A DNA stretch of 64,000 nucleotides, taken from assembly GCA_963727805.1 (NCBI GenBank), contig CAVSHF010000003.1, positions 1,088,001 to 1,152,000 on the forward strand, read 5' to 3'. How positions within the stretch are numbered: position 1 is the stretch's first letter; every line of letters starts with the position of its first letter. The notes under the pieces were generated by a model. That model worked only from the letters and a program-made list of their open reading frames with translations, was not told the origin of the DNA and searched no databases. The position numbers and the translations under genes are program-made. Source of the stretch: an uncultured Nitrospiraceae bacterium (GTDB taxonomy: Bacteria > Nitrospirota > Thermodesulfovibrionia > Thermodesulfovibrionales > Dissulfurispiraceae). Shown piece by piece: positions 1 to 64,000 of the stretch.

Positions 1-284
1 CGTCTAACTCTGAGCAGTTGATACAATGAATACCGATTTTTTCCAAAGGCGTTGATTTGCGATTCAATAATCAAATGTTGATCGTTTTCGAAGTCTGACC
101 TATTGGGGTCCGAGGCTCGGCCGAATTATTTTTGTTATTGCATCACCGCCACTTTATGAAAAATACCATGTCCAATTTGTCACTCCCAGAAAGATAACTA
201 GGGCGAGAAAGATTATGCACTAAAAGAGGATTAATATCCGTGGTATAAAAACCCTTCGGAATACATTTAAATTCCAAGTAGTTA

Positions 285-311
285 TGGTCGGAGCGATCCG
301 ATTTGAACGGA
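285..311 (-). repeat. att-like copy of tRNA-Pro 3' end
   Basis: TGGTCGGAGCGATCCGATTTGAACGGA matches the tRNA end at 48866-48892 in 26/27 nt, same orientation. Confidence 0.85.
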
Positions 312-585
312 TTTTCGCCCTGCCATTCTTTTCTTATATTTAAATATGTTATGCCATCTTAAAGCCCTAAAATCGGTGGAGTGGACGTAGAGTGGACTGG
401 ACGTTGATCGCATGACAAAAACTATGTGTTAGTGGCCTTAAAATCGCTTTGGTGAGGATCTGTCGCCCAAAAGTACCTACTGATGATGACCATCGACGCT
501 GCCGGCATCAGATATGGTGATTTGCGAAAATAACTGCTACAGAAGAATCCGTCCAACATTTTGACCTTTGATGGACAACGCATAC

Positions 586-629
586 TTGACAAACATCAGT
601 TCGGAAAGTAAAGTAGTTGCATATACAAC
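586..629 (+). promoter_or_regulatory. sigma70-type promoter with putative MarR operator
   Basis: TTGACA(586)-17 bp-TAAAGT(609), followed by near-palindrome GTTGCATATACAAC (616-629); GTTGCATATACA recurs at 1121-1132. Confidence 0.6.
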
Positions 630-641
630 ACTAGAGCAGGC

Positions 642-1100
642 ATGGACGAAAAACAGACATTAAAACTTATCGAAACAGTGGGCCGGGAGTGCCTTGCTGG
701 TCGTGTACGCAAGCTCAGTCGCGTGATCACCGGAATATATGACAGGACCATGCAGCCCCATGGGATCAAAGTTAACCAGGCAGGCATCTTGATCATGCTC
801 TCTCTCGTCGAGAAACCGACGGCTGGCGATATATGCCGATATTTTCAGATGGAAAAATCAACAGTCAGCCGCAACGTCGAACGCATGAGGAAACAGGGCT
901 GGATAGAAGCCAGCGAAGGAGAGGGGACTCTTTCTCAGGTACTCACGGTCACTCCGAAAGGGAAAAAGATGCTGGCTGATATTTATGGAAAATGGGAAAA
1001 GGCCCAGAGAGAGGTGTCCGAATTGCTGGGCGAAGATGGTGTGAAGGCGATCCACATCCTGACTGGCCGCCTCTCAGAACCAAAGGAGAGAGAGAAATAA
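642..1100 (+). CDS. MarR family transcriptional regulator
   Basis: 152 aa winged-HTH pattern (MEKSTVSRNVERMRKQGWI...LTVTPKG). Confidence 0.9.
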   Translation: MDEKQTLKLIETVGRECLAGRVRKLSRVITGIYDRTMQPHGIKVNQAGILIMLSLVEKPTAGDICRYFQMEKSTVSRNVERMRKQGWIEASEGEGTLSQVLTVTPKGKKMLADIYGKWEKAQREVSELLGEDGVKAIHILTGRLSEPKEREK

Positions 1101-1147
1101 GACATTTTTTTGGATTAGAGGTTGCATATACACCCAAGGGAGACGGC

Positions 1148-2488
1148 ATGCAAAATCTGAATGGGCACCCAGCAGTAAAACGCTATTATGAAAAGAAGGG
1201 TGGAAGCAAAGGTGTCAATATGGCGTCCAAGCTCAGTCATAACGACATCCGGCGGATGTGTCTTGAATTCGGCGCTGACGACATAGGTTTTGTAGAGATC
1301 GATAGACCGGAGCTTGACGATCAGCGAGACGATATCCTGAAGATGTTTCCATGGACAAAATCATTGGTGAGTTTTGTCGGACGACTCAACCGGGAAAACC
1401 TGAGAAGCCCAGCCCGCTCTGTATCAAGCTTGGAACTGAATAAGGTCAGCGATAAACTTGAAGATACGTCTCACAAATTGGTGGCCTATCTGGAACGCAT
1501 TGGGGTGAAAAGCGTCGCACCTGCTGTAGGGTTCCCAATGGAAATGGACCAATGGCTTGGAAAGATATTTGTTGTTTCTCACAAACCGGTCGCAGTAGCG
1601 GCTGGACTCGGGCAGATGGGACTGCATCGTAGTGTTATACATCCGGTCTTCGGCAGTTTTGTGTTGCTCAACACTGTGCTAATCGAAGCAGCTATGGACG
1701 AATATAACGCTCCACTTGATTACAATCCCTGTCTCGGATGCAGACTCTGTTCAGCCGCCTGTCCCACTGGCGCAATCGAGCCGGACGGCTATTATAACCC
1801 TGCAAACTGCATGACACACACTTACCGGGAACTGATCGGAGGCTTTACTGACTGGGTCGAAAATATCGCGAACAGTAAAAACTCGTGTGATTATAGAAGC
1901 AAGGTGAGCGATGCCGAGACCGTATCCATGTGGCAGAGTCTGGCGAATGGGCCGTGTTACAAGTCCGTCTATTGTATGGCGGTATGCCCAGCTGGAGAGG
2001 ATGTTATGCCTGAGTTTCTTACTGACAGGAAGAAATATATAAAAGACGTCGTAAAGCCGCTGCAGGATAAGGAAGAGACAGTCTATGTCCTTCCAGGCTC
2101 CGATGCCGAAAGTCACGTGCTCCGCGCGTTCCCCCACAAAAAAATTAAGCGTGTTAATAACGGCGTCAGGCCGCCTTCAATCAAGTCCTTCCTCGGCGCC
2201 ATCCCAATAGCGTTTCAACGTAATAAGTCGGCAGGGATTGATGCCACTTATCACTTCACTTTTTCAGGAGAAGAACATGTATCGGCAACAGTCACTATTA
2301 CTAACAAAACCGTAACTGTCAAAAAAGGACATGAAGGCGTTGCTGATATTCACATAAAGGCCGACAGCAGTGCTTGGTTGAGGGTGCTGCATAAAGACAG
2401 CCCGATGCTAAAAGAAATTGTTTTCAGGAACATACGGGTCAAGGGACCGATAAGGCTGTTGAAGGCATTCGGGAACTGTTTCGCATAG
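1148..2488 (+). CDS. QueG/reductive dehalogenase-like 4Fe-4S protein with C-terminal SCP2 domain
   Basis: SHKPVAVAAGLG motif, CxxCxxCxxxCP and a later CxxxCP; SCP2-like tail (YHFTFSGEE...ADIHIKADS); start moved to ATG 1148 behind GGGAG RBS. Confidence 0.75.
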   Translation: MQNLNGHPAVKRYYEKKGGSKGVNMASKLSHNDIRRMCLEFGADDIGFVEIDRPELDDQRDDILKMFPWTKSLVSFVGRLNRENLRSPARSVSSLELNKVSDKLEDTSHKLVAYLERIGVKSVAPAVGFPMEMDQWLGKIFVVSHKPVAVAAGLGQMGLHRSVIHPVFGSFVLLNTVLIEAAMDEYNAPLDYNPCLGCRLCSAACPTGAIEPDGYYNPANCMTHTYRELIGGFTDWVENIANSKNSCDYRSKVSDAETVSMWQSLANGPCYKSVYCMAVCPAGEDVMPEFLTDRKKYIKDVVKPLQDKEETVYVLPGSDAESHVLRAFPHKKIKRVNNGVRPPSIKSFLGAIPIAFQRNKSAGIDATYHFTFSGEEHVSATVTITNKTVTVKKGHEGVADIHIKADSSAWLRVLHKDSPMLKEIVFRNIRVKGPIRLLKAFGNCFA

Positions 2489-2854
2489 AAATGTTTCAAT
2501 AATGTCCAGATTGCTTATGTGCATTCTAAGTAGTACAGTGGTCGGTTCTCAATAACACCTGATAATCATCGAAGTTACCGGTACTAGGAATTTAGTGATT
2601 CCTAGAAAAAATATTGCATGATGATACTTGTGATATTACAATTTGCATTGAATCATTGATCAGCCGACAATTATATATATATCTGCTCGGCACAAGGAAT
2701 AAAATAATCATCGGGCAATAATTAGCGTTCCCTCTTTTTATTCCCAGGCTAAGGTAAGGAATAACCCCCTCTTTGGCAACCTGCCATCTCTTGTTATACT
2801 TACAAACATAAGATTCCGGACTACCACGATCATTACTTCAAGAGGAGGATATTT

Positions 2855-3487
2855 ATGGCTCGTTTACTTTATATTGAGGCTTCGCCAAGAAAAGACCGTT
2901 CAGCTTCCATCGAAGTTGCCAAGGCCTTTATTGAAGCCTACAAGGTTTCGCATCAGGGTGATGTCATTGATACTATAGATCTCTGGAAGGCAGACCTGCC
3001 GCCTTTTGACGGCGATACAGTCAACGCTAAATACTCGATCCTTCATGGCCAGCCGAAGACCCCTGCTGAGGAGAAGGCATGGAAGGCGATCGAGCGGATC
3101 ATAGCTGATTTCAAATCAGCGGACAAGTACCTTTTTTCGCTGCCGATGTGGAATTTCGGCATCCCGTACAAGCTGAAACATTATATAGATATACTTGTCC
3201 AGCCGTCCTATACATTTTCTTACTCCCCCGCGGAAGGCTATAAGGGCATGGTGACAGGCAAACCGGTAGCGATAGCGTATGCCCGAGGAGGCTCTTATCC
3301 AAAGGGTACGCCCGAGATGTCTTACGATTTCCAGATACCCTACTTCCAACTGGTACTCGGCTTTATCGGGTTCACAGATGTTAAGCAGATAGTGGTCGAA
3401 CCGATGCTCATGGCCGAACCTCGTCAGAAACAGGATATCATGGAAGTCGCGCGGAAAGAGGCCCGGTTCATAGCTCAAAATTTCTGA
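2855..3487 (+). CDS. azoR: FMN-dependent NADH-azoreductase
   Basis: ASPR...S, PMWNFGIPYKLKHYID, ARGG, FIG motifs of the flavodoxin_2/AcpD family. Confidence 0.88.
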   Translation: MARLLYIEASPRKDRSASIEVAKAFIEAYKVSHQGDVIDTIDLWKADLPPFDGDTVNAKYSILHGQPKTPAEEKAWKAIERIIADFKSADKYLFSLPMWNFGIPYKLKHYIDILVQPSYTFSYSPAEGYKGMVTGKPVAIAYARGGSYPKGTPEMSYDFQIPYFQLVLGFIGFTDVKQIVVEPMLMAEPRQKQDIMEVARKEARFIAQNF

Positions 3488-4127
3488 AGATATGATAGCT
3501 GTACATTGATCATTCTGCATAACAAAGAGGGAGCGCTTTGAGTCGGGCTACGGTGTTAGACATGCAAACGTGTATTTATAAGTTATAATGAAAAGAGAAG
3601 TGCGTTGTTACTTAGGATGCAAATCTTCGATAGTTTCTTATGATACTCAGCATCTGACCAGCTTTATGAAGGGTGCAGCATAGGACGCTTGGCCGAGCAA
3701 GACCTCTCAGAATTACCTTTTAAACGAAGCACCTATGCCTTTCATGGCAGCCTAGCGATTGCTGTGATGATCTGAGGTAGATGCTAACACATACTAATAA
3801 TCGAGAGGGACCTCAGTATCATAAAATCGATGATTAGCAAAATAATTTGGTATTCCCAGGCAATTCTGACAAGGCGTGATGCTTCCTAGACGCAGCGTGG
3901 CTGACATGCTTGTGAGCTCTACTATTATAGATTGAACTTGATAATTAAGCGCCTTCTCCAAATTCTCTGGGAGTCATTAATCTCAAAATAGTTGTTTGAT
4001 TGAAAGGCTGGCCGTTCAGTGATATTCTGTAACAAGAAGGGAAGCTCCCGCAACAGAGACTAAAATATTTGCGCGGTAGCAGTTATATGCATTAATACAC
4101 AACATGCATGAGAAAGGAGAACAGAGC

Positions 4128-4448
4128 ATGAAATACTTAGTGATCGGTTCTGGAGGACCTGGGTTTGCCAATTCAGAAGAAGCAGTCAGTGTGCTTCAGG
4201 AAATAATACTTCCAAGTTTTGATAAACTCATTGGGCTTGAGAAAAAGAAAAAAATCCTTGCTGGTGGACTCCCTGTGGGAGATAGGGCATTCGTGTTCAT
4301 AGCTGAAGCAGCTTCGAACGAAGAATTAGATCAACTGCTTCGAGAGCTTCCTATGTGGGGCGCTTTAGATTGGGAAGTCACCCCCCTTCAAACATTCGCC
4401 GGCAGAGCAGCCCAAGAAAGAAATATAGTCAGAGAACTTAAGAAGTAG
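4128..4448 (+). CDS. muconolactone isomerase/YCII-like dimeric alpha+beta barrel protein
   Basis: C-terminal AASNEELDQLLRELPMW...WEVTPL pattern; AAGGAG RBS. Confidence 0.55.
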   Translation: MKYLVIGSGGPGFANSEEAVSVLQEIILPSFDKLIGLEKKKKILAGGLPVGDRAFVFIAEAASNEELDQLLRELPMWGALDWEVTPLQTFAGRAAQERNIVRELKK

Positions 4449-4456
4449 CGATCCCC

Positions 4457-4490
4457 AAACGGGGATGCGGTTCTGACTGTATCCCCGTTT
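4457..4490 (+). terminator. strong hairpin after ORF
   Basis: AAACGGGGATGCGGT-tctg-ACTGTATCCCCGTTT inverted repeat 8 bp after the stop codon. Confidence 0.55.
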
Positions 4491-5249
4491 AGGTCTGTTA
4501 GGCTGTGATGCAGAAATGACAATACCTGATAGTTCTCACCGAGGACACATCGTCAAAGATGTTGAGTTCCCCAATAATGTGTCACAAATGGTTTGCGGTG
4601 TGCATACCGTCAAGAGACATGATACATTCTTACACTGTCCAAGAAGAGCTTTTGGCAAAGTTTCAGAGAAGGTTGGATCAAAGGACTGGCCTTCTCCTCT
4701 TCGCATATGCCATACATCTGAAGCACGAGTAAGGGTAACATAGAGTGACATACTGTAACCACAGCCGCACAGACCCTAACGAGTGAACGCCTTGTCAGAG
4801 GAAGTCTTCATTTACTGATGAGGCGTTCACCTGCAGACTAGTTTCAAAAAGTAGTTTAACTTTTTCCCCTGCAGTGTCTTCACGCTTGTAACCTTCTGCT
4901 TATCTTTTTCGTCTAACCATATTAATAGCAGATATACTGTCATTGGAGGAAGTGTAATGAGGGGGCCAAATCGTTTTTCAGTACTTACTGTCGCAGTTTC
5001 GTTGGAATTAGAAGACTCTGAAACGAACCATTGAAGGTTGAGACAATAGATAAAGAGAGAGGGTATAATTACGTCCCTCGAAGGGCACGCGCCTTTTTAA
5101 GGTCTTGTAAATCAAGCTTTTTTCCCCAATTCGCACTCACAATGTTTCGCTTTGTTTGCAAAGGAGAAAAGGATCGAGAGGGACGAGGAGGCCTTTTGAT
5201 GCGAAAGGTGCATCAAAAAGAGTATCAACTTTGTAAACGGGAGAGAAAA

Positions 5250-5720
5250 ATGGCAAGATACATAAGAACGTTGTGCTTATTGGTTGTTGGTGCACTGCTT
5301 TTAGTCTTAATAGGAGCTGCAACCCGAAGTGAGACGGGGGTAAATGTAAATATAATCTCCCATCCATCGGGTTTACTGCTCGGCCCGACTTGGTTGTGAT
5401 ACCTGGAACGTATGTTTGCATTGTCCCTGATGTTGCTGCATATGTTCTATTTTTTTAAGACTACTGGTGGCGGCCTCATGAAGGGCACTGGTACAGATCC
5501 TGGGACTATAAAGGATTGTGGGGGCACATCGAGCCTGGGAGGTTTCCCAATGGATTGAGAGCACTGCCACAGGACTATCGCCATCGTTTATCGTCTGGAT
5601 ACGAACGTTTGCACAATGGCGACATGCAAAAGAACTGGATAAAATGGGAGAAGGAATAACATTGGGACAGACGAGATGAGCAAGACCGCGTAGGACGGGA
5701 TGAACAAAGAGGCTGGTATT
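5250..5720 (+). pseudogene. decayed secreted Trp-rich hypothetical protein
   Basis: signal peptide + GVNVNI, then frameshift to VVIPGTYV...FF*DYWWRPHEGHWYRS...KNWIKWEKE*HWD with in-frame stops; end approximate. Confidence 0.6.
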
Positions 5721-5793
5721 AAACTTACAAAAAAGAAAGCCGAGTTTGATGCTTTTCCATCATCCTGCTCACAAAACATGAGGAGAAACACTT

Positions 5794-7824
5794 TTGAGAA
5801 GCCTTATTATTCGTAAACTGGTTATTCAAACTGCGCTAGGAATATCACTCATACTCCTGATTCTCGGGGTATCCCGATTCCTTATGCTATTCAACTTCGG
5901 AAATGCTTCTGTACTTGCAGGCCACAGCAATGACCTGATTCGAATGTTCTTTCGCGGATCGCGCTTTGACCTACGTGTGGCGACAATAGCTCACGCGCCA
6001 TTTTTGCTATTGGGATTTCTCTTATTACCATGGACCTCGCTTGCCCAGTCTTACATAAAGAAATTACATTATGTTGCTGCGTTGCTTGGACTGGCGGCCT
6101 TTGTGGCAGCGGTTTTCAATTATTATTACTATGCGACCTACGGAAGTTATTTCAACGTATTCATTTTTGGTCTGGTTGAGGAGGAAACCCATTCCGTCCT
6201 AATAAATATATGGGATGACTACCCCATACTTCGCTTCATTGCCAGTACGTTTTTTTTAGGATTTATATTCGAACGCACCATGAAGTGGCTGTGGAATAGG
6301 CTGGATAAGCAAGCATGGCAACCATGGTCGAAAATCTCAACGACCATATTTACCGTCATTATTATTCTTTGTTATGCAGTAGGCACTCGCGGCTCCGTAG
6401 GCACATTTCCATTACGAAGAGATGATGCCCAAGTCTCAAATCTCCAACTTATTAATATGGTAACACCAAATGCTGTGGTGGCACTGAGTTGGGCGATATC
6501 GGATCATAGAAAGGACAGCCGTTATCCGATAGCAGAAGACAATGAAGGACAAAAACTTTTTTCTAAATTCCTTGGATACTCAATACCAAAGAGTGAGGTT
6601 ACCTTGCAGCAGTTTGCCGATCGCACTCCGAAAAATCTTTACCTTGAACAGCACCCTCCACATGTTGTCTTTGCCGTCATGGAAAGCCTGAGCAATCATT
6701 TGTTAACCTATGACGCTCCTCCCAGAAGAGACCTTCTTGGTGCGTGGCGAAAGTACTGGCAGAGTGATTACACTTTCAGACGTTTTGTGTCGGATGGAAA
6801 TGGCACCATGGACTCGTTAGCTCGCTTGCTGGTTTCGAGCCCCGTAAAAAACATCGGTCAATCAAGGGCGCAACGTACACCTTTTGAAAGTAATCTTGTG
6901 CGACCCTACAAGGTTAAGGGATACCGCACTATTTTTATCACGTCAGGTAGCGGTTCCTGGTGTAATCTGTCCTCATTTCTAAAACATCTTGGCTTCGATG
7001 AAGTTATTGAGCAGAACGATCTTGTCAATCGCTATTCTGCAGCAAAGCTGGGCACATGGGGTACATTTGACGAATTCAGTTTTCGTTATGCAGAGGAGCG
7101 TTTGGAGGAAGCAGACAAAAAGGGAGAAAAGTTATTCATTATGATTTTGAGTATCACGAATCACCCACCGTATGCGGTCCCCTCTAGCTTTAAACAACCT
7201 CCCCATGAATTGGATGAGTCGATGCGTCAACGACTTTCTGCACTTTCTCCTAATATTGACCTCATGATTGCAACTTTCCAGTATGCAAATGATTCAATCG
7301 GCCACTTCATACAACAGATTGAAAAAAAAGGTATTGGAGATCATACCATGATAGCCGTAACTGGTGACCACAATATGCGCGTCATTGGCTACCCTGATCC
7401 AAAAGAATGTGTATTGCAATACTCAGTACCCTTCTTTCTTCATGTTCCACATAAATACCAACAACAATTACCAGGACTTGTATATGACCCAAAGCGCGTT
7501 GGTAGCCATAAGGACATCATGCCAACGCTGTATGCTTTGAGTCTTTCAGATACCCCTTATTATCGCAGAGGGGTCAATCTACTGGCAAAAAATGTCAGTT
7601 CACCTTGGTATTTCGCATACAATGAAGCGATCGGACTTTCCGAGGAGGGAGCTTATCCACTTACAGGGCAGCCTGCGTTCTATCCCTGGCGAGACGGGAC
7701 TGGCTTGATGGTTGTGGCTGGTGGAAATTTAGACAGTGAACATCGAAGAGAGTTTGATCGAATCATGTCTTACAAATCACTCTTGCGTTGGCAGTTGAAT
7801 CGCCAAGTGAATCGTCAACCGTAA
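5794..7824 (+). CDS. LTA synthase family (membrane sulfatase/phosphoglycerol transferase)
   Basis: about 5 N-terminal TM helices; VVFAVMES, TNHPPY, GDH motifs. Confidence 0.85.
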   Translation: MRSLIIRKLVIQTALGISLILLILGVSRFLMLFNFGNASVLAGHSNDLIRMFFRGSRFDLRVATIAHAPFLLLGFLLLPWTSLAQSYIKKLHYVAALLGLAAFVAAVFNYYYYATYGSYFNVFIFGLVEEETHSVLINIWDDYPILRFIASTFFLGFIFERTMKWLWNRLDKQAWQPWSKISTTIFTVIIILCYAVGTRGSVGTFPLRRDDAQVSNLQLINMVTPNAVVALSWAISDHRKDSRYPIAEDNEGQKLFSKFLGYSIPKSEVTLQQFADRTPKNLYLEQHPPHVVFAVMESLSNHLLTYDAPPRRDLLGAWRKYWQSDYTFRRFVSDGNGTMDSLARLLVSSPVKNIGQSRAQRTPFESNLVRPYKVKGYRTIFITSGSGSWCNLSSFLKHLGFDEVIEQNDLVNRYSAAKLGTWGTFDEFSFRYAEERLEEADKKGEKLFIMILSITNHPPYAVPSSFKQPPHELDESMRQRLSALSPNIDLMIATFQYANDSIGHFIQQIEKKGIGDHTMIAVTGDHNMRVIGYPDPKECVLQYSVPFFLHVPHKYQQQLPGLVYDPKRVGSHKDIMPTLYALSLSDTPYYRRGVNLLAKNVSSPWYFAYNEAIGLSEEGAYPLTGQPAFYPWRDGTGLMVVAGGNLDSEHRREFDRIMSYKSLLRWQLNRQVNRQP

Positions 7825-8100
7825 CGTATTTGGCGATTCGCTGCTATGAAGACGGCGCAGTTTTGAGTCGCCCCCAGATTATTTTCTACCCAGCAATATA
7901 TTCAGGATACTTCTCCACGATTGTTTGCTATGAGTTATTATTTCCCCAAAGGCAATTTCGGAGTAAGCTGCAGCGCATGAAGTGAGCTGTTAATCAACGC
8001 CTTCGATTGCCCCGCCACCGACGTTCATCTTTGACCTGGGCTATTCTTAACTACTTTCTTTAAAAGACTCGTGTTTTTTGTGCATTAGGTGTTTACTTGC

Positions 8101-8220
8101 CTGGAAAAGCGCGCTGCCTATAGGTATGTTAAAAATGAGAAGGCAGCTCAGCAGGAAATTATGCATCAGTGGGGTCATGACAATGTACGAACTCAGAAGC
8201 ATTATATTGTCGACAATTAG
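8101..8220 (+). pseudogene. tyrosine integrase C-terminal remnant (putative)
   Basis: IMHQWGHDNVRTQKHY resembles box II (LGHxxxxTTxxY); ends 70 bp before the att-like site. Confidence 0.45.
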
Positions 8221-8290
8221 GATGGTTACCCACGTGGCACCTGCGTGGCTTAAAATAACGCTTGCAAAACCATTGAATTACATGGGCTTT

Positions 8291-8317
8291 TGGTCGGAGC
8301 GAGCCGATTTGAACGGA
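8291..8317 (-). repeat. att-like copy of tRNA-Pro 3' end
   Basis: TGGTCGGAGCGAGCCGATTTGAACGGA, 25/27 identical to the tRNA end; flanked by CGTGGC x2 (8233, 8244) and TACATCCGTGG x2 (8379, 8390). Confidence 0.85.
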
Positions 8318-8794
8318 TAATGTCTTGTCTAATTTAGCTTTTTTGCAAGTACTTAGTAAGATTACATAGTGCCATATTTACATCCGTGGTACATCCGTGG
8401 ATGCTATTTCCCGCTAAGGAATTCAAACCGCCCCACTCTACTAATCTATGCGCAAATTAGCACACAAAAAAGTTTAAGCCGAAGGCGATTCAACGAATTA
8501 CATTATGGGGGGTATTACCTTTTTTGCTAATTTTTTACATTTTGCAGGCAATCTCTGCCCAAACGTAGACTTTCGATTACGTAACTTTTCACCGTATAGT
8601 CGCAATAACTCACAATAACCGAGCCTGACAGTTTTCTGTCACCGGTGAGATATTTTTTCAGAAATTATTATCAATTGAAAGCCTCTTCGTATTATTTACG
8701 TGCAGACCCTATGATTAAAAAGTAGAAGACAATCCCCCAATCGGGTATGTAGTATCTGGACAGAAGCAACAAACCGACAGAAGGAGGACTTGTC

Positions 8795-9163
8795 ATGAAT
8801 AAGATTAGCAAACTCAGTTCTAAGGGTCAACAGATTTATGTTGGGATGCATGTTCATAAGAAGAGCTGGAGCATAAGTATTCTTACGGATAAGTTTGAAC
8901 ATAAGACTTTTACGCAACTTCCTGGGTAGGCACACTGGTGAATTATCTCAAGCACAATTTTCCCGGCGCGTCATATAAATCGGTTTATGAAGCTGGCTAC
9001 TGTGGTTTCTGGCTTCACGATCGCCTGCAAGAGCGCGGGTTATAGTCAATCCGGCCGATGTACCTACGAAGGACAAGGAACAGACAAAGAAAACCGATCA
9101 AGTGGACTGCCGCAAGCTGGCAAGAAGTCTCGGGAACGGAGAGATTGAGGGCATATATGTCCC
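8795..9163 (+). pseudogene. IS110 family transposase, truncated and frameshifted
   Basis: RBS + MNKI..IYVGMHVHKKSW, then VYEAGYCGFWLH and VNPADVP..KKTDQVDCRKLA in shifted frames. Confidence 0.8.
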
Positions 9164-9490
9164 CTATAAGGCGCATCATTTGACTGCCCTTCTCAACTGT
9201 TCGCCCTCGGGAAGCATGCTGAACGTGTTAACCTCCGTATCTCCAGTTGATTAAATGTCATATATCGACATTGGGTGCTTGAAGAAAATCCAAAAGGAGT
9301 GTCCGATGCACTCATGAACTTTCTGTGATACCTGAAGAAACCAAATCACACAGAAAGGACAAAGAAGGAAAGAAGGAACGAAAATAGGGGGAGATAAGAA
9401 TATTGAAGGAAACGTATAATTGTATACGGGTTGAGTAGTTCTTAGCATTAAGACTTTTACAATACGATGAAGTTGCAAAGGAGGTTTAAA

Positions 9491-10027
9491 ATGAAGAGAC
9501 TTACGTCGTTCACGATTATAATTCTCTTAGGTCTCGTACTCTGTCCTCTAACGGCCAGCGCAGGAGAGTACCAGAAAGGTGCGGTTACCCACTCCGGAGA
9601 CTTTGAAAAGATGAAAGGTTTAGTGGGCGTGTGGGAGGGGAAAGGAGACATGGGCAAGGGAATGGATAGCATCAAGGCAACCTATGAGCTTACTTCAGCC
9701 GGAAACGCCATTGTTGAGCGGCTCTTTGTTGGGCAACCCCATGAGATGGTCACTGTCTATCACGATTTTAAGGGAAAGTTGAGCATGACCCACTACTGCT
9801 CTCTAGGAAACCAGCCCCATATGGATCTCATGAATCCCGGCGAGAACACGATGATGTTCGTCCTGTCTAAGAAGAATCCCAACCTTTCGTCGGTGAAAGA
9901 GACTCATATGCATGCGCTTAAAATTTCGATGGGCAGCAAGGATAGCATCACCCAGACGTGGACGCTCTATGAAAAGGGAAAGAAGAAATCAGATACCGTG
10001 ATCAACTTGGTGCGCACAAAAGCCTGA
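9491..10027 (+). CDS. secreted hypothetical protein
   Basis: GGAGG RBS, signal peptide ending ASA, THYCSLGNQPHM motif. Confidence 0.7.
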   Translation: MKRLTSFTIIILLGLVLCPLTASAGEYQKGAVTHSGDFEKMKGLVGVWEGKGDMGKGMDSIKATYELTSAGNAIVERLFVGQPHEMVTVYHDFKGKLSMTHYCSLGNQPHMDLMNPGENTMMFVLSKKNPNLSSVKETHMHALKISMGSKDSITQTWTLYEKGKKKSDTVINLVRTKA

Positions 10028-10509
10028 GAGATTTTTGATATTTGTAAGTCAGCCAGGGGTTCTGTTGCAAGAAATCTGAGTGAAGAGGTTGCCGTCGCTT
10101 TATTGTGCTTCGACGTAAGTCGTGCCTCTGGAGAAACTCGTCGCCCAAGTTGCAATTCGTTCCAAAGGTCCGCAAGCAGCAAACTGCCGAAACTGCTAGC
10201 TTTTTTTACCGTTATCCTCAATAGTCAATAAATCCTGAAATAGCGGTGGAGTGGCTGTAACTGCCCTCGGCAGGTCTTTCCAAAGGCGTTTATTTCCGAA
10301 TGAACTGTTGCTAAAGTTTCGGTCTTCTGAAAGTGCGTAGTTGTCGGTGCACCAAACATCCAGAAGGAGCTGCCCGCCACTGATAGTTACGGGGCGAACA
10401 TCTCGCTTCTATCGATCCAGATCGCTGCGTGTTGCAAGAATTCACTCGCCGAAGCAGCGCCGATAGATTATTTCGAAGATAATCATCAGATTGCCGATAT
10501 TGGCGGCAC

Positions 10510-11937
10510 TGATGGTTTTCAGTCAACTATACAGCAGCCACCTCCTTTTTAAACGGCATTCTGTGTGTAAGCATAGAAAAGATCACTCTTATTAGCTTGT
10601 GAGAGGTCGCCATTAATGCTTTCATCGGAGGCAATCCCTCAGCCTTCCTTCTGAGATAATATTGTCTGAATATATTGTCAGACCTCACTGCACAAAGTGT
10701 CATTATATGGACGACGCGCCTCAGATGACGATTTCCTCGTTTTGATATTTTACTTGGCCCCACATGATTCCCTGACTGGTGTGTAGATGGATCAAGCCCC
10801 ATGAAAGCAATCAAACTCTTATATGATTTGAAGTTGGACAACTCTCCGATCTCCGCCAAAAAGCTGCATCCAGTTATGTTTTTTACTCCATCGAGAGTTT
10901 TAATGATCTCAAGATCTTCGATCCGCATTGCCTGACACGCTTCTACCAATGCCTCGGTAATCTTCTCGCACTTTTCCTGAAGATACAGGATCGTGGTTGC
11001 CTTCTCAGAGACAATAAGCTCCTTTGCTCTACCGGCTGAGCCCACCGAGCGCTTTGCCGCAGCAATAAGATCGTCGGCACTAATCTGCACTCTCTTGCGC
11101 TTCTCCCCGGGACAGATGAGAGCTTTGTCGATATCTCTCCTCTTTGCCTCGCGAACTAATCTGGCGGAGGGGTACTGTCTCAGAAAGTTCAGCATCGTCT
11201 CCGTGTAAATATTCTTGCGTAGTGTCTCAAACTCAGGGAAAGTGTTCTGCAGTAACCGTTTGAGGTCATTCTTCATTGATGCGATCATCCATGACTGAGA
11301 CTCCCGCTCCCTGGCCAGATCCCTCAAGTCCTGTGCATCCTGGGACGCAGTTACCGCGCAAAGCTTCTTTTCATTGCTCAGAAGAAACTGCGCTATGGTC
11401 ATAGCATCCTTCTTATCTGTCTTGGTCTTCCTCAATGATCCCTGAACAAATCTGGATATCAGAAGCGGATTGACTACCGCACAACGAAATCCCTCCGCGC
11501 ATAGAAAGGAAAAGAGGTTGATATGATAACAGCCGGTGGACTCCATTGCTACAGCAATATCATCCATGTTCTCAGTGCAGCCCTTAAGCGCAGCCCGAAG
11601 CTCTGTAAACCCTGCTGAGTCCATTGAGAACCTTAAGTAAAAAAGCTTCTTTTCGTTACTATCAATGCCCTGGGCAGTCGAGTACTCTTTTGCCGCATCG
11701 ATGCCTACAAATACCTTGCTCATCTCCAAGCACCTCCCGCATAGGATATTAGGCAGGAATGCCTCCCAACCATATCTCCATCTTTACAAGAGCTCATCGC
11801 CCGATCAACTTATCATGGTTTTGGGAGACAGGGGACTGACTGAAAAAAGGATTCTATGACCCTGTAGAAAGCACGTCCTCCTGCCTCTTTATGAACGGTT
11901 AACAACCGTCCATATTCTGGTTATACCATATTTGATG
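10510..11937 (-). mobile_element. IS110-family element (5' non-coding region type)
   Basis: TGATG at both ends (10510-10514, 11933-11937); transposase plus ~200 bp structured upstream NCR. Confidence 0.7.
10527..11729 (-). CDS. IS110 family transposase/recombinase
   Basis: DEDD (GIDAAK, MESTG, KTDKKDA), HQSG serine, SKRGNRHLR. Confidence 0.95.
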   Translation of the reverse strand: MEMSKVFVGIDAAKEYSTAQGIDSNEKKLFYLRFSMDSAGFTELRAALKGCTENMDDIAVAMESTGCYHINLFSFLCAEGFRCAVVNPLLISRFVQGSLRKTKTDKKDAMTIAQFLLSNEKKLCAVTASQDAQDLRDLARERESQSWMIASMKNDLKRLLQNTFPEFETLRKNIYTETMLNFLRQYPSARLVREAKRRDIDKALICPGEKRKRVQISADDLIAAAKRSVGSAGRAKELIVSEKATTILYLQEKCEKITEALVEACQAMRIEDLEIIKTLDGVKNITGCSFLAEIGELSNFKSYKSLIAFMGLDPSTHQSGNHVGPSKISKRGNRHLRRVVHIMTLCAVRSDNIFRQYYLRRKAEGLPPMKALMATSHKLIRVIFSMLTHRMPFKKEVAAV

Positions 11938-12413
11938 TGTAGGAGTAGAAACCTCGCCGTGGTGCGATTCTCGATGACACCTGAAAAGGTTCAGTTTGGC
12001 TGCGTTGTCGAGACTATCGATTCCCAAAAGGTAACTATCAGCATTTTAGCCAGTTTCTCACATTGCTTCCCTTAACCCTCGCATGCCTTTTATAAAACTT
12101 AGTGGCCTTTTTATAATGCCGCGATGCTAAAAAAAGCGACAGCTAAAAGCTGTTCGCGGGAAAGCTAGTTAGGCAATCCCAAGTATTGAATTAGCTCACA
12201 GAGCCCATTTCTTTTAGAAGCCGAACAAATTAGTAATTACCACTGTCCAGCGATAGGAATATCCGTAAGAATTCCATACGCAAAGCAGGCATCTTTGGTT
12301 AAGTCACCCGGCGCGCCACACCCATCTCACGTGTTTCTTGGCAATGTGAACGCCATCTTCTTCTATGTGGTCCTTGCATTGTAAGTTGATGCATTGGCGC
12401 TTTATACTAAGAC

Positions 12414-12848
12414 ATGGAACCTCATATAACAGATATTACACATGTCATTCAACTTGCAGTAGCGCCGGTCTTCCTTCTTACCGCTATTGCGACGCTTATT
12501 ACGGCCCTGAACAATCGGCTGGGTCGCATTGTCGATCGTAGACGCGTCCTGCAGGACCACTTGCGGAATCTTTCCGGCGCAGAGGCTGAGGGAATAGAGA
12601 CAGAGCTTCAGCGGCAAAGGCACCGAGGCAAGTTAATCTACTTCTCAATCTTCTCCGCTGTCTTGGGTGGATTATTGATATGCCTAGTAGTGGCGGGCGC
12701 ATTCCTTGGTGCGTTGTCGAGGGTCGACTTGTCGAAGGAGATAGCTGTTCTCTTCGTTCTTGCAATGTTTGCTCTGATCGTGTGCCTCGGGATATTTTTG
12801 CGAGAGGTTTATTTAGCAGTTTCGGGCGGAAGCAGCATCTATCGATAG
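12414..12848 (+). CDS. DUF2721-like membrane protein
   Basis: IQLAVAPVFLL...RLGRIVDR, three TM segments, FLREV. Confidence 0.8.
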   Translation: MEPHITDITHVIQLAVAPVFLLTAIATLITALNNRLGRIVDRRRVLQDHLRNLSGAEAEGIETELQRQRHRGKLIYFSIFSAVLGGLLICLVVAGAFLGALSRVDLSKEIAVLFVLAMFALIVCLGIFLREVYLAVSGGSSIYR

Positions 12849-13253
12849 AGTGAATGTTAATTTCTGAGTATTTTCTGAAAACGATGTCCGCTGATTGTTA
12901 TAGCAGAAAATCTGTAGCAGATTCCGCTTCCCGAAATTCCAGATTATTAGCGGAAACAAACAGCCGGAGAGAGTCGTCCGCCCCGTTTAGTCCTTGGTGA
13001 ACACTGTATTTCTCAGCGAGTCAGATCAAGGCGTGTCATAAGGAGGCAATCGACGTTGCGTCAATGATAGTTTTTTTTGGTAATCACGATATGCCTAGTA
13101 CTGGTAAAATCGATGACTTTCAGGTCACATCGAGAACCGACCACCGCGCTGTACTACTTATATATCCCTTTTTTTTGGGGGCTCGGTTGGAAAGTCTTCG
13201 ATGCCAAAGCCTGATATACTGAAGATATTCAAATGAATTAGATAACCGGGAGA

Positions 13254-13709
13254 ATGATAATGTTCGGCGAGATCCCCCTTAATTATGAACTGCAGCTTCT
13301 CATTCTCGTGATTGCCCTCGGCAAGGCTTATAACACCCTGGATGTTGCACACATTGAACGACTCCTTGACGACGATATCAAGTACGCAAGTCAGCAGGTT
13401 TTTTCTCCTCTTAAAGGCAAGGAGGCCGTGCTTGATTACCTGAGAAAAAAGTTCGATACGCTGAGAAACACCCCGGGATCAGAACTTTTTGCCGAGATAG
13501 GTTTTATGGGTAGCCAGGAGCGTGAATACATTAAGGCTGCTTTCGCGACAGAAGGTCAACCCTGCCTGATCCTATCGCAGGGCGGGAAGGAGAGAAAACT
13601 GGCGGTTGTGCTGGTCGAGGGACTAAAAGGTAAAATTAGCGATGTCCAACTATGCACGGTTGCACCGCATTGGTCCCAGGTGCAGGGCACCGGCGAATAT
13701 CCGGTGTAG
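13254..13709 (+). CDS. NTF2/SnoaL-like hypothetical protein
   Basis: AYNTLD..LLDDDIKYASQ..LKGKEAVLDY pattern. Confidence 0.5.
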   Translation: MIMFGEIPLNYELQLLILVIALGKAYNTLDVAHIERLLDDDIKYASQQVFSPLKGKEAVLDYLRKKFDTLRNTPGSELFAEIGFMGSQEREYIKAAFATEGQPCLILSQGGKERKLAVVLVEGLKGKISDVQLCTVAPHWSQVQGTGEYPV

Positions 13710-13834
13710 TCAGGTGTTATTCACAGGCTAAATTCCTCACAGACCCTGGTTTATTATTGTCAAGTACTTTACCTTCCCCTTCTATGGGAACTTATTGGAT
13801 ATCGCATTATATGTTCCTTATGCTTAATTGATGT

Positions 13835-13985
13835 AGCACCTTGCCCAACACTGGTGATTTGAGGGTCTCTACAGAGCCCTAACCTTGCTTCATTGAGACT
13901 AAGATGCAAGCGGGGAGTTATGCATGCTACGAATGAGGGTCGGCTCAGCCGCCTTTGGGTCTGTGATGATAATCTCCCCGCCCTA
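13835..13985 (-). ncRNA. bridge RNA/seekRNA (target- and donor-binding loops)
   Basis: two stem/internal-loop/hairpin modules whose loop sequences match the element's flanks and its own ends; boundaries approximate. Confidence 0.75.
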
Positions 13986-14001
13986 TGCGCCAAAGTATGA
14001 C

Positions 14002-15258
14002 TTATGCGGCCTCCTGTAACAATGTTATTGAGAAGTCTTTTCTGTACACGCTTTGATCACGCACGATGGCGAATATGATTCCAAGAAGTTTCCTTGCAAC
14101 GGCGATCAAAGCTTTGATCTTGGGCATTCCACGCTGGAGGTACTGTTGATATGGATGATGCATTATTCCTCCTCGGCGAACTGCATTGAGTGCGGCAAAG
14201 AACAAGAGTTTACGCAGAAGTGGGCGGCCTCGCTTGGATATGCGCCGTTTTCCCTGATGTTTACCCGAACTGATCTCATACAGGTCCAGGCCAGCGAGCT
14301 TCAGAATCTCTGAGAGGGTTCTAAACTTACGAAAATCACCAACCTCACCAATAAGACCGGCAGCTGTGACCTCCTTGATACCCTTGATCGACAGGATCGA
14401 ATCACTGTATGGGATCTGTTTCAGGTAATAGGCCATCTCTTTTTCCAGACTCTCGGTAAAGGACTCAGCTGCATCCATGATAACAAGAAGCTCTCGCATC
14501 TCACGGATAATGCTTGCCATGCCTTCAGTCACGCCCACAGATGTTTGGGCAGCCTCAAAGAGGGCCTTAGCACGGTCTTCCTTGAGTTTTCCACGGCTTA
14601 TCTTTCTGAGTGTGTTGGTCAAATTATCAAGACCATACTCGACAATATCCTTTGGTGCCGGACACTGCTTAAGTAGATATCGGGAGCTTAATATTTTCAT
14701 ATCCTTCATGACATGCAAGAATTCCGGGAAGACGATCGCAACCAGACTGTGGAGTTGATTCACTGAAGCCACAAAACGCTCATTGCTCCTCTCCCTGGCC
14801 TGTGTGAGCCTCCGAAGCTCTGCAGCCGGACCTTCCGGTATCACAACTGTCAGGGCGTGGCCGAGAGCCATGATATCGGCAATGACCTTCGGGTCTTTCT
14901 GATCGGTCTTATTCGGCGAATTGCCCTGCAAATCCTTCACCCTCTTAGTGTGCATAGGGTTAACCTGTACCATATGAACTCCTCTTGCGCGCATGAAATG
15001 CACCAAAGGCTCTGCGAACGAACCAGTAGATTCGTATCCAAACACAATGTTATCAAGATTATAGAGATTCTTGGCATGCAACACTTGGTTCCAGAACTCT
15101 TGAAAACCACCGCCGTTGTTCCAGAAAGCAAAAGGCTTCACATCGGTTCCGTCCGGACAGCGCCAGTACCCAAAATGTTTGTCTTTGCTCATATCAACAC
15201 TCACGATCAGGGTTTGTCCGTTGACTACTTTAATCTTTTTTGTTTTAATCTTATTCAT
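14002..15258 (-). CDS. IS110 family transposase/recombinase
   Basis: SVDMSK, YESTG, KTDQKD, ISSGK, ISKRGRPLLR. Confidence 0.95.
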   Translation of the reverse strand: MNKIKTKKIKVVNGQTLIVSVDMSKDKHFGYWRCPDGTDVKPFAFWNNGGGFQEFWNQVLHAKNLYNLDNIVFGYESTGSFAEPLVHFMRARGVHMVQVNPMHTKRVKDLQGNSPNKTDQKDPKVIADIMALGHALTVVIPEGPAAELRRLTQARERSNERFVASVNQLHSLVAIVFPEFLHVMKDMKILSSRYLLKQCPAPKDIVEYGLDNLTNTLRKISRGKLKEDRAKALFEAAQTSVGVTEGMASIIREMRELLVIMDAAESFTESLEKEMAYYLKQIPYSDSILSIKGIKEVTAAGLIGEVGDFRKFRTLSEILKLAGLDLYEISSGKHQGKRRISKRGRPLLRKLLFFAALNAVRRGGIMHHPYQQYLQRGMPKIKALIAVARKLLGIIFAIVRDQSVYRKDFSITLLQEAA

Positions 15259-15519
15259 GGCTATACTCCTTTCTTTGGTTCGGATTTAACCAACTCGCCA
15301 ATTGGCTCCAAATCAAGAAAGAGTATAGCCTTTTTAAATGGCCATCACTACCCTTCTTAAATATAGCAAGCTACGAACCCACGTCTTCAAATACATGACC
15401 AAGGTAATGCAGCGTCTTCATTAATGAAGGCTGTCTGCTCATAGCGCCCACAACCCGGCGTATCCGGGACTGCGGTTTAAAGAAACATGCAGCTAGCTGC
15501 GATTTTGTGGCAATCTACA

Positions 15520-15690
15520 GTACTGCGCCGGCAAAGACCGATAGCTTCAATGGTGCGGATCTGCCCGTCTCATAGCGTGGTCCTGGGTCACGTCTGCGAC
15601 ATTGGTGAGTCCGGCTATGCCAGACATCCCGTTTGAGAGATTGATCAGAGTGACGTACCCGTACCGGCGTAGCATTCTGGTGAGATAACG
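15520..15690 (+). ncRNA. putative bridge-RNA-containing 5' NCR of IS110
   Basis: GCGCCGG...CCGGCGT closing stem with internal CATAGC/GCTATG stem; TTGAGAGA in the NCR recurs at the element's right end (~17063). Confidence 0.45.
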
Positions 15691-15699
15691 GAGGGAACT

Positions 15700-17046
15700 G
15701 TGGGAAGAAGACATCGTGCTTTGACATTGAAGCATCCAAATGCTGCTGGTATCGATGTAGGTGCAGAAAGCCATTTTGTGGCAGTACCGCCAGATCGGGA
15801 CGATGAACCGGTACGGGAGTTCAGGAGTTTTACTGAAGATTTACACCGCATAGCGCAGTGGTTGTCTAACTGTGGAGTGGACATAGTGGCGATGGAGTCC
15901 ACGGGGGTCTACTGGATATCGTTGTATGAGTTCTTAGAGTCAAAAGGATTCACGGTATATCTGGTGAATGCGCGACATGTCAAAAATGTTTCTGGTCGCA
16001 AATCGGATGTATTGGATTGTCAATGGATACAGCAGTTGATGAGTTATGGGCTTTTGTCGGGTGCCTTTAGGCCTGCAGATGAGATATGCGCATTGAGAGC
16101 AGTGTCACGGCAAAGGGAGATGCTTCTTAAGTATCAATCTCAGCATGTACAGCACATGCAGAAGGCTCTTGCGCAGATGAATATTCAGATAGTCAATGTT
16201 ATTGCAGATATCGTAGGGGAGACTGGACAAAAGATAGTGAGAGCAATAATCGCTGGAGAGCGTGACCCCTATAAGCTTGCAAGCCTGAGGAACTACCGAG
16301 TAAAAGCGAGCGAGGAAGAGATAGCAAAATCATTGCAAGGCAACTGGCGTCAAGAGCATTTGTTTGCACTTAAACAGGCCGTTGCATTATTTGATGCATA
16401 CTCGGAGCAGCTTCGTCAGTGTGATTGCCAGCTCCAGAAGATGCTTCAGGAACTGAAGCGGTATGATGGAGAGCCTACATCTATATATAGTAAAGCGAGA
16501 TCTCGCAAAAAGAACGAGCCTCAGTTTGATTTGAGGTCATATCTGGTAGGGATGTGCGGAGTGGATTTGACCCGCATTGATGGAATAGAGGTAACGACTG
16601 CGTTGAAAATAATGTCGGAGGTGGGTCCGGATCTGTCGCGGTTTCCATCCGTAAAGCACTTCACTTCATGGCTGGGTATATGTCCTGGCACTAAGATATC
16701 TGGTGGAAAGAAATTATCCGGGAAATCCAGAGCTGGCGCTAACCGTGCAGCTCAGGCGTTAAGATTAGCCGCTCATGCATTACGTGCGAGCAAGTCGGCA
16801 TTGGGAGCCTACTATCGTCGTCTATGCTCCAGATTAGACAAAGCCAAAGCAATTACAGCTGCTGCACATAAATTGGCCCGACTAGTTTATACAATGCTTA
16901 CAAGGGGAACAGAATATGTGGACAAGGGGCAGGAATACTACGAAGAACGTTATCGACAGCGTGTTGTCCATAACTTGAACAAAAAGGCTGCGGCTATGGG
17001 TTTCGTTCTTATGCCGGCTCCGGAGAAGGCCTGTGGAATGCCATGA
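15700..17046 (+). CDS. IS110 family transposase/recombinase
   Basis: GIDVG, MESTGVYW, RKSDVLDC, KISGG, AHKLARLVY. Confidence 0.95.
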   Translation: MGRRHRALTLKHPNAAGIDVGAESHFVAVPPDRDDEPVREFRSFTEDLHRIAQWLSNCGVDIVAMESTGVYWISLYEFLESKGFTVYLVNARHVKNVSGRKSDVLDCQWIQQLMSYGLLSGAFRPADEICALRAVSRQREMLLKYQSQHVQHMQKALAQMNIQIVNVIADIVGETGQKIVRAIIAGERDPYKLASLRNYRVKASEEEIAKSLQGNWRQEHLFALKQAVALFDAYSEQLRQCDCQLQKMLQELKRYDGEPTSIYSKARSRKKNEPQFDLRSYLVGMCGVDLTRIDGIEVTTALKIMSEVGPDLSRFPSVKHFTSWLGICPGTKISGGKKLSGKSRAGANRAAQALRLAAHALRASKSALGAYYRRLCSRLDKAKAITAAAHKLARLVYTMLTRGTEYVDKGQEYYEERYRQRVVHNLNKKAAAMGFVLMPAPEKACGMP

Positions 17047-17463
17047 GATTTAAAGCTGTTTCTTGAGAGAAGATTGGGTTTGAGGATGGCACCTGTTATA
17101 ACGACATTACAGCATACTACGCGGGGGTAGACACGGGATTAGAAAAGTCTTGCTTTTTTAACATAGAAGTAATTATTTGGGATGGGAATCCTGTGTGCTC
17201 TGAAGGTAATAAGCGGAAATCATCGCGGCTGTTTCGGCACCACAGTGGAGTGGCTAACTAGCGCTACCATTTTTATCGATGGCATTGTACTACTCAAAGC
17301 AGAAGACATCCGCACTCAATAAGGGTATTTGTTCAGCATATCTCTGACTTAACTTAATAGATCTCTAGTTAGTATCGGTTTGAAGGCGAAATCCATATTT
17401 CCCCCGACAAAGCTTTCCTGATTTATTTTGTCGGCAGTGTAGCTCTACAGAGATGAGGATAAA

Positions 17464-17604
17464 ATGCCGGATATGAGCTATAATGGAAGCAATTGCATGT
17501 ATTGTCATACTCCGAATACGTGGACAGTGGAAGAAAGTGCCCTAAGTCTCTGCAGTCAGTGTCATGAGTACCGGGGCCCTCGGACTTTCGTTCATATATT
17601 CTGA
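17464..17604 (+). CDS. 46-aa ORF with two CxxCH heme motifs (mini cytochrome or remnant)
   Basis: MPDMSYNGSNCMYCHTPNTWTVEESALSLCSQCHEYRGPRTFVHIF; GAGG 5 nt upstream; below ORF-track cutoff. Confidence 0.55.
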   Translation: MPDMSYNGSNCMYCHTPNTWTVEESALSLCSQCHEYRGPRTFVHIF

Positions 17605-17611
17605 TGAATCT

Positions 17612-18625
17612 ATGAACCTCCCTCAGGACATAGCTTTTCTCATTTCCTCTTATTGGGGAATGTATGTTGTCCAAACCGTTATTCATTCCGCCATAGCCTC
17701 GATGCTCGTTGAGTGTGCGTTTCTCGCATGGACTATTCGGACGCCGCATGTGAAACAGTGGTTTCGTTTCATAGTTATTTTTTTGCCAATTGTCTCGTTT
17801 CCTCTTTACCAGCTTATGTTCCCTCGCAGAGGTGATGTATATTTCAGGATGGAAAGTTTGCTCGACAGTAATAGATGGTTTTTCATCGGGCAGTGGGGCA
17901 GCATCTCAGTGCTTGCTGTGTTCGCTTTTATGCTGGCGATTACCTCTGTTATATTCATCATTCAGGAGCTCGTGCCTATCTTCTCCCACATTCTGGAGCA
18001 AAGACATGCAGCCAACCAATCGGAGCCTGATGAGGTAGAGACAACCATGTCGCGGAAAGTGACGGAAGCACTTAAGGGGCTACCACTTGATGAGAGGTTC
18101 GTCCAGGTCATCGATGATGAAGACCTCGCGCTCTTCTCGTCTACCGGTCTGAAGCCGATGATTCATATCTCGACTGGGTTGATCGAAGCCTTTACCACTG
18201 AACATCTGCATGTGGCCTTAGCCCATGAAATCGCCCATATTCAGAGAAGCAAAAAACCCGTCCTTATTTTTGCCTATATCCTCAGGGTAATTGTTTTCTT
18301 CAACCCCATTGCTATGATTGAGTTCAGAAGGCTCGCTCACGAGGAGGAAAAAGTATGCGACGACATCGCAATTGCACTGACTGGCCAGCCCGAGAAACTC
18401 TCCGAAGCGATTGAAATGCTGCGGCCGACGCCCGAGGATTATGACGTCGACACGAGTCGGGGGGCAGAGCGTCTTGTGTCGACGCTTGAGCATTACAGTC
18501 ACGACGTCCTGCTGAAAAGTAGGGCATTAAGGATAAGAAATAGCAGCCAAGAAGTTCCCCTCTGGGGGGTTCCGTTTATAGTGACAGTAGCTCTTATTGT
18601 GAGCATCAACTATTTTATTGTATAA
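17612..18625 (+). CDS. M56/BlaR1-like membrane metallopeptidase
   Basis: HEIAH zinc motif, FFNP, EEKVCDDIA; TM helices; no beta-lactam sensor domain; start moved to ATG 17612. Confidence 0.85.
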   Translation: MNLPQDIAFLISSYWGMYVVQTVIHSAIASMLVECAFLAWTIRTPHVKQWFRFIVIFLPIVSFPLYQLMFPRRGDVYFRMESLLDSNRWFFIGQWGSISVLAVFAFMLAITSVIFIIQELVPIFSHILEQRHAANQSEPDEVETTMSRKVTEALKGLPLDERFVQVIDDEDLALFSSTGLKPMIHISTGLIEAFTTEHLHVALAHEIAHIQRSKKPVLIFAYILRVIVFFNPIAMIEFRRLAHEEEKVCDDIAIALTGQPEKLSEAIEMLRPTPEDYDVDTSRGAERLVSTLEHYSHDVLLKSRALRIRNSSQEVPLWGVPFIVTVALIVSINYFIV

Positions 18626-18626
18626 A

Positions 18627-19178
18627 ATGGAAAATCAGGAAAACAAAATAGTAAAAATAATGCGAGGTCTGCTTTGGATGATCCTCGCTACCGCGGGAGT
18701 AGTAGGGCTTCTGGTTACAGCAAACCGACTGCCTTTTTTTATGCAGGAGGATTTCCCGAGACAGTTCGCTAGCCTTGATGAGGCGAAACACGTTATCGGG
18801 CTCGATAACGCCCTCATCCCTGCTTATTTCCCGGAAAGAATCTCCTGGCCCCCATCTTTTATCTTTGGGCAGAAGAGACCTGACAAGGTTCTTGTGATGG
18901 AATTTAAGGATACACTATCAGGAACCCCCACGTTGATTATAATCCAATCTTCAACGACGCGTAGCCTCACTCAGTACCAGAGGATAAGGCTCGCCGTAGT
19001 GAAACAGGAGACGGAATACGGGCTCAAAGGCAAGAAAGCTCTCCTTCAGATCGGTACATGCGATAATACATTGCCCTGCAGCCAGATCACCTGGCAGGAT
19101 GGGGGAGAGCGCTGCACAGTACTTCTCATGTCTTCCCCCTTTGAAGTCATAAAAATAGCCGAAAGCATGATCCACTGA
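18627..19178 (+). CDS. membrane-anchored hypothetical protein
   Basis: N-terminal TM helix, LIPAYFPERISWPP; starts 1 nt after the peptidase stop. Confidence 0.7.
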   Translation: MENQENKIVKIMRGLLWMILATAGVVGLLVTANRLPFFMQEDFPRQFASLDEAKHVIGLDNALIPAYFPERISWPPSFIFGQKRPDKVLVMEFKDTLSGTPTLIIIQSSTTRSLTQYQRIRLAVVKQETEYGLKGKKALLQIGTCDNTLPCSQITWQDGGERCTVLLMSSPFEVIKIAESMIH

Positions 19179-19236
19179 GTATCTGTCTGTCTTTTTATTC
19201 GGCTGCACCTCGCTACTTTCTCCTCTGCGACTAAGA

Positions 19237-19298
19237 ACTATTTCCTATCAATATGGGAAGTAGTGCCAATTATAATCCTTTATTGGAAATGGTACGCT
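19237..19298 (+). promoter_or_regulatory. putative operator and extended -10 of the cytochrome operon
   Basis: ACTATTTCCTAT-caat-ATGGGAAGTAGT imperfect inverted repeat (10/12); TGGTACGCT at 19290-19298. Confidence 0.4.
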
Positions 19299-19426
19299 TG
19301 AATTAAGAAAAGGGAACAGGTGGGTGGAACAATGCTTATGAACGGTTATTTGAAGAGGCTAAAGCCCTCAGGAATGGATCAGGGGCGAGTGAATATAAAC
19401 TGCATAAGATAATGAGGAGGTGTAAG

Positions 19427-19819
19427 ATGTTTCTCTACAAAGGTGGACATTCGGTTAAAAAGGGTACGTATTGGGAATCCGAGAAAAATGAGAAAATAGT
19501 ACTGAAAGAAAGTGGTTTTCTGCCCGGAGGCGATAAGGATCTATATTTCAGGCTTCCGGAAAGCTATTTCTTAATCCCTCTGTTTCTGTTAGGCCTGGCA
19601 CTGTCGATGGCTTTTCCCTACGGCGTAGGATTTGTGGCGTTTCTCGGTCTAATAGCTCTGACCGGCGCAATCTATGCCGCAGGGTTCGCAAGTATTAAAC
19701 TCTTTAAGGAAATGTTAGGTAAAACAGCGACTTTTGGGTATGTGCCTACCACTGCATATATGACCGGTAAAAAGACAAAGAAGATCAAGAAAGACGAATC
19801 ATCGGAAGAAGAAAAATAG
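19427..19819 (+). CDS. small membrane protein, paralog 1
   Basis: YKGG..VKKGTYW..LPG..YFRLPESY, hydrophobic segment, FGYVPTTAYMTG + Lys-rich tail; GAGGAGG RBS. Confidence 0.8.
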   Translation: MFLYKGGHSVKKGTYWESEKNEKIVLKESGFLPGGDKDLYFRLPESYFLIPLFLLGLALSMAFPYGVGFVAFLGLIALTGAIYAAGFASIKLFKEMLGKTATFGYVPTTAYMTGKKTKKIKKDESSEEEK

Positions 19820-19858
19820 AGTCTTTAAGGGATTCGGGCATAAGCGAGGAGGTATAAA

Positions 19859-20260
19859 ATGTTTCTATTCAAAGGTGGGCAAGCGGTAAAGAAAGGCACT
19901 TATTGGGGTGCCGGGACGACAGGTAAGATAGTCCTGAAGGATAACGAATATCTGCCCGGTGCCGAGCGGGAAGTGTATTTCAAACTTCCGGAAAGTTACA
20001 TCCTGATTCTGCCAATGCTGCTTGCCCTCGGGCTTCCCATGGTCATCCCCGTTCGTACAGAGTTCATGATGATTGCGCTTGTCGTCGCCACTATTTTGGC
20101 GTTCTATGTGGCAGGAATGGGCTTTTCCGTGCTCATCAAGAAAATGCTTGGCAAGACCGCGACATTCGGGTATGCGCCGACTACCTCATACCTGGCGGGG
20201 AACAAGATGAAAAAGACGAGGAAGGAAAGCTTGTCTGAAGAGGAAAACAGGAGAGGGTAG
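19859..20260 (+). CDS. small membrane protein, paralog 2
   Basis: FKGG..VKKGTYW..LPG..YFKLPESY, TM, FGYAPTTSYLAG. Confidence 0.8.
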   Translation: MFLFKGGQAVKKGTYWGAGTTGKIVLKDNEYLPGAEREVYFKLPESYILILPMLLALGLPMVIPVRTEFMMIALVVATILAFYVAGMGFSVLIKKMLGKTATFGYAPTTSYLAGNKMKKTRKESLSEEENRRG

Positions 20261-20331
20261 TGACACATTTTGCATCGGTTAAAGCACTGCCTACTGAAAC
20301 AATGGAATCAGTTGAAAAGAGGTGAACAAAA

Positions 20332-20748
20332 ATGATCATTCATCATGGTGGAACGGCTGCAACAAAGGGATGGTATTGGAGTCCCATGGATGGCGGGCGA
20401 GTCGATATGCGGGACAATGGCATACTTCCAGGGGATACGACTTGCAGTTACCTTAAGATGTCTCCGCTAATTCTTCTTCTCATCGCGCCTCTGTTTGGAA
20501 TGACTTTTACATTCTTCCTGCCGCTCTTTGGGATCGGGGTATTGTTTATCTTATGTTTGCTTCCCGTATTGGGTGTTTGTTCAGCGGTAACCACAACTGC
20601 GCTTCGGGTTTGCGATGGGATTACCGGCAGGCGCGCTACTGCTAGAAAGCAGGTTTCTTTCGTCAGTTTAAGTCCATCGAGAGCGTCTTTTACAGGTGCT
20701 ATGAGGAAGAAGAAAAGCGTTCAAAAGGCAGTTAGAAAGGCAAAATGA
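20332..20748 (+). CDS. small membrane protein, paralog 3 (divergent)
   Basis: HHGG..KGWYW..GILPG..YLKM, TM, SLSPSRASFTG + basic tail. Confidence 0.75.
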   Translation: MIIHHGGTAATKGWYWSPMDGGRVDMRDNGILPGDTTCSYLKMSPLILLLIAPLFGMTFTFFLPLFGIGVLFILCLLPVLGVCSAVTTTALRVCDGITGRRATARKQVSFVSLSPSRASFTGAMRKKKSVQKAVRKAK

Positions 20749-20759
20749 GGAGGTGTAAA

Positions 20760-21152
20760 ATGTACATTTACAGGGGCGGGCAAATAGTAGAAGAAGGAAC
20801 ATATGTGGAATCAGCAAAACATGGGAAAGTCATATTAAAAGCAGACGGCTTCCTTCCCGGGACGGATAAAGAAGTGTATTTCAAGCTTCCGGAAAGCTAT
20901 CTCCTGATCCCTGTGCTTCTGTTCGGCCTTGTCCTTTCGATGGCTTTTCCCTATGGCATCGGCGTAATGATCTTTGCCGTGTTGTTTGCCATCCACAATA
21001 TATTGTTCTCGCTTGTTTCCGCTGGCGAGGAATTACTGGGGGGCTTGTTTGCACACTTTACCGCGGGATACAAACCAAACATGTCCTTTTTTTCTGGAAA
21101 TTCTAAAAAGCTGAAGAAGCGCAAAGCAAGAGATACAAAAAAAGAAGGATAG
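20760..21152 (+). CDS. small membrane protein, paralog 4
   Basis: YRGG..EGTYV..GFLPG..YFKLPESY, LSMAFPYG as in paralog 1, AGYKPNMSFFSG. Confidence 0.8.
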   Translation: MYIYRGGQIVEEGTYVESAKHGKVILKADGFLPGTDKEVYFKLPESYLLIPVLLFGLVLSMAFPYGIGVMIFAVLFAIHNILFSLVSAGEELLGGLFAHFTAGYKPNMSFFSGNSKKLKKRKARDTKKEG

Positions 21153-21200
21153 TTTTGGTGCTACCTTGGTAGCCACAGGAAATAAACAGGAGGTGCTGAT

Positions 21201-21599
21201 ATGCACACATTATTTGATTTTATCAGCAGTGTCAACGGAATCCAGTATGCGCTGGCGCTTGTCTTCATGTTCGGATTCATCATTTTTAGTGAGTTATTGA
21301 AGCCAAAGCCGTTCCAAGGATTGGTCAAGGCAGCAGCGGAAGATATCGGATTCATAAAGGCCCAAGGCAAGGGTAAAGCATTGGGGTTGATTAAGGCCAC
21401 AGCAATGGCACCGCTCTATGCACTGTTCTATCTCGCGGCCGTACCGGTCCTCTTCGTGCATGGGATCGCTGTGCTTTTTGGGAAGGTAATCGTTGCAACG
21501 ACCGCAGTCGGGTGGAGCCCTGTACATGCTTATTTCGCAGGTCGCGGGAAGGGGAAAAAAGCACGAGGTAAAGCCCCCGATCAGCACGCTTCGGAATAG
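21201..21599 (+). CDS. small membrane protein, HmcD-like N-terminus with the paralog-type C-terminal motif
   Basis: MHTLFDFISSVNGIQYALAL..GF; C-terminal VGWSPVHAYFAG + basic tail. Confidence 0.7.
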   Translation: MHTLFDFISSVNGIQYALALVFMFGFIIFSELLKPKPFQGLVKAAAEDIGFIKAQGKGKALGLIKATAMAPLYALFYLAAVPVLFVHGIAVLFGKVIVATTAVGWSPVHAYFAGRGKGKKARGKAPDQHASE

Positions 21600-21622
21600 G
21601 TATCGGGAAGGAGGCAATAAGG

Positions 21623-22087
21623 ATGAATATAAGGGCCTTTAGAAAATGCCGGCTTCCAGCCTGCATAGTCATTGCGTTGCTTGGAATATTGCTCCTCAAA
21701 GCGATGCCCGGGATGGTCGAAGCAATGGACATACCGGGCACAATCGTCATCGATCATATCCAAAAGCAATACAGCCCAGTAACCTTTGATCATACAATGC
21801 ATGCGGGACTGGCAGAAAATTGTGGAAAGTGCCACCACCAGCACAGCGAGAAAACAATTGCTGTATGCAAAGAGTGCCATGCCTTGAATGCCGATGCCTT
21901 TAAAACATCAGTGAAAGAGGGTTTTCTGCCCTGCAGTGGATGCCATTCTGACTACTCTCCGGAAGCGCCTGGGATGCCTAGCCTGAAGGTAGCTTTTCAT
22001 AAGAAATGCTTTGAGTGCCATGTGGGGATAGGGGAACTCGGGTCGTCACCCCGGGGATGTGCTCAGACGTGCCATACCAAGAAGTAA
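21623..22087 (+). CDS. class III (c3-type) multiheme cytochrome c
   Basis: signal/anchor, PVTFDHTMH, 4 CxxCH plus CAQTCH (Cx3CH). Confidence 0.9.
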   Translation: MNIRAFRKCRLPACIVIALLGILLLKAMPGMVEAMDIPGTIVIDHIQKQYSPVTFDHTMHAGLAENCGKCHHQHSEKTIAVCKECHALNADAFKTSVKEGFLPCSGCHSDYSPEAPGMPSLKVAFHKKCFECHVGIGELGSSPRGCAQTCHTKK

Positions 22088-22126
22088 ATATAATCTACAA
22101 ATTTAAAAAGGGATAAGGTCACTATC

Positions 22127-23125
22127 ATGTATAAGAAAAAAAAAGGACAACCAATAGAAAGCATGGAGGATAACCCATCGCAGCAATCGTCCAGTGCATC
22201 TCGCGGACTCTCCAGGAGGAGCTTCCTGTCGGTATCACTGCTGACGGGATGTTCTGCATTAGGTCTTTCCAAGCAAGCTGGGGCATTGAGCGAGTTCAAG
22301 GGGTGGCCCAAGAGCTATGGGATGTTAACGGATTTCACTGCATGTGTCGGCTGCCGGAGCTGCGAAGAAGCCTGCAACAAGGCCAATGGGATGCCTGCGC
22401 CGGACAAGCCATTCGATGACGACTCGGTTTTCAAGGAGTCCAGATGGCCTTCAGCCGCTGCCCTCACTGTGGTCAACCGGTTTGAAAACCCTAAAGACAC
22501 TTCCAGACCAATATACAGAAAGGTCCAGTGCAACCATTGCCTGGAACCTGCATGCGCCAGCGCATGTCCGATTCACGCATACACGAAGACACCAGAGGGT
22601 GCAGTAATCTACAATGAAGACCTCTGTTTTGGCTGCAGATACTGTGTAGTAGCATGCCCTTTTAACATACCTGGCTACAGTTACGATAGTGCGCTGGAAC
22701 CAAAAATTATAAAATGCACCCTCTGCCACGTGAGAGTTTCCAAAGGGCTGCTTCCGGCTTGTGCAGACGCATGTCCTGCCGGGGCGATCCTATACGGCAA
22801 AAGGGAAGAGCTGCTCAAAATAGCCCGCAAGAGGATCGAAGACAGCCCGGGGAAATATATTGACCATATTTATGGTGAGCGCGAGGTCGGAGGCACTTCC
22901 TGGCTCTATCTCTCCAGCGTGCCTTTTGAACAGCTCGGGTTTCCCTCCAACCTTCCGAAGAAGCCCCTCCTCGAACTTACGGAGGGGTACCTGTCTGCGG
23001 TGCCGGTTATTTTCACGACCTTCCCCGCCATATTCGGCTTAGTGTATAGTGCAATGAAGCAGCGAACAAAGAAGACAGGTAAAGAAGAGGACCACGGTCA
23101 TCTGAAGGAGAACGAAAATGAATAG
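22127..23125 (+). CDS. Tat-exported 4Fe-4S protein (HybA/HmcB/NrfC-like)
   Basis: SRRSFL twin-arginine signal; four Cys cluster motifs; GEREVGGTSWLYLS; C-terminal TM. Confidence 0.9.
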   Translation: MYKKKKGQPIESMEDNPSQQSSSASRGLSRRSFLSVSLLTGCSALGLSKQAGALSEFKGWPKSYGMLTDFTACVGCRSCEEACNKANGMPAPDKPFDDDSVFKESRWPSAAALTVVNRFENPKDTSRPIYRKVQCNHCLEPACASACPIHAYTKTPEGAVIYNEDLCFGCRYCVVACPFNIPGYSYDSALEPKIIKCTLCHVRVSKGLLPACADACPAGAILYGKREELLKIARKRIEDSPGKYIDHIYGEREVGGTSWLYLSSVPFEQLGFPSNLPKKPLLELTEGYLSAVPVIFTTFPAIFGLVYSAMKQRTKKTGKEEDHGHLKENENE

Positions 23126-24374
23126 AGGCGGTGACTATACGGCCAAATCCCACACCTCTTCGGCCGGATTTACTGCATGGTTCATGAACAAACTGTTCAT
23201 GGGCATGAGCCCGTCTGAATACTCCAGGTCACTCATCACGCCTTTTAATCTGATTGCAGCATCGATCCTCGCCACTTCTTTGCCGATCTTTATCGCACGG
23301 TACGGCAAAGGGCTCGCTTCTGTCCTGGACGCCACAAACGAATATCCATGGGGACTCTTGCTCAGCTGGGGTATTTTTGCCGGGGAGCCTCTTTTTGCCT
23401 GCGGCTTTGTGGTAGCGGCGGGCTACTATCTGTTCGGAATGAAGACCTACCGTCCGCTTGTGCGCATTGCGGTGCTGGGCGGAATGCTCGGTTATGCCTT
23501 CGCGGCTTCGTACCTGCTGATCGATCTTGGCCGGCCATGGCGAATCTATTATCCTATGCTTATGAATTTCGGACCGTCGTCTGTCCTTTTTGTCGTAGCT
23601 TGGCATGTAGCTCTGTATGTTACAGTTCAGTTTATGGAGTTTTCGCCGGCCATTCTTGAATGGCTGGGATCGAAGCGGCTTCATAAATGGGCTGTCTCCG
23701 TCACCGTGGCACTTATTATAGGTGGTGTTATCCTTTCTACCGTGCACCAGTCGGCACTCGGCGCCATGTACCTCATTACACCGGGCAAACTCCATCCGCT
23801 GTGGTACACCTCGCACCTCCCGCTGCTGTTTTTCAGTTCTGCTGTTTATGCGGCAATGGCGTTTGCGATAATCCTTTCTTTCGTCGCTGTACACTATTTC
23901 AGAGACAGGTGTGATACTGAGTTCATTTCAAACATCCCCGCAGTCACGCTGAGTCTGGGTAAAGGGGCTGCTGTGGCGATGTACATCTATTTTGCCTTGA
24001 AGGTCATAGCACTGGCTCAGGATAACCGATGGGAATTCCTGCTCACCCCTTTCGGCTACTGGTACCTGGTGGAGCTGTTAGGTTTTGTTGCGGTGCCCAT
24101 GGCACTTTTTTCGATTGCAGTAAAAACGGAAAGCCTCACACTGGTTCGTTTCGCTTCACTATGGGCAGTGCTTGGGATCGTGTTGAACAGGGTTAACGTC
24201 AATCTGATCTCCTTCAACTGGAACCTGCCCGGACACTTTGAACGCATCATTCCGTCATCGGGCGAGGTCATTATGATCCTGGCGATGGTCACGCTGCACA
24301 TTCTTGTATTCAGGTGGATATTGAACAGGTTTCCGGTGACGAAGGAATTACCCGAATACAAGGGGTCACATTGA
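23118..24374 (+). CDS. NrfD/PsrC-family membrane subunit (HybB/HmcC-like)
   Basis: YPWGL, DLGRPWR, LSTVHQSALG, LHPLW; about 10 TM. Confidence 0.9.
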   Translation: MNRGGDYTAKSHTSSAGFTAWFMNKLFMGMSPSEYSRSLITPFNLIAASILATSLPIFIARYGKGLASVLDATNEYPWGLLLSWGIFAGEPLFACGFVVAAGYYLFGMKTYRPLVRIAVLGGMLGYAFAASYLLIDLGRPWRIYYPMLMNFGPSSVLFVVAWHVALYVTVQFMEFSPAILEWLGSKRLHKWAVSVTVALIIGGVILSTVHQSALGAMYLITPGKLHPLWYTSHLPLLFFSSAVYAAMAFAIILSFVAVHYFRDRCDTEFISNIPAVTLSLGKGAAVAMYIYFALKVIALAQDNRWEFLLTPFGYWYLVELLGFVAVPMALFSIAVKTESLTLVRFASLWAVLGIVLNRVNVNLISFNWNLPGHFERIIPSSGEVIMILAMVTLHILVFRWILNRFPVTKELPEYKGSH

Positions 24375-24381
24375 CCCGGCT

Positions 24382-25851
24382 ATGACACGCGTACCAAAGG
24401 AAGACGGTTTGAGAATAACGGTCTGCTTGTTAGGGGTCCTGTTCATTCTCTGCCTGTCGCTTCCTGCCTTGGCGTTAAATGAACAGAAAAAAGCAGAGAA
24501 TGGGGGGAACAAGTACTGCCTTGACTGTCACAGCAGTAAAGAGGCAGTGAAAACGTTCTCAGATGGGAGCTCCATCTCCACCTACGTCGATCCTCATGCT
24601 TTCAATAAGTCTGTCCACGGGACGCTTTCCTGCATGGCGTGTCATCAGGAGTTTTCCGAGAGGCAACATCCCGATCGCGGCTTCAGAGACAGGCTCCAAT
24701 ACCAAATTATGACGTCTCGCAGATGCCGTGACTGCCATCCCGATACGGCGATAAAATCAAGGCCCATTCATGTGGCGTTGTTAAAGAAGGAAAAGATTGG
24801 GGAGGCAATCGTCTGCACGACTTGTCATAGCGCCCATGCGGTTGTCCGCGTCTCTGCAGGCAATGTCGTTACATCCGAGGACAAGTATTGTATGGGCTGC
24901 CATGACCATGAAGGAAAGATGGGATTCATCAATGGAGAGGCTGTTCCGACGCGTGTGAAGACTGCCGAAATATCGGATTCCCCACACAGGGATATCGGCT
25001 GCTCAGATTGCCACTTTGGGTTTTCGGCATCGGACCATCCACAAAAAAAGTTCAGATCCGAGAGGGAGTACCGGCAATCGTCCGCAGAAATCTGCCGTCG
25101 TTGCCATTACGATAAGTATGCAAAGGTGTCGGAAGGCATACACTATGCAATGCTGAATGTGGGAAGGCTGGATGCGCCCACCTGTGTTGATTGCCATGGA
25201 ACGCATGCAATCTCATCACCTGCACAGAACCGGCTTGCGATAGTCGCAAAATGCGCGGCATGCCACAATGCGGTTTATGTTGCGTACTCTAAGAGTGTCC
25301 ATGGTAGCGCGCTGTTTAATGATAATAATAGGGATGTCGCGATTTGTACCGACTGCCATTCTTCCCACAGCATCCAGGACCCCGCCACGTCCGATTTCCA
25401 TGATTACATTCCCGATAAATGTAGCACCTGCCATTCGAATGCTGTGATTATGGGCAAGTACGGACTCTCTACAGAGGTGGTGAAGACCTATCTTTCTGAT
25501 TTTCACGGCATGACGCTCAGCCTTTACCGGAGTGAGACGAGACGGCGTTACAGCCCACCGCCTGCCATGGCTGTCTGCACGGACTGCCACGGGACACACG
25601 ATATTGCCCGCGTTTCGGGCTCCGACATGACGGTGATGAAGAGCAAGCTTCTTAAACGGTGCAGCTCATGTCACTCCGGAGCAACCGAGAACTTTCCCGA
25701 CGCGTGGCTCTCACATTATACGCCGAGTTTCAAGGTCGCACCCATGATTTTCATCACAGAAAAATTTTACAAAATTATGTTGCCGCTTACTGTTGTCGGC
25801 ATACTATTTCTGGTGCTGCTGGACATCTGGCGGTACCTTAAAAACAGGTAG
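24382..25851 (+). CDS. 13-heme cytochrome c with C-terminal membrane anchor
   Basis: signal peptide, 13 CxxCH motifs counted, C-terminal TM helix. Confidence 0.92.
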   Translation: MTRVPKEDGLRITVCLLGVLFILCLSLPALALNEQKKAENGGNKYCLDCHSSKEAVKTFSDGSSISTYVDPHAFNKSVHGTLSCMACHQEFSERQHPDRGFRDRLQYQIMTSRRCRDCHPDTAIKSRPIHVALLKKEKIGEAIVCTTCHSAHAVVRVSAGNVVTSEDKYCMGCHDHEGKMGFINGEAVPTRVKTAEISDSPHRDIGCSDCHFGFSASDHPQKKFRSEREYRQSSAEICRRCHYDKYAKVSEGIHYAMLNVGRLDAPTCVDCHGTHAISSPAQNRLAIVAKCAACHNAVYVAYSKSVHGSALFNDNNRDVAICTDCHSSHSIQDPATSDFHDYIPDKCSTCHSNAVIMGKYGLSTEVVKTYLSDFHGMTLSLYRSETRRRYSPPPAMAVCTDCHGTHDIARVSGSDMTVMKSKLLKRCSSCHSGATENFPDAWLSHYTPSFKVAPMIFITEKFYKIMLPLTVVGILFLVLLDIWRYLKNR

Positions 25852-25863
25852 AGAGAGGACGCT

Positions 25864-26541
25864 ATGGCTTCCAGAGAAGTGTCAAACAATGAGGAGCAGC
25901 TGAGGCGGTTCAGTACCTATCGGATCATCGAGCATGTAGCGCTCATCATGCTGTTTTGCGCTCTGGCACTGACAGGACTTCCCCAGAAGTTTTACTATCT
26001 GACCATTTCGCAGTCTATTATTATCATCCTGGGGGGAATTGACATTCTGCGGTTCATGCACCATCTTGCAGGAGCGCTATTTACAGTACTCGTTGTACAA
26101 CACATTATTGTTAATTTTGCGGGTGTTATGTTCCGTGGGTGGCAGCCCGCTATGCTCATCACATTTCAGGACGCCCGTGACGCCTTTCACAATGTCAGGT
26201 ATTACCTGGGACTGGGTGACAGACCGGCGCTCTGCGGCAGGTATTCATACAAAGAAAAGTGTATTTATTGGCTCGTCCTTTTGGGGGGTATCCAGATGAT
26301 AATAACGGGCTTTGTCCTTTGGTTTCCGGTTACCCTGACAAAATTCCTGCCGGGACTGTTTGTCCCCCTTTCAAAAAGTGTCCACACCAGCGAGGCGATG
26401 CTGATTTTTCTCCTCATAGTTACCTGGCACATCTATGACTCCATATTAAGCCCAGACGTATTCCCTCTCAATAAGAGCATTTTTACAGGATATATTACAA
26501 AAAAACAGATGAAACAGCGCCAGATGCTGGAAATGCCATAG
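25864..26541 (+). CDS. cytochrome b (FdnI/CbcB-like)
   Basis: RIIEH, LTGLPQKF, MHH, GRYSYKEK, VHTSEA, WHIY; 4 TM. Confidence 0.85.
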   Translation: MASREVSNNEEQLRRFSTYRIIEHVALIMLFCALALTGLPQKFYYLTISQSIIIILGGIDILRFMHHLAGALFTVLVVQHIIVNFAGVMFRGWQPAMLITFQDARDAFHNVRYYLGLGDRPALCGRYSYKEKCIYWLVLLGGIQMIITGFVLWFPVTLTKFLPGLFVPLSKSVHTSEAMLIFLLIVTWHIYDSILSPDVFPLNKSIFTGYITKKQMKQRQMLEMP

Positions 26542-26618
26542 GGTGCGGAGATGGGCAACGATGTATTGCCTGGACCACCCGTTTGACACAAAATAGCTGT
26601 TATGGTGTATTGTTTTAA

Positions 26619-28439
26619 TTGATGCAGAAAAAGATCCTTATCGTTCTCATTCTGAACATCATTGTGGTTTCGGTCACGCTGAGCGTTGTAAGTTATCTCT
26701 CGATCCACTCGAGCATTGATCGATCGCTGCAGAATAAGATTGCCTTTGCCAGGATCATCTCTAACTATGTTGAACTCTTGATGAGCAGAAGCCTTAACAG
26801 GCTCCAGGACATTGCCCGGTCTGAGAAGATAAATTTGAACGAAAATGACTGGGAGCCGAAGAGGAGGATGCTTCAGACCGCCTATAAATATTCGCTTTTC
26901 ACCGAGGGGGTATTCCTTCTTGATAAACACGGCAATAAACTGCTGACCTATCCCGCCGACATTGGGCATTTCGCTAATCTCACGTATATCCCCTCTGTTA
27001 ATCAAGTCCTCCAGTACGGGAAGCCCGTCATTTCGGATATCTATACGATCGAACCGAGTAAGAAAAAAGTGATATTCGTAATGACACCGCTCAAGGACAA
27101 GGAGGGAAATATTAGCGGTATTGCAGGTGGACTTATCAGCCCGACAAACGATATTTTACACAACCTCCTGCAGAGCGTTCTGACTGAACCGAACACCTAT
27201 GTGGATATAATAGATTCGAACGAAATCGTGGTCGCTTCCGACGATCCGGGGCATGTACTTCAGCACCATGACCATGGTTCCTCACTCAGCAAAATGATCA
27301 AGGAAGGGCAGGCCGGCATAGTGGAGTGCAAACATGGGTTTTCGCATCCAAATTCGGCAGTGAAGCCAATCGACCTTATTGCGGTCGTTCCCTTTCGCAT
27401 GGCCCCGTGGGCTGTCGTTTTGGGACAATCCGAGAAGGATATTTTCTCACCTGCAATAAACCTGCAAACGGATTTTATCATGCTCGTGCTCGTCTTTGCC
27501 GGCGCTTCTCTGCTGCTCTCAATCATCATGAGCAAGAAGATTGTCAGACCGCTTCAGTCTCTTATCTCCTCGGTAAACAGGATTGCCGAAGGTGATCTTG
27601 CAACGCCGGTGGGAAATGTGGGAAGCGATGAAATATTGAAGCTCAGCACGAGCTTTGACGATATGAGAGGACGGCTCTCTGATTCACTCGAGAAGATAAG
27701 TATCCAGAATGTCGAACTGGAAAACCGTGTCGCGATGAGGACCGAGGAGATTCGAGAGAGTAGAAAGAGGGTCCGGCACCTCCTGAAAAAGGTCATTTCA
27801 TCCCAGGAGGAGGAGCGAAGGAGAATTGCACGGGAACTCCATGATACCATACTGCAGGACGTATCGGCCTTTTTGATACAGCTTGACATCTGCAGGCTGC
27901 ACACTGAACTCATTACAGTGGAGAAGATAGACGAAATGAAGGGGATAACAATAGGAATTATTGACGGCATTCATAGAGTCATCGAGGACCTGAGGCCGTC
28001 GCTGCTGGATGATCTCGGCATCGACGCTGCCATCATGTGGCTATTGAACAAGCATCTTTCAGCAAAAGGGATTAATTTTTATCTCGATTTCAAATCCCCT
28101 CTGACCAGACGTCTGCCCCAGGAAGTCGAAATCCTGGTTTTCAGAATACTGCAAGAATCACTTGTCAACATAGCCCGCCATGCCAGGGCCGAGAATGTTT
28201 TCATTACCTCAGAAGTTAACGAGTCTCATCTGACGATCACCTTAGAAGATGATGGTACGGGATTCGATATCGATGCTTTGATGAAACTTCCGGTTGAAAC
28301 CGGCAGGGGCCTGGGACTGATGGGAATGAAGGAGAGGGCCAATCTGCTCGGCGGACACCTGATGATATACTCGCGTCCGGGCGAAGGAACCAGAGTATGC
28401 ATTGAGGTACCGTTGGAGGCACAAATAGAAAATGTCTAA
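26619..28439 (+). CDS. sensor histidine kinase (Cache-HAMP-HisKA_3-HATPase)
   Basis: two TM, EEERRRIARELHD, QESLVNIARHA, DDGTGF, GLGLMGMKER. Confidence 0.93.
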   Translation: MMQKKILIVLILNIIVVSVTLSVVSYLSIHSSIDRSLQNKIAFARIISNYVELLMSRSLNRLQDIARSEKINLNENDWEPKRRMLQTAYKYSLFTEGVFLLDKHGNKLLTYPADIGHFANLTYIPSVNQVLQYGKPVISDIYTIEPSKKKVIFVMTPLKDKEGNISGIAGGLISPTNDILHNLLQSVLTEPNTYVDIIDSNEIVVASDDPGHVLQHHDHGSSLSKMIKEGQAGIVECKHGFSHPNSAVKPIDLIAVVPFRMAPWAVVLGQSEKDIFSPAINLQTDFIMLVLVFAGASLLLSIIMSKKIVRPLQSLISSVNRIAEGDLATPVGNVGSDEILKLSTSFDDMRGRLSDSLEKISIQNVELENRVAMRTEEIRESRKRVRHLLKKVISSQEEERRRIARELHDTILQDVSAFLIQLDICRLHTELITVEKIDEMKGITIGIIDGIHRVIEDLRPSLLDDLGIDAAIMWLLNKHLSAKGINFYLDFKSPLTRRLPQEVEILVFRILQESLVNIARHARAENVFITSEVNESHLTITLEDDGTGFDIDALMKLPVETGRGLGLMGMKERANLLGGHLMIYSRPGEGTRVCIEVPLEAQIENV

Positions 28440-29091
28440 AATACGCGTATTAATTGCAGATGATCATGCATTAGTGAGAGAGGGGATCTCTGCGCTCCTC
28501 AGGTTCTTCGATGATATTGAAGTAGTCGGAGAGGCGTCCGACGGCATTGAAGCCATTGATCGCGCCCGTGAACTTAAGCCCGACATTATCTTGATGGATG
28601 TCGGTATGCCCAGGCTCGGGGGCCTTGAAGCGACGATAGAGCTCAGGAAAACGAATCCGGAGATTAAGATAATAATACTAACCCAGTATGAAGACAGAGA
28701 GTATATCTCCCGTTTCCTGAAGGCAGGTGTTTCCGGGTATCTTCTCAAGAAAGCGGTAGGCAGCGAACTTGTCAATGCACTCAGGACAGTCCAGAAGGGA
28801 GAGTTCTATCTTTTTTCTTCGATAGCGGCAGAAGTGGTTGCAGGGTATCTTGGTCAAAACCGGGGATCAGGGGAAGAAGAACCTTATGAAAAGCTTACTG
28901 ACAGGGAGAAACAGGTTCTTAAGCTGATAGCCGAAGGGCTAAGTCATAAAGAGATTGCCGGATGTCTCAATATCAGTGTCAAAACGGTGATTGCACACCA
29001 GACAAACATATCGGAAAAACTGAATATACACAACCGTATGGGACTTGCCAAGTTTGCTATCCAGAAAGGAATAATAAAGCTCAAAACCTGA
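28432..29091 (+). CDS. NarL/LuxR family response regulator
   Basis: IADDH, LMDVGMP, LTDREKQVLKLIAEG HTH. Confidence 0.95.
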   Translation: MSKIRVLIADDHALVREGISALLRFFDDIEVVGEASDGIEAIDRARELKPDIILMDVGMPRLGGLEATIELRKTNPEIKIIILTQYEDREYISRFLKAGVSGYLLKKAVGSELVNALRTVQKGEFYLFSSIAAEVVAGYLGQNRGSGEEEPYEKLTDREKQVLKLIAEGLSHKEIAGCLNISVKTVIAHQTNISEKLNIHNRMGLAKFAIQKGIIKLKT

Positions 29092-29331
29092 CTGATCAGT
29101 ACAGTACTGAGCAGTGCATAAAGATGGCCTGCCCGTGACTTTCTGCCATGAAAAAATATTCTTTGCATAAAATTGACGTTCTGAGGAGCCCGAGATGGCG
29201 GAATTCCTGTTTGTTTTAAGATCATAGTGTGCTTTGTTATGCTTTTTGATTCATTTCCAATCCGATATTTTCAAGTTCCATTACAAAGGGTCTGATTTAG
29301 CAGATTTATGAGAGAAATGCCATTTACCATC

Positions 29332-30132
29332 TTACATGTATGTTTCAGGCTCTTTCCGATTGAGACAGTTCAGGCTCAAACGTTCAGCCATCTGCCTTAT
29401 CCGCAAGTCCTCCATCCTTCTTGCACCGGCAGAACAGTTTTTTACGCACGCGCAGCATCTGATACACACGCTCCGGTTGGTTACCACCGTGTTTCCTACG
29501 GTAATCGCCGCCATCGGACAGGCCGATGCACACATTCCGCATTTCACGCATACTGCCTCTTGTGTAACAGGAGATATGTCTGATAGCAGCCCTCGTTCCT
29601 TATAGGGGAAGTTCCCCGGCACCTGAAGCGCGGGCATTTCCCCAAGTCTCTGCATATTCCTTATTTTCTCATGGATCTTCCTTCCGAATTCCTTCGCTTT
29701 CGTCAAATCTTCTAAGTCAGGCCGTCCGACCGCGATTGGCGCGGCGTTATTTGAGTATGAGTGCTCGCCGATAAAAGCTCCGGCGGCAAATGGTCTAAAC
29801 CCCATTTCTAAAGCAAGATCCCTTAATTCCAAAAGGGCATCTTCATAAGCTCTGCTTCCATACACCACGGCGATAACCGCCGGTGTGTCATTTCCTCTGA
29901 ATCGCCGCAACCTGGAGATCGCATCGGCTGGGAGCCGTCCACCGTATACAGGCACCCCTATGAGAGCTAACTCGGCATGCATTTCCACTGGCTTCCACAT
30001 TCTTGCATCCGGTGGTGTCAAATCAAAATGATCAATTGTGACAATCTGAACTCCTTGCGCAATGCCCTCTAGGACTTTCTTTGTCGTTTGAGTCGGGGAA
30101 AAGTAGATCAGTTTTGCTGAGGTGATATCCAT
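29332..30132 (-). CDS. flavodoxin + 2x4Fe-4S protein (EFR1-like)
   Basis: YFSPTQTT, PVYGGR, YGSRAYEDAL, two ferredoxin Cys motifs. Confidence 0.85.
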   Translation of the reverse strand: MDITSAKLIYFSPTQTTKKVLEGIAQGVQIVTIDHFDLTPPDARMWKPVEMHAELALIGVPVYGGRLPADAISRLRRFRGNDTPAVIAVVYGSRAYEDALLELRDLALEMGFRPFAAGAFIGEHSYSNNAAPIAVGRPDLEDLTKAKEFGRKIHEKIRNMQRLGEMPALQVPGNFPYKERGLLSDISPVTQEAVCVKCGMCASACPMAAITVGNTVVTNRSVCIRCCACVKNCSAGARRMEDLRIRQMAERLSLNCLNRKEPETYM

Positions 30133-30242
30133 ATTTGTGCTCCTTAAAAAGTCGTATCTTAATATAAACCCCTAATCGGGAAGAAGCAAGATCGGGATAC
30201 TTGACATGACGCCCTCTTATTGATGAATATATAATTACTAAT

Positions 30243-30261
30243 GAAAATGGAAACCATTTGC
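30243..30261 (+). promoter_or_regulatory. Fur-box-like operator
   Basis: GAAAATGGAAACCATTTGC, 13/19 match to GATAATGATAATCATTATC, 6 bp before the Fur-family start codon. Confidence 0.55.
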
Positions 30262-30267
30262 AATTAG

Positions 30268-30735
30268 ATGAATGATGAACAAAGAAATAAAGCTCGGCTG
30301 AGTGAGCAATTCAAACAATTTGGCTACAAAATGACCTCGGGTCGGGAAATAACAATCGACGTGCTAGCAGCGACGAATGATCACCTAAGCGCGGAAGATA
30401 TTTACCTCAAGGTCCATTCCGTAAACCCTTCAATCGGATTGACTAGTGTTTACAGGACGCTCGAACTCCTTGTGAATATGGGGATAGTCTCAAAGTTTGA
30501 CTTCGGTGACGGAAGAGCTAGGTACGAAATGGCAGAGGGCCCCAAGGGAGCGAAACACCATCACCATCTGGTGTGCACAGGGTGCGGGCGAATTGTCGAT
30601 TATTCTGATTTTCTCAGTGAGGAAACGGCCTTCTTCAAGAGTGTAGAGGGAGCATTGTCCAAAAAGTACGATTTCAGGATTACAAATCATCTTGTCCAGT
30701 TTTACGGACTGTGTGTTATATGCCAAAGAAAGTAG
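30268..30735 (+). CDS. Fur family transcriptional regulator
   Basis: HLSAEDIY, SVYRTL, HHHHLVCTGCG, C-terminal CxxC. Confidence 0.92.
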   Translation: MNDEQRNKARLSEQFKQFGYKMTSGREITIDVLAATNDHLSAEDIYLKVHSVNPSIGLTSVYRTLELLVNMGIVSKFDFGDGRARYEMAEGPKGAKHHHHLVCTGCGRIVDYSDFLSEETAFFKSVEGALSKKYDFRITNHLVQFYGLCVICQRK

Positions 30736-30813
30736 ATATGTCGTGCATAAACAAATTAGCAATCCTTGGTGGACTACTGCTTATTGAATAAGCGAGACCA
30801 GGTGCAGAGGAAA

Positions 30814-31035
30814 ATGACTAAATCGACAGTTATAGCTCTGACTTTTATCGCTATTGGGTGTCTGCTTGTAATCTATACAGTTTTGCTGCTAAACGATTTT
30901 CTTTGTTGCCGCATCATGCTTTTTTCAGATTACGGACGTTATAGTAATCAAATTTTGCCGGTCATACTTTGTGGATTGGCTGCTTTTTTGTTTGTTGGCT
31001 TGGGGTTCTGGATCATTACCAAGGGGGAAAAATGA
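30814..31035 (+). CDS. small two-TM hypothetical protein
   Basis: GAGG RBS, two hydrophobic segments. Confidence 0.4.
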   Translation: MTKSTVIALTFIAIGCLLVIYTVLLLNDFLCCRIMLFSDYGRYSNQILPVILCGLAAFLFVGLGFWIITKGEK

Positions 31036-31184
31036 CTGAAAAGGAGGACTCGATTATCTTTACTGGAGGAGCTTATATCGAAAAGCGTCCAACTTGCTAA
31101 CAGCATTTCTATGACGGGAGGAAATTAAAATCGCAAAATAGATTGCGTCTACCGTCAAATCTTACTTGAAAGGAGGTGAAGAGA

Positions 31185-31442
31185 ATGAAGAAGGTAGTTA
31201 CCATGGTTATAGCAGTTATTTTTGTTATGGGTCTTGCCTCTTTCGGCTTTGCGGCGGGACTTGAGAAGTGTGACAAGTGCCACAAGGGCGAAAAGGCAGT
31301 AGACAAGATGGTTGAGAAGAAGAAAATCGCCACAGCTGCTGACCTCAAAAAGGCTTTAAGAGAAGGTCCGAAAGCTGGCTTGCACAAGTCGTTAACCGAC
31401 GAGGATCTGAAGGCAGCCGCAGCAGCTCTTAAACTGAAATAG
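31185..31442 (+). CDS. small monoheme cytochrome c
   Basis: AGGAGG RBS, signal peptide, CDKCH, distal His. Confidence 0.8.
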   Translation: MKKVVTMVIAVIFVMGLASFGFAAGLEKCDKCHKGEKAVDKMVEKKKIATAADLKKALREGPKAGLHKSLTDEDLKAAAAALKLK

Positions 31443-31458
31443 GCTTTCCCAAATAAAG

Positions 31459-31500
31459 AGGCTCGCCATAACAAATATTCCATGGTGGGCCTTTTTATTC
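31459..31500 (+). terminator. intrinsic terminator
   Basis: AGGCTCGCCAT...ATGGTGGGCCT followed by a T-tract. Confidence 0.55.
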
Positions 31501-31704
31501 TTTCCCTTCATTCTTTGTATCCAGGTTAGGCGATGATAGCTTAAGGTTAGTAGGGACATCTCTATCGCGAGACAAGAGACACTCGACGAAGTGGCCACGA
31601 TAGATTTTTTTCGGTAATCATCGATTCAGGCTTACTGTGGGCACTCATGATTATCAGAAGGCACTTGCGGTGCAATATATATACTTTTCTAACCAAATAG
31701 CATT

Positions 31705-32286
31705 TCAAGATGACTTTTCCCCAACTAGAAAATTATGGTATGGCAGAACAGCATGTTTTCTGATATTCATAAAACCACGGGCGCGCATCTGCTTCGCGAT
31801 TGTTTCTTCGGTTACCCTTATTTTAATGGGAGGTCCTTCGGGTGTTTCCTCCTTCTTCCAATCTATAATAATGAGCTTGCCACCGTCTTTCAATAGCCGC
31901 AGAGACTCTTTTATTACCACAACGGGTTCTTCAAGCTCATGGTGAAGGTTGATCATATAAACCAGGTCAGCTATGCTATCGGGCAGTGGGACTAAACTCT
32001 CTTCCATTTTCAGAGGAATGACCACACCCCTCGCTTCCATCGGAAGATTATTCTCCATCCAAGCAATCATTTCCTCAGAAATATCGCATGCGTATACCTT
32101 TCCTGCTTTCAGTTTCTTACTAAAAGGGAGAGCAAAAAAGCCTGTACCTGCACCGATGTCGATTAAGATTTGGGGATTCGTGAGATCGGCTTTTGACCAT
32201 ATCAATTCTGGACTCAGAATTTCCAGCCTTTTGGGCTCGTTGAGTTTGGCGAGTTTAGCCGGATCGAATTTCCTTGATTCACTCAT
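31705..32286 (-). CDS. class I SAM-dependent methyltransferase
   Basis: LIDIGAGTG, LHHE, LKDGG, IIDW..GPP. Confidence 0.88.
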   Translation of the reverse strand: MSESRKFDPAKLAKLNEPKRLEILSPELIWSKADLTNPQILIDIGAGTGFFALPFSKKLKAGKVYACDISEEMIAWMENNLPMEARGVVIPLKMEESLVPLPDSIADLVYMINLHHELEEPVVVIKESLRLLKDGGKLIIIDWKKEETPEGPPIKIRVTEETIAKQMRARGFMNIRKHAVLPYHNFLVGEKSS

Positions 32287-32980
32287 TATTTCATACCTCC
32301 ACTCAGTCTTCACAACAATTATATCAATTCAGGCGGATTTACGGGCGAAGGGATTTGATCCGGTAATCATTGGTCATATTATTTTGGCCGAACTGATGAA
32401 GCCGAGGTGTTAGCGAGAGCTGGCTTGTACGATGTGCTATTATACTCCGCATAAAGAAAGATCCGGACACTATTTTTACAGTTCTTCCTTACTCGATCTT
32501 GTCAGTTTTCTGTCACAAGTGAAAGATTCTTTCCGAAACAAATGGCAATGAAAAGTCCGCTCGACAACGACTTCAAAGTAACAAACACTTTGCGTGATCT
32601 ACTTTTTTTTGCATATACGAGCATGTTCTCACAGAAGCTTACGCCCGAGATAGAAATTAATATTATGCAGCGTATAGTCAGAAATGTGTAAATGGCGCAT
32701 CCATGGTCCACCTGCAAATAAACACCACTACACTAGCTTTAATTGTACGGATTGCCAAAATAATCTAATAGAATTCTTCCCTCTCTTACTTCCTGCAATA
32801 CACCCTTTTAATTAAATTGAAAATAGTGTAAGTTATTATTATTGGAACTTAACAGTGTGACAGTTTATGTGACTAACATTACAAATCGGGTATTAGTTGG
32901 CCGACAAATGTGAGATTTCCGGTATTAGCAAGAAACTATATAATAGCTTGTTAGGCAAACAGGGACGGGAGCATGCGCAC

Positions 32981-33523
32981 ATGGACAAAATGCCGCTCAG
33001 TAAAGCGTTCACGCTGATAGAATCTGGTCCAGTTGTTCTTGTTACGACAAGTGATGGAAAGAAAGACAATATAATGACGATCTCGTGGACCATGGTGATG
33101 GACTTTACGCCAATCTTTGCAATAACCACTGGGCCCTGGAACTACTCATATACTGCACTTCGGAAATCGAAGGAATGTGTAATTTCAATTCCCACTGTTG
33201 ACCTGCTTGATAAGGTCATTGGTGTGGGAACATGTTCCGGCGCCGACACGGACAAATTTGAAAAGTTTGGGCTAACTCCTGTGAAGGGAAAGTATGTTAG
33301 GTCGCCCTTGATTAAGGAATGCCTGGCGAATATCGAATGTAAAGTGAGAGATATCGTCCAAAAGCATAATATCGTTGTCCTCGAAGGTGTCGCTGCGTAC
33401 TTTGACAGTTCACGAAAAGAGACGCGAACCGTTCACGCAATTGGCGATGGAACTTTTATAGTAGATGGGCGTAGGTTAAACCGAAAGAAAGTGATGTCGA
33501 CAAAGATTCCACCTGGACTCTAG
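32981..33523 (+). CDS. flavin reductase-like protein (integron cassette ORF)
   Basis: GPVVLVTT, NIMTISW, CSGADTDKF, PLIKECLANIEC. Confidence 0.88.
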   Translation: MDKMPLSKAFTLIESGPVVLVTTSDGKKDNIMTISWTMVMDFTPIFAITTGPWNYSYTALRKSKECVISIPTVDLLDKVIGVGTCSGADTDKFEKFGLTPVKGKYVRSPLIKECLANIECKVRDIVQKHNIVVLEGVAAYFDSSRKETRTVHAIGDGTFIVDGRRLNRKKVMSTKIPPGL

Positions 33524-33594
33524 TTCCTTACTGAATTGGGGAATGCTGTTGCTCCTTCCCTTAATCATCCATACGTAATGGCATCCAGCGGCTT

Positions 33595-33655
33595 GCCTAA
33601 CAATTCGCTGCAGGAGATAGACCTGACAGCCGGGGCCTGAGCTGAAATGTTAACA
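33595..33655 (+). mobile_element. integron attC site (61 bp)
   Basis: R'' GCCTAAC, 5-bp spacer, L'' GCTGCAGG, L' CCTGAGC (complementary to L'' apart from one extrahelical base), 6-bp spacer, R' GTTAACA; cognate GTTAGGC at 32950. Confidence 0.75.
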
Positions 33656-34141
33656 ATTATTTTTGTAAATCCTCAACAGTTGCAATCTCTCGAAAGTGTG
33701 GCGTGGTAGGTGCATGTGGTATAGCCATCCTGCGTATTTCCGGAAGAAACATTGCTTATTGTTCAGCACCCCAATTGTGTTGAGTTCCAGAAACAGCACG
33801 CCAGCAAATATTGGCAGATATTCTCTGAAATCCTCATAACAGGGAATGTCCCGGCGGTGCGTATAATCAGGTAACCCAGTCAGTTGCTACCACGCTGCTG
33901 CCTCAAAGATTACGACACGAATTGAGATCGTCAAATTTCTGGCAATGAGAAAGGGTTCAGCCGGCAACCATCAAACTGCAAGAAATTTCCAAATCAAGGT
34001 TCGGAGGTGTACCTATTTGAGTGACAGATCCTCACATTAATTGTGATGGAACCCGATACTCTAGAGACCTCTATCTACAGTTGAGGTGCACCCTTCTCTG
34101 GTATACAAAGGCATTTCTTGTAATTCTGATGAGGCTTCTTC

Positions 34142-34750
34142 TCAACAATTCGGACGCTCTGTGCATGGCTTATCTCCAGGTCCCGGCAATTCCGCTTTCT
34201 TCCCACCTGCTGATTCTCCTTCAATAAGAGATTCGACGTCAGGATACGGGTATATGGTAACGGCTCCGTTTTCAGGTAAACATCCCGAATCGATCGATGG
34301 CCCGTATACACTATAGACTTTTCTCCCTAACAACCTAAGCAAAACTCCCTGCTCTGCCCGATGATGCGCAGTGTGTGCTATCCTTCTCAGCATAATCCAA
34401 GCCCTCGTTCTTATAACATCAAAAAAAGACACTTCAGTCTCCCACCATGCCTTATCTTTCTTTTTAAGAGCGGCGAGCCTCTTTCCACTATCTTCAGCAT
34501 ACCTTTTCATAAACTCAATGCGTATTTCCTGATTAGGCAAGGGAGGCGCTCCAACATCAATACCGAACATATTGCAAAACCACTTGTTTTCACTCAAACA
34601 CTGATGCACCATATGTTCTAGGGCATTTCTGTCTCTTTCATCCAATGGATGAGGGCGAATTGAAAGATCATCATCCATAAAGGTGCTCCAAACACTGAGG
34701 GTTTTTAGTCGTTCTGTCTCATAAGTGTCTATAAGAAAATCATATTCCAT
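34142..34750 (-). CDS. DinB family protein
   Basis: EHMVHQC, RRIAHTAHHR, VYGPS. Confidence 0.8.
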   Translation of the reverse strand: MEYDFLIDTYETERLKTLSVWSTFMDDDLSIRPHPLDERDRNALEHMVHQCLSENKWFCNMFGIDVGAPPLPNQEIRIEFMKRYAEDSGKRLAALKKKDKAWWETEVSFFDVIRTRAWIMLRRIAHTAHHRAEQGVLLRLLGRKVYSVYGPSIDSGCLPENGAVTIYPYPDVESLIEGESAGGKKAELPGPGDKPCTERPNC

Positions 34751-35122
34751 TTCTCCTCCTTCTCTTAACTTGAGTTAATGTTCACAAAGTATAATCCTTT
34801 ACATGTTATTCATCAACTAAGGTGAAACAATGATCTTGTTACGCAAGAGACATCTGACGAAGTGGACATAATAGATTTTATTCGTCACATTCACTACACT
34901 GGCGACATTGGAGGTTATCAGTCAGAATTTTTTGGTAGGAACTCTTTATTCAACAATCATTTGTTATCCGCCGCTTTGTATATCTTCAGATAGCGAAAGA
35001 CGAGAAAAAGGACGCGAGGATCCCGGCTTCTTGTTCACCCCGTATCAGCTGCTTAGCCAAAGGACGTCAGCTGATACGGGGGATGCACAACGGGCACGAC
35101 CCGGCCGGAACTCAGTTGTATT

Positions 35123-36598
35123 TCAGCGCTGAACCTGAACTGGTAACCCGGGTTTATCTTCGTTCAAGGGCACAATTACCAGGAAACGGCGCTGACTATC
35201 CTCACTGCTCTGTACCGCCCTGCGAAGCGGTCCAACTGTAACCACGATCGCTGCTCCAGCTGGATTGGTCATAAACTTCGCCACCGGCTCAAGAGAGCCC
35301 GATCCATCGGCATTGCTGCCAAGCGCCAGCAAAAAGGGCTTCTTCGCTTCAAGGCCAGTGACCGCCGCCTCCAGCAGGTCAATCAGTCCTTGGTTGTTTA
35401 TTGCTACGGTGGTCTGCGGTTTTCCCGATTCGACCGAGATCAACGTCAGATGAACTGCATCACCGGACGTGCCGATGGGCGAGAGGTTTTCACTGCCATT
35501 ACCGACGGGAACGGCGTTGGGGATATAGACCATCCCTTGCGGTGATTGGCCAGTTTTAATTGTAGCAACAACCTTGTTGCTCCGCGTATCGATCGCCGTG
35601 ACTGAGTTGGCGTTCTCAAGGCCAACGAAGATCCGTGATCCTTCACCCGAGGGCCAGAGCCCGTGGGGTAGTTCGCCGGTCCGAATCGTGGCGACCAGTT
35701 CCGGACGATCGGAGGTAGTGAAGACCTTGATTTCATTGAGTCCGCCAACCGTGATATAGGCGAATTGACCGTTGGCGTTGCGAGCGAAATTAACGTGGTT
35801 GGTGATAGGACCCGTATCCAAAACGGCGATGTTGGTAAAGGGCGGCTTTGCATTGAACACCTGAGTCTTTCCTATGTCCTTGAGAGTAAACCACACCTGT
35901 TTACCGTCCGGTGTAGCAGCGATGTCCGGACAGAAAGGCGAGGCCTGCTTCACCCGGCCAACTATCTGATAAGTCTTGGTATCGATCACCACCGTTTCGG
36001 GCGTAAAGCTCGAACAGATGTAACCATATGCCCCGTCAGGAGAGAAGATCGTCATACCCGGACCATTGGGAACCTGGATACGCCGAGTGGGTTGATAGGT
36101 TTTACCGTCGAGCACCTGTACGAAGTCCTCTCCTCTAACTGTAACCCAGACTTCCTTACTATCGGGCGTAAAAAAGGCCTCATGCGGGGCTCTGCCGACA
36201 TAGGCGATGTGTTTGACGCTATTGGTCTGCGTATCGATGAACGCCACAGAGTTGGATCCAACAGAGACCACTACAAGCGTGCGATGATCCGGCGAAAACC
36301 CCATACCATGGACTAGGAGCTGGCCTCTGTATAAAGGGCTCAGATTACCTGGGGTCTGGTCACCGAGGCGGATTACTCCTATAAGTTTTTCTGCAGCCGG
36401 ATCGACAACCGAAACCGTATTCGATGTCTGGTCCGAGAGATAAACGCGGTCATGTGAAGAGATCGGGACATCGGGCATACTGGCCAAGCCGGGGGCCTGG
36501 CCGGCGTTTGCCGATGTGACCAGCAGCAAAATAAGCATAAGTGTGACTGCCTTTTGTTGAACAATAAGAGACATGATATACCTCCTTGGATAGGGCAT
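35123..36598 (-). CDS. YncE/YVTN beta-propeller protein
   Basis: signal peptide, repeated SNTVSVVD/SNSVAFID/ANSVTAID blades, His-containing loops. Confidence 0.85.
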   Translation of the reverse strand: MPYPRRYIMSLIVQQKAVTLMLILLLVTSANAGQAPGLASMPDVPISSHDRVYLSDQTSNTVSVVDPAAEKLIGVIRLGDQTPGNLSPLYRGQLLVHGMGFSPDHRTLVVVSVGSNSVAFIDTQTNSVKHIAYVGRAPHEAFFTPDSKEVWVTVRGEDFVQVLDGKTYQPTRRIQVPNGPGMTIFSPDGAYGYICSSFTPETVVIDTKTYQIVGRVKQASPFCPDIAATPDGKQVWFTLKDIGKTQVFNAKPPFTNIAVLDTGPITNHVNFARNANGQFAYITVGGLNEIKVFTTSDRPELVATIRTGELPHGLWPSGEGSRIFVGLENANSVTAIDTRSNKVVATIKTGQSPQGMVYIPNAVPVGNGSENLSPIGTSGDAVHLTLISVESGKPQTTVAINNQGLIDLLEAAVTGLEAKKPFLLALGSNADGSGSLEPVAKFMTNPAGAAIVVTVGPLRRAVQSSEDSQRRFLVIVPLNEDKPGLPVQVQR

Positions 36599-36628
36599 TA
36601 CAGAATAGCTACTCTACCGGCTTTTCAC

Positions 36629-37006
36629 TTATTTCAAACGCGCGTTCATAACGATAATTTCCTGCTGCTGGGTCACGATTATTTCCTGGGCAAGTCGCCG
36701 CAGGACTGGATCCTTGCCATAAATTAACTCTATTTTTGCCATATCAACAGCCCCTTGGTGGTGAGGAATCATCATGGCAGCGAAGTCGTGATCGGGATCT
36801 CCAGTCATGGGGGCGTTTTTCATTCCCAGATCCATTATTGTCATCGCTTCATTCATAAGCTCGTGGAAGGATTTCTCGGTACTGGCGGAAAAAGAATGTG
36901 ATGAAGTACTTCCTATAATTGCACCGATTATCACCAATATTGTTGCGAGCAGCAATGCACAAAGCTTTGGTCGCACCTCATTTGTATGTTTTTCCTTCTT
37001 GAACAC
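36629..37006 (-). CDS. DUF305 (CopM-like) protein
   Basis: DFAAMMIPHHQGAVDMA...LAQEIIVTQQQEI. Confidence 0.85.
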   Translation of the reverse strand: MFKKEKHTNEVRPKLCALLLATILVIIGAIIGSTSSHSFSASTEKSFHELMNEAMTIMDLGMKNAPMTGDPDHDFAAMMIPHHQGAVDMAKIELIYGKDPVLRRLAQEIIVTQQQEIIVMNARLK

Positions 37007-37151
37007 GATTCACCTCCTGTAGTGAGCCTGACATATGATATGCCCGGCAGGCCCATATTAGCTAAGTTACCCTCTGCAAATTAGTGCGGGAATTTAATCA
37101 CAATCTGCAATACTGGTTTCAATGGACTTATGACAAACCTAGTCCGATTTC

Positions 37152-37973
37152 CTACGCCTTAAAGAACGACAGCAGATCCGCATTAACCTGATCCTTATGA
37201 GTCGTGCACAGGCCATGCGGCGCGCCTTTGTATACTTTGAACGTCGCGTTCTTGACGATCTTTGATGAGAGCATAGCAGAGTCAGCAATAGGCACTATCT
37301 GATCGTCGTCACCATGCAAGATCAAGGTCGGCACATCGAATTTTTTAAGATCTTCAGTGAGGTCAGTTTCGGAGAATGCATTGATGCAAAAGTACGCAGC
37401 AGGCATGCCAGCCATCATTCCCTGGAGCCAGAATGAATCGCGCACGCCTTCGGAGATCTTTGCACCCGGTCTGTTGTAGCCATAGAACGGCATAGTAAGA
37501 TCCTTGAAGAACTGTGATCGGTCTGCAAGGACATTGGCGCGGATACCGTCAAAGACATCCATTGGCAAGCCGCCAGGGTTTGCTGATGTTTTTAGCATCA
37601 GCGGTGGCACTGCGCCAATCAATACAGCTTTAGCTACACGTTTCGTACCGTGGCGTCCTATATAGCGGGCGACTTCGCCTCCGCCAGTAGAGTGACCCAC
37701 GTGAATCGCACTCTTCAGGCCGAGCGCTTCCACGAGCGCCGCAAGGTCATCAGCGTACGTGGCCATGTCGTTTCCGGTCCAAGGCTGACTAGAGCGCCCA
37801 TGGCCGCGACGATCATGCGCGATGCAGCGGTAACCGTGTGAGGCCAGATAGAACATCTGGTCCTCAAAGGCATCCGCGTTCAGAGGCCAACCATGGCTGA
37901 ACACTACAGGTGGTCCGATACCCCAGTCCTTATAATAGATATCGGTGCCGTCTTTGGTAGTAATTGTGCTCAT
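37152..37973 (-). CDS. non-heme chloroperoxidase/arylesterase alpha/beta hydrolase
   Basis: [32 protein letters not shown]. Confidence 0.92.
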
Positions 37974-38259
37974 TGTATGCCTCCTTTGAACCAGCTGGAT
38001 AGTATAAAGCATCTTTCACAATTTGTTGTTGGGACCTTTGCCTCCGCTTTGCATCTAAGTCACTTCTTTACATTGAGGAAAGAAATTAAAGTGCGCACAT
38101 ATTAATAATAGAAATCAGCCGAAGCGATTCATATAGGAGGATTCCCTTTTTTTATATAAGTGTTGGACTGATTTTTATGTAGGACATCTCCTACGGCAAA
38201 GAAAAGACATGAAATATTCTGGACAGGTCAGCTTATTTTTTTGTCCAGGAGGTAACAGA

Positions 38260-40094
38260 GTCGAGTGGCGCGAGGGAATCTCACCCTCACGCTCTCCCAG
38301 ATCCGGACGTGACAGTCTCCCGTCATCCGGCTCCTATCATCCAGCCTAAGGTTGAAACCCAGCAATCCAATGGGCGAACAGAGAAGGCTGTCGACAGGCT
38401 ATCTGTCTCAACCATATTGTCGCCCTCCGGTTATTGGATTTAAACCATTTGTATTTCCTTTGCATGCATCGGACTAGAATACTATTGAAAGTTTTGAAGA
38501 TCGGGTACAGTGCAGATTTGTAGTACTGACCATAGTAGTTGATCCAACCCCGAAGGACTGGATTACAGAAACGTGAAAGCTCTTCAAGGCTCTTGTCACT
38601 GCGCCGGTGAATGAACCAACTCCTCATGACTCCACGAATTGCACTGGACGCCTTATTACTCACAGCTGGGCTGAAGTTCACAAAGTAATTTCCAGACCGA
38701 CTCTTTGATCTCCGGGGTCGAAAAGTGTACCCGAGAAAATCAAAGCTCTCATTCAGGTAACTCTCTTGTCTCAATCCATCCTTACAATAGACAATCTTTG
38801 TCTTTTCAGGATGAAGCTCCAGCTTGCACTGCGTAAGCCGCCGTCCAATCTCCGTTCTGAGCCATTTGGCTTGCTTCTCACTTTTACAGTGCACAATAGC
38901 GTCGTCGGCGTAACACTCGAAAGGAATGGTTGGAAAGTTTCGTTTCATCCACTCATCAAACGCATAGTGGAGGAAAAGATTAGCGAGCAGTGGACTTGCG
39001 ACACCCCCTTGGGGAGTGCCCTTGTCACGGCTCACTCGCGTTCCGTCTTTCAATTGGGCAGGGGCCTTAAGCCATCGCTCAATGTATAACAGAATCCACT
39101 TGCATTCAGTATGCTTTCTAACAGCACGCATAACGAGGTCGTGATCCAGATTATCAAAGAACCCTTTGATGTCTAAGTCCACAACCCAGTCATAACGCCA
39201 GCATCTCTGACGTGCTACCCCTACCGCTTCAATCGCTGACTTTCCCGGCCTGTATCCATAGGAATCCTGATGAAAATGAGGCTCCACTTCAGGCTCCAGA
39301 TACATCTTAACCACCATCTGCGCAATCCGATCTCCTACCGTAGGAATACCCAGAGGCCTTATACCTCCGTTATCCTTCGGTATTTCCACGGTGCGCACCG
39401 GTGGCGGAAAGTAGCTCCCCGACGACATCCGATTCCAGAGCTTGTAGAGATTATCCTTAAGATTCCTCTCAAACTCCTCGATCGATTCCCCATCCACGCC
39501 AGCAGCACCACCATTTGCCCTTACCCGTCTAAAGGCTTCCAATACTACTTGCTTAGAAATACTAAACGGCTTTGCCTTACTCAATAGCTCCTCCCAACAA
39601 ATGGTTGACTATTCAATAAAGCTGGACGATGTAGCCCCTTTGCTCCGGTCCCATTACGAACCTTCATCGCTACTGCTGGCTACTCCGCCTCTGTGCTCCG
39701 CATCGGTACTCTCATTCTCATGGGGCCACCACTTGAACTTCTCCCTTAGCATCGGAGCGACAGTTTCCCACGTTCCACACAAGAGCCTGGATCAGCTTCA
39801 TGCCGCCTTTATGCCGGACGCCGTTCAGGCAGTAAACAGGTATCTCCTGAACTAATCCTGATGTAAAATAAGATACATCAGTTTTGACGTCGTCCTTTAC
39901 CTTTCGACACCTCATCAGCGGTTCGCTTGTGCTCATCTCTCTGATCCTTACCTGACACGATCTTGTCGTGCCTTTTCCTTAACGCTCACCACACTGGCTC
40001 TTTAGCAGTGCAGCTTAAGGTGGTTTGAAGCCTGCTCCTGTAAACCGGCTTCGAGGGGCCAGCCCTCATCTTCTTGTGCAGCCTCGTGGCGCAC
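38260..40094 (-). mobile_element. group II intron, full length, class D-like
   Basis: 5' GTGCG at 40094; DV GAGCCGGATGACGGGAGACTGTCACGTCCGGATC; DVI ending ..CTCGAC at 38260; RT ORF inside. Confidence 0.92.
38346..39584 (-). CDS. ltrA: group II intron reverse transcriptase/maturase
   Basis: RPLGIP, GTPQGG, YADD, FDFLG, GWINYY; no endonuclease domain. Confidence 0.95.
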   Translation of the reverse strand: MSKAKPFSISKQVVLEAFRRVRANGGAAGVDGESIEEFERNLKDNLYKLWNRMSSGSYFPPPVRTVEIPKDNGGIRPLGIPTVGDRIAQMVVKMYLEPEVEPHFHQDSYGYRPGKSAIEAVGVARQRCWRYDWVVDLDIKGFFDNLDHDLVMRAVRKHTECKWILLYIERWLKAPAQLKDGTRVSRDKGTPQGGVASPLLANLFLHYAFDEWMKRNFPTIPFECYADDAIVHCKSEKQAKWLRTEIGRRLTQCKLELHPEKTKIVYCKDGLRQESYLNESFDFLGYTFRPRRSKSRSGNYFVNFSPAVSNKASSAIRGVMRSWFIHRRSDKSLEELSRFCNPVLRGWINYYGQYYKSALYPIFKTFNSILVRCMQRKYKWFKSNNRRATIWLRQIACRQPSLFAHWIAGFQP

Positions 40095-40216
40095 TTATTT
40101 CAGTAATCATTGATTTTGCGCGACAGCTGGCGCTAGAGATTATCAGTAGGAACTTTTTGGGGCAGATCATAGTGGAATGCCGTTTTGCCTAAACGTGAGT
40201 CAACTGGCCATGCAGA

Positions 40217-41248
40217 TCAACAGTAGATGCTAGCGATCTCTCCTATTATTCTTCTGAGCACATTTTTTGTTTTATCGTATGTTCTCAACTTTTTCCCGCT
40301 ATATTCATCCATGTAGAGCTTTCGGTTAACTTCCACCATTACAGACGATACCCTCTTGTCCTTTTCAAAGTGTCTGAGTGGAACGTAAGTTCCTGAGTAC
40401 GGTTTGTTAAGTTTGACGGAGAATCCTGCAGATTTACAGCATTCCTCTGCTTTCTTAACCAGTGAGGGCGGCGTATGGAAGGAATCAGTTCCGATGCATA
40501 TGTCAGGTCTGTTCGGGTCTTGATCTAATTCAAAAGGCAATGGGACAGATGAAAACGAGTGACAGTCAACAATCAGGCATCTTTCATATGTTTCCAGTAA
40601 TTTCTCCACTTCATCCCCCATTGACTGATGATAAGGAAAGTAATATTTATCAAGGAGTTCCTTTCTCTGTACGCTACCCATTTCCTCTCTCAAAGATTGC
40701 CCGTCGGATGTTTTCACATAGATTACGCCCATCCCCTTCTTGGACATAGGCTCGTCTCTATCATCAGGGAACCGTTCCGGATCAACAACCATTCGGCTTT
40801 GTCTGCAAACAAAAGCAATACCTCCCAACACATCTGCGTTAAGGAAAAGATCATCAGTGTACCTGTCGGTTAATAGAAGCAACTCCTTTTGGATCGCTTC
40901 ATTGCTTATCAATAATGATTTTCTGATTTCATCCGGAATCGCCGTTGAGCTATGGGGTACGTGGATAAGGAGAGGGATTTTGACACTCCTCTTTAGAATT
41001 TCAAAATTACCTTTTTTTAGTACCCTATTCAGCTGTTCGATCCTCTTTGTTTGATCATACCGCTCATCGCCAGTTTCTTCTCCCATCATCCAGAGGTGGA
41101 GTTTCGTATATTTTTCGTAGTCCTCTTCCGTCCATGTCTGCATTGAGTTCAGATACCATTCCGCCCGCTTGCGGTCCATGCCGTACGACATGAGTCTCTG
41201 GAGATAGGATTCATCTTCTTCCGTATACTTCCGTTCTTCGTTTTTCAT
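40217..41248 (-). CDS. N-formylglutamate amidohydrolase family protein with N-terminal extension
   Basis: HVPHSS, TDRYTD, SRMVVDPERF, DCHSF, RPDICIG, EVNRKLY. Confidence 0.85.
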   Translation of the reverse strand: MKNEERKYTEEDESYLQRLMSYGMDRKRAEWYLNSMQTWTEEDYEKYTKLHLWMMGEETGDERYDQTKRIEQLNRVLKKGNFEILKRSVKIPLLIHVPHSSTAIPDEIRKSLLISNEAIQKELLLLTDRYTDDLFLNADVLGGIAFVCRQSRMVVDPERFPDDRDEPMSKKGMGVIYVKTSDGQSLREEMGSVQRKELLDKYYFPYHQSMGDEVEKLLETYERCLIVDCHSFSSVPLPFELDQDPNRPDICIGTDSFHTPPSLVKKAEECCKSAGFSVKLNKPYSGTYVPLRHFEKDKRVSSVMVEVNRKLYMDEYSGKKLRTYDKTKNVLRRIIGEIASIYC

Positions 41249-41426
41249 AGCGGTTTATCTTCCGTAATATCCTTTCCCAAATTGTCTGTTCATAAGAAGA
41301 ACCTTTCCCTTTTCCTCTTTATTACGCAGCCCATCTCCTTTACCCCTTGGGATACCGCATTGATATGCCTTTAGCTCTAATTTCACTATCTCAGCCCCTT
41401 TCTTTCTCACGCATACCCCTCAAGTT

Positions 41427-41876
41427 TTATTTCCATTTACCAACTTGCTTAAGTGTAATTCTTCTCCTTTTCCCATCACCGTCGAACACAAATCCATCTG
41501 CTAAGCCATCGCCCTCAAGGCTGTGCAGTATCATTTTGCCATCGAACTCAGAAAACTGCTTCAGCCATTCTGCTATTTCATCAAAGTTATACCATTTCGC
41601 GTCTTTCGCCGGAACAAATCCCTCACACTCCATATAGAAATCAGTGCCATCATCACTGGCCTTAAACTCCAAAAAGCCAGCTTGATTAATATCTATGCTA
41701 TCCAGAAAAAAGCGCATATCTTCATTAAAAAGAGTTTTATGATTTTTTAAAATACGCTTTAATTCAGAACGACGGCCTTTTCTTACTTTTATGCCATATA
41801 AATACATGCGTGTCCAGTAGCCCAATGTGCCCTCCTTTCGTTTGTCAATCTGTCCGTATCGTTTGTTGAGTTTCAC
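41427..41876 (-). CDS. hypothetical protein
   Basis: 149 aa ORF, protein-like composition; start uncertain. Confidence 0.5.
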   Translation of the reverse strand: MKLNKRYGQIDKRKEGTLGYWTRMYLYGIKVRKGRRSELKRILKNHKTLFNEDMRFFLDSIDINQAGFLEFKASDDGTDFYMECEGFVPAKDAKWYNFDEIAEWLKQFSEFDGKMILHSLEGDGLADGFVFDGDGKRRRITLKQVGKWK

Positions 41877-42052
41877 CGCCTTCCGCGGTTCTCATGAAGG
41901 CACCATTGTTGATTCCACACATGCGAAATTAAGTCGACACATTCCATTTAAACATTGAATATCGATACAATCTGATTGTATGATGCTATAATTGCTTTTA
42001 TAATATCCAGGCAACGATCTCATAGTCACTTTTACACACTATTTGGAGGAGA

Positions 42053-42637
42053 GTGAATACATTAACTGCTAACATTCAGCGTCCATGGTTGGCCCGAATT
42101 CTAGACGGCTCAAAGAAAATCGAATATCGTGACTCATCTGAATATTGGATGAATCGGCTTGATCGCGTAGGTCCACCCCCTTTCCAACTTCGTCTCATCA
42201 ACGGAATGAAAGCCGATTCCCCCGAGGCAACAATTCTGGTTAAAAAGGTTGACATCGATTTCTTAAGTGGATCAATACGCTTTCATCTCGGAAAGGTGCT
42301 TTCAAAACTGCGCTGGGATTCCACTTGGCATGCAAAGTACCCTCCCACCCCTCCCAATGCACGTTTCGATCCGAAGAATCTAGATAAGCAGTCTCCAAAG
42401 CGCTCTAGGATCAGACTTAAAGTACCTCGGGAGGTATACGAGAACACTCGAATGTCTGGTATTCATCACTTCGACTTGCCGGTAGACGTTGCAACTCGTG
42501 AACGCCTCCGGAAGCAGGGGCCAGTCCCATTCATGCTTAAGCTCTTATACGGCGATTTCTCTGTTGAAGTAGTCGCTTATGAACTCTTCGGCGAATATTT
42601 CGGTGATCAAGTGGAATTCGCTGTTCTAACTTTGTAG
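42053..42637 (+). CDS. ASCH domain protein
   Basis: IQRPWLARILDGSKKIEYR (GxKxxExR motif); GGAG RBS. Confidence 0.7.
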   Translation: MNTLTANIQRPWLARILDGSKKIEYRDSSEYWMNRLDRVGPPPFQLRLINGMKADSPEATILVKKVDIDFLSGSIRFHLGKVLSKLRWDSTWHAKYPPTPPNARFDPKNLDKQSPKRSRIRLKVPREVYENTRMSGIHHFDLPVDVATRERLRKQGPVPFMLKLLYGDFSVEVVAYELFGEYFGDQVEFAVLTL

Positions 42638-43097
42638 TCAAAAGGCCTGCTCTCAACGTCTTAGACCTAGTGCGCATAGTCTCTCTATACGGCGTCTATT
42701 GATAATTCGATTTATACCGCTTGGAAGTGGTCTGCGAAGTCTTTATTTTGGCATCTTGCACAGGATGCGTTCACTCCAACTCTCGGTTAGGGAACATCGC
42801 ATTTCTCAGGCGTCCAGATCAAGGCTTGTTACACGGGACACCCGAGGAAGAGCCCACGATAGATTGTTTTCGGTAATTATCAAATTTCTGGCACAGTCCG
42901 TGTTGATTGTTTTTCAGTAGCAGTTGCCATCCGCCCCGAGAATAATCGATACCTGCTGTCATGCTATCTCTTTCCCCGCATAATTGCATGTATGAGCTCG
43001 TCCAGTAGCTGCATAAAGCGTGACAATGATCACAATATTTATGCAGTATCCCCTATACTGCCCTGCTCCGAAAAGGACAGTATAGGAGATTTCCCCC

Positions 43098-43393
43098 CTA
43101 TTTAAAGAGGCCTTCCGCGTTCTCTAAGATAAAGGTTTTCGTGTCGCTTAGAATACTGTTGAGTGCATCAGCCCGATGTTCCTTCGGCAGCAACGCTAGA
43201 AGGTAGATCACACTAGAGCACGCCTGTGACCTTGCACAGTTAGCCAGGTCAAGCCCTTTTCCAGCTCAGCCGGCCCATTCATTACCTTTTCAAAATAGCT
43301 TGCATACTGATTCCACCAGTAAAGGGCCTCGTTAAGAGCCTCAATCCCTATTCTTGCTTCCTTCTCATGTACTGTTCTGTTCGTGTCTGACAT
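43098..43393 (-). pseudogene. frameshifted hypothetical protein
   Basis: GGAGG RBS + MSDTNR...; reading appears to continue in a shifted frame as IYLLALLPKEHRADALNSIL...LFK*. Confidence 0.35.
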
Positions 43394-43717
43394 TGATACC
43401 TCCATTTGTGAGTTTTAATAGTCCTGCAATATATGGATAATACCCACGCAAACGAAGTTTGAAGCAAAAAAATGGTTTTAAGTTGGAGTTATCAAAGTGA
43501 CATGTACAACGTATTGTCCTTATATTTATTGAGAGGATAAATATAGGTGAATTTTGCTGTTACGGTCATCGACGTGTGAATAAATGATTTCTTTTAGGGT
43601 ATAACGGCTAATATTCTGTCGTAAAAGTGACATCATCTTATCCCAGTATCTGCCGTTTTGACGTCAATTTGATTACAAATTATGATAAGATGTTGTATTC
43701 AACGAGAGGATAACATA

Positions 43718-46700
43718 TTGCCAGACTTCGATTCATTTAAAGAAAATCTACTGAACCTGGTCGCAAAGTTCGAGAAGGACAGGGAACATTATTTATCAAA
43801 GGGCTATCCCGAGGCTCAGGTACGAATCGATTTCCTCAATCCCCTTTTTGATGCCCTTGGCTGGGACATCGAAAACAAGGCGCATAAGGCGCCGCACGAA
43901 AGAGATATCATCGTTGAGCTGTCGCCTGAAGCCACCGGGCGGCCGGATTACAACTTTCGCTTAAAGGGCGATACAAAGTTCTTTGTCGAAGCAAAAGCAC
44001 CCTCGGTTTCGCTGGACGATGTGAACCATGTCCTTCAGGCAAAGGCTTATGCCTGGTCAACGAAAACGGTCTATTTCGTAGTGCTGACCGACTTTGAGGA
44101 ATTCAAGCTCTTCGACGCCTCTTTAAGGCCAAGCCTCAGATTCCCCAGTGAAGGTCTGCTCTTTGATTTCAAATATACCGATTACCTCAGTAATGCCGAA
44201 GAGTTATGGAAACTCTCTAAAGAGAGCGTCGAGAATGGTTCATTGGAAGCACTTCTGCCTAAAGATACAAAGAGCAAACGTCTCAGGGTCCCGCCCGACA
44301 AATCCTTTCTCGAAGACCTTACCGCCTGGCGCACTGAGATTGCGAAGGATGTGCATAAGCGCAATCCGGGATTCGACGTAAAACTCCTGAACGATGTAGT
44401 CCAAAAACTGCTCGACCGCATCATATTCGTCCGGATCGCCGAAGACCGGAAAATCAGGCCCGACAGAGAACTGTGGGAGATCGTCGCGCAATGGAAAGAA
44501 GAAGGCAGGAGAAAGACGATAATGTCTCATCTTGTCGAGCTTTTCTGTGAAGTAAACGACGATCTGAACGGCGATATATTCAAGCCACACGCATGTGAGA
44601 CCGCGAATGTGGATTCCGACCTCCTGGCTGAGATCATCGAGAGTCTCTATTTTCCGAAGAGCAGATACCGTTTTGACGCCATCGGCGTAGAACTTCTCGG
44701 AAGCATCTATGAGCGCTATCTCGGCAGCACGATCCGCGTCACTCCTCAGAGAGTGAAGGTCGAGGAAAAGCCCGAAGTCAGGAAGGCCGGAGGCGTCTAT
44801 TACACGCCGAAATATATCGTCGATTACATTGTAAAAAACACGGTCGGTAAAATCATCGAAGGCAAGACACCGCGACAGATAGAAAAGATAAAGATTCTTG
44901 ATCCTGCCTGTGGTTCAGGATCGTTCCTCCTTGGCGCCTACCAATATCTGATCGATTATCATCTCAAATACTATCGCAATCATCCCAAAGAGGCACAAAC
45001 GCTCCACCTCTTTCCTTACTGGAAAATATCACCTGAAGAATTGAGTCTTCCGCTCCACGAGAAGGCAAATTTCCTGAGGAACAATATCTTCGGCTGTGAC
45101 ATAGACCCTCAGGCGGTCGAGATAACGATGATGAGCCTTTATCTGAAGGCGCTGGAAGGAGAGCGTAGCCTGCTGCCCAAGAAGCAGCACCTGCTTCCTT
45201 CACTCGGAGACAATATCAAATGCGGCAACAGCCTAATAGGATACGACATCATGGACGGGCAGCTGTTCGATGATGATACAAAGAGCCGGATTAATTTCTT
45301 TGACTGGGATTCAAAATCCACCGGATTCGGTGAGATAACGGCAAACGGCGGCTTTGATGTGGTGATAGGAAACCCTCCGTATGTGAGAATACAAGCGATG
45401 AAGGAATGGGCGCCCGTCGAAGTTGAGTTCTACAAGCATAAATATGTCTCAGCTAGCAAAGGTAATTATGACATCTATGTGGTGTTCGTAGAGAAAGGAC
45501 TGAGTCTATTAAACAATCGTGGACGGATGGGATTTATTCTGCCGCACAAGTTCTTTAACGCGCAGTATGGAAAACCCGTGCGAGAGTTGCTGGCCAAAGG
45601 GAATCATCTTTCACATATCGTCCATTTCGGCCATCAACAGGTATTTGAAGGGGCAACAACATATACATGCTTGATGTTCTTGAACAAAGAGGGCGATAAA
45701 AGTTGCTTAGTTGAGAAAGTTGATAACCTCGTGGAATGGCAGGAATCAGGACGATCAGTCACAGGCAAGATTGCGGCAAACAAAATAAATGGGACTGAAT
45801 GGAATTTCACGGTGGGTGCTGCTGCCTCATTATATGAGCGTTTAGCAAATATGCCTGTAAAGCTGGGGGATATCGCTCATATTTTTGTTGGCACGCAGAC
45901 TAGCGCTGACGATGTTTTTGTTTTGGATCACTGCAGGATCGACGACCAATATATCATAGGCATGTCGAAAGCACTCGACAAGCAAGTCAAGGTCGAGGTT
46001 TCAAGTACGCGACATTTTCTTCGCGGGCGACAGATACGTAGATATGAGCCGCCTCAGACAAGCTCATATGTAATTTGTCCATATGAAATATCGTCAAATG
46101 AATTTCGCTTATTTACCTTGACGGAAATGGAAAAGAAATTTCCATTGACGCTTGCTTATTTGAGAGAAAATAGGGCGGCTTTGTCAGCACGGGAAAAGGG
46201 AAGGTTGAAGGGGGCAGCTTGGCACGCCTTTGGCTATCCCAAGAGCATGACATTGTTTCAAAAGCCAAAAATTATTGTACCTGATTATAACAATGTAGCC
46301 GCATTCACTTTTGATCCAGATGGGCACTATTATAAAACCGGCTACGGAGTCATCGTTGAAGATGATAATTTGTCACCGTTATTTATTCTCGGACTGCTTA
46401 ATTCATCTTTACTGTTCAAGTATCTCCTTTCTATAGGTACTTCGCTACGAGGTGGATATGTCCGTTTTTGGACACAATTTATCGAACAGCTGCCTATTCG
46501 TTCTATTGACTTCAACAACCCATTAGAGAAGGCTGTCCATAACAAACTTGTTGATCACGTCGAACATATGCTCGCAATGCACAAGAAGAAGTCGGCACTT
46601 CCGCCCTCTGCTGAGCGCGAAAAGATCGAGCGGGAGATTGCGATTACGGACGAAAAAATAGACGACATCGTTTATGATCTTTATGGGATAACGGATGAGG

Positions 46701-46732
46701 AGAAAATAATTATTGAAAGAAACGGATTTTGA
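43718..46732 (+). CDS. Type IIG/IIL fused restriction endonuclease-adenine methyltransferase (Eco57I/TaqI_C-like)
   Basis: N-terminal RPDY...VEAK nuclease, ILDPACGSGSFL motif I, GNPPY motif IV, C-terminal TRD; TTG start behind GAGAGG. Confidence 0.9.
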   Translation: MPDFDSFKENLLNLVAKFEKDREHYLSKGYPEAQVRIDFLNPLFDALGWDIENKAHKAPHERDIIVELSPEATGRPDYNFRLKGDTKFFVEAKAPSVSLDDVNHVLQAKAYAWSTKTVYFVVLTDFEEFKLFDASLRPSLRFPSEGLLFDFKYTDYLSNAEELWKLSKESVENGSLEALLPKDTKSKRLRVPPDKSFLEDLTAWRTEIAKDVHKRNPGFDVKLLNDVVQKLLDRIIFVRIAEDRKIRPDRELWEIVAQWKEEGRRKTIMSHLVELFCEVNDDLNGDIFKPHACETANVDSDLLAEIIESLYFPKSRYRFDAIGVELLGSIYERYLGSTIRVTPQRVKVEEKPEVRKAGGVYYTPKYIVDYIVKNTVGKIIEGKTPRQIEKIKILDPACGSGSFLLGAYQYLIDYHLKYYRNHPKEAQTLHLFPYWKISPEELSLPLHEKANFLRNNIFGCDIDPQAVEITMMSLYLKALEGERSLLPKKQHLLPSLGDNIKCGNSLIGYDIMDGQLFDDDTKSRINFFDWDSKSTGFGEITANGGFDVVIGNPPYVRIQAMKEWAPVEVEFYKHKYVSASKGNYDIYVVFVEKGLSLLNNRGRMGFILPHKFFNAQYGKPVRELLAKGNHLSHIVHFGHQQVFEGATTYTCLMFLNKEGDKSCLVEKVDNLVEWQESGRSVTGKIAANKINGTEWNFTVGAAASLYERLANMPVKLGDIAHIFVGTQTSADDVFVLDHCRIDDQYIIGMSKALDKQVKVEVSSTRHFLRGRQIRRYEPPQTSSYVICPYEISSNEFRLFTLTEMEKKFPLTLAYLRENRAALSAREKGRLKGAAWHAFGYPKSMTLFQKPKIIVPDYNNVAAFTFDPDGHYYKTGYGVIVEDDNLSPLFILGLLNSSLLFKYLLSIGTSLRGGYVRFWTQFIEQLPIRSIDFNNPLEKAVHNKLVDHVEHMLAMHKKKSALPPSAEREKIEREIAITDEKIDDIVYDLYGITDEEKIIIERNGF

Positions 46733-46767
46733 TAGAGCCTTAAATACAATGGGAGATCCTAACAGAT

Positions 46768-47835
46768 ATGAACAGTGAGACCTATTCTGATCAATTCAGA
46801 ATCAGGCTTGGCGATGAAACTCTGAAGAAACAGCGAATTTACCTGGACACAAAATATTGGATTTTCATACGAGATGCCTCTGCTGGCACAGCAACACCAG
46901 TGCAAATACAAATCTATAGAAAGCTAACAGATTTAGTGAAAGAAGGAATTATTCTCTGTCCATTAAGCCCCCATATTTTCGAGGAACTCATGAAAGTGGG
47001 TGATAAAGAAAAAAGGCTTCGTATGGCCCACGTAATGGATGAACTTAGCCAACAAATCAGTTTCATATCACCACTGAATATCGTCGGACAAGAACTTCTT
47101 AATTTTGTACGTAACTGTGAGGCCAAGGCTGGTGGACATTCTTATTTCAATACAACAAAATATATATTTACAAAAGTAGCTTTTGCTTTAGGGGAGCTAT
47201 ATCCCCTTATCGAGGGAATTCCTGACGAGCAGTTGAATGACATTAGAATTAGCTTTTTTGATCGCCTTTCGAAGTGCACATTGGTGGAAATGATAGAAAC
47301 TATAAAGGAGCCTTTTCCTCGAAGAAAGTCTGAACCTCTAATTTCTCAATTAAATAAGGGGAAGGACGATAATCAGAATTGGAAATCATTTCACGAAGTG
47401 TTCATGCATGAAATAGCTGGGATATTGGACGTTGTAAGGGATGATATCGAAAACCTTTGGCGCTACCTGTATACAAATGACCATGGCGGTTCGATTAAGA
47501 CGGAAGAGGTGCGCCAAACAGAGAGTGTAAAATTGTTATCAAACCGAATTTATCAGGCTTTTGATCAACATCAGATTGATAAAGAACTGCCATATTTTCA
47601 TATAACAGCATCTCTCTATGCATATCTGAGGCACAATAAAGGTCAGCGATTTAAGGAAAATGATCTTATCGACTTTTCTCATGTAGCATGGGCACTTCCT
47701 TATTGCAATAGTTTTTTTACTGAAAAGCCATTGCATGATTGGTTATGTAATAAACCATTAAGGCTGAATGAAGCATACGGGACAAAAGTGCTTTGGCAAG
47801 AAGAAGATGTCTTGGATGCTTTGAGTGCATTGTAA
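46768..47835 (+). CDS. hypothetical protein, PIN-like fold suspected
   Basis: IYLDTKYW, HIFEEL, NDLIDFSH..ALPYC..FFTE acidic pattern. Confidence 0.6.
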   Translation: MNSETYSDQFRIRLGDETLKKQRIYLDTKYWIFIRDASAGTATPVQIQIYRKLTDLVKEGIILCPLSPHIFEELMKVGDKEKRLRMAHVMDELSQQISFISPLNIVGQELLNFVRNCEAKAGGHSYFNTTKYIFTKVAFALGELYPLIEGIPDEQLNDIRISFFDRLSKCTLVEMIETIKEPFPRRKSEPLISQLNKGKDDNQNWKSFHEVFMHEIAGILDVVRDDIENLWRYLYTNDHGGSIKTEEVRQTESVKLLSNRIYQAFDQHQIDKELPYFHITASLYAYLRHNKGQRFKENDLIDFSHVAWALPYCNSFFTEKPLHDWLCNKPLRLNEAYGTKVLWQEEDVLDALSAL

Positions 47836-47888
47836 GCTGCCGTTTATTTGCTCCGCCTAATTAATATTGTTTGATAAGGAGTAATCAA

Positions 47889-48311
47889 ATGACAATGCTT
47901 GTGGATTCGAGTAAAAAGCCAGATGTAGGGGAACACGGCCTTATATGCTGGGCGACTGCTGTGCTGATTCTGGCAGATGCCACAGACGCTAAATTCGCAG
48001 ACACAATAATATTGTGTGCATCAGATATATTGAGCAAATCCCTTACAACTCGTGATCGCAATGAAGTTGTCACATCACTTTCCCGTAATCGCTCCATAAA
48101 ACTAAAGAATATAAAACTGCATCTGCCGAACAGTTCATTTTATCGCATAACAGCCAAAAGGCGAGCCCCGCAATCAAAAAAATATTCTAAGCGAATGGCA
48201 GAGGCTCTGAAAATGCTAGCTCAAGGTTATAGTTACAATGAGACGAGTAAAGCAACCCATATTCCGGCGGGAACGTTGAGATCTCGCCAGTCGCGTCTTA
48301 GCAAAAAATAG
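47889..48311 (+). CDS. hypothetical protein with C-terminal HTH
   Basis: AAGGAG RBS; QGYSYNETSKATHIPAGTLRSR sigma-region-4-like HTH. Confidence 0.5.
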   Translation: MTMLVDSSKKPDVGEHGLICWATAVLILADATDAKFADTIILCASDILSKSLTTRDRNEVVTSLSRNRSIKLKNIKLHLPNSSFYRITAKRRAPQSKKYSKRMAEALKMLAQGYSYNETSKATHIPAGTLRSRQSRLSKK

Positions 48312-48579
48312 GCCGGTACGAACCTGACCTGAACCGCATATATCTGAGTTTGTCGCAGCACCACTGGACCGCTATTATCCCTGCACGTACATACAAATCG
48401 AAAGAGTAGGCCCCGGTCGAGGCCGGAGTGCTGCTGGTCACCAGAAGGATCATTGCGGCATTGCGGCATCACACGTTTTTCAGGATCGAAGAACTCAATG
48501 CCAGAATCGAAGAACTAACGACCACGTTGTTAACAGCCACCAGTTCCGAATAGCTATCAGTATTGTTACCGCTACCTAT

Positions 48580-48700
48580 TTACCACTTATCACAAGTTCA
48601 TCGGCGGTATGGGTCAAGGCAAAGGGTGATGTGAGTTCGATTTGAAAGCGTTTCTGCAGGGACAAGACGAGTAGTATGAGGTATATACACATAGGCCATT
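48580..48700 (+). pseudogene. heavily decayed tyrosine integrase C-terminus (putative)
   Basis: SAVWVKAKGDVSSI*KRFCRDKTSSMRYIH resembles box II ..GxDxxxIxxxLGHxxxxxTMRYxH; next to the tRNA att site. Confidence 0.35.
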
Positions 48701-48778
48701 TAACAAAGCATGCGGAACACGCTATGCATTATCCTCAGAAATGAGTTCGCCCTACGACAGGGCGCAAAAAATAATAAA

Positions 48779-48815
48779 GGTGGCACAGGATTTCCCATGC
48801 CACCTTCATGCCACC
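48779..48815. repeat. arm-type integrase binding repeats (putative)
   Basis: GGTGGCA inverted plus CATGCCACC x2 (48796, 48807; 11-bp period). Confidence 0.5.
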
Positions 48816-48865
48816 CTTTTGGGCGGGATCGCACCTTAAAACAAACTGAATTTTAAGGCTTTAAT

Positions 48866-48943
48866 TGGTCGGGGCGATCCGATTTGAACGGACGGCCTCT
48901 CGCACCCCAAGCGAGTGCGCTAGCCAGGCTGCGCTACGCCCCG
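48866..48943 (-). tRNA. tRNA-Pro(GGG)
   Basis: CGGGGCG acceptor stem, anticodon arm CTCGC-TTGGGGT-GCGAG, GTTCAAATC T-loop, encoded CCA. Confidence 0.96.
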
Positions 48944-48944
48944 A

Positions 48945-49331
48945 TTATGCTAAGGTCTCAAGCAGATGCCTGAGCCTTGTCTTTACCATAGCGAGGATCT
49001 TGTCCCTGGTGGGTTCCTGTTCGGGCATCTCCTCCGCCGCGGCTTCCATCTCCTGCTCGGGAAGCATCCCGCCCAGCTTCTTCCTTACTCCGTCGATCGT
49101 ATACCGTTCTTCATAGAGAAGCTTCTTGATAAGCAAAAGAAGATCGATGTCTTTTTTTGTATATATTCTCTGTCCCGATTTACTCTTCCTCGGGCTTAGA
49201 AATGGAAATTCCGACTCCCAGTATCTTAGCACATAGGATTCAACGCCGACCAGTCTGCTCGCCTCTCCTATTTTATAGAAAAGCTTTTCAGGGAAAAGTC
49301 TCAACACCTGCGGCTGAAAGGCTTCGTTCAT
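48945..49331 (-). CDS. MerR family regulator
   Basis: [22 protein letters not shown]; usual position between ihfA and tRNA-Pro. Confidence 0.9.
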
Positions 49332-49345
49332 GCTTGCTGGCGCCT

Positions 49346-49624
49346 CTATTTCTTCTCTATCGCCTCTTTGAGCTGATCGCTCGATTTGAAGGTCACTACT
49401 TTCCGGGGAGTTATTTCAACCTCTTCCTTGGTTTTAGGGTTCCTTCCGATCCTAGCACTCTTCTTTCTTACCGTAAAAGTCCCGAACCCCGATACTTTCA
49501 CAGATTCTCCCGCAACAAGGGTCTGTTTGAGAGTGTCGAATATAATTTCCACGATATCCTGCGTCTCGTTCTTCGGAAGCCCAACCTTTTCGAATAATAG
49601 GTTCACAATTTCAGCCTTTGTCAT
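49346..49624 (-). CDS. ihfA: integration host factor subunit alpha
   Basis: [23 protein letters not shown]; context. Confidence 0.88.
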
Positions 49625-49796
49625 AAACTCCCCCGATTGTTTCACTCAACACTTACTATTACGGATTAATCAGCCGTACCCTAAAGTAGATAATTTTATC
49701 CTACTTTGATAACTCCTTGCAAGTATTTTAAATTTCGCCAGCAATGTACTGTATTAGGAGGCCGCTCTCCCCGACTTTTGAAGCCACCCGCAACGT

Positions 49797-49826
49797 TTGA
49801 CTCCCACAAAGATTATCTGTTATTCT
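49797..49826 (+). promoter_or_regulatory. putative dksA promoter
   Basis: TTGACT-18 bp-TATTCT with TG extension. Confidence 0.45.
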
Positions 49827-49872
49827 GGATGGTGTCGTTGAACAGATATCGCTCGAAGGACAGATACTATTC

Positions 49873-50256
49873 ATGAAATCTGATAAAGAAATCACGGTCA
49901 AGGAAAAGAAACTGCAGGAGATAAGAAAAAGGCTTCTTCTTCAGAAAGAAGAACTCCTCTCGGGCGCAGGGATTACACGAAATGCGTTGCCGGATGAAAC
50001 ACTCTTTCCTGAACTGGGAGACCAGGCATCTGCCGAGATCGACAGGAATTTTACTCTCCGTCTCAGGGACCGTGAAAGAAAACTTCTGAAAAAGATCGAA
50101 GAGGCCATTGAACAGATCGATAGTGGAACTTACGGGATATGCGAAATATGCGGACAGGATATCAGCATAAAGAGACTTGAGGCGAGACCGGTGACAACAA
50201 TGTGCATAGACTGCAAAACCGAGCAGGAAGAGGAAGAGAAGCTCAGAGAAAAATAA
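49873..50256 (+). CDS. dksA: RNA polymerase-binding protein DksA
   Basis: DQASAE, LRLRDRERKL, CxxC...CxxC zinc finger. Confidence 0.92.
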   Translation: MKSDKEITVKEKKLQEIRKRLLLQKEELLSGAGITRNALPDETLFPELGDQASAEIDRNFTLRLRDRERKLLKKIEEAIEQIDSGTYGICEICGQDISIKRLEARPVTTMCIDCKTEQEEEEKLREK

Positions 50257-50275
50257 ACCCCGCCTCTAAGACTGA

Positions 50276-51331
50276 TTAAATCGCCTGATCCGAATTGGAC
50301 TCCACCTTCCTGAATATCTTGATGACTGAGACAAACAGCGCCAATACAAGGGGTCCCATCACAAGGCCGATAAGGCCGAACAGCTGTATCCCTCCGAGAA
50401 CGCTGAAGAGTATGACGAGCACATGCATCTTGGTCCTGCTCCCGATGATGATTGGCCTTAGGAGACTGTCGATCATGCTGATGCCGAAGACCCCGATGAA
50501 GATAAGCGCAAAGGCATTAGCGATCGCACCATGGACAAACAGGTAGATTACGGCAGGTCCCCAGACGGCAAGTGACCCGATCAGAGGGATAAACGACGCT
50601 ATCGATACCGCAAATCCCCAGAGGACAGGAGAGGGGATCCCGAGAATAGAGAAAGCTATGCCGCCGACAATACCTTGTGCAATAGCGATCAGGACGCCGC
50701 CGTAAATCGTCGATATAATGATGTCCCTCATCTGGGCTGCAAGCAGGAATTTTTCCTCATCGGAGAAAGGCATATAGTCACGGATCTTCTGCAGAAAAGC
50801 CGAGCCATCTTTGAACATGAAGAAGATAGAAAAGATCATGAATATAAAATTTACCGCTAGGGCGATAAAATTACCTGCGCCGCGTGTAATCTGCGACATC
50901 AATTCCTTTCCCAAGCGGGAGAGATAATCGATAATCGCCTTGTCGAGCTCGGCCTCAGTAACTCCCATGATATCGGTTAGCCTACTCATGACAGCGCTGA
51001 GTGATGGGTGCTGAAGCGTATGCTTCAATGTCGTAAGCTGATCACTCTCAAGATAATCGGAGAGATGCTTTAGTTCCGCAACAAGAAGGACTATGAAATA
51101 CGAAAAAGGACCGACGATAACGGTTATAATAATGATCAACGTAATGAGAGACGCAAGCCACTTCCACGGTATGTGACGGAGTGTAAAGGCATAGAGGGGG
51201 TAAAATACGATAGCGAAAACAATGGCCCATGCAATGGGGGAAAGAAATGGCTTCAGTATCTGAAAGGTAAGAAACCCCAGAAGAGAAACAATAGCAAGGA
51301 GCGTTATGGAGTAGAATCTTTTGGATGTCAC
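50276..51331 (-). CDS. AI-2E family transporter
   Basis: multi-TM, FFMFKDG, IDSLLRP, GLVMGP. Confidence 0.9.
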   Translation of the reverse strand: MTSKRFYSITLLAIVSLLGFLTFQILKPFLSPIAWAIVFAIVFYPLYAFTLRHIPWKWLASLITLIIIITVIVGPFSYFIVLLVAELKHLSDYLESDQLTTLKHTLQHPSLSAVMSRLTDIMGVTEAELDKAIIDYLSRLGKELMSQITRGAGNFIALAVNFIFMIFSIFFMFKDGSAFLQKIRDYMPFSDEEKFLLAAQMRDIIISTIYGGVLIAIAQGIVGGIAFSILGIPSPVLWGFAVSIASFIPLIGSLAVWGPAVIYLFVHGAIANAFALIFIGVFGISMIDSLLRPIIIGSRTKMHVLVILFSVLGGIQLFGLIGLVMGPLVLALFVSVIKIFRKVESNSDQAI

Positions 51332-51351
51332 CCTGCTAGCCTGATTATCAA

Positions 51352-52038
51352 CTATCCTCGGCTCCTCCTTACTTCCGCTGCCTTTTGGGCAAGCGATTCA
51401 AATAGCCATAGTGAAAGGGGATCATAGAAGATTCTCTCGGGGTGCCACTGGACACCTACGCAGAAAGTATGACCTCTTTTATATATCCCTTCAATTATAC
51501 CATCTCCGGCGATAGCAAAAACGGCGAGTTCATCTCCAACCTCTTTAACCGCCTGGTGATGAGAGGAATTAACCGTATACTCATTCCTGCCATCACCCCG
51601 CAGGAGGTCGATGACTTCAATCTTATGCATGCCCTTTCGATGGTCTGATGCGTTTAGTAACTGGTATTCGATATCTTGAAAGATCGTACCGCCGTGAACG
51701 ACGTTCAGCAACTGCATGCCGTAACAAAGAGCAAGGACAGGCTTACCTCTACTCATCGTTTCCCCAAGCAGGAGCGTTTCAAAATTGATCCTTTCTCTTC
51801 TTTCCATTTTGACGTATTCCAGAGGGACAATCGTTTCTTCACGATAATAATCGGGAGGGATGTCACCGCCTCCGGTCAGTAATAGACCGTCGATGATATC
51901 CATCAAAGACGACACGTGTTGCAGTATTGGCAGGACAACGGGAAGCCCACCCGAATTTTCAATGGCAGAAATGTAGTCCGGTCTCACCCCCAGCATGTCG
52001 TCAGTAAATCCACATGTTATCCCGATCACTGGTCTCAT
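51352..52038 (-). CDS. gamma-glutamyl-GABA hydrolase family (peptidase C26)
   Basis: GLLLTGGGD, LCYGMQ, VNSSHHQA, VQWHPE. Confidence 0.9.
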   Translation of the reverse strand: MRPVIGITCGFTDDMLGVRPDYISAIENSGGLPVVLPILQHVSSLMDIIDGLLLTGGGDIPPDYYREETIVPLEYVKMERRERINFETLLLGETMSRGKPVLALCYGMQLLNVVHGGTIFQDIEYQLLNASDHRKGMHKIEVIDLLRGDGRNEYTVNSSHHQAVKEVGDELAVFAIAGDGIIEGIYKRGHTFCVGVQWHPERIFYDPLSLWLFESLAQKAAEVRRSRG

Positions 52039-53606
52039 TAAATTATCCTTCCACCGCGCGCACCCGAAAACACGCCTTCGCTGAAAGAGAGCGTCCCGTT
52101 CACGAAAACATGCTTTATGCCTTTGGACATCCTAAAAGGCTCTTTGAAGGTCGCCCCGTCAATCATTGTATCGTAATCGAATATGACGAGATCGGCATAG
52201 AACCCTTGTCTTATAAATCCTCGCCGCTCAAGCCCGAAAACGGCGGCAGGCAACGATGTAATCCTTCTGATAGCTTCGGGAAGCTTGAGTAGCCCTCTTT
52301 CTCTCACGTACCTGCCGATAAACCTCGGGAAACTCCCGAAACCTCTCGGATGCGGCTTACCGCTGAACGTTGGCCCTGAGAAAGAACGCACCGAGCTGTC
52401 GGAGCCGATCATTGTGCAGGGGAGAGAATAAAATCGCTTCAAGTTCTCTTCGCACATAGAGAAGAAAATCGCGCCGGCCCTTGCCTCCTCATCGATGATG
52501 ATATCGAGCACCGTGTCAGCAGGATGCCTGCCGGTCTTCGACGCAATATCGATGACGTTTTCGCCTTCCATCCATTTATTCTCCGGCTTTGTCACCGTAG
52601 AGATATAAATACCCTTCCAGTAATTGTCACCGCTTGCAGCAAGCCCCTCCCTAATCTTCTCCCTCGTAGCCGCGTCTTTGAGCCTTTTCAATTCCTCCTG
52701 GACGCCGCCCGTATAAACCCATGGTGGAACAACGGTATCCAAATCGGTACTCGATGCGATATACGGATACCGGTCACAGGTCACTTTCAATCCTGTTGCC
52801 TGGGCATCCTCAATTATTGCAAGGACTCTGTCTATCTTCCCCCAGTTGCGCTCCCCGGAGGTCTTAATATGTGAAATGTGGACCGGCACCCCCGACTCTT
52901 TCCCCACTTTCAATGTCTCTTCCACTGCCTCGATAAGATCGTCCCCTTCGCTCCTCATATGAGAAGCATAAACTCCACCGGGGCAATGTGAGAAAACGAT
53001 CTTTGCAAGTTCGACGATCTCTTCTGTTCTCGAATAAACGCCTGGGGGATAGATCAAGCCTGTCGAAAGCCCTCTTGCTCCTGCTGTAAGGGCCTCGGAA
53101 AGAAGTCTTTTCATTCTGGCCATTTCAGTCTCAGTGGGATTGTTGTCCCTGTATCCCATGACTGAGGCCCGTATATTACCCTGTCCGCATAACGTGGCAA
53201 AGTTCAGAGCTATGCCTTTTTTTTGCAGGATTCCGAAATACTCGCCAAAGGTAGACCACCGCTCTTTTATGCCGAGTTCCTTCTGATCCACCTCTCTTCG
53301 TTCCAACGCTTCGCCAAAAAGCGGCGCTGCTGAAAGACCGCAATTGCCGTTGATCTCTGTCGTGACCCCTTGTGAAAGCTTACCTTCAGCCCTTCCATCA
53401 GCAAGAATGGTAAATTCAGAGTGAGCATGCGTATCGATAAATCCCGGTGCAACAACAAACCCGGCCGCGTCGATGACCCTGCGAGCAGCAATTTCCTCTT
53501 TTCCGATAAAGCAAATGCTAGCGCCCTCTATGCCGACATTAAGGACTTCCGGTGCCGCGTTGCTACCGTCAATAACATTGCCTGTCTTTATCAGATAGTC
53601 GATCAA
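52038..53606 (-). CDS. N-acyl-D-amino-acid deacylase
   Basis: PGFIDTHAHS, GNCG, STGLIYPPG, HMRSE, PHPRGFGSFPR. Confidence 0.92.
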   Translation of the reverse strand: MIDYLIKTGNVIDGSNAAPEVLNVGIEGASICFIGKEEIAARRVIDAAGFVVAPGFIDTHAHSEFTILADGRAEGKLSQGVTTEINGNCGLSAAPLFGEALERREVDQKELGIKERWSTFGEYFGILQKKGIALNFATLCGQGNIRASVMGYRDNNPTETEMARMKRLLSEALTAGARGLSTGLIYPPGVYSRTEEIVELAKIVFSHCPGGVYASHMRSEGDDLIEAVEETLKVGKESGVPVHISHIKTSGERNWGKIDRVLAIIEDAQATGLKVTCDRYPYIASSTDLDTVVPPWVYTGGVQEELKRLKDAATREKIREGLAASGDNYWKGIYISTVTKPENKWMEGENVIDIASKTGRHPADTVLDIIIDEEARAGAIFFSMCEENLKRFYSLPCTMIGSDSSVRSFSGPTFSGKPHPRGFGSFPRFIGRYVRERGLLKLPEAIRRITSLPAAVFGLERRGFIRQGFYADLVIFDYDTMIDGATFKEPFRMSKGIKHVFVNGTLSFSEGVFSGARGGRII

Positions 53607-53717
53607 CCGTACCTCAGTCAGGAGCGGGAGAATGAAAGTCCTGAAGCTAGGAACTTTTTTTATGAACTTATGAACTTCCGGGCATCAGCTGTTCTGCTTA
53701 GAGCTACTTGACCGCTC

Positions 53718-55040
53718 TCATCGTGAATAGCTCACAGGTTTTGCCTGAGCCTTTGAACTCACGTTCTCCTGATCGTCGAGCGCAACATGCTGAATAGGCT
53801 GTGAGGTGAAATATTTGTGGATTCCCTCAGCGATAGAGCGTGCGAGGGACTGCCGATAGGAATCAGTTGCCAACAGTTTCTCTTCCCGGGGATTGCTGAT
53901 GAATGAAACCTCCACCAAGGATGAAGGCATCTTCGCACCGAAAAGCACATAAAAGAGCGCCTGTTTTACGCCCAGATCGTTCACGTCGTGATATTTTTTC
54001 CCCAATGATGACACGACAGATTGCTGGATATACCCCGCTACATTGACCGACTCATTCCTTTTATTCTCCCTTTCGAGTGATGCCAGTATCACACCGAGTT
54101 CACCCTTCATCTGCTTCATCTTCTTAAGCGAAATCGCGTTTTCGCGCGCCGCAACCTTCATTGCCTCGACGTCGTTGGTCCAATTGAGGAGATATGTTTC
54201 AATGCCCTTCGCCTTGCGGTTCGAGCTTGCATTTGCGTGGATGGAGACGAAGAGGTCGGCATTATGCCTGTTAGCAATTTCGGCCCTCTCGGGAAGAGGG
54301 ATAAAGACATCCTTCTCACGGGTAAGGACTATTTCATAAGAAGGATAGTCTTCCCTCATGATCTCCCTTACCCTGATTGCAATATCGAGTACAACGTTCT
54401 TTTCACACAGCCCCGATAGTCCCACGGCTCCGGGATCATGTCCGCCATGGCCGGCGTCTATAACGACTGTCCGTTTGATGAACTTGCTCATCCGGTTTGA
54501 ATCAGGCAGATTTGCATCGGGGCGCCTGGAAGTGTTCATGGGCTTCTCATCAGGCATCAGAACATCGGTATCCATTTCCGATCTCAGGTCGTCTTTTCCC
54601 CTGCTTTCGGCCCCATTGATATAAATATCTACAACGAGACGCGAAGGGTCTTCGAGGTTCATAACCTTGAAATTATATGTCGGCTTCTTCAGATCGAAGA
54701 CTATCCTTGTTATATCGGCGCTATACTGACCGATCCTCACGGACTTCACAAATTCATAGTTGATCTCAAAGCTCTTACGGAGGCCCTTTGTCAACTTCGT
54801 ATTTTTAAGATCGAAGAAAAGCCTTTCGGGATTTGAGAGCTTGCTGTTAGTAAATTCAACCGGCTTCGAGAGAGCGAAAACAAACCTCACGAAATCCTTG
54901 TTTTCCCAGTGGCGCACATCCGTTATTTGAGCCAAGTCCTCCGCATGGCTGACTAGCGGGATAATAAGAAGAAATAAAAGCAGTGGGATGCCATAAAATA
55001 AAGCAGAAGCACCAGCCTTATTGCGCTGCAAATTCGTCAT
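53718..55040 (-). CDS. N-acetylmuramoyl-L-alanine amidase with AMIN domain (AmiC-like)
   Basis: IDAGHGGHDPGA, FVSIHAN, LVEVSFISN. Confidence 0.92.
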   Translation of the reverse strand: MTNLQRNKAGASALFYGIPLLLFLLIIPLVSHAEDLAQITDVRHWENKDFVRFVFALSKPVEFTNSKLSNPERLFFDLKNTKLTKGLRKSFEINYEFVKSVRIGQYSADITRIVFDLKKPTYNFKVMNLEDPSRLVVDIYINGAESRGKDDLRSEMDTDVLMPDEKPMNTSRRPDANLPDSNRMSKFIKRTVVIDAGHGGHDPGAVGLSGLCEKNVVLDIAIRVREIMREDYPSYEIVLTREKDVFIPLPERAEIANRHNADLFVSIHANASSNRKAKGIETYLLNWTNDVEAMKVAARENAISLKKMKQMKGELGVILASLERENKRNESVNVAGYIQQSVVSSLGKKYHDVNDLGVKQALFYVLFGAKMPSSLVEVSFISNPREEKLLATDSYRQSLARSIAEGIHKYFTSQPIQHVALDDQENVSSKAQAKPVSYSR

Positions 55041-55261
55041 CTCGCTTCGACAGATTTAATTTGAGGAATCTCTTTCCTTAACGTTGTTTCGACCCAGTTC
55101 TTCAGTGTGAGCGTTGACATCGGACAGGTACCGCACGCCCCTTTGAGCCTGACATAAACCACGTCATCCTTTATTTCAACGAGGTCTATATCCCCTCCCT
55201 CGGACTTCAATCCAACTCTGATCTTGTTCAAGACCTCTTCAACTTTTTCCTTCGTTATCAT
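55037..55261 (-). CDS. NifU/Nfu domain protein
   Basis: GGDIDLV, GACGTCPMS. Confidence 0.9.
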   Translation of the reverse strand: MITKEKVEEVLNKIRVGLKSEGGDIDLVEIKDDVVYVRLKGACGTCPMSTLTLKNWVETTLRKEIPQIKSVEAR

Positions 55262-55434
55262 TAGTCCCTCCATATTGATCTCACTTGTGTAGGAGCTTAT
55301 CGCCCTTCTGCTATAGTATCCCTTATGAAATCATATCGCATAAGTAATAATTTATCAAGGGGTTAGGTGTTTTATTGAAACCATTTTGCATGGTATTTCT
55401 TTTTTAAGGTCACATTTATCCTATAATAATAGTA

Positions 55435-56349
55435 ATGAACAAAGTCGGCTTTTTCTACGATGATGTTTTTTTGAAACACGAACCTACTGGATTTCATACT
55501 GAAAATAGAGAACGGCTCGTCGCCATTGTCGAGGTCCTTCAGAATTCTGCGGTCTGGAGCAACCTGATCCACATCAGCCCACGCGAGGCTTCTTTCAAAG
55601 ACATCTCTCTTATTCACACCGAGAAATATATAGATAAGGTCAAGAGTCTCGAGTCCGGGTATCTCGATGCGGATACCTATGTATCCAAGGGAAGTCTCGA
55701 AGCGGCTCGATATGCCGTGGGGGCGGTAATTGAGGCTGTAGAACGATGCATGAAGGGTGAGATCAAGCGGGCTTTTTGCGCCGTTCGCCCTCCCGGGCAC
55801 CATGCCGAGTCCTCTGCCGCAATGGGATTTTGCATCTTCAACAATATCGCCATCGGTGCGCGTTACGCTCAAAAAATAGGGTATAAGAAAGTTTTTATAA
55901 TCGATTTCGACGTTCACCACGGAAACGGTACGCAGCATGCCTTCGAGGAGGATGATACAGTCTACTTTTTTAGCACCCATCAGTATCCGCACTACCCAGG
56001 CACCGGCAGGGATGCGGAGCGGGGAAAGGGACGGGGAGAAGGGTTTACTTATAATGTGCCGATGAAATCGGGATCAGGAGACAGTGAATACCTCGATGTC
56101 TATCAGAAAACCCTGCCGCCGTTGATGAAAACTTTCGCTCCGGATCTCGTCCTCGTCTCGGCGGGGTATGACATTCTCTCGGATGATCCCCTTTCAAGTA
56201 TACACGTCTCTCATGAAGGGATTAGGCTAATCATGAGGGCAATCCTGCAAACAGCATCAGTGCCGGTCGTTATTTCGCTTGAAGGCGGATATCATTTACG
56301 CGCGCTCAGCGAGGCAGTCAGGATCACCCTTGAAGAGATGCTGAAGTAA
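55435..56349 (+). CDS. histone deacetylase family protein
   Basis: RPPGHHA, GFCIFNN, DFDVHHGNGT, LEGGY. Confidence 0.93.
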   Translation: MNKVGFFYDDVFLKHEPTGFHTENRERLVAIVEVLQNSAVWSNLIHISPREASFKDISLIHTEKYIDKVKSLESGYLDADTYVSKGSLEAARYAVGAVIEAVERCMKGEIKRAFCAVRPPGHHAESSAAMGFCIFNNIAIGARYAQKIGYKKVFIIDFDVHHGNGTQHAFEEDDTVYFFSTHQYPHYPGTGRDAERGKGRGEGFTYNVPMKSGSGDSEYLDVYQKTLPPLMKTFAPDLVLVSAGYDILSDDPLSSIHVSHEGIRLIMRAILQTASVPVVISLEGGYHLRALSEAVRITLEEMLK

Positions 56350-57540
56350 TAACGCCACCGTCCTGAAATATTCTTTCCTGCATTTAATTTCTATCTCGGC
56401 GAGCATATCAAAAGGGACCTGAAAAGTGCCGTGCCCTGCAGTAAACACGCCATGTCCATACACGATAGCCCCCCCCGAGTGCTTCATAGCAAGAGGCACC
56501 GTGTTCATCAGTCCCGTCGGCCCGGTCCCGATCTCTCCAGAAACAATAGGCGTCTGAAGGATGTTCCGCTTTTCCCGGCATGCTTTGTGACAAAGACTAC
56601 GGTCGCACCCTTCCTTTTTACAATACATCGACATAATCACTGAGAATGTCGGATGCCCGTGCAGGATCGCATTGCAGCCGGTTCCGAAATAAATATTCTT
56701 ATGGGCAGAAAGTTCGGAGGATGCCGTGATGCCGACCGATGAAGACCCATCGAGAGGGACTATGTCTATACAATCATTAAGTTCATCAAGTGAGCTTCCG
56801 GTCTGACTTATGAAAATATGGCTTTCATAAACATAACAAATATTCCCGAAATAAGAATCGACAAGATGACTTTCAACGACTGCCTTGCCCGCCTCAGAAA
56901 GCATCGCGATGACTTCGTCAGCGGTCACCGGTGCCTTCGCACGCAGTGCTCTCCGGTATTTCGGAGATGGGGTAGACCTGACCATTTCAGCAATAGCAAC
57001 AAATGCTTTTAGATACTCCTCTTTCACCGGAACGTCCGTTTGCACGCAGCTGTCAAAATGGACGAGTGAATCATAGAAATATTTCACAAAGGACGAAAAG
57101 CAAACGGAACTGAATGAAACAAATGCCTGCTCAGGAGAGACGACGCCATAGGCAATAATTCCACGCCCCCTTATGATCGCTGATTTCCTGTGAGAAAGCG
57201 CATCGGCTATAGCGTGCGGAGAGAATTCATCGACCACCGGGATGTCATGAAAAAAAGTCCTTGTCTCGCAATCCATGGGAACAATCTTTTTCAGCTCGCG
57301 GCAATTCCTGTCATATGCGGTGATCTCTCGGATAATTCTCCTGTAAGGTTCAGCAGGCTCCGCAAAAAGAAGACTACCGATATTCATGAGCTCGCATACC
57401 TGTTTCAATACCAGGACATCTCCGCTCAGAGGCTTATTAGAAAACAAGTCTGCATCGAGCGCTAAGAATATAGCATCATCCTTTTTGGCAAGTCCCTGCG
57501 ACTCAAGTTTGTCGAGATATTTATTGACCAATCGCCGCAT
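56296..57540 (-). CDS. class II aldolase/adducin family protein
   Basis: FGNI, ASSELSAH, ILHGHP, VYGHGVF; long N-terminal region. Confidence 0.8.
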   Translation of the reverse strand: MRRLVNKYLDKLESQGLAKKDDAIFLALDADLFSNKPLSGDVLVLKQVCELMNIGSLLFAEPAEPYRRIIREITAYDRNCRELKKIVPMDCETRTFFHDIPVVDEFSPHAIADALSHRKSAIIRGRGIIAYGVVSPEQAFVSFSSVCFSSFVKYFYDSLVHFDSCVQTDVPVKEEYLKAFVAIAEMVRSTPSPKYRRALRAKAPVTADEVIAMLSEAGKAVVESHLVDSYFGNICYVYESHIFISQTGSSLDELNDCIDIVPLDGSSSVGITASSELSAHKNIYFGTGCNAILHGHPTFSVIMSMYCKKEGCDRSLCHKACREKRNILQTPIVSGEIGTGPTGLMNTVPLAMKHSGGAIVYGHGVFTAGHGTFQVPFDMLAEIEIKCRKEYFRTVALLLQHLFKGDPDCLAERA

Positions 57541-57587
57541 ATTTTATTAAATGACTAATCTCTTTTGCTTCCATGCATATGCCTCTC

Positions 57588-59285
57588 TCATTGATAACCT
57601 CGTATCTTATAATAGTTGGCTCTTGCTTTAAGAAACTCCTCCCGCTCAATCGGGGCTATCCTGACCGCTGCGCTCGATGAGCCTTCTTCACTGAAGAACC
57701 TCTCGGGCAGGTCATCATCTTCAGTGGTGAACCCATTCATCCTGTTCATCTTGCGTTCGAGGTCCCATATCCTCTGCCCGATTTTGAGGAGCGACTGTAC
57801 ATTATAATCCTTGCCTGTCACTGCGTTGATCGCTCTTGCATATTCCTCAAGTCCCGCAGCGAAAAAGACGAACTTGCACGCTGTAAGCGAGTCGACGACA
57901 GCATTCAGGTCCTCGGCGATCTTGATCATCCGCGCCTTTCCTTCAAAGGAAAATCTGTCGGTGGCAACAGGCTTCCTGAGTATCTCATGACTCACGGGGT
58001 AGGCCCTCAAGTGGCAGCCACCCCTGTTTGATGTTGCATAGGCGAGCGCCATGCCATAAGCGCCTCTGGGGTCATATGCCGGCAGTTCCAGTTTTTTGAC
58101 GGACATGCTCATTTCAGGACATCCTTTTGACAACCCATAGCGGTATGATCCCTCTGCAAGAGCCGATCCGGTTTCATTATGCCTCTCTGCGATATCCTCC
58201 AAGAGTATCAGCATTTCAGATGGGGTAACTCTGATGTTATTTATCTCGCAAAAGCATGCGATGGACGATGCCGCCGATATGGTATCAAGTCCGTAATCAT
58301 TGCATATCCTGTTTGCCTCGACGATGCCCTCAAGATTGGCGCAACTGTTCAATGCGCCAAAATGAGAAACAGTTTCGAACTCCGGCATGACCTCGCCGCC
58401 AGAGCCGATCTTTTTGCAGAGGACCGGGCAACCGGCGCAGCCAGCCTTTTTTGATTGATAGCGCGTCTTCATCGCATACCCCGAATAGCGCGAAGCTTCC
58501 GGGAATAGAGTCTTCCTGAAATTATTGGTAGGCTCCATCCGTCGCGCATGTATGAGATCGACTAGAGCAGCCGTGCCGAATTCCGACAGTCCGAACTCCC
58601 CGAAAACCGCTGGCGATGCCCGCAGTAGTCTCATGATATCCTCGCGGGATTTCATCAGAGCATCAGCATCGACAACAGGAATTGCCCTTTCGCCCTTCAC
58701 CTTAATGGCCTTCAGCTTCTTTGCCCCCATAACAGCACCAAGGCCGCCCCTTCCAGCCGCGTAATGGCCATCAATAACAATCGAGGCATAACGAACCTGC
58801 TTTTCTCCTGACCTACCTATCGAGGCAAAAGAGCCCTCTTTTCCCATAATGATGCCCAACTCGGAGACGTTCTTGCCGGCCAGGCCATCCGCGTCCATTA
58901 TCGATATTCGGTCATTATCGATATCGAGAACAACCCACCTGTCTGAAATCCCGGTAATCTCGATAAGATCGAATCCCGCCCGTTTCAATTCAGTGCCAAA
59001 GCGTCCACCGACAGAACAATCGAATACGGTCCCCGTCAACGGAGACTTGGAGACGACGGCCATCCGTCCTGATGTGGGAGCAGCCGTTCCTACGAGAGGA
59101 CCGGTTGAGAATATAAGCGGCATTTCTGAGGAATCATATTCATGGGAGATCCTGTCACCGAGGAGCGCTACGCCTACCCCCCTGCCCCCAAGATAGTCGG
59201 CGCATAATTCTTCAGAGGTATCGAACATATCGATTTTCCTCGAAATAAGATCGACCCTAATACTCTTGAGTGTGTACCCGGACAT
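57588..59285 (-). CDS. aldehyde:ferredoxin oxidoreductase family protein
   Basis: SKSPLTG, GRGGLGAVMGAKKLKA, CxxCxxxC, PEFET, PAYDPR. Confidence 0.92.
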   Translation of the reverse strand: MSGYTLKSIRVDLISRKIDMFDTSEELCADYLGGRGVGVALLGDRISHEYDSSEMPLIFSTGPLVGTAAPTSGRMAVVSKSPLTGTVFDCSVGGRFGTELKRAGFDLIEITGISDRWVVLDIDNDRISIMDADGLAGKNVSELGIIMGKEGSFASIGRSGEKQVRYASIVIDGHYAAGRGGLGAVMGAKKLKAIKVKGERAIPVVDADALMKSREDIMRLLRASPAVFGEFGLSEFGTAALVDLIHARRMEPTNNFRKTLFPEASRYSGYAMKTRYQSKKAGCAGCPVLCKKIGSGGEVMPEFETVSHFGALNSCANLEGIVEANRICNDYGLDTISAASSIACFCEINNIRVTPSEMLILLEDIAERHNETGSALAEGSYRYGLSKGCPEMSMSVKKLELPAYDPRGAYGMALAYATSNRGGCHLRAYPVSHEILRKPVATDRFSFEGKARMIKIAEDLNAVVDSLTACKFVFFAAGLEEYARAINAVTGKDYNVQSLLKIGQRIWDLERKMNRMNGFTTEDDDLPERFFSEEGSSSAAVRIAPIEREEFLKARANYYKIRGYQ

Positions 59286-59464
59286 AACTTATTGTAACAT
59301 TAGAAAGCCTGAGCATAATTGATTCACTGTTGCTCGGCATCCAGGCGACGAACTGCCCCTACAAAATAACCCCTATTGAAATTACCGTATTGTATGATAA
59401 ACTTTCATCAGTGACAGTTATTTAATTCATGTCATCTTTTACTAAATAGTATTGGAGGTGCCGT

Positions 59465-61201
59465 ATGGACAAGATATTGAGAATTGACATGGGAGCCGAC
59501 GGAGGCCCTAAATTCACCGAAACACCCTTAGGAGAGTATACCGGGTTTGGTGGACGTGCCATGACGACGGCTGTTGTATCGAAAGAAGTCCCGCCGCTTT
59601 GCCACCCTCTAAGCTCCGAAAACAAGCTAGTCATTGCGCCGGGAATGTTGAGCGGCACAATCGCCGCAATGTCAGGCAGAATCTCGATAGGCTGTAAGAG
59701 CCCTCTTACCGGCGGCATCAAGGAGTCAAATTCTGGTGGCCAGGCTGCTCAGGTGCTCGCACGGCTCGGTTACGCCGCGATCATCCTTGAGGGCAAACCT
59801 AAAACAGAAGATCTCTACAAAATTTTGATCAACAAAGACGGCGTAAAAATTGCTGCCGATAACGCACTGAGGATACTGCCAAATTACGACCTCGTCGAAA
59901 AAATGAAGGCCGAATTCGGAGACAAGATCTCCTGTATCTCGATCGGTCCTGCCGGCGAAATGAAGATGAATATTGCTTCGATCGCTTGCACCGATATGGA
60001 ACTGCGCCCGACGCGCCATGCAGGCCGCGGCGGTGTCGGTGCGGTCATGGGATCAAAAGGGGTCAAAGTAATCGTGCTCGATGACACGGGGATATCTATG
60101 CGTTCGCCGAAAGACGCACAGAAGTTCAAAGATGCAAACAAGCGCTTTGTCGATGGCCTCACGAAACATCCGGTCACGGGTCAGGCACTTCCTGCATACG
60201 GAACAAACGTATTGACTAATATTCTCAGCGAGGCTGGTGGATATCCGACGTATAATTTCAAACAGGGCAGCTTCGCGGGCGCTTCAAAGATAAGCGGTGA
60301 AACCCAAGCAGAACTCGAAAAAAAGCGTGGCGGTGTCCCGACACACGGTTGTCACCGCGGCTGCGTCATTCGCTGCTCCGGTATTTACAATGATAAAGAC
60401 GGTCACTATCTTACCAAACAGCCTGAATACGAAACGGTCTGGGCACACGGCGGTAACTGCGGCATTGATGATCTCGACTCCATCGCTATGCTCGACTTCC
60501 TCGATGACAATTATGGAGTAGACACAATAGAGATGGGCACCACTATTGCGGTTGCCATGGACGCAGGTATTGCAAAATTCGGCGATGCCGGTGCGGCAAT
60601 TAACCTCGTAAAAGAGGTGGGGAAAGGTTCGTATCTCGGCCGCATCCTCGGTGGCGGCGCAGCTGTCACCGGAAAGGTTTTTGGCGTAGAGCGTGTCCCC
60701 GTAGTCAAGGGCCAAGCCATGCCTGCCTACGATCCCCGGGCGGTGAAAGGCATCGGCGTCACTTATGCCACCTCTCCCATGGGCGCAGACCATACTGCAG
60801 GATATGCCGTTGCAACCAATATCCTCAAGGTCGGTGGATTTGTCGATCCTCTGGTTGCTGAGGGCCAGATCGAGCTCTCGCGCAACCTTCAGATCGCTAC
60901 CGCTGCGATAGATTCTACGGGCATGTGCATTTTTATCGCCTTTGCAATCCTCGATCAGCCCGAGACTTTTCAGGCACTTCTGGATCTGCTCAATGCTTTC
61001 TACGGTCTGGAACTTACGGGTGACGGTGTGGTAGCCCTGGGCAAAAAGGTGCTCTCGATGGAGCGCGATTTCAATGAGAGAGCCGGTTTTACCTCCAAGC
61101 AGGACCGTCTGCCCCGCTATTTCTCAACCGAATCTTTGTCGCCCCACAACGTAACGTTCGACGTCAAGGATGAGGATTTGGACAAGGTTTTCAACTGGTA
61201 A
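59465..61201 (+). CDS. aor: aldehyde:ferredoxin oxidoreductase
   Basis: KSPLTGGIKESN, GRGGVGAVMGSKG, CHRGCVIRC, PEYET, PAYDPR. Confidence 0.92.
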   Translation: MDKILRIDMGADGGPKFTETPLGEYTGFGGRAMTTAVVSKEVPPLCHPLSSENKLVIAPGMLSGTIAAMSGRISIGCKSPLTGGIKESNSGGQAAQVLARLGYAAIILEGKPKTEDLYKILINKDGVKIAADNALRILPNYDLVEKMKAEFGDKISCISIGPAGEMKMNIASIACTDMELRPTRHAGRGGVGAVMGSKGVKVIVLDDTGISMRSPKDAQKFKDANKRFVDGLTKHPVTGQALPAYGTNVLTNILSEAGGYPTYNFKQGSFAGASKISGETQAELEKKRGGVPTHGCHRGCVIRCSGIYNDKDGHYLTKQPEYETVWAHGGNCGIDDLDSIAMLDFLDDNYGVDTIEMGTTIAVAMDAGIAKFGDAGAAINLVKEVGKGSYLGRILGGGAAVTGKVFGVERVPVVKGQAMPAYDPRAVKGIGVTYATSPMGADHTAGYAVATNILKVGGFVDPLVAEGQIELSRNLQIATAAIDSTGMCIFIAFAILDQPETFQALLDLLNAFYGLELTGDGVVALGKKVLSMERDFNERAGFTSKQDRLPRYFSTESLSPHNVTFDVKDEDLDKVFNW

Positions 61202-61207
61202 TAATCC

Positions 61208-61239
61208 ATTGGGGAGAGGATCCAGGTCCTCTCCTCAAT
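61208..61239 (+). terminator. intergenic stem-loop
   Basis: ATTGGGGAGAGGA...TCCTCTCCTCAAT. Confidence 0.45.
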
Positions 61240-61249
61240 CTCCTTCTTC

Positions 61250-61474
61250 ATGCAGATAATAATTAACCTTTTCGCGACTCTTAGAAAGAACCGCTTCGAC
61301 AGCGATCAGCGGGAATACCCCAACGGAATAACTATTCGGAGTGTTCTGAACGATCTCTCAATTCCAGAAAATGAAGCTGCTATCATTTTTGTAAACGGCA
61401 GGCACGCGGAACCGGATACCCTGCTTCTGGAGAAAGACACCGTATCGATTTTCCCCCCTATTGGCGGCGGATAG
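61250..61474 (+). CDS. MoaD/ThiS ubiquitin-like sulfur carrier
   Basis: LFATLR, FVNG, FPPIGGG C-terminus. Confidence 0.9.
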   Translation: MQIIINLFATLRKNRFDSDQREYPNGITIRSVLNDLSIPENEAAIIFVNGRHAEPDTLLLEKDTVSIFPPIGGG

Positions 61475-61475
61475 A

Positions 61476-62297
61476 ATGGACCAGCTTCGCAAATATCTCA
61501 AAGCTCATGCCGTGGATGATCTCGTGGAGCAAGCCGTTCTGGATGAAGCGTCCCGGAGATTCATCCATTCTCCGCATACTGTCGAAGAAGCGACTCTCAA
61601 GGCTAACCTCCTGCCCGCCCGCTATCAACGCAATCGCAAGACGCTGTCGATCGAACAACAACTCGCGCTCTTTCAGGCTCGCGTTGCCGTTATCGGCTGT
61701 GGTGGGCTTGGGGGATATGTGATTGAAGGACTTGCCCGCCTTGGTGTTGGGACCATCGTAGCGGCTGATCCCGATCAATTCGAGGAACATAACCTCAATC
61801 GTCAGATTTTATGCACACTCGAAACCCTCGGTTATCCAAAGACAGCTGCCGCCGCTAACCGCGTGAGGCAGATCAACCCCGCTATAAACCTGGTTCCAAT
61901 CCAGAAGGCACTCACTGATGACAACGTAGCGGAAATTTTGAGAGATTCTAATGCGGTCGTAGACGCGCTTGATAGCAATGCAGCTAGAATCGAATTGGCA
62001 AAGTTCTGCAGCGACCATTCGCTCCCTCTCGTCCACGGGGCTATTGCTGGCTGGTACGGGCAGATCACGGTCCAATTGCCCGGTGAACAAACAGTACTCA
62101 ACCTCTTGCAACGATGTAAGCAAGAAACTGGCATTGAAAAAGAAATCGGCAATCCCGCCTTCGCCCCTGCAGTCGTAGCAAGCCTGCAGACAGCAGAAGT
62201 CTGCAAAATCATCACGCACCAAGACAGAACTCTGAGCGGTCGAATCATCTTCATCGATCTCCTGGATATGAGATTCGAAGAAATGAGGATTGAGTGA
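61476..62297 (+). CDS. ThiF/MoeB family adenylyltransferase
   Basis: RYQRN, GCGGLG, NLNRQ, DALD. Confidence 0.9.
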   Translation: MDQLRKYLKAHAVDDLVEQAVLDEASRRFIHSPHTVEEATLKANLLPARYQRNRKTLSIEQQLALFQARVAVIGCGGLGGYVIEGLARLGVGTIVAADPDQFEEHNLNRQILCTLETLGYPKTAAAANRVRQINPAINLVPIQKALTDDNVAEILRDSNAVVDALDSNAARIELAKFCSDHSLPLVHGAIAGWYGQITVQLPGEQTVLNLLQRCKQETGIEKEIGNPAFAPAVVASLQTAEVCKIITHQDRTLSGRIIFIDLLDMRFEEMRIE

Positions 62298-62373
62298 TCC
62301 CCCTCCATCCCCTCAGTTATAATAAAAGTGGCTATAATTTGGATGGGGTTGTCTAAAAGGGGACTGTTCAGAA

Positions 62374-63561
62374 GTGATGCAGGCAAAAAAGCCGCTCAAG
62401 AAAGATGTCGTCATCATAGGCGCAGGCGCTGCCGGACTCATATGCGCGATTGAGACCGGAAAGAGGCACCGCTCGGTGCTCGTCCTCGATCATATGGAAA
62501 AGATTGGGAAAAAAATCCGGGTATCAGGGGGGGGGCGCTGCAATTTTACAAACTTGAACCTGCAGCCAGAAAATTATTATTCCGCAAATCCCCATTTCTG
62601 CAAATCGGCCCTTGCCCGCTTTACTCCGCACGATTTCATCCGCATGGTAGACAGGCACGGGATCGAATATGTTGAAAAGGAAAAAGGACAAATATTCTGC
62701 AAAAAAACCTCCGGGGAGATCGTCAGGATGCTCGATAAGGAGTGCGCCAACGCCGGTGTTGAAATACGAATGAATTGCAGGGCCAGCATCATTTCAAAGA
62801 ATGAGAACTTTTCTATTACAACAAACCGTGGCACGGTCGAGGCCGCGTCCCTCGTGATCGCAACCGGTGGGCTCTCATATCCCGAACTCGGTGCCACGGA
62901 CATCGGATACCGCACTGCCGGGAAGTTCGGCTTGAAAGTCACTGAATTGAAACCCGCTCTCGTCCCTCTCATCTTTCGTCATCGCGACCGGGAAATCTTT
63001 AAAGAATTGAGCGGTGTTTCATTTGACGTTTTAATCGGCTGCAAAGGAGCGCACTTCCGAGGTGAAGTCCTCTTTACCCATCGAGGTCTTAGCGGGCCTG
63101 CGATTCTTCAGATCTCATTATATTGGGAGCAAGGCGACAAGATTACCCTCAATCTCTTGCCCGATATTGATGCTTATGAACTCTTTATTTCGAAACGCAG
63201 GAGCAGAATCGAGCTGAGTAATCTTCTCTCCGAACATCTTCCCCGAAGATTTAGTCACAAGTGGTGTGCGTTAAATGCCTTGTCGAGGCCCTTGTGCGCA
63301 TATACGGAAAAGGAGATTAAGGACATTGCCGCTCAGCTCCACAACTGGACAATAATCCCTGAAGGCACTGAAGGCTATAGAAAGGCAGAGATCACCCTCG
63401 GCGGAGTTGACACCGATGAATTATCATCCAAGACTATGGAGGCAAAGAAAGTACCGGGCCTCTATTTCGTAGGCGAGGTAATTGATGTCTCCGGGCAGCT
63501 CGGCGGCTATAATCTTCAATGGGCCTGGTCATCAGGGTTTGCAGCGGGGCAATATGCGTAA
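62374..63561 (+). CDS. HI0933/YhiN family flavoprotein
   Basis: GAGAAG, SGGGRCNFTN, LFTHRGLSGP, GGYNLQWAWSSG. Confidence 0.93.
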   Translation: MMQAKKPLKKDVVIIGAGAAGLICAIETGKRHRSVLVLDHMEKIGKKIRVSGGGRCNFTNLNLQPENYYSANPHFCKSALARFTPHDFIRMVDRHGIEYVEKEKGQIFCKKTSGEIVRMLDKECANAGVEIRMNCRASIISKNENFSITTNRGTVEAASLVIATGGLSYPELGATDIGYRTAGKFGLKVTELKPALVPLIFRHRDREIFKELSGVSFDVLIGCKGAHFRGEVLFTHRGLSGPAILQISLYWEQGDKITLNLLPDIDAYELFISKRRSRIELSNLLSEHLPRRFSHKWCALNALSRPLCAYTEKEIKDIAAQLHNWTIIPEGTEGYRKAEITLGGVDTDELSSKTMEAKKVPGLYFVGEVIDVSGQLGGYNLQWAWSSGFAAGQYA

Positions 63562-63562
63562 A

Positions 63563-64000
63563 ATGAAAACAATCATACTTGCATCGGCATCACCAAGAAG
63601 GAAAGAGATACTCGATATAACAGGCCTAAAGTTCAAAGTCGATGAGAGCGACTACGAGGAAAATTTGGACATTAGCCTTCAACCCTGTGAACTCGCAATG
63701 CGTCATTCGATCGGGAAAGCGAAGGCGGTCGCAGCTAGATACAGGAATGCTCTTATAATATCAGCGGACACGATCGTGGTATTGAAGAACAGGGTTTTCG
63801 GCAAGCCCTGCAACAGGAAAGAGGCGAAGGGGATGCTGAAAGCCTTGAGCGGAAAGACACATACTGTAATCACCGGATATACAATACTAGACACCAACAG
63901 CGGAAAAGAAACGACCAAATCGATTGAATCAAAGGTCTTCTTTAAACGGCTGACTGATGATGAGATAAACACATACATTAAATCAGGTGAGCCTTTGGAC
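63563..64000 (+). CDS. maf: Maf family nucleotide pyrophosphatase (partial, runs off window)
   Basis: MKTIILASASPRRKEIL, SADTIV, GKP, LSGKTH. Confidence 0.9.
   Translation, partial: MKTIILASASPRRKEILDITGLKFKVDESDYEENLDISLQPCELAMRHSIGKAKAVAARYRNALIISADTIVVLKNRVFGKPCNRKEAKGMLKALSGKTHTVITGYTILDTNSGKETTKSIESKVFFKRLTDDEINTYIKSGEPLD

Follow-up and report, generated by a model that had tools for sequence, protein, structure and literature searches.

An IS110-family element with a predicted 3′ bridge RNA at the bridge-RNA gene of a second IS110 element

A stretch of 64,000 nt from an uncultured Nitrospiraceae bacterium (the window) contains an IS110-type element that, according to a sequence-only reading, encodes a bridge RNA with guides matching its own insertion site. 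This locus raises the questions of whether the recombinase of this element (element B) is guided by such an RNA, which target it would recognize, and how the present arrangement arose. Element B extends from core to core over positions 13746-15372 on the minus strand, is present in three copies in the genome, and has the same ends in its relatives. The recombinase gene (14002-15258, minus strand) encodes 418 aa, contains the Pfam domains PF01548 and PF02371, and matches NCBIfam NF033542 with 196.9 bits, at a cut-off of 140. The residues D22, E76, D119, D122, and S331-G332 align with the DEDD residues and S241 of IS621 (alignment to 8wt6) and are invariant in A1, in agreement with the earlier description of B as intact. 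The core reads CT on the plus strand and AG in the sense of the gene (13746-13747 and 15371-15372). The left end has about 112 bp and the right end, which carries the RNA region, about 254 bp. Both ends have the 2-bp core without further target duplication, as seen from filled and uninterrupted sites on the contigs C4 and C5 and from both junctions of the metagenome locus L012 (see below). The subterminal inverted repeat comprises 4 bp (AATA at 15360-15363 pairs with TATT at 13752-13755), and no exact inverted repeat of greater length lies within 50 bp of the ends.

The CT core common to both ends and the minus-strand reading TTGACA-17-TATATT across the joined ends were confirmed in the sequence. 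A circle-junction promoter is predicted there, with the −35 box TTGACA at 13758-13763 and the −10 box TATATT at 15360-15365 (both on the minus strand), and the boxes at the joined ends are the same in relatives. They were found at 65 of 65 loci with both ends, a value that is partly given by construction because the end patterns included the boxes. A linear scan for promoters and terminators yielded 2 and 2 sites, i.e. the chance level, which gives no grounds for an internal promoter of the RNA. By inference from IS621, ISEc11, and CazIS110-1, B would form a circle by joining its ends at the core. The junction promoter would then drive one transcript from the gene into the RNA, with processing, and a tetramer of the RNA-bound recombinase would exchange strands at the CT core. 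The circle, the junction promoter, the co-transcription, and the tetramer model are described in parts of PMC11208160, PMC11208158, PMC13626964, and PMC11187229.

The bridge RNA is predicted at 13829-13998 (minus strand, ends approximate), with the target module preceding the donor module, based on an alignment of 62 sequences, pair counts, and a model match. All four guides are on the minus strand. The left target guide (13958-13966) consists of the 7 nt UCACAGA (13960-13966) and the core-opposite CC, and the right target guide (13925-13933) of UUCGU, the AG core, and the handshake bases CA. The left donor guide (13882-13890) comprises AAGCAAG (13884-13890) and the core-opposite GU, and the right donor guide (13849-13859) AA, a UC bulge, ACC, AG, and the handshake bases UG, with the spacing of the IS621 template rr..rrrcchh. 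The guides of B thus map one-to-one on the IS621 designer template, which was taken from the code in supplement 7 of PMC11208160, including the two-base bulge of the right donor guide.

The previously described matches to the insertion site are exact: 13957-13966 is the reverse complement of 13737-13746, 13927-13933 is identical to 15371-15377, 13851-13855 is identical to 13746-13750, and 13884-13889 is the reverse complement of 15365-15370. The CGGGGAG/CTCCCCG stem was likewise found, at 13911-13917/13974-13980. The 10-mer of the target loop occurs at only two places in the window, the flank and the loop (0.06 expected by chance). The donor matches of 5 and 6 nt are weak if taken alone, and they are supported by the relatives. 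Folding of the single sequence, a check proposed in the sequence-only reading, gave a modest result, with a z value of −2.12 and 7 of 200 shuffles as good. Rfam yielded no match within 10000-20000.

Relatives of B were gathered from five genome loci (four titled Nitrospirota and one Proteobacteria), the best 80 of 93 metagenome loci, and 13 loci from 12 of 400 genomes of the phylum (E 1e-90). At E 1e-80, B was found in none of 60 near relatives. The alignment of 62 distinct RNA regions has a consensus of two modules of the same build, in which a closing stem encloses two loop strands separated by a hairpin. In this structure, which was derived from the same alignment on which the pairs were counted, 98.4% of the cells are paired, and two-sided changes occur in 19 of 35 pairs, which was reached by none of 500 shuffles. 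Control structures that were slid along the alignment pair at 32-48%. The variable columns are the strands of the target loop. In many cases, the bases opposite the core in the first guides do not pair. The right ends of the relatives have 199-454 bp, compared to 86-125 bp for the left ends. A segment of about 150 bp that begins with GGGGG(G)TATCAGGATATGG is found downstream of the RNA at L001 and L004 (relatives of B) as well as at L110, L113, L114, and L122 (relatives of element D, see below). It lengthens the right ends of these two unrelated IS110 lineages and is possibly a small mobile insert.

The variable guides were compared with the flanks. For the 3′ target guide and the flank of the left end, 4.11 of 6 positions are identical on average (38 unique guides, 66 loci), and shuffles gave 1.71 ± 0.19, with a maximum of 2.5 in 20,000. 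For the 5′ target guide and the flank of the right end, the value is 4.80 of 7 in one fixed register (45 unique guides, 66 loci), compared to 2.40 ± 0.19 and a maximum of 3.13 in 5,000 shuffles. Both tests exclude five duplicate loci and four loci with an end pattern inside the RNA; the 3′ test also excludes L079, where the left end is uncertain, and L061, which has a short loop. The shuffle tests overstate the significance because the relatives are kin; the match between guide and flank is also visible locus by locus. The donor is nearly fixed, and in six of six distant loci with changed donor ends (L081, L082, L084, L085, L098, and L100) the change is mirrored in the donor loop.

A rule given in parts of PMC11208158 states that the handshake base pairs with target position 7. 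In the relatives, the first donor-loop handshake base, which follows the core in the right donor guide, complements target position 7 in 42 of 47 unique cases, with 21.7 after shuffling and a maximum of 32. This test left out two composite copies of this genome and four loci without a pattern match. At the second handshake position, no such relation is seen (12 of 47 cases, 12.3 after shuffling). The handshake base of the target loop is C in 42 of 51 cases and matches the donor G. Several observations concern the loci themselves. The closest relatives among the matches listed (L009-L011 and L053, 74-83%) fit a +1 register, so the spacing between guide and hairpin varies within the clade. The flanks of L003, L022-L031, L036-L045, and L048-L063 are palindromic and REP-like, of at least two types, and the guides match each type. 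In the flanks of L097 and L011, other IS110 genes adjoin the relatives of B.

The covariation of guides and structure in the relatives supports both the bridge-RNA reading and the loop assignments made earlier, and the donor AACC-AG-CTTGCT is borne out by the donor-loop changes in the distant loci. As judged from the sequence, B is very probably an intact IS110-family bridge-recombinase element with the RNA 3′ of the gene. We are equally confident in the predicted 14-bp target TCACAGA-CT-ACGAA and 14-bp donor TAGCAAG-CT-GGTTT, arranged as in IS621.

Where does this target occur? The flanks of B had been taken for ordinary chromosome, and both turned out to belong to another element, D. It is an intact IS110 element with a 356-aa protein, a predicted 3′ bridge RNA, and an AG core (G000:C5:1-1447; C4:1627-2900), and its subterminal inverted repeat is imperfect and 11-12 bp long. 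The guides of D flank a hairpin and match the D flanks CTCAC-AG and AG-TAAT; the same correspondence, judged by eye, exists in relatives of D. The site of B lies in the target loop of the D bridge-RNA gene and overlaps the 3′ target guide of D and the conserved bases after it; therefore, the insertion of B splits the guide RNA of D. On contig G000:C4, the right end of B is joined at TCACAGA|CT behind the D gene, in the right end of D, and the left-end flank of this copy lies beyond the contig end. The uninterrupted site is found at G000:C5:1263-1276. A check of the flanks of the other copies, proposed earlier, revealed that all three copies of B in the genome touch D.

The canonical target is TCACAGA-CT-ACGAA (TTCGT-AG-TCTGTGA on the minus strand), two bases shorter than the earlier 16-bp reading, because the register of the family and the handshake base point there. 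Of 66 loci, 42 are fitted best by register 0 alone and three by register +2 alone, the register required by the window flank; two of these three are the composite copies of this genome. The handshake U of B predicts an A at target position 7, as in TCACAGA|CT. The 14-mer occurs once in the 3.9-Mb genome, at the uninterrupted site within D, and one further site has a single mismatch. The previously predicted target TTCGT-AG-GGTCTGTGA did not hold up: the genome contains no empty copy (0 sites at 0-1 mismatches), and the sequence is a hybrid of two parts of D.

Four of the 23 listed sequencing runs were compared, all of them as contigs. The circle joint is listed in none of the four, and contigs cannot show its absence. 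The X1 contigs contain all three right-end junctions; this run may be the source sample and was left out of the count. In X2, from another study, a B contig continues for 28 letters past the left junction into D sequence, short of the 31 letters required, and the consensus of two loose ends at 13746 ends in CACAGA; both are only hints. Among the contigs of RNA run X18, which represent a small share, one of 192 nt covers 13877-14067, and another lies in the gene at similar depth. The contigs of RNA run X17, also a small share, include none over the RNA, and neither of the two runs demonstrates expression.

The window copy itself is part of a chimera. It begins with the left junction of D (13736-13745, plus strand), which consists of the D target half CTCAC, the core AG (13741-13742), and a 3-bp stub ACC, and matches the left junctions of D copies and D relatives. 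After B, the remaining 3′ bridge-RNA region of D (15373-15444, plus strand) extends from the closing stem of the target loop to the donor guide, and 74 bp are identical to the intact D at G000:C5:1270-1343. A third IS110, element C (15443-17069, plus strand; a 448-aa ORF at 15700-17046), is inserted in the donor guide of D at CTCAT-AG-AAGAT. It is followed by the last part of the D right end with the D core AG (17168-17169) and the target half TAAT (17070-17173, plus strand). The order is thus the D left junction, B, and the rest of the D right end with C inside, and the D recombinase gene is missing. The same junctions recur, between other outer flanks, in a second composite at G000:C5:438086-441526. 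Both composites lie between CTCAC-AG and AG-TAAT, i.e. in the target spelled by the guides of D itself. The C5 composite has 39 differences to the window in 13746-14977, none in 14978-17063, and 7 beyond, and the window B has no difference to the C4 copy behind the D gene.

In the window, the right end of B is joined at a CT that is two bases out of register in the D left junction, and the left end of B is still located in the right end of D. The crossover is at CT and not at the 9-bp microhomology repeat, and therefore the recombinase of B most likely made the junction, in a slipped register. A microhomology deletion as the origin of the chimera was rejected, as it would leave no CC. Movement of the D-ended composite as a unit is disfavoured because the left inverted repeat of D is lost and the two copies are mosaic. 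Mosaics could also stem from the assembly, in which strains may be mixed. An empty chromosomal allele for the D shell was found in none of 7 genomes of the same genus.

Two routes to the chimera deserve serious weight. The first, to which we assign a probability close to even, would involve two ordinary insertions of B, at the D left junction and in the D right end. The D gene would then be lost when the 1.6-kb repeats undergo homologous recombination or gene conversion with each other. The pattern of differences in the C5 composite is as expected from a crossover between two B variants, and TCACAGACC-CT-ATGA at the D left junction could plausibly serve as a near-cognate site. However, neither the genome nor the contig runs examined contain a B copy with ATGAT on the left-end flank, and an insertion in the disfavoured +2 register is still needed. 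The second route, which we place somewhat below an even chance, is a one-ended direct transfer in which the LT-RD junction of B in the D right end moved to the D left junction (nLT-RD). In the accompanying step, assigned the same weight, the LD-RT junction would have stayed and the D gene would have been deleted, by analogy to CazIS110-1 in vitro. The slipped junction may record such a transfer: the crossover falls precisely on a CT core, the window B is identical to the copy still behind the D gene, and the CazIS110-1 preprint gives LT-RD to nLT as the faster first step. Yet such a transfer is described in a single preprint, for another clade, and the mosaic C5 composite suggests that homologous recombination took part.

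An unlikely alternative keeps the earlier reading of the target: the natural target would be the 16-bp TCACAGACC-CT-ACGAA, and B would have inserted once into a short D derivative already devoid of the D gene. The guides indeed match the window flanks over 10 and 7 bases, two copies have these flanks, and the relative L061 also fits the +2 register best. But an empty site of this form is absent from the genome, the register counts given above favor register 0, and the handshake U does not pair with the C at position 7. In addition, a microhomology deletion between the CTCACAGAC repeats would leave no extra CC.

Is D a chance victim of B or its regular target? At L012, from a metagenome, both junctions of a relative of B (77% aa identity) fall on the same base within a D orthologue that is 82% identical to D at the aa level. 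The 5′ guide of this relative reads ACAUAGA where the guide of the D orthologue reads ACATAG, i.e. the two have changed together. Among the screened listed loci, D was found in the flanks only at L012 and at the copies of this genome, and a B-like gene was present within about 1.5 kb at none of 25 D loci from other genomes; therefore, targeting of D is a trait of a small sub-lineage. Tentatively, and with slightly less weight than either route to the chimera, we propose that B is a dedicated parasite of D. Its guide would copy and track the variable guide of D, its insertion would disable the D RNA, a two-base slip in a C-run would allow it to read the D left junction, and the window would represent a natural one-ended transfer with loss of the D recombinase gene. 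If so, B would follow D as D is reprogrammed, and, with C at the donor guide, two unrelated IS110 elements would attack both loops of one bridge-RNA gene.

The opposite reading, that B hits D by accident and that its guide is tuned to another repeat resembled by D, is improbable to a slightly greater degree than the 16-bp target. It is consistent with the unrelated, often palindromic-looking flanks that the guides of most relatives fit and with the additional single-mismatch site in the genome, but all three copies touch D, the only perfect site lies in D, and the guide at L012 changed in step with that of its D partner. It is hardly credible that the matches arose by chance or are relics and that the recombinase works without a guiding RNA. 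This reading is favored by the single-sequence z of only −2.1 and the lack of RNA detected in the run contigs, and it is opposed by covariation signals of four separate kinds and by compensatory changes in the stems.

Additional traces of IS110 elements were observed nearby. In a broken left end of D at about 277250 of G000:C5, the CT at which B is joined in the composites is followed by two additional bases, perhaps a scar of B and perhaps the outcome of simple drift, and several broken D ends exist elsewhere in the genome, one at about 8704 of the window. The long end of C lies 5′ of the gene; in it, CTCATAG (15569) and TTGAGAG (15633) repeat the target-left and donor-left sequences of C together with the AG core. 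An X17 contig contains a D variant with a relative of C and without B. A fourth IS110 family (400 aa; window 10527-11729) has eight copies at 86-100% identity, a long 5′ non-coding end, and a short right end; one copy adjoins the C5 composite, and the IS110 gene next to L097 is 49% identical to this family.

The mechanism of B and the targeting of other mobile elements by IS110 elements are known. New are the uncharacterised clade, the targeting of one IS110 by another, and the 2-nt slipped chimeric junction. The B clade comprises at least about 80 natural bridge recombinases, with a donor that hardly varies and dozens of targets that were reprogrammed in nature. It is a data set for rules on guides, registers, and handshakes beyond the IS621 clade and for elements with a 3′ RNA and without long terminal repeats. 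IS110 elements that land in each other's guide-RNA genes raise questions about competition among RNA-guided elements, and the slipped junction bears on register slippage and one-ended transfer, which are relevant to off-target deletions in bridge editing.

Insertion into other mobile elements has precedents: IS4321 and IS5075 reportedly target Tn21 repeats, and IS1383 is said to target the inverted repeats of IS1384. Parts of PMC11187229 describe ISEc21 with a programmed site inside another mobile element, in the codons of an IS3-family transposase. B differs from all of these in that its host is itself an IS110 and its site lies in a bridge-RNA gene and overlaps the host's own variable guide. 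A literature search, with most subscription journals outside its scope, found neither an IS110 aimed at the bridge-RNA gene of another IS110 nor the B clade.

In several respects, B resembles the IS1111 seekRNA elements ISEc11, ISKpn4, ISPa11, and ISPst6, which, according to parts of PMC11187229, have the non-coding region downstream of tnp, the top-strand match 5′ of the bottom-strand match, and an RNA co-transcribed from a junction promoter upstream of tnp. In contrast, the IS1111 group has subterminal inverted repeats of 7-17 bp, compared to 4 bp at best in B, and transposases of 330-350 aa, so that B with 418 aa is set apart by size; its donor loop is a simple internal loop, unlike that of IS1111 elements. 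B fits the exceptions in section 6 of PMC11187229, i.e. IS110-type elements without sTIR and with a 3′ NCR. The IS650/IS653/ISChy2/ISCsa4 cluster (row 236 of Supplementary Table 1 of PMC11208160) has the motif KDPKVIA in common with B and a RuvC domain that looks similar by eye, which makes this cluster no more than a lead; three motifs of B are absent from the examined parts of the PMC11208160 supplements. The best plasmid matches are IS110 proteins of Bacillota (31-35%), and the RNA model of B has no match in three such plasmid loci. For CazIS110-1, parts of Sun et al. (bioRxiv 10.1101/2025.10.25.684509) report a one-ended transfer from LT-RD to nLT that would give the junction pattern of the window; it was shown in vitro and in E. 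coli, for an element other than B.

The closest functional parallel is offered by IS621 and ISCro4 (IS622), described in parts of PMC11208160, PMC11208158, and bioRxiv 10.1101/2025.05.14.653916, which also have a DEDD and serine recombinase and a target loop followed by a donor loop. They also share with B the 7+2+5 target and donor, the CT core relative to the RNA, the bulged right donor guide, the handshake pairing at position 7, the junction promoter, and only a short subterminal repeat. The proteins are weakly similar (E 5.8e-7) and differ in length, with 418 aa for B and 328 aa for IS621. The IS110 group sensu stricto, of the IS621 type, has the bridge RNA in the left end and the bottom-strand match first, whereas B has it in the right end and in reversed order. 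The RNA of B is thus 3′ of the gene and that of IS621 5′, and, relative to the gene, the core of B reads AG and the donor halves are swapped. Lastly, the target of B is the RNA gene of another IS110, while that of IS621 is a REP.
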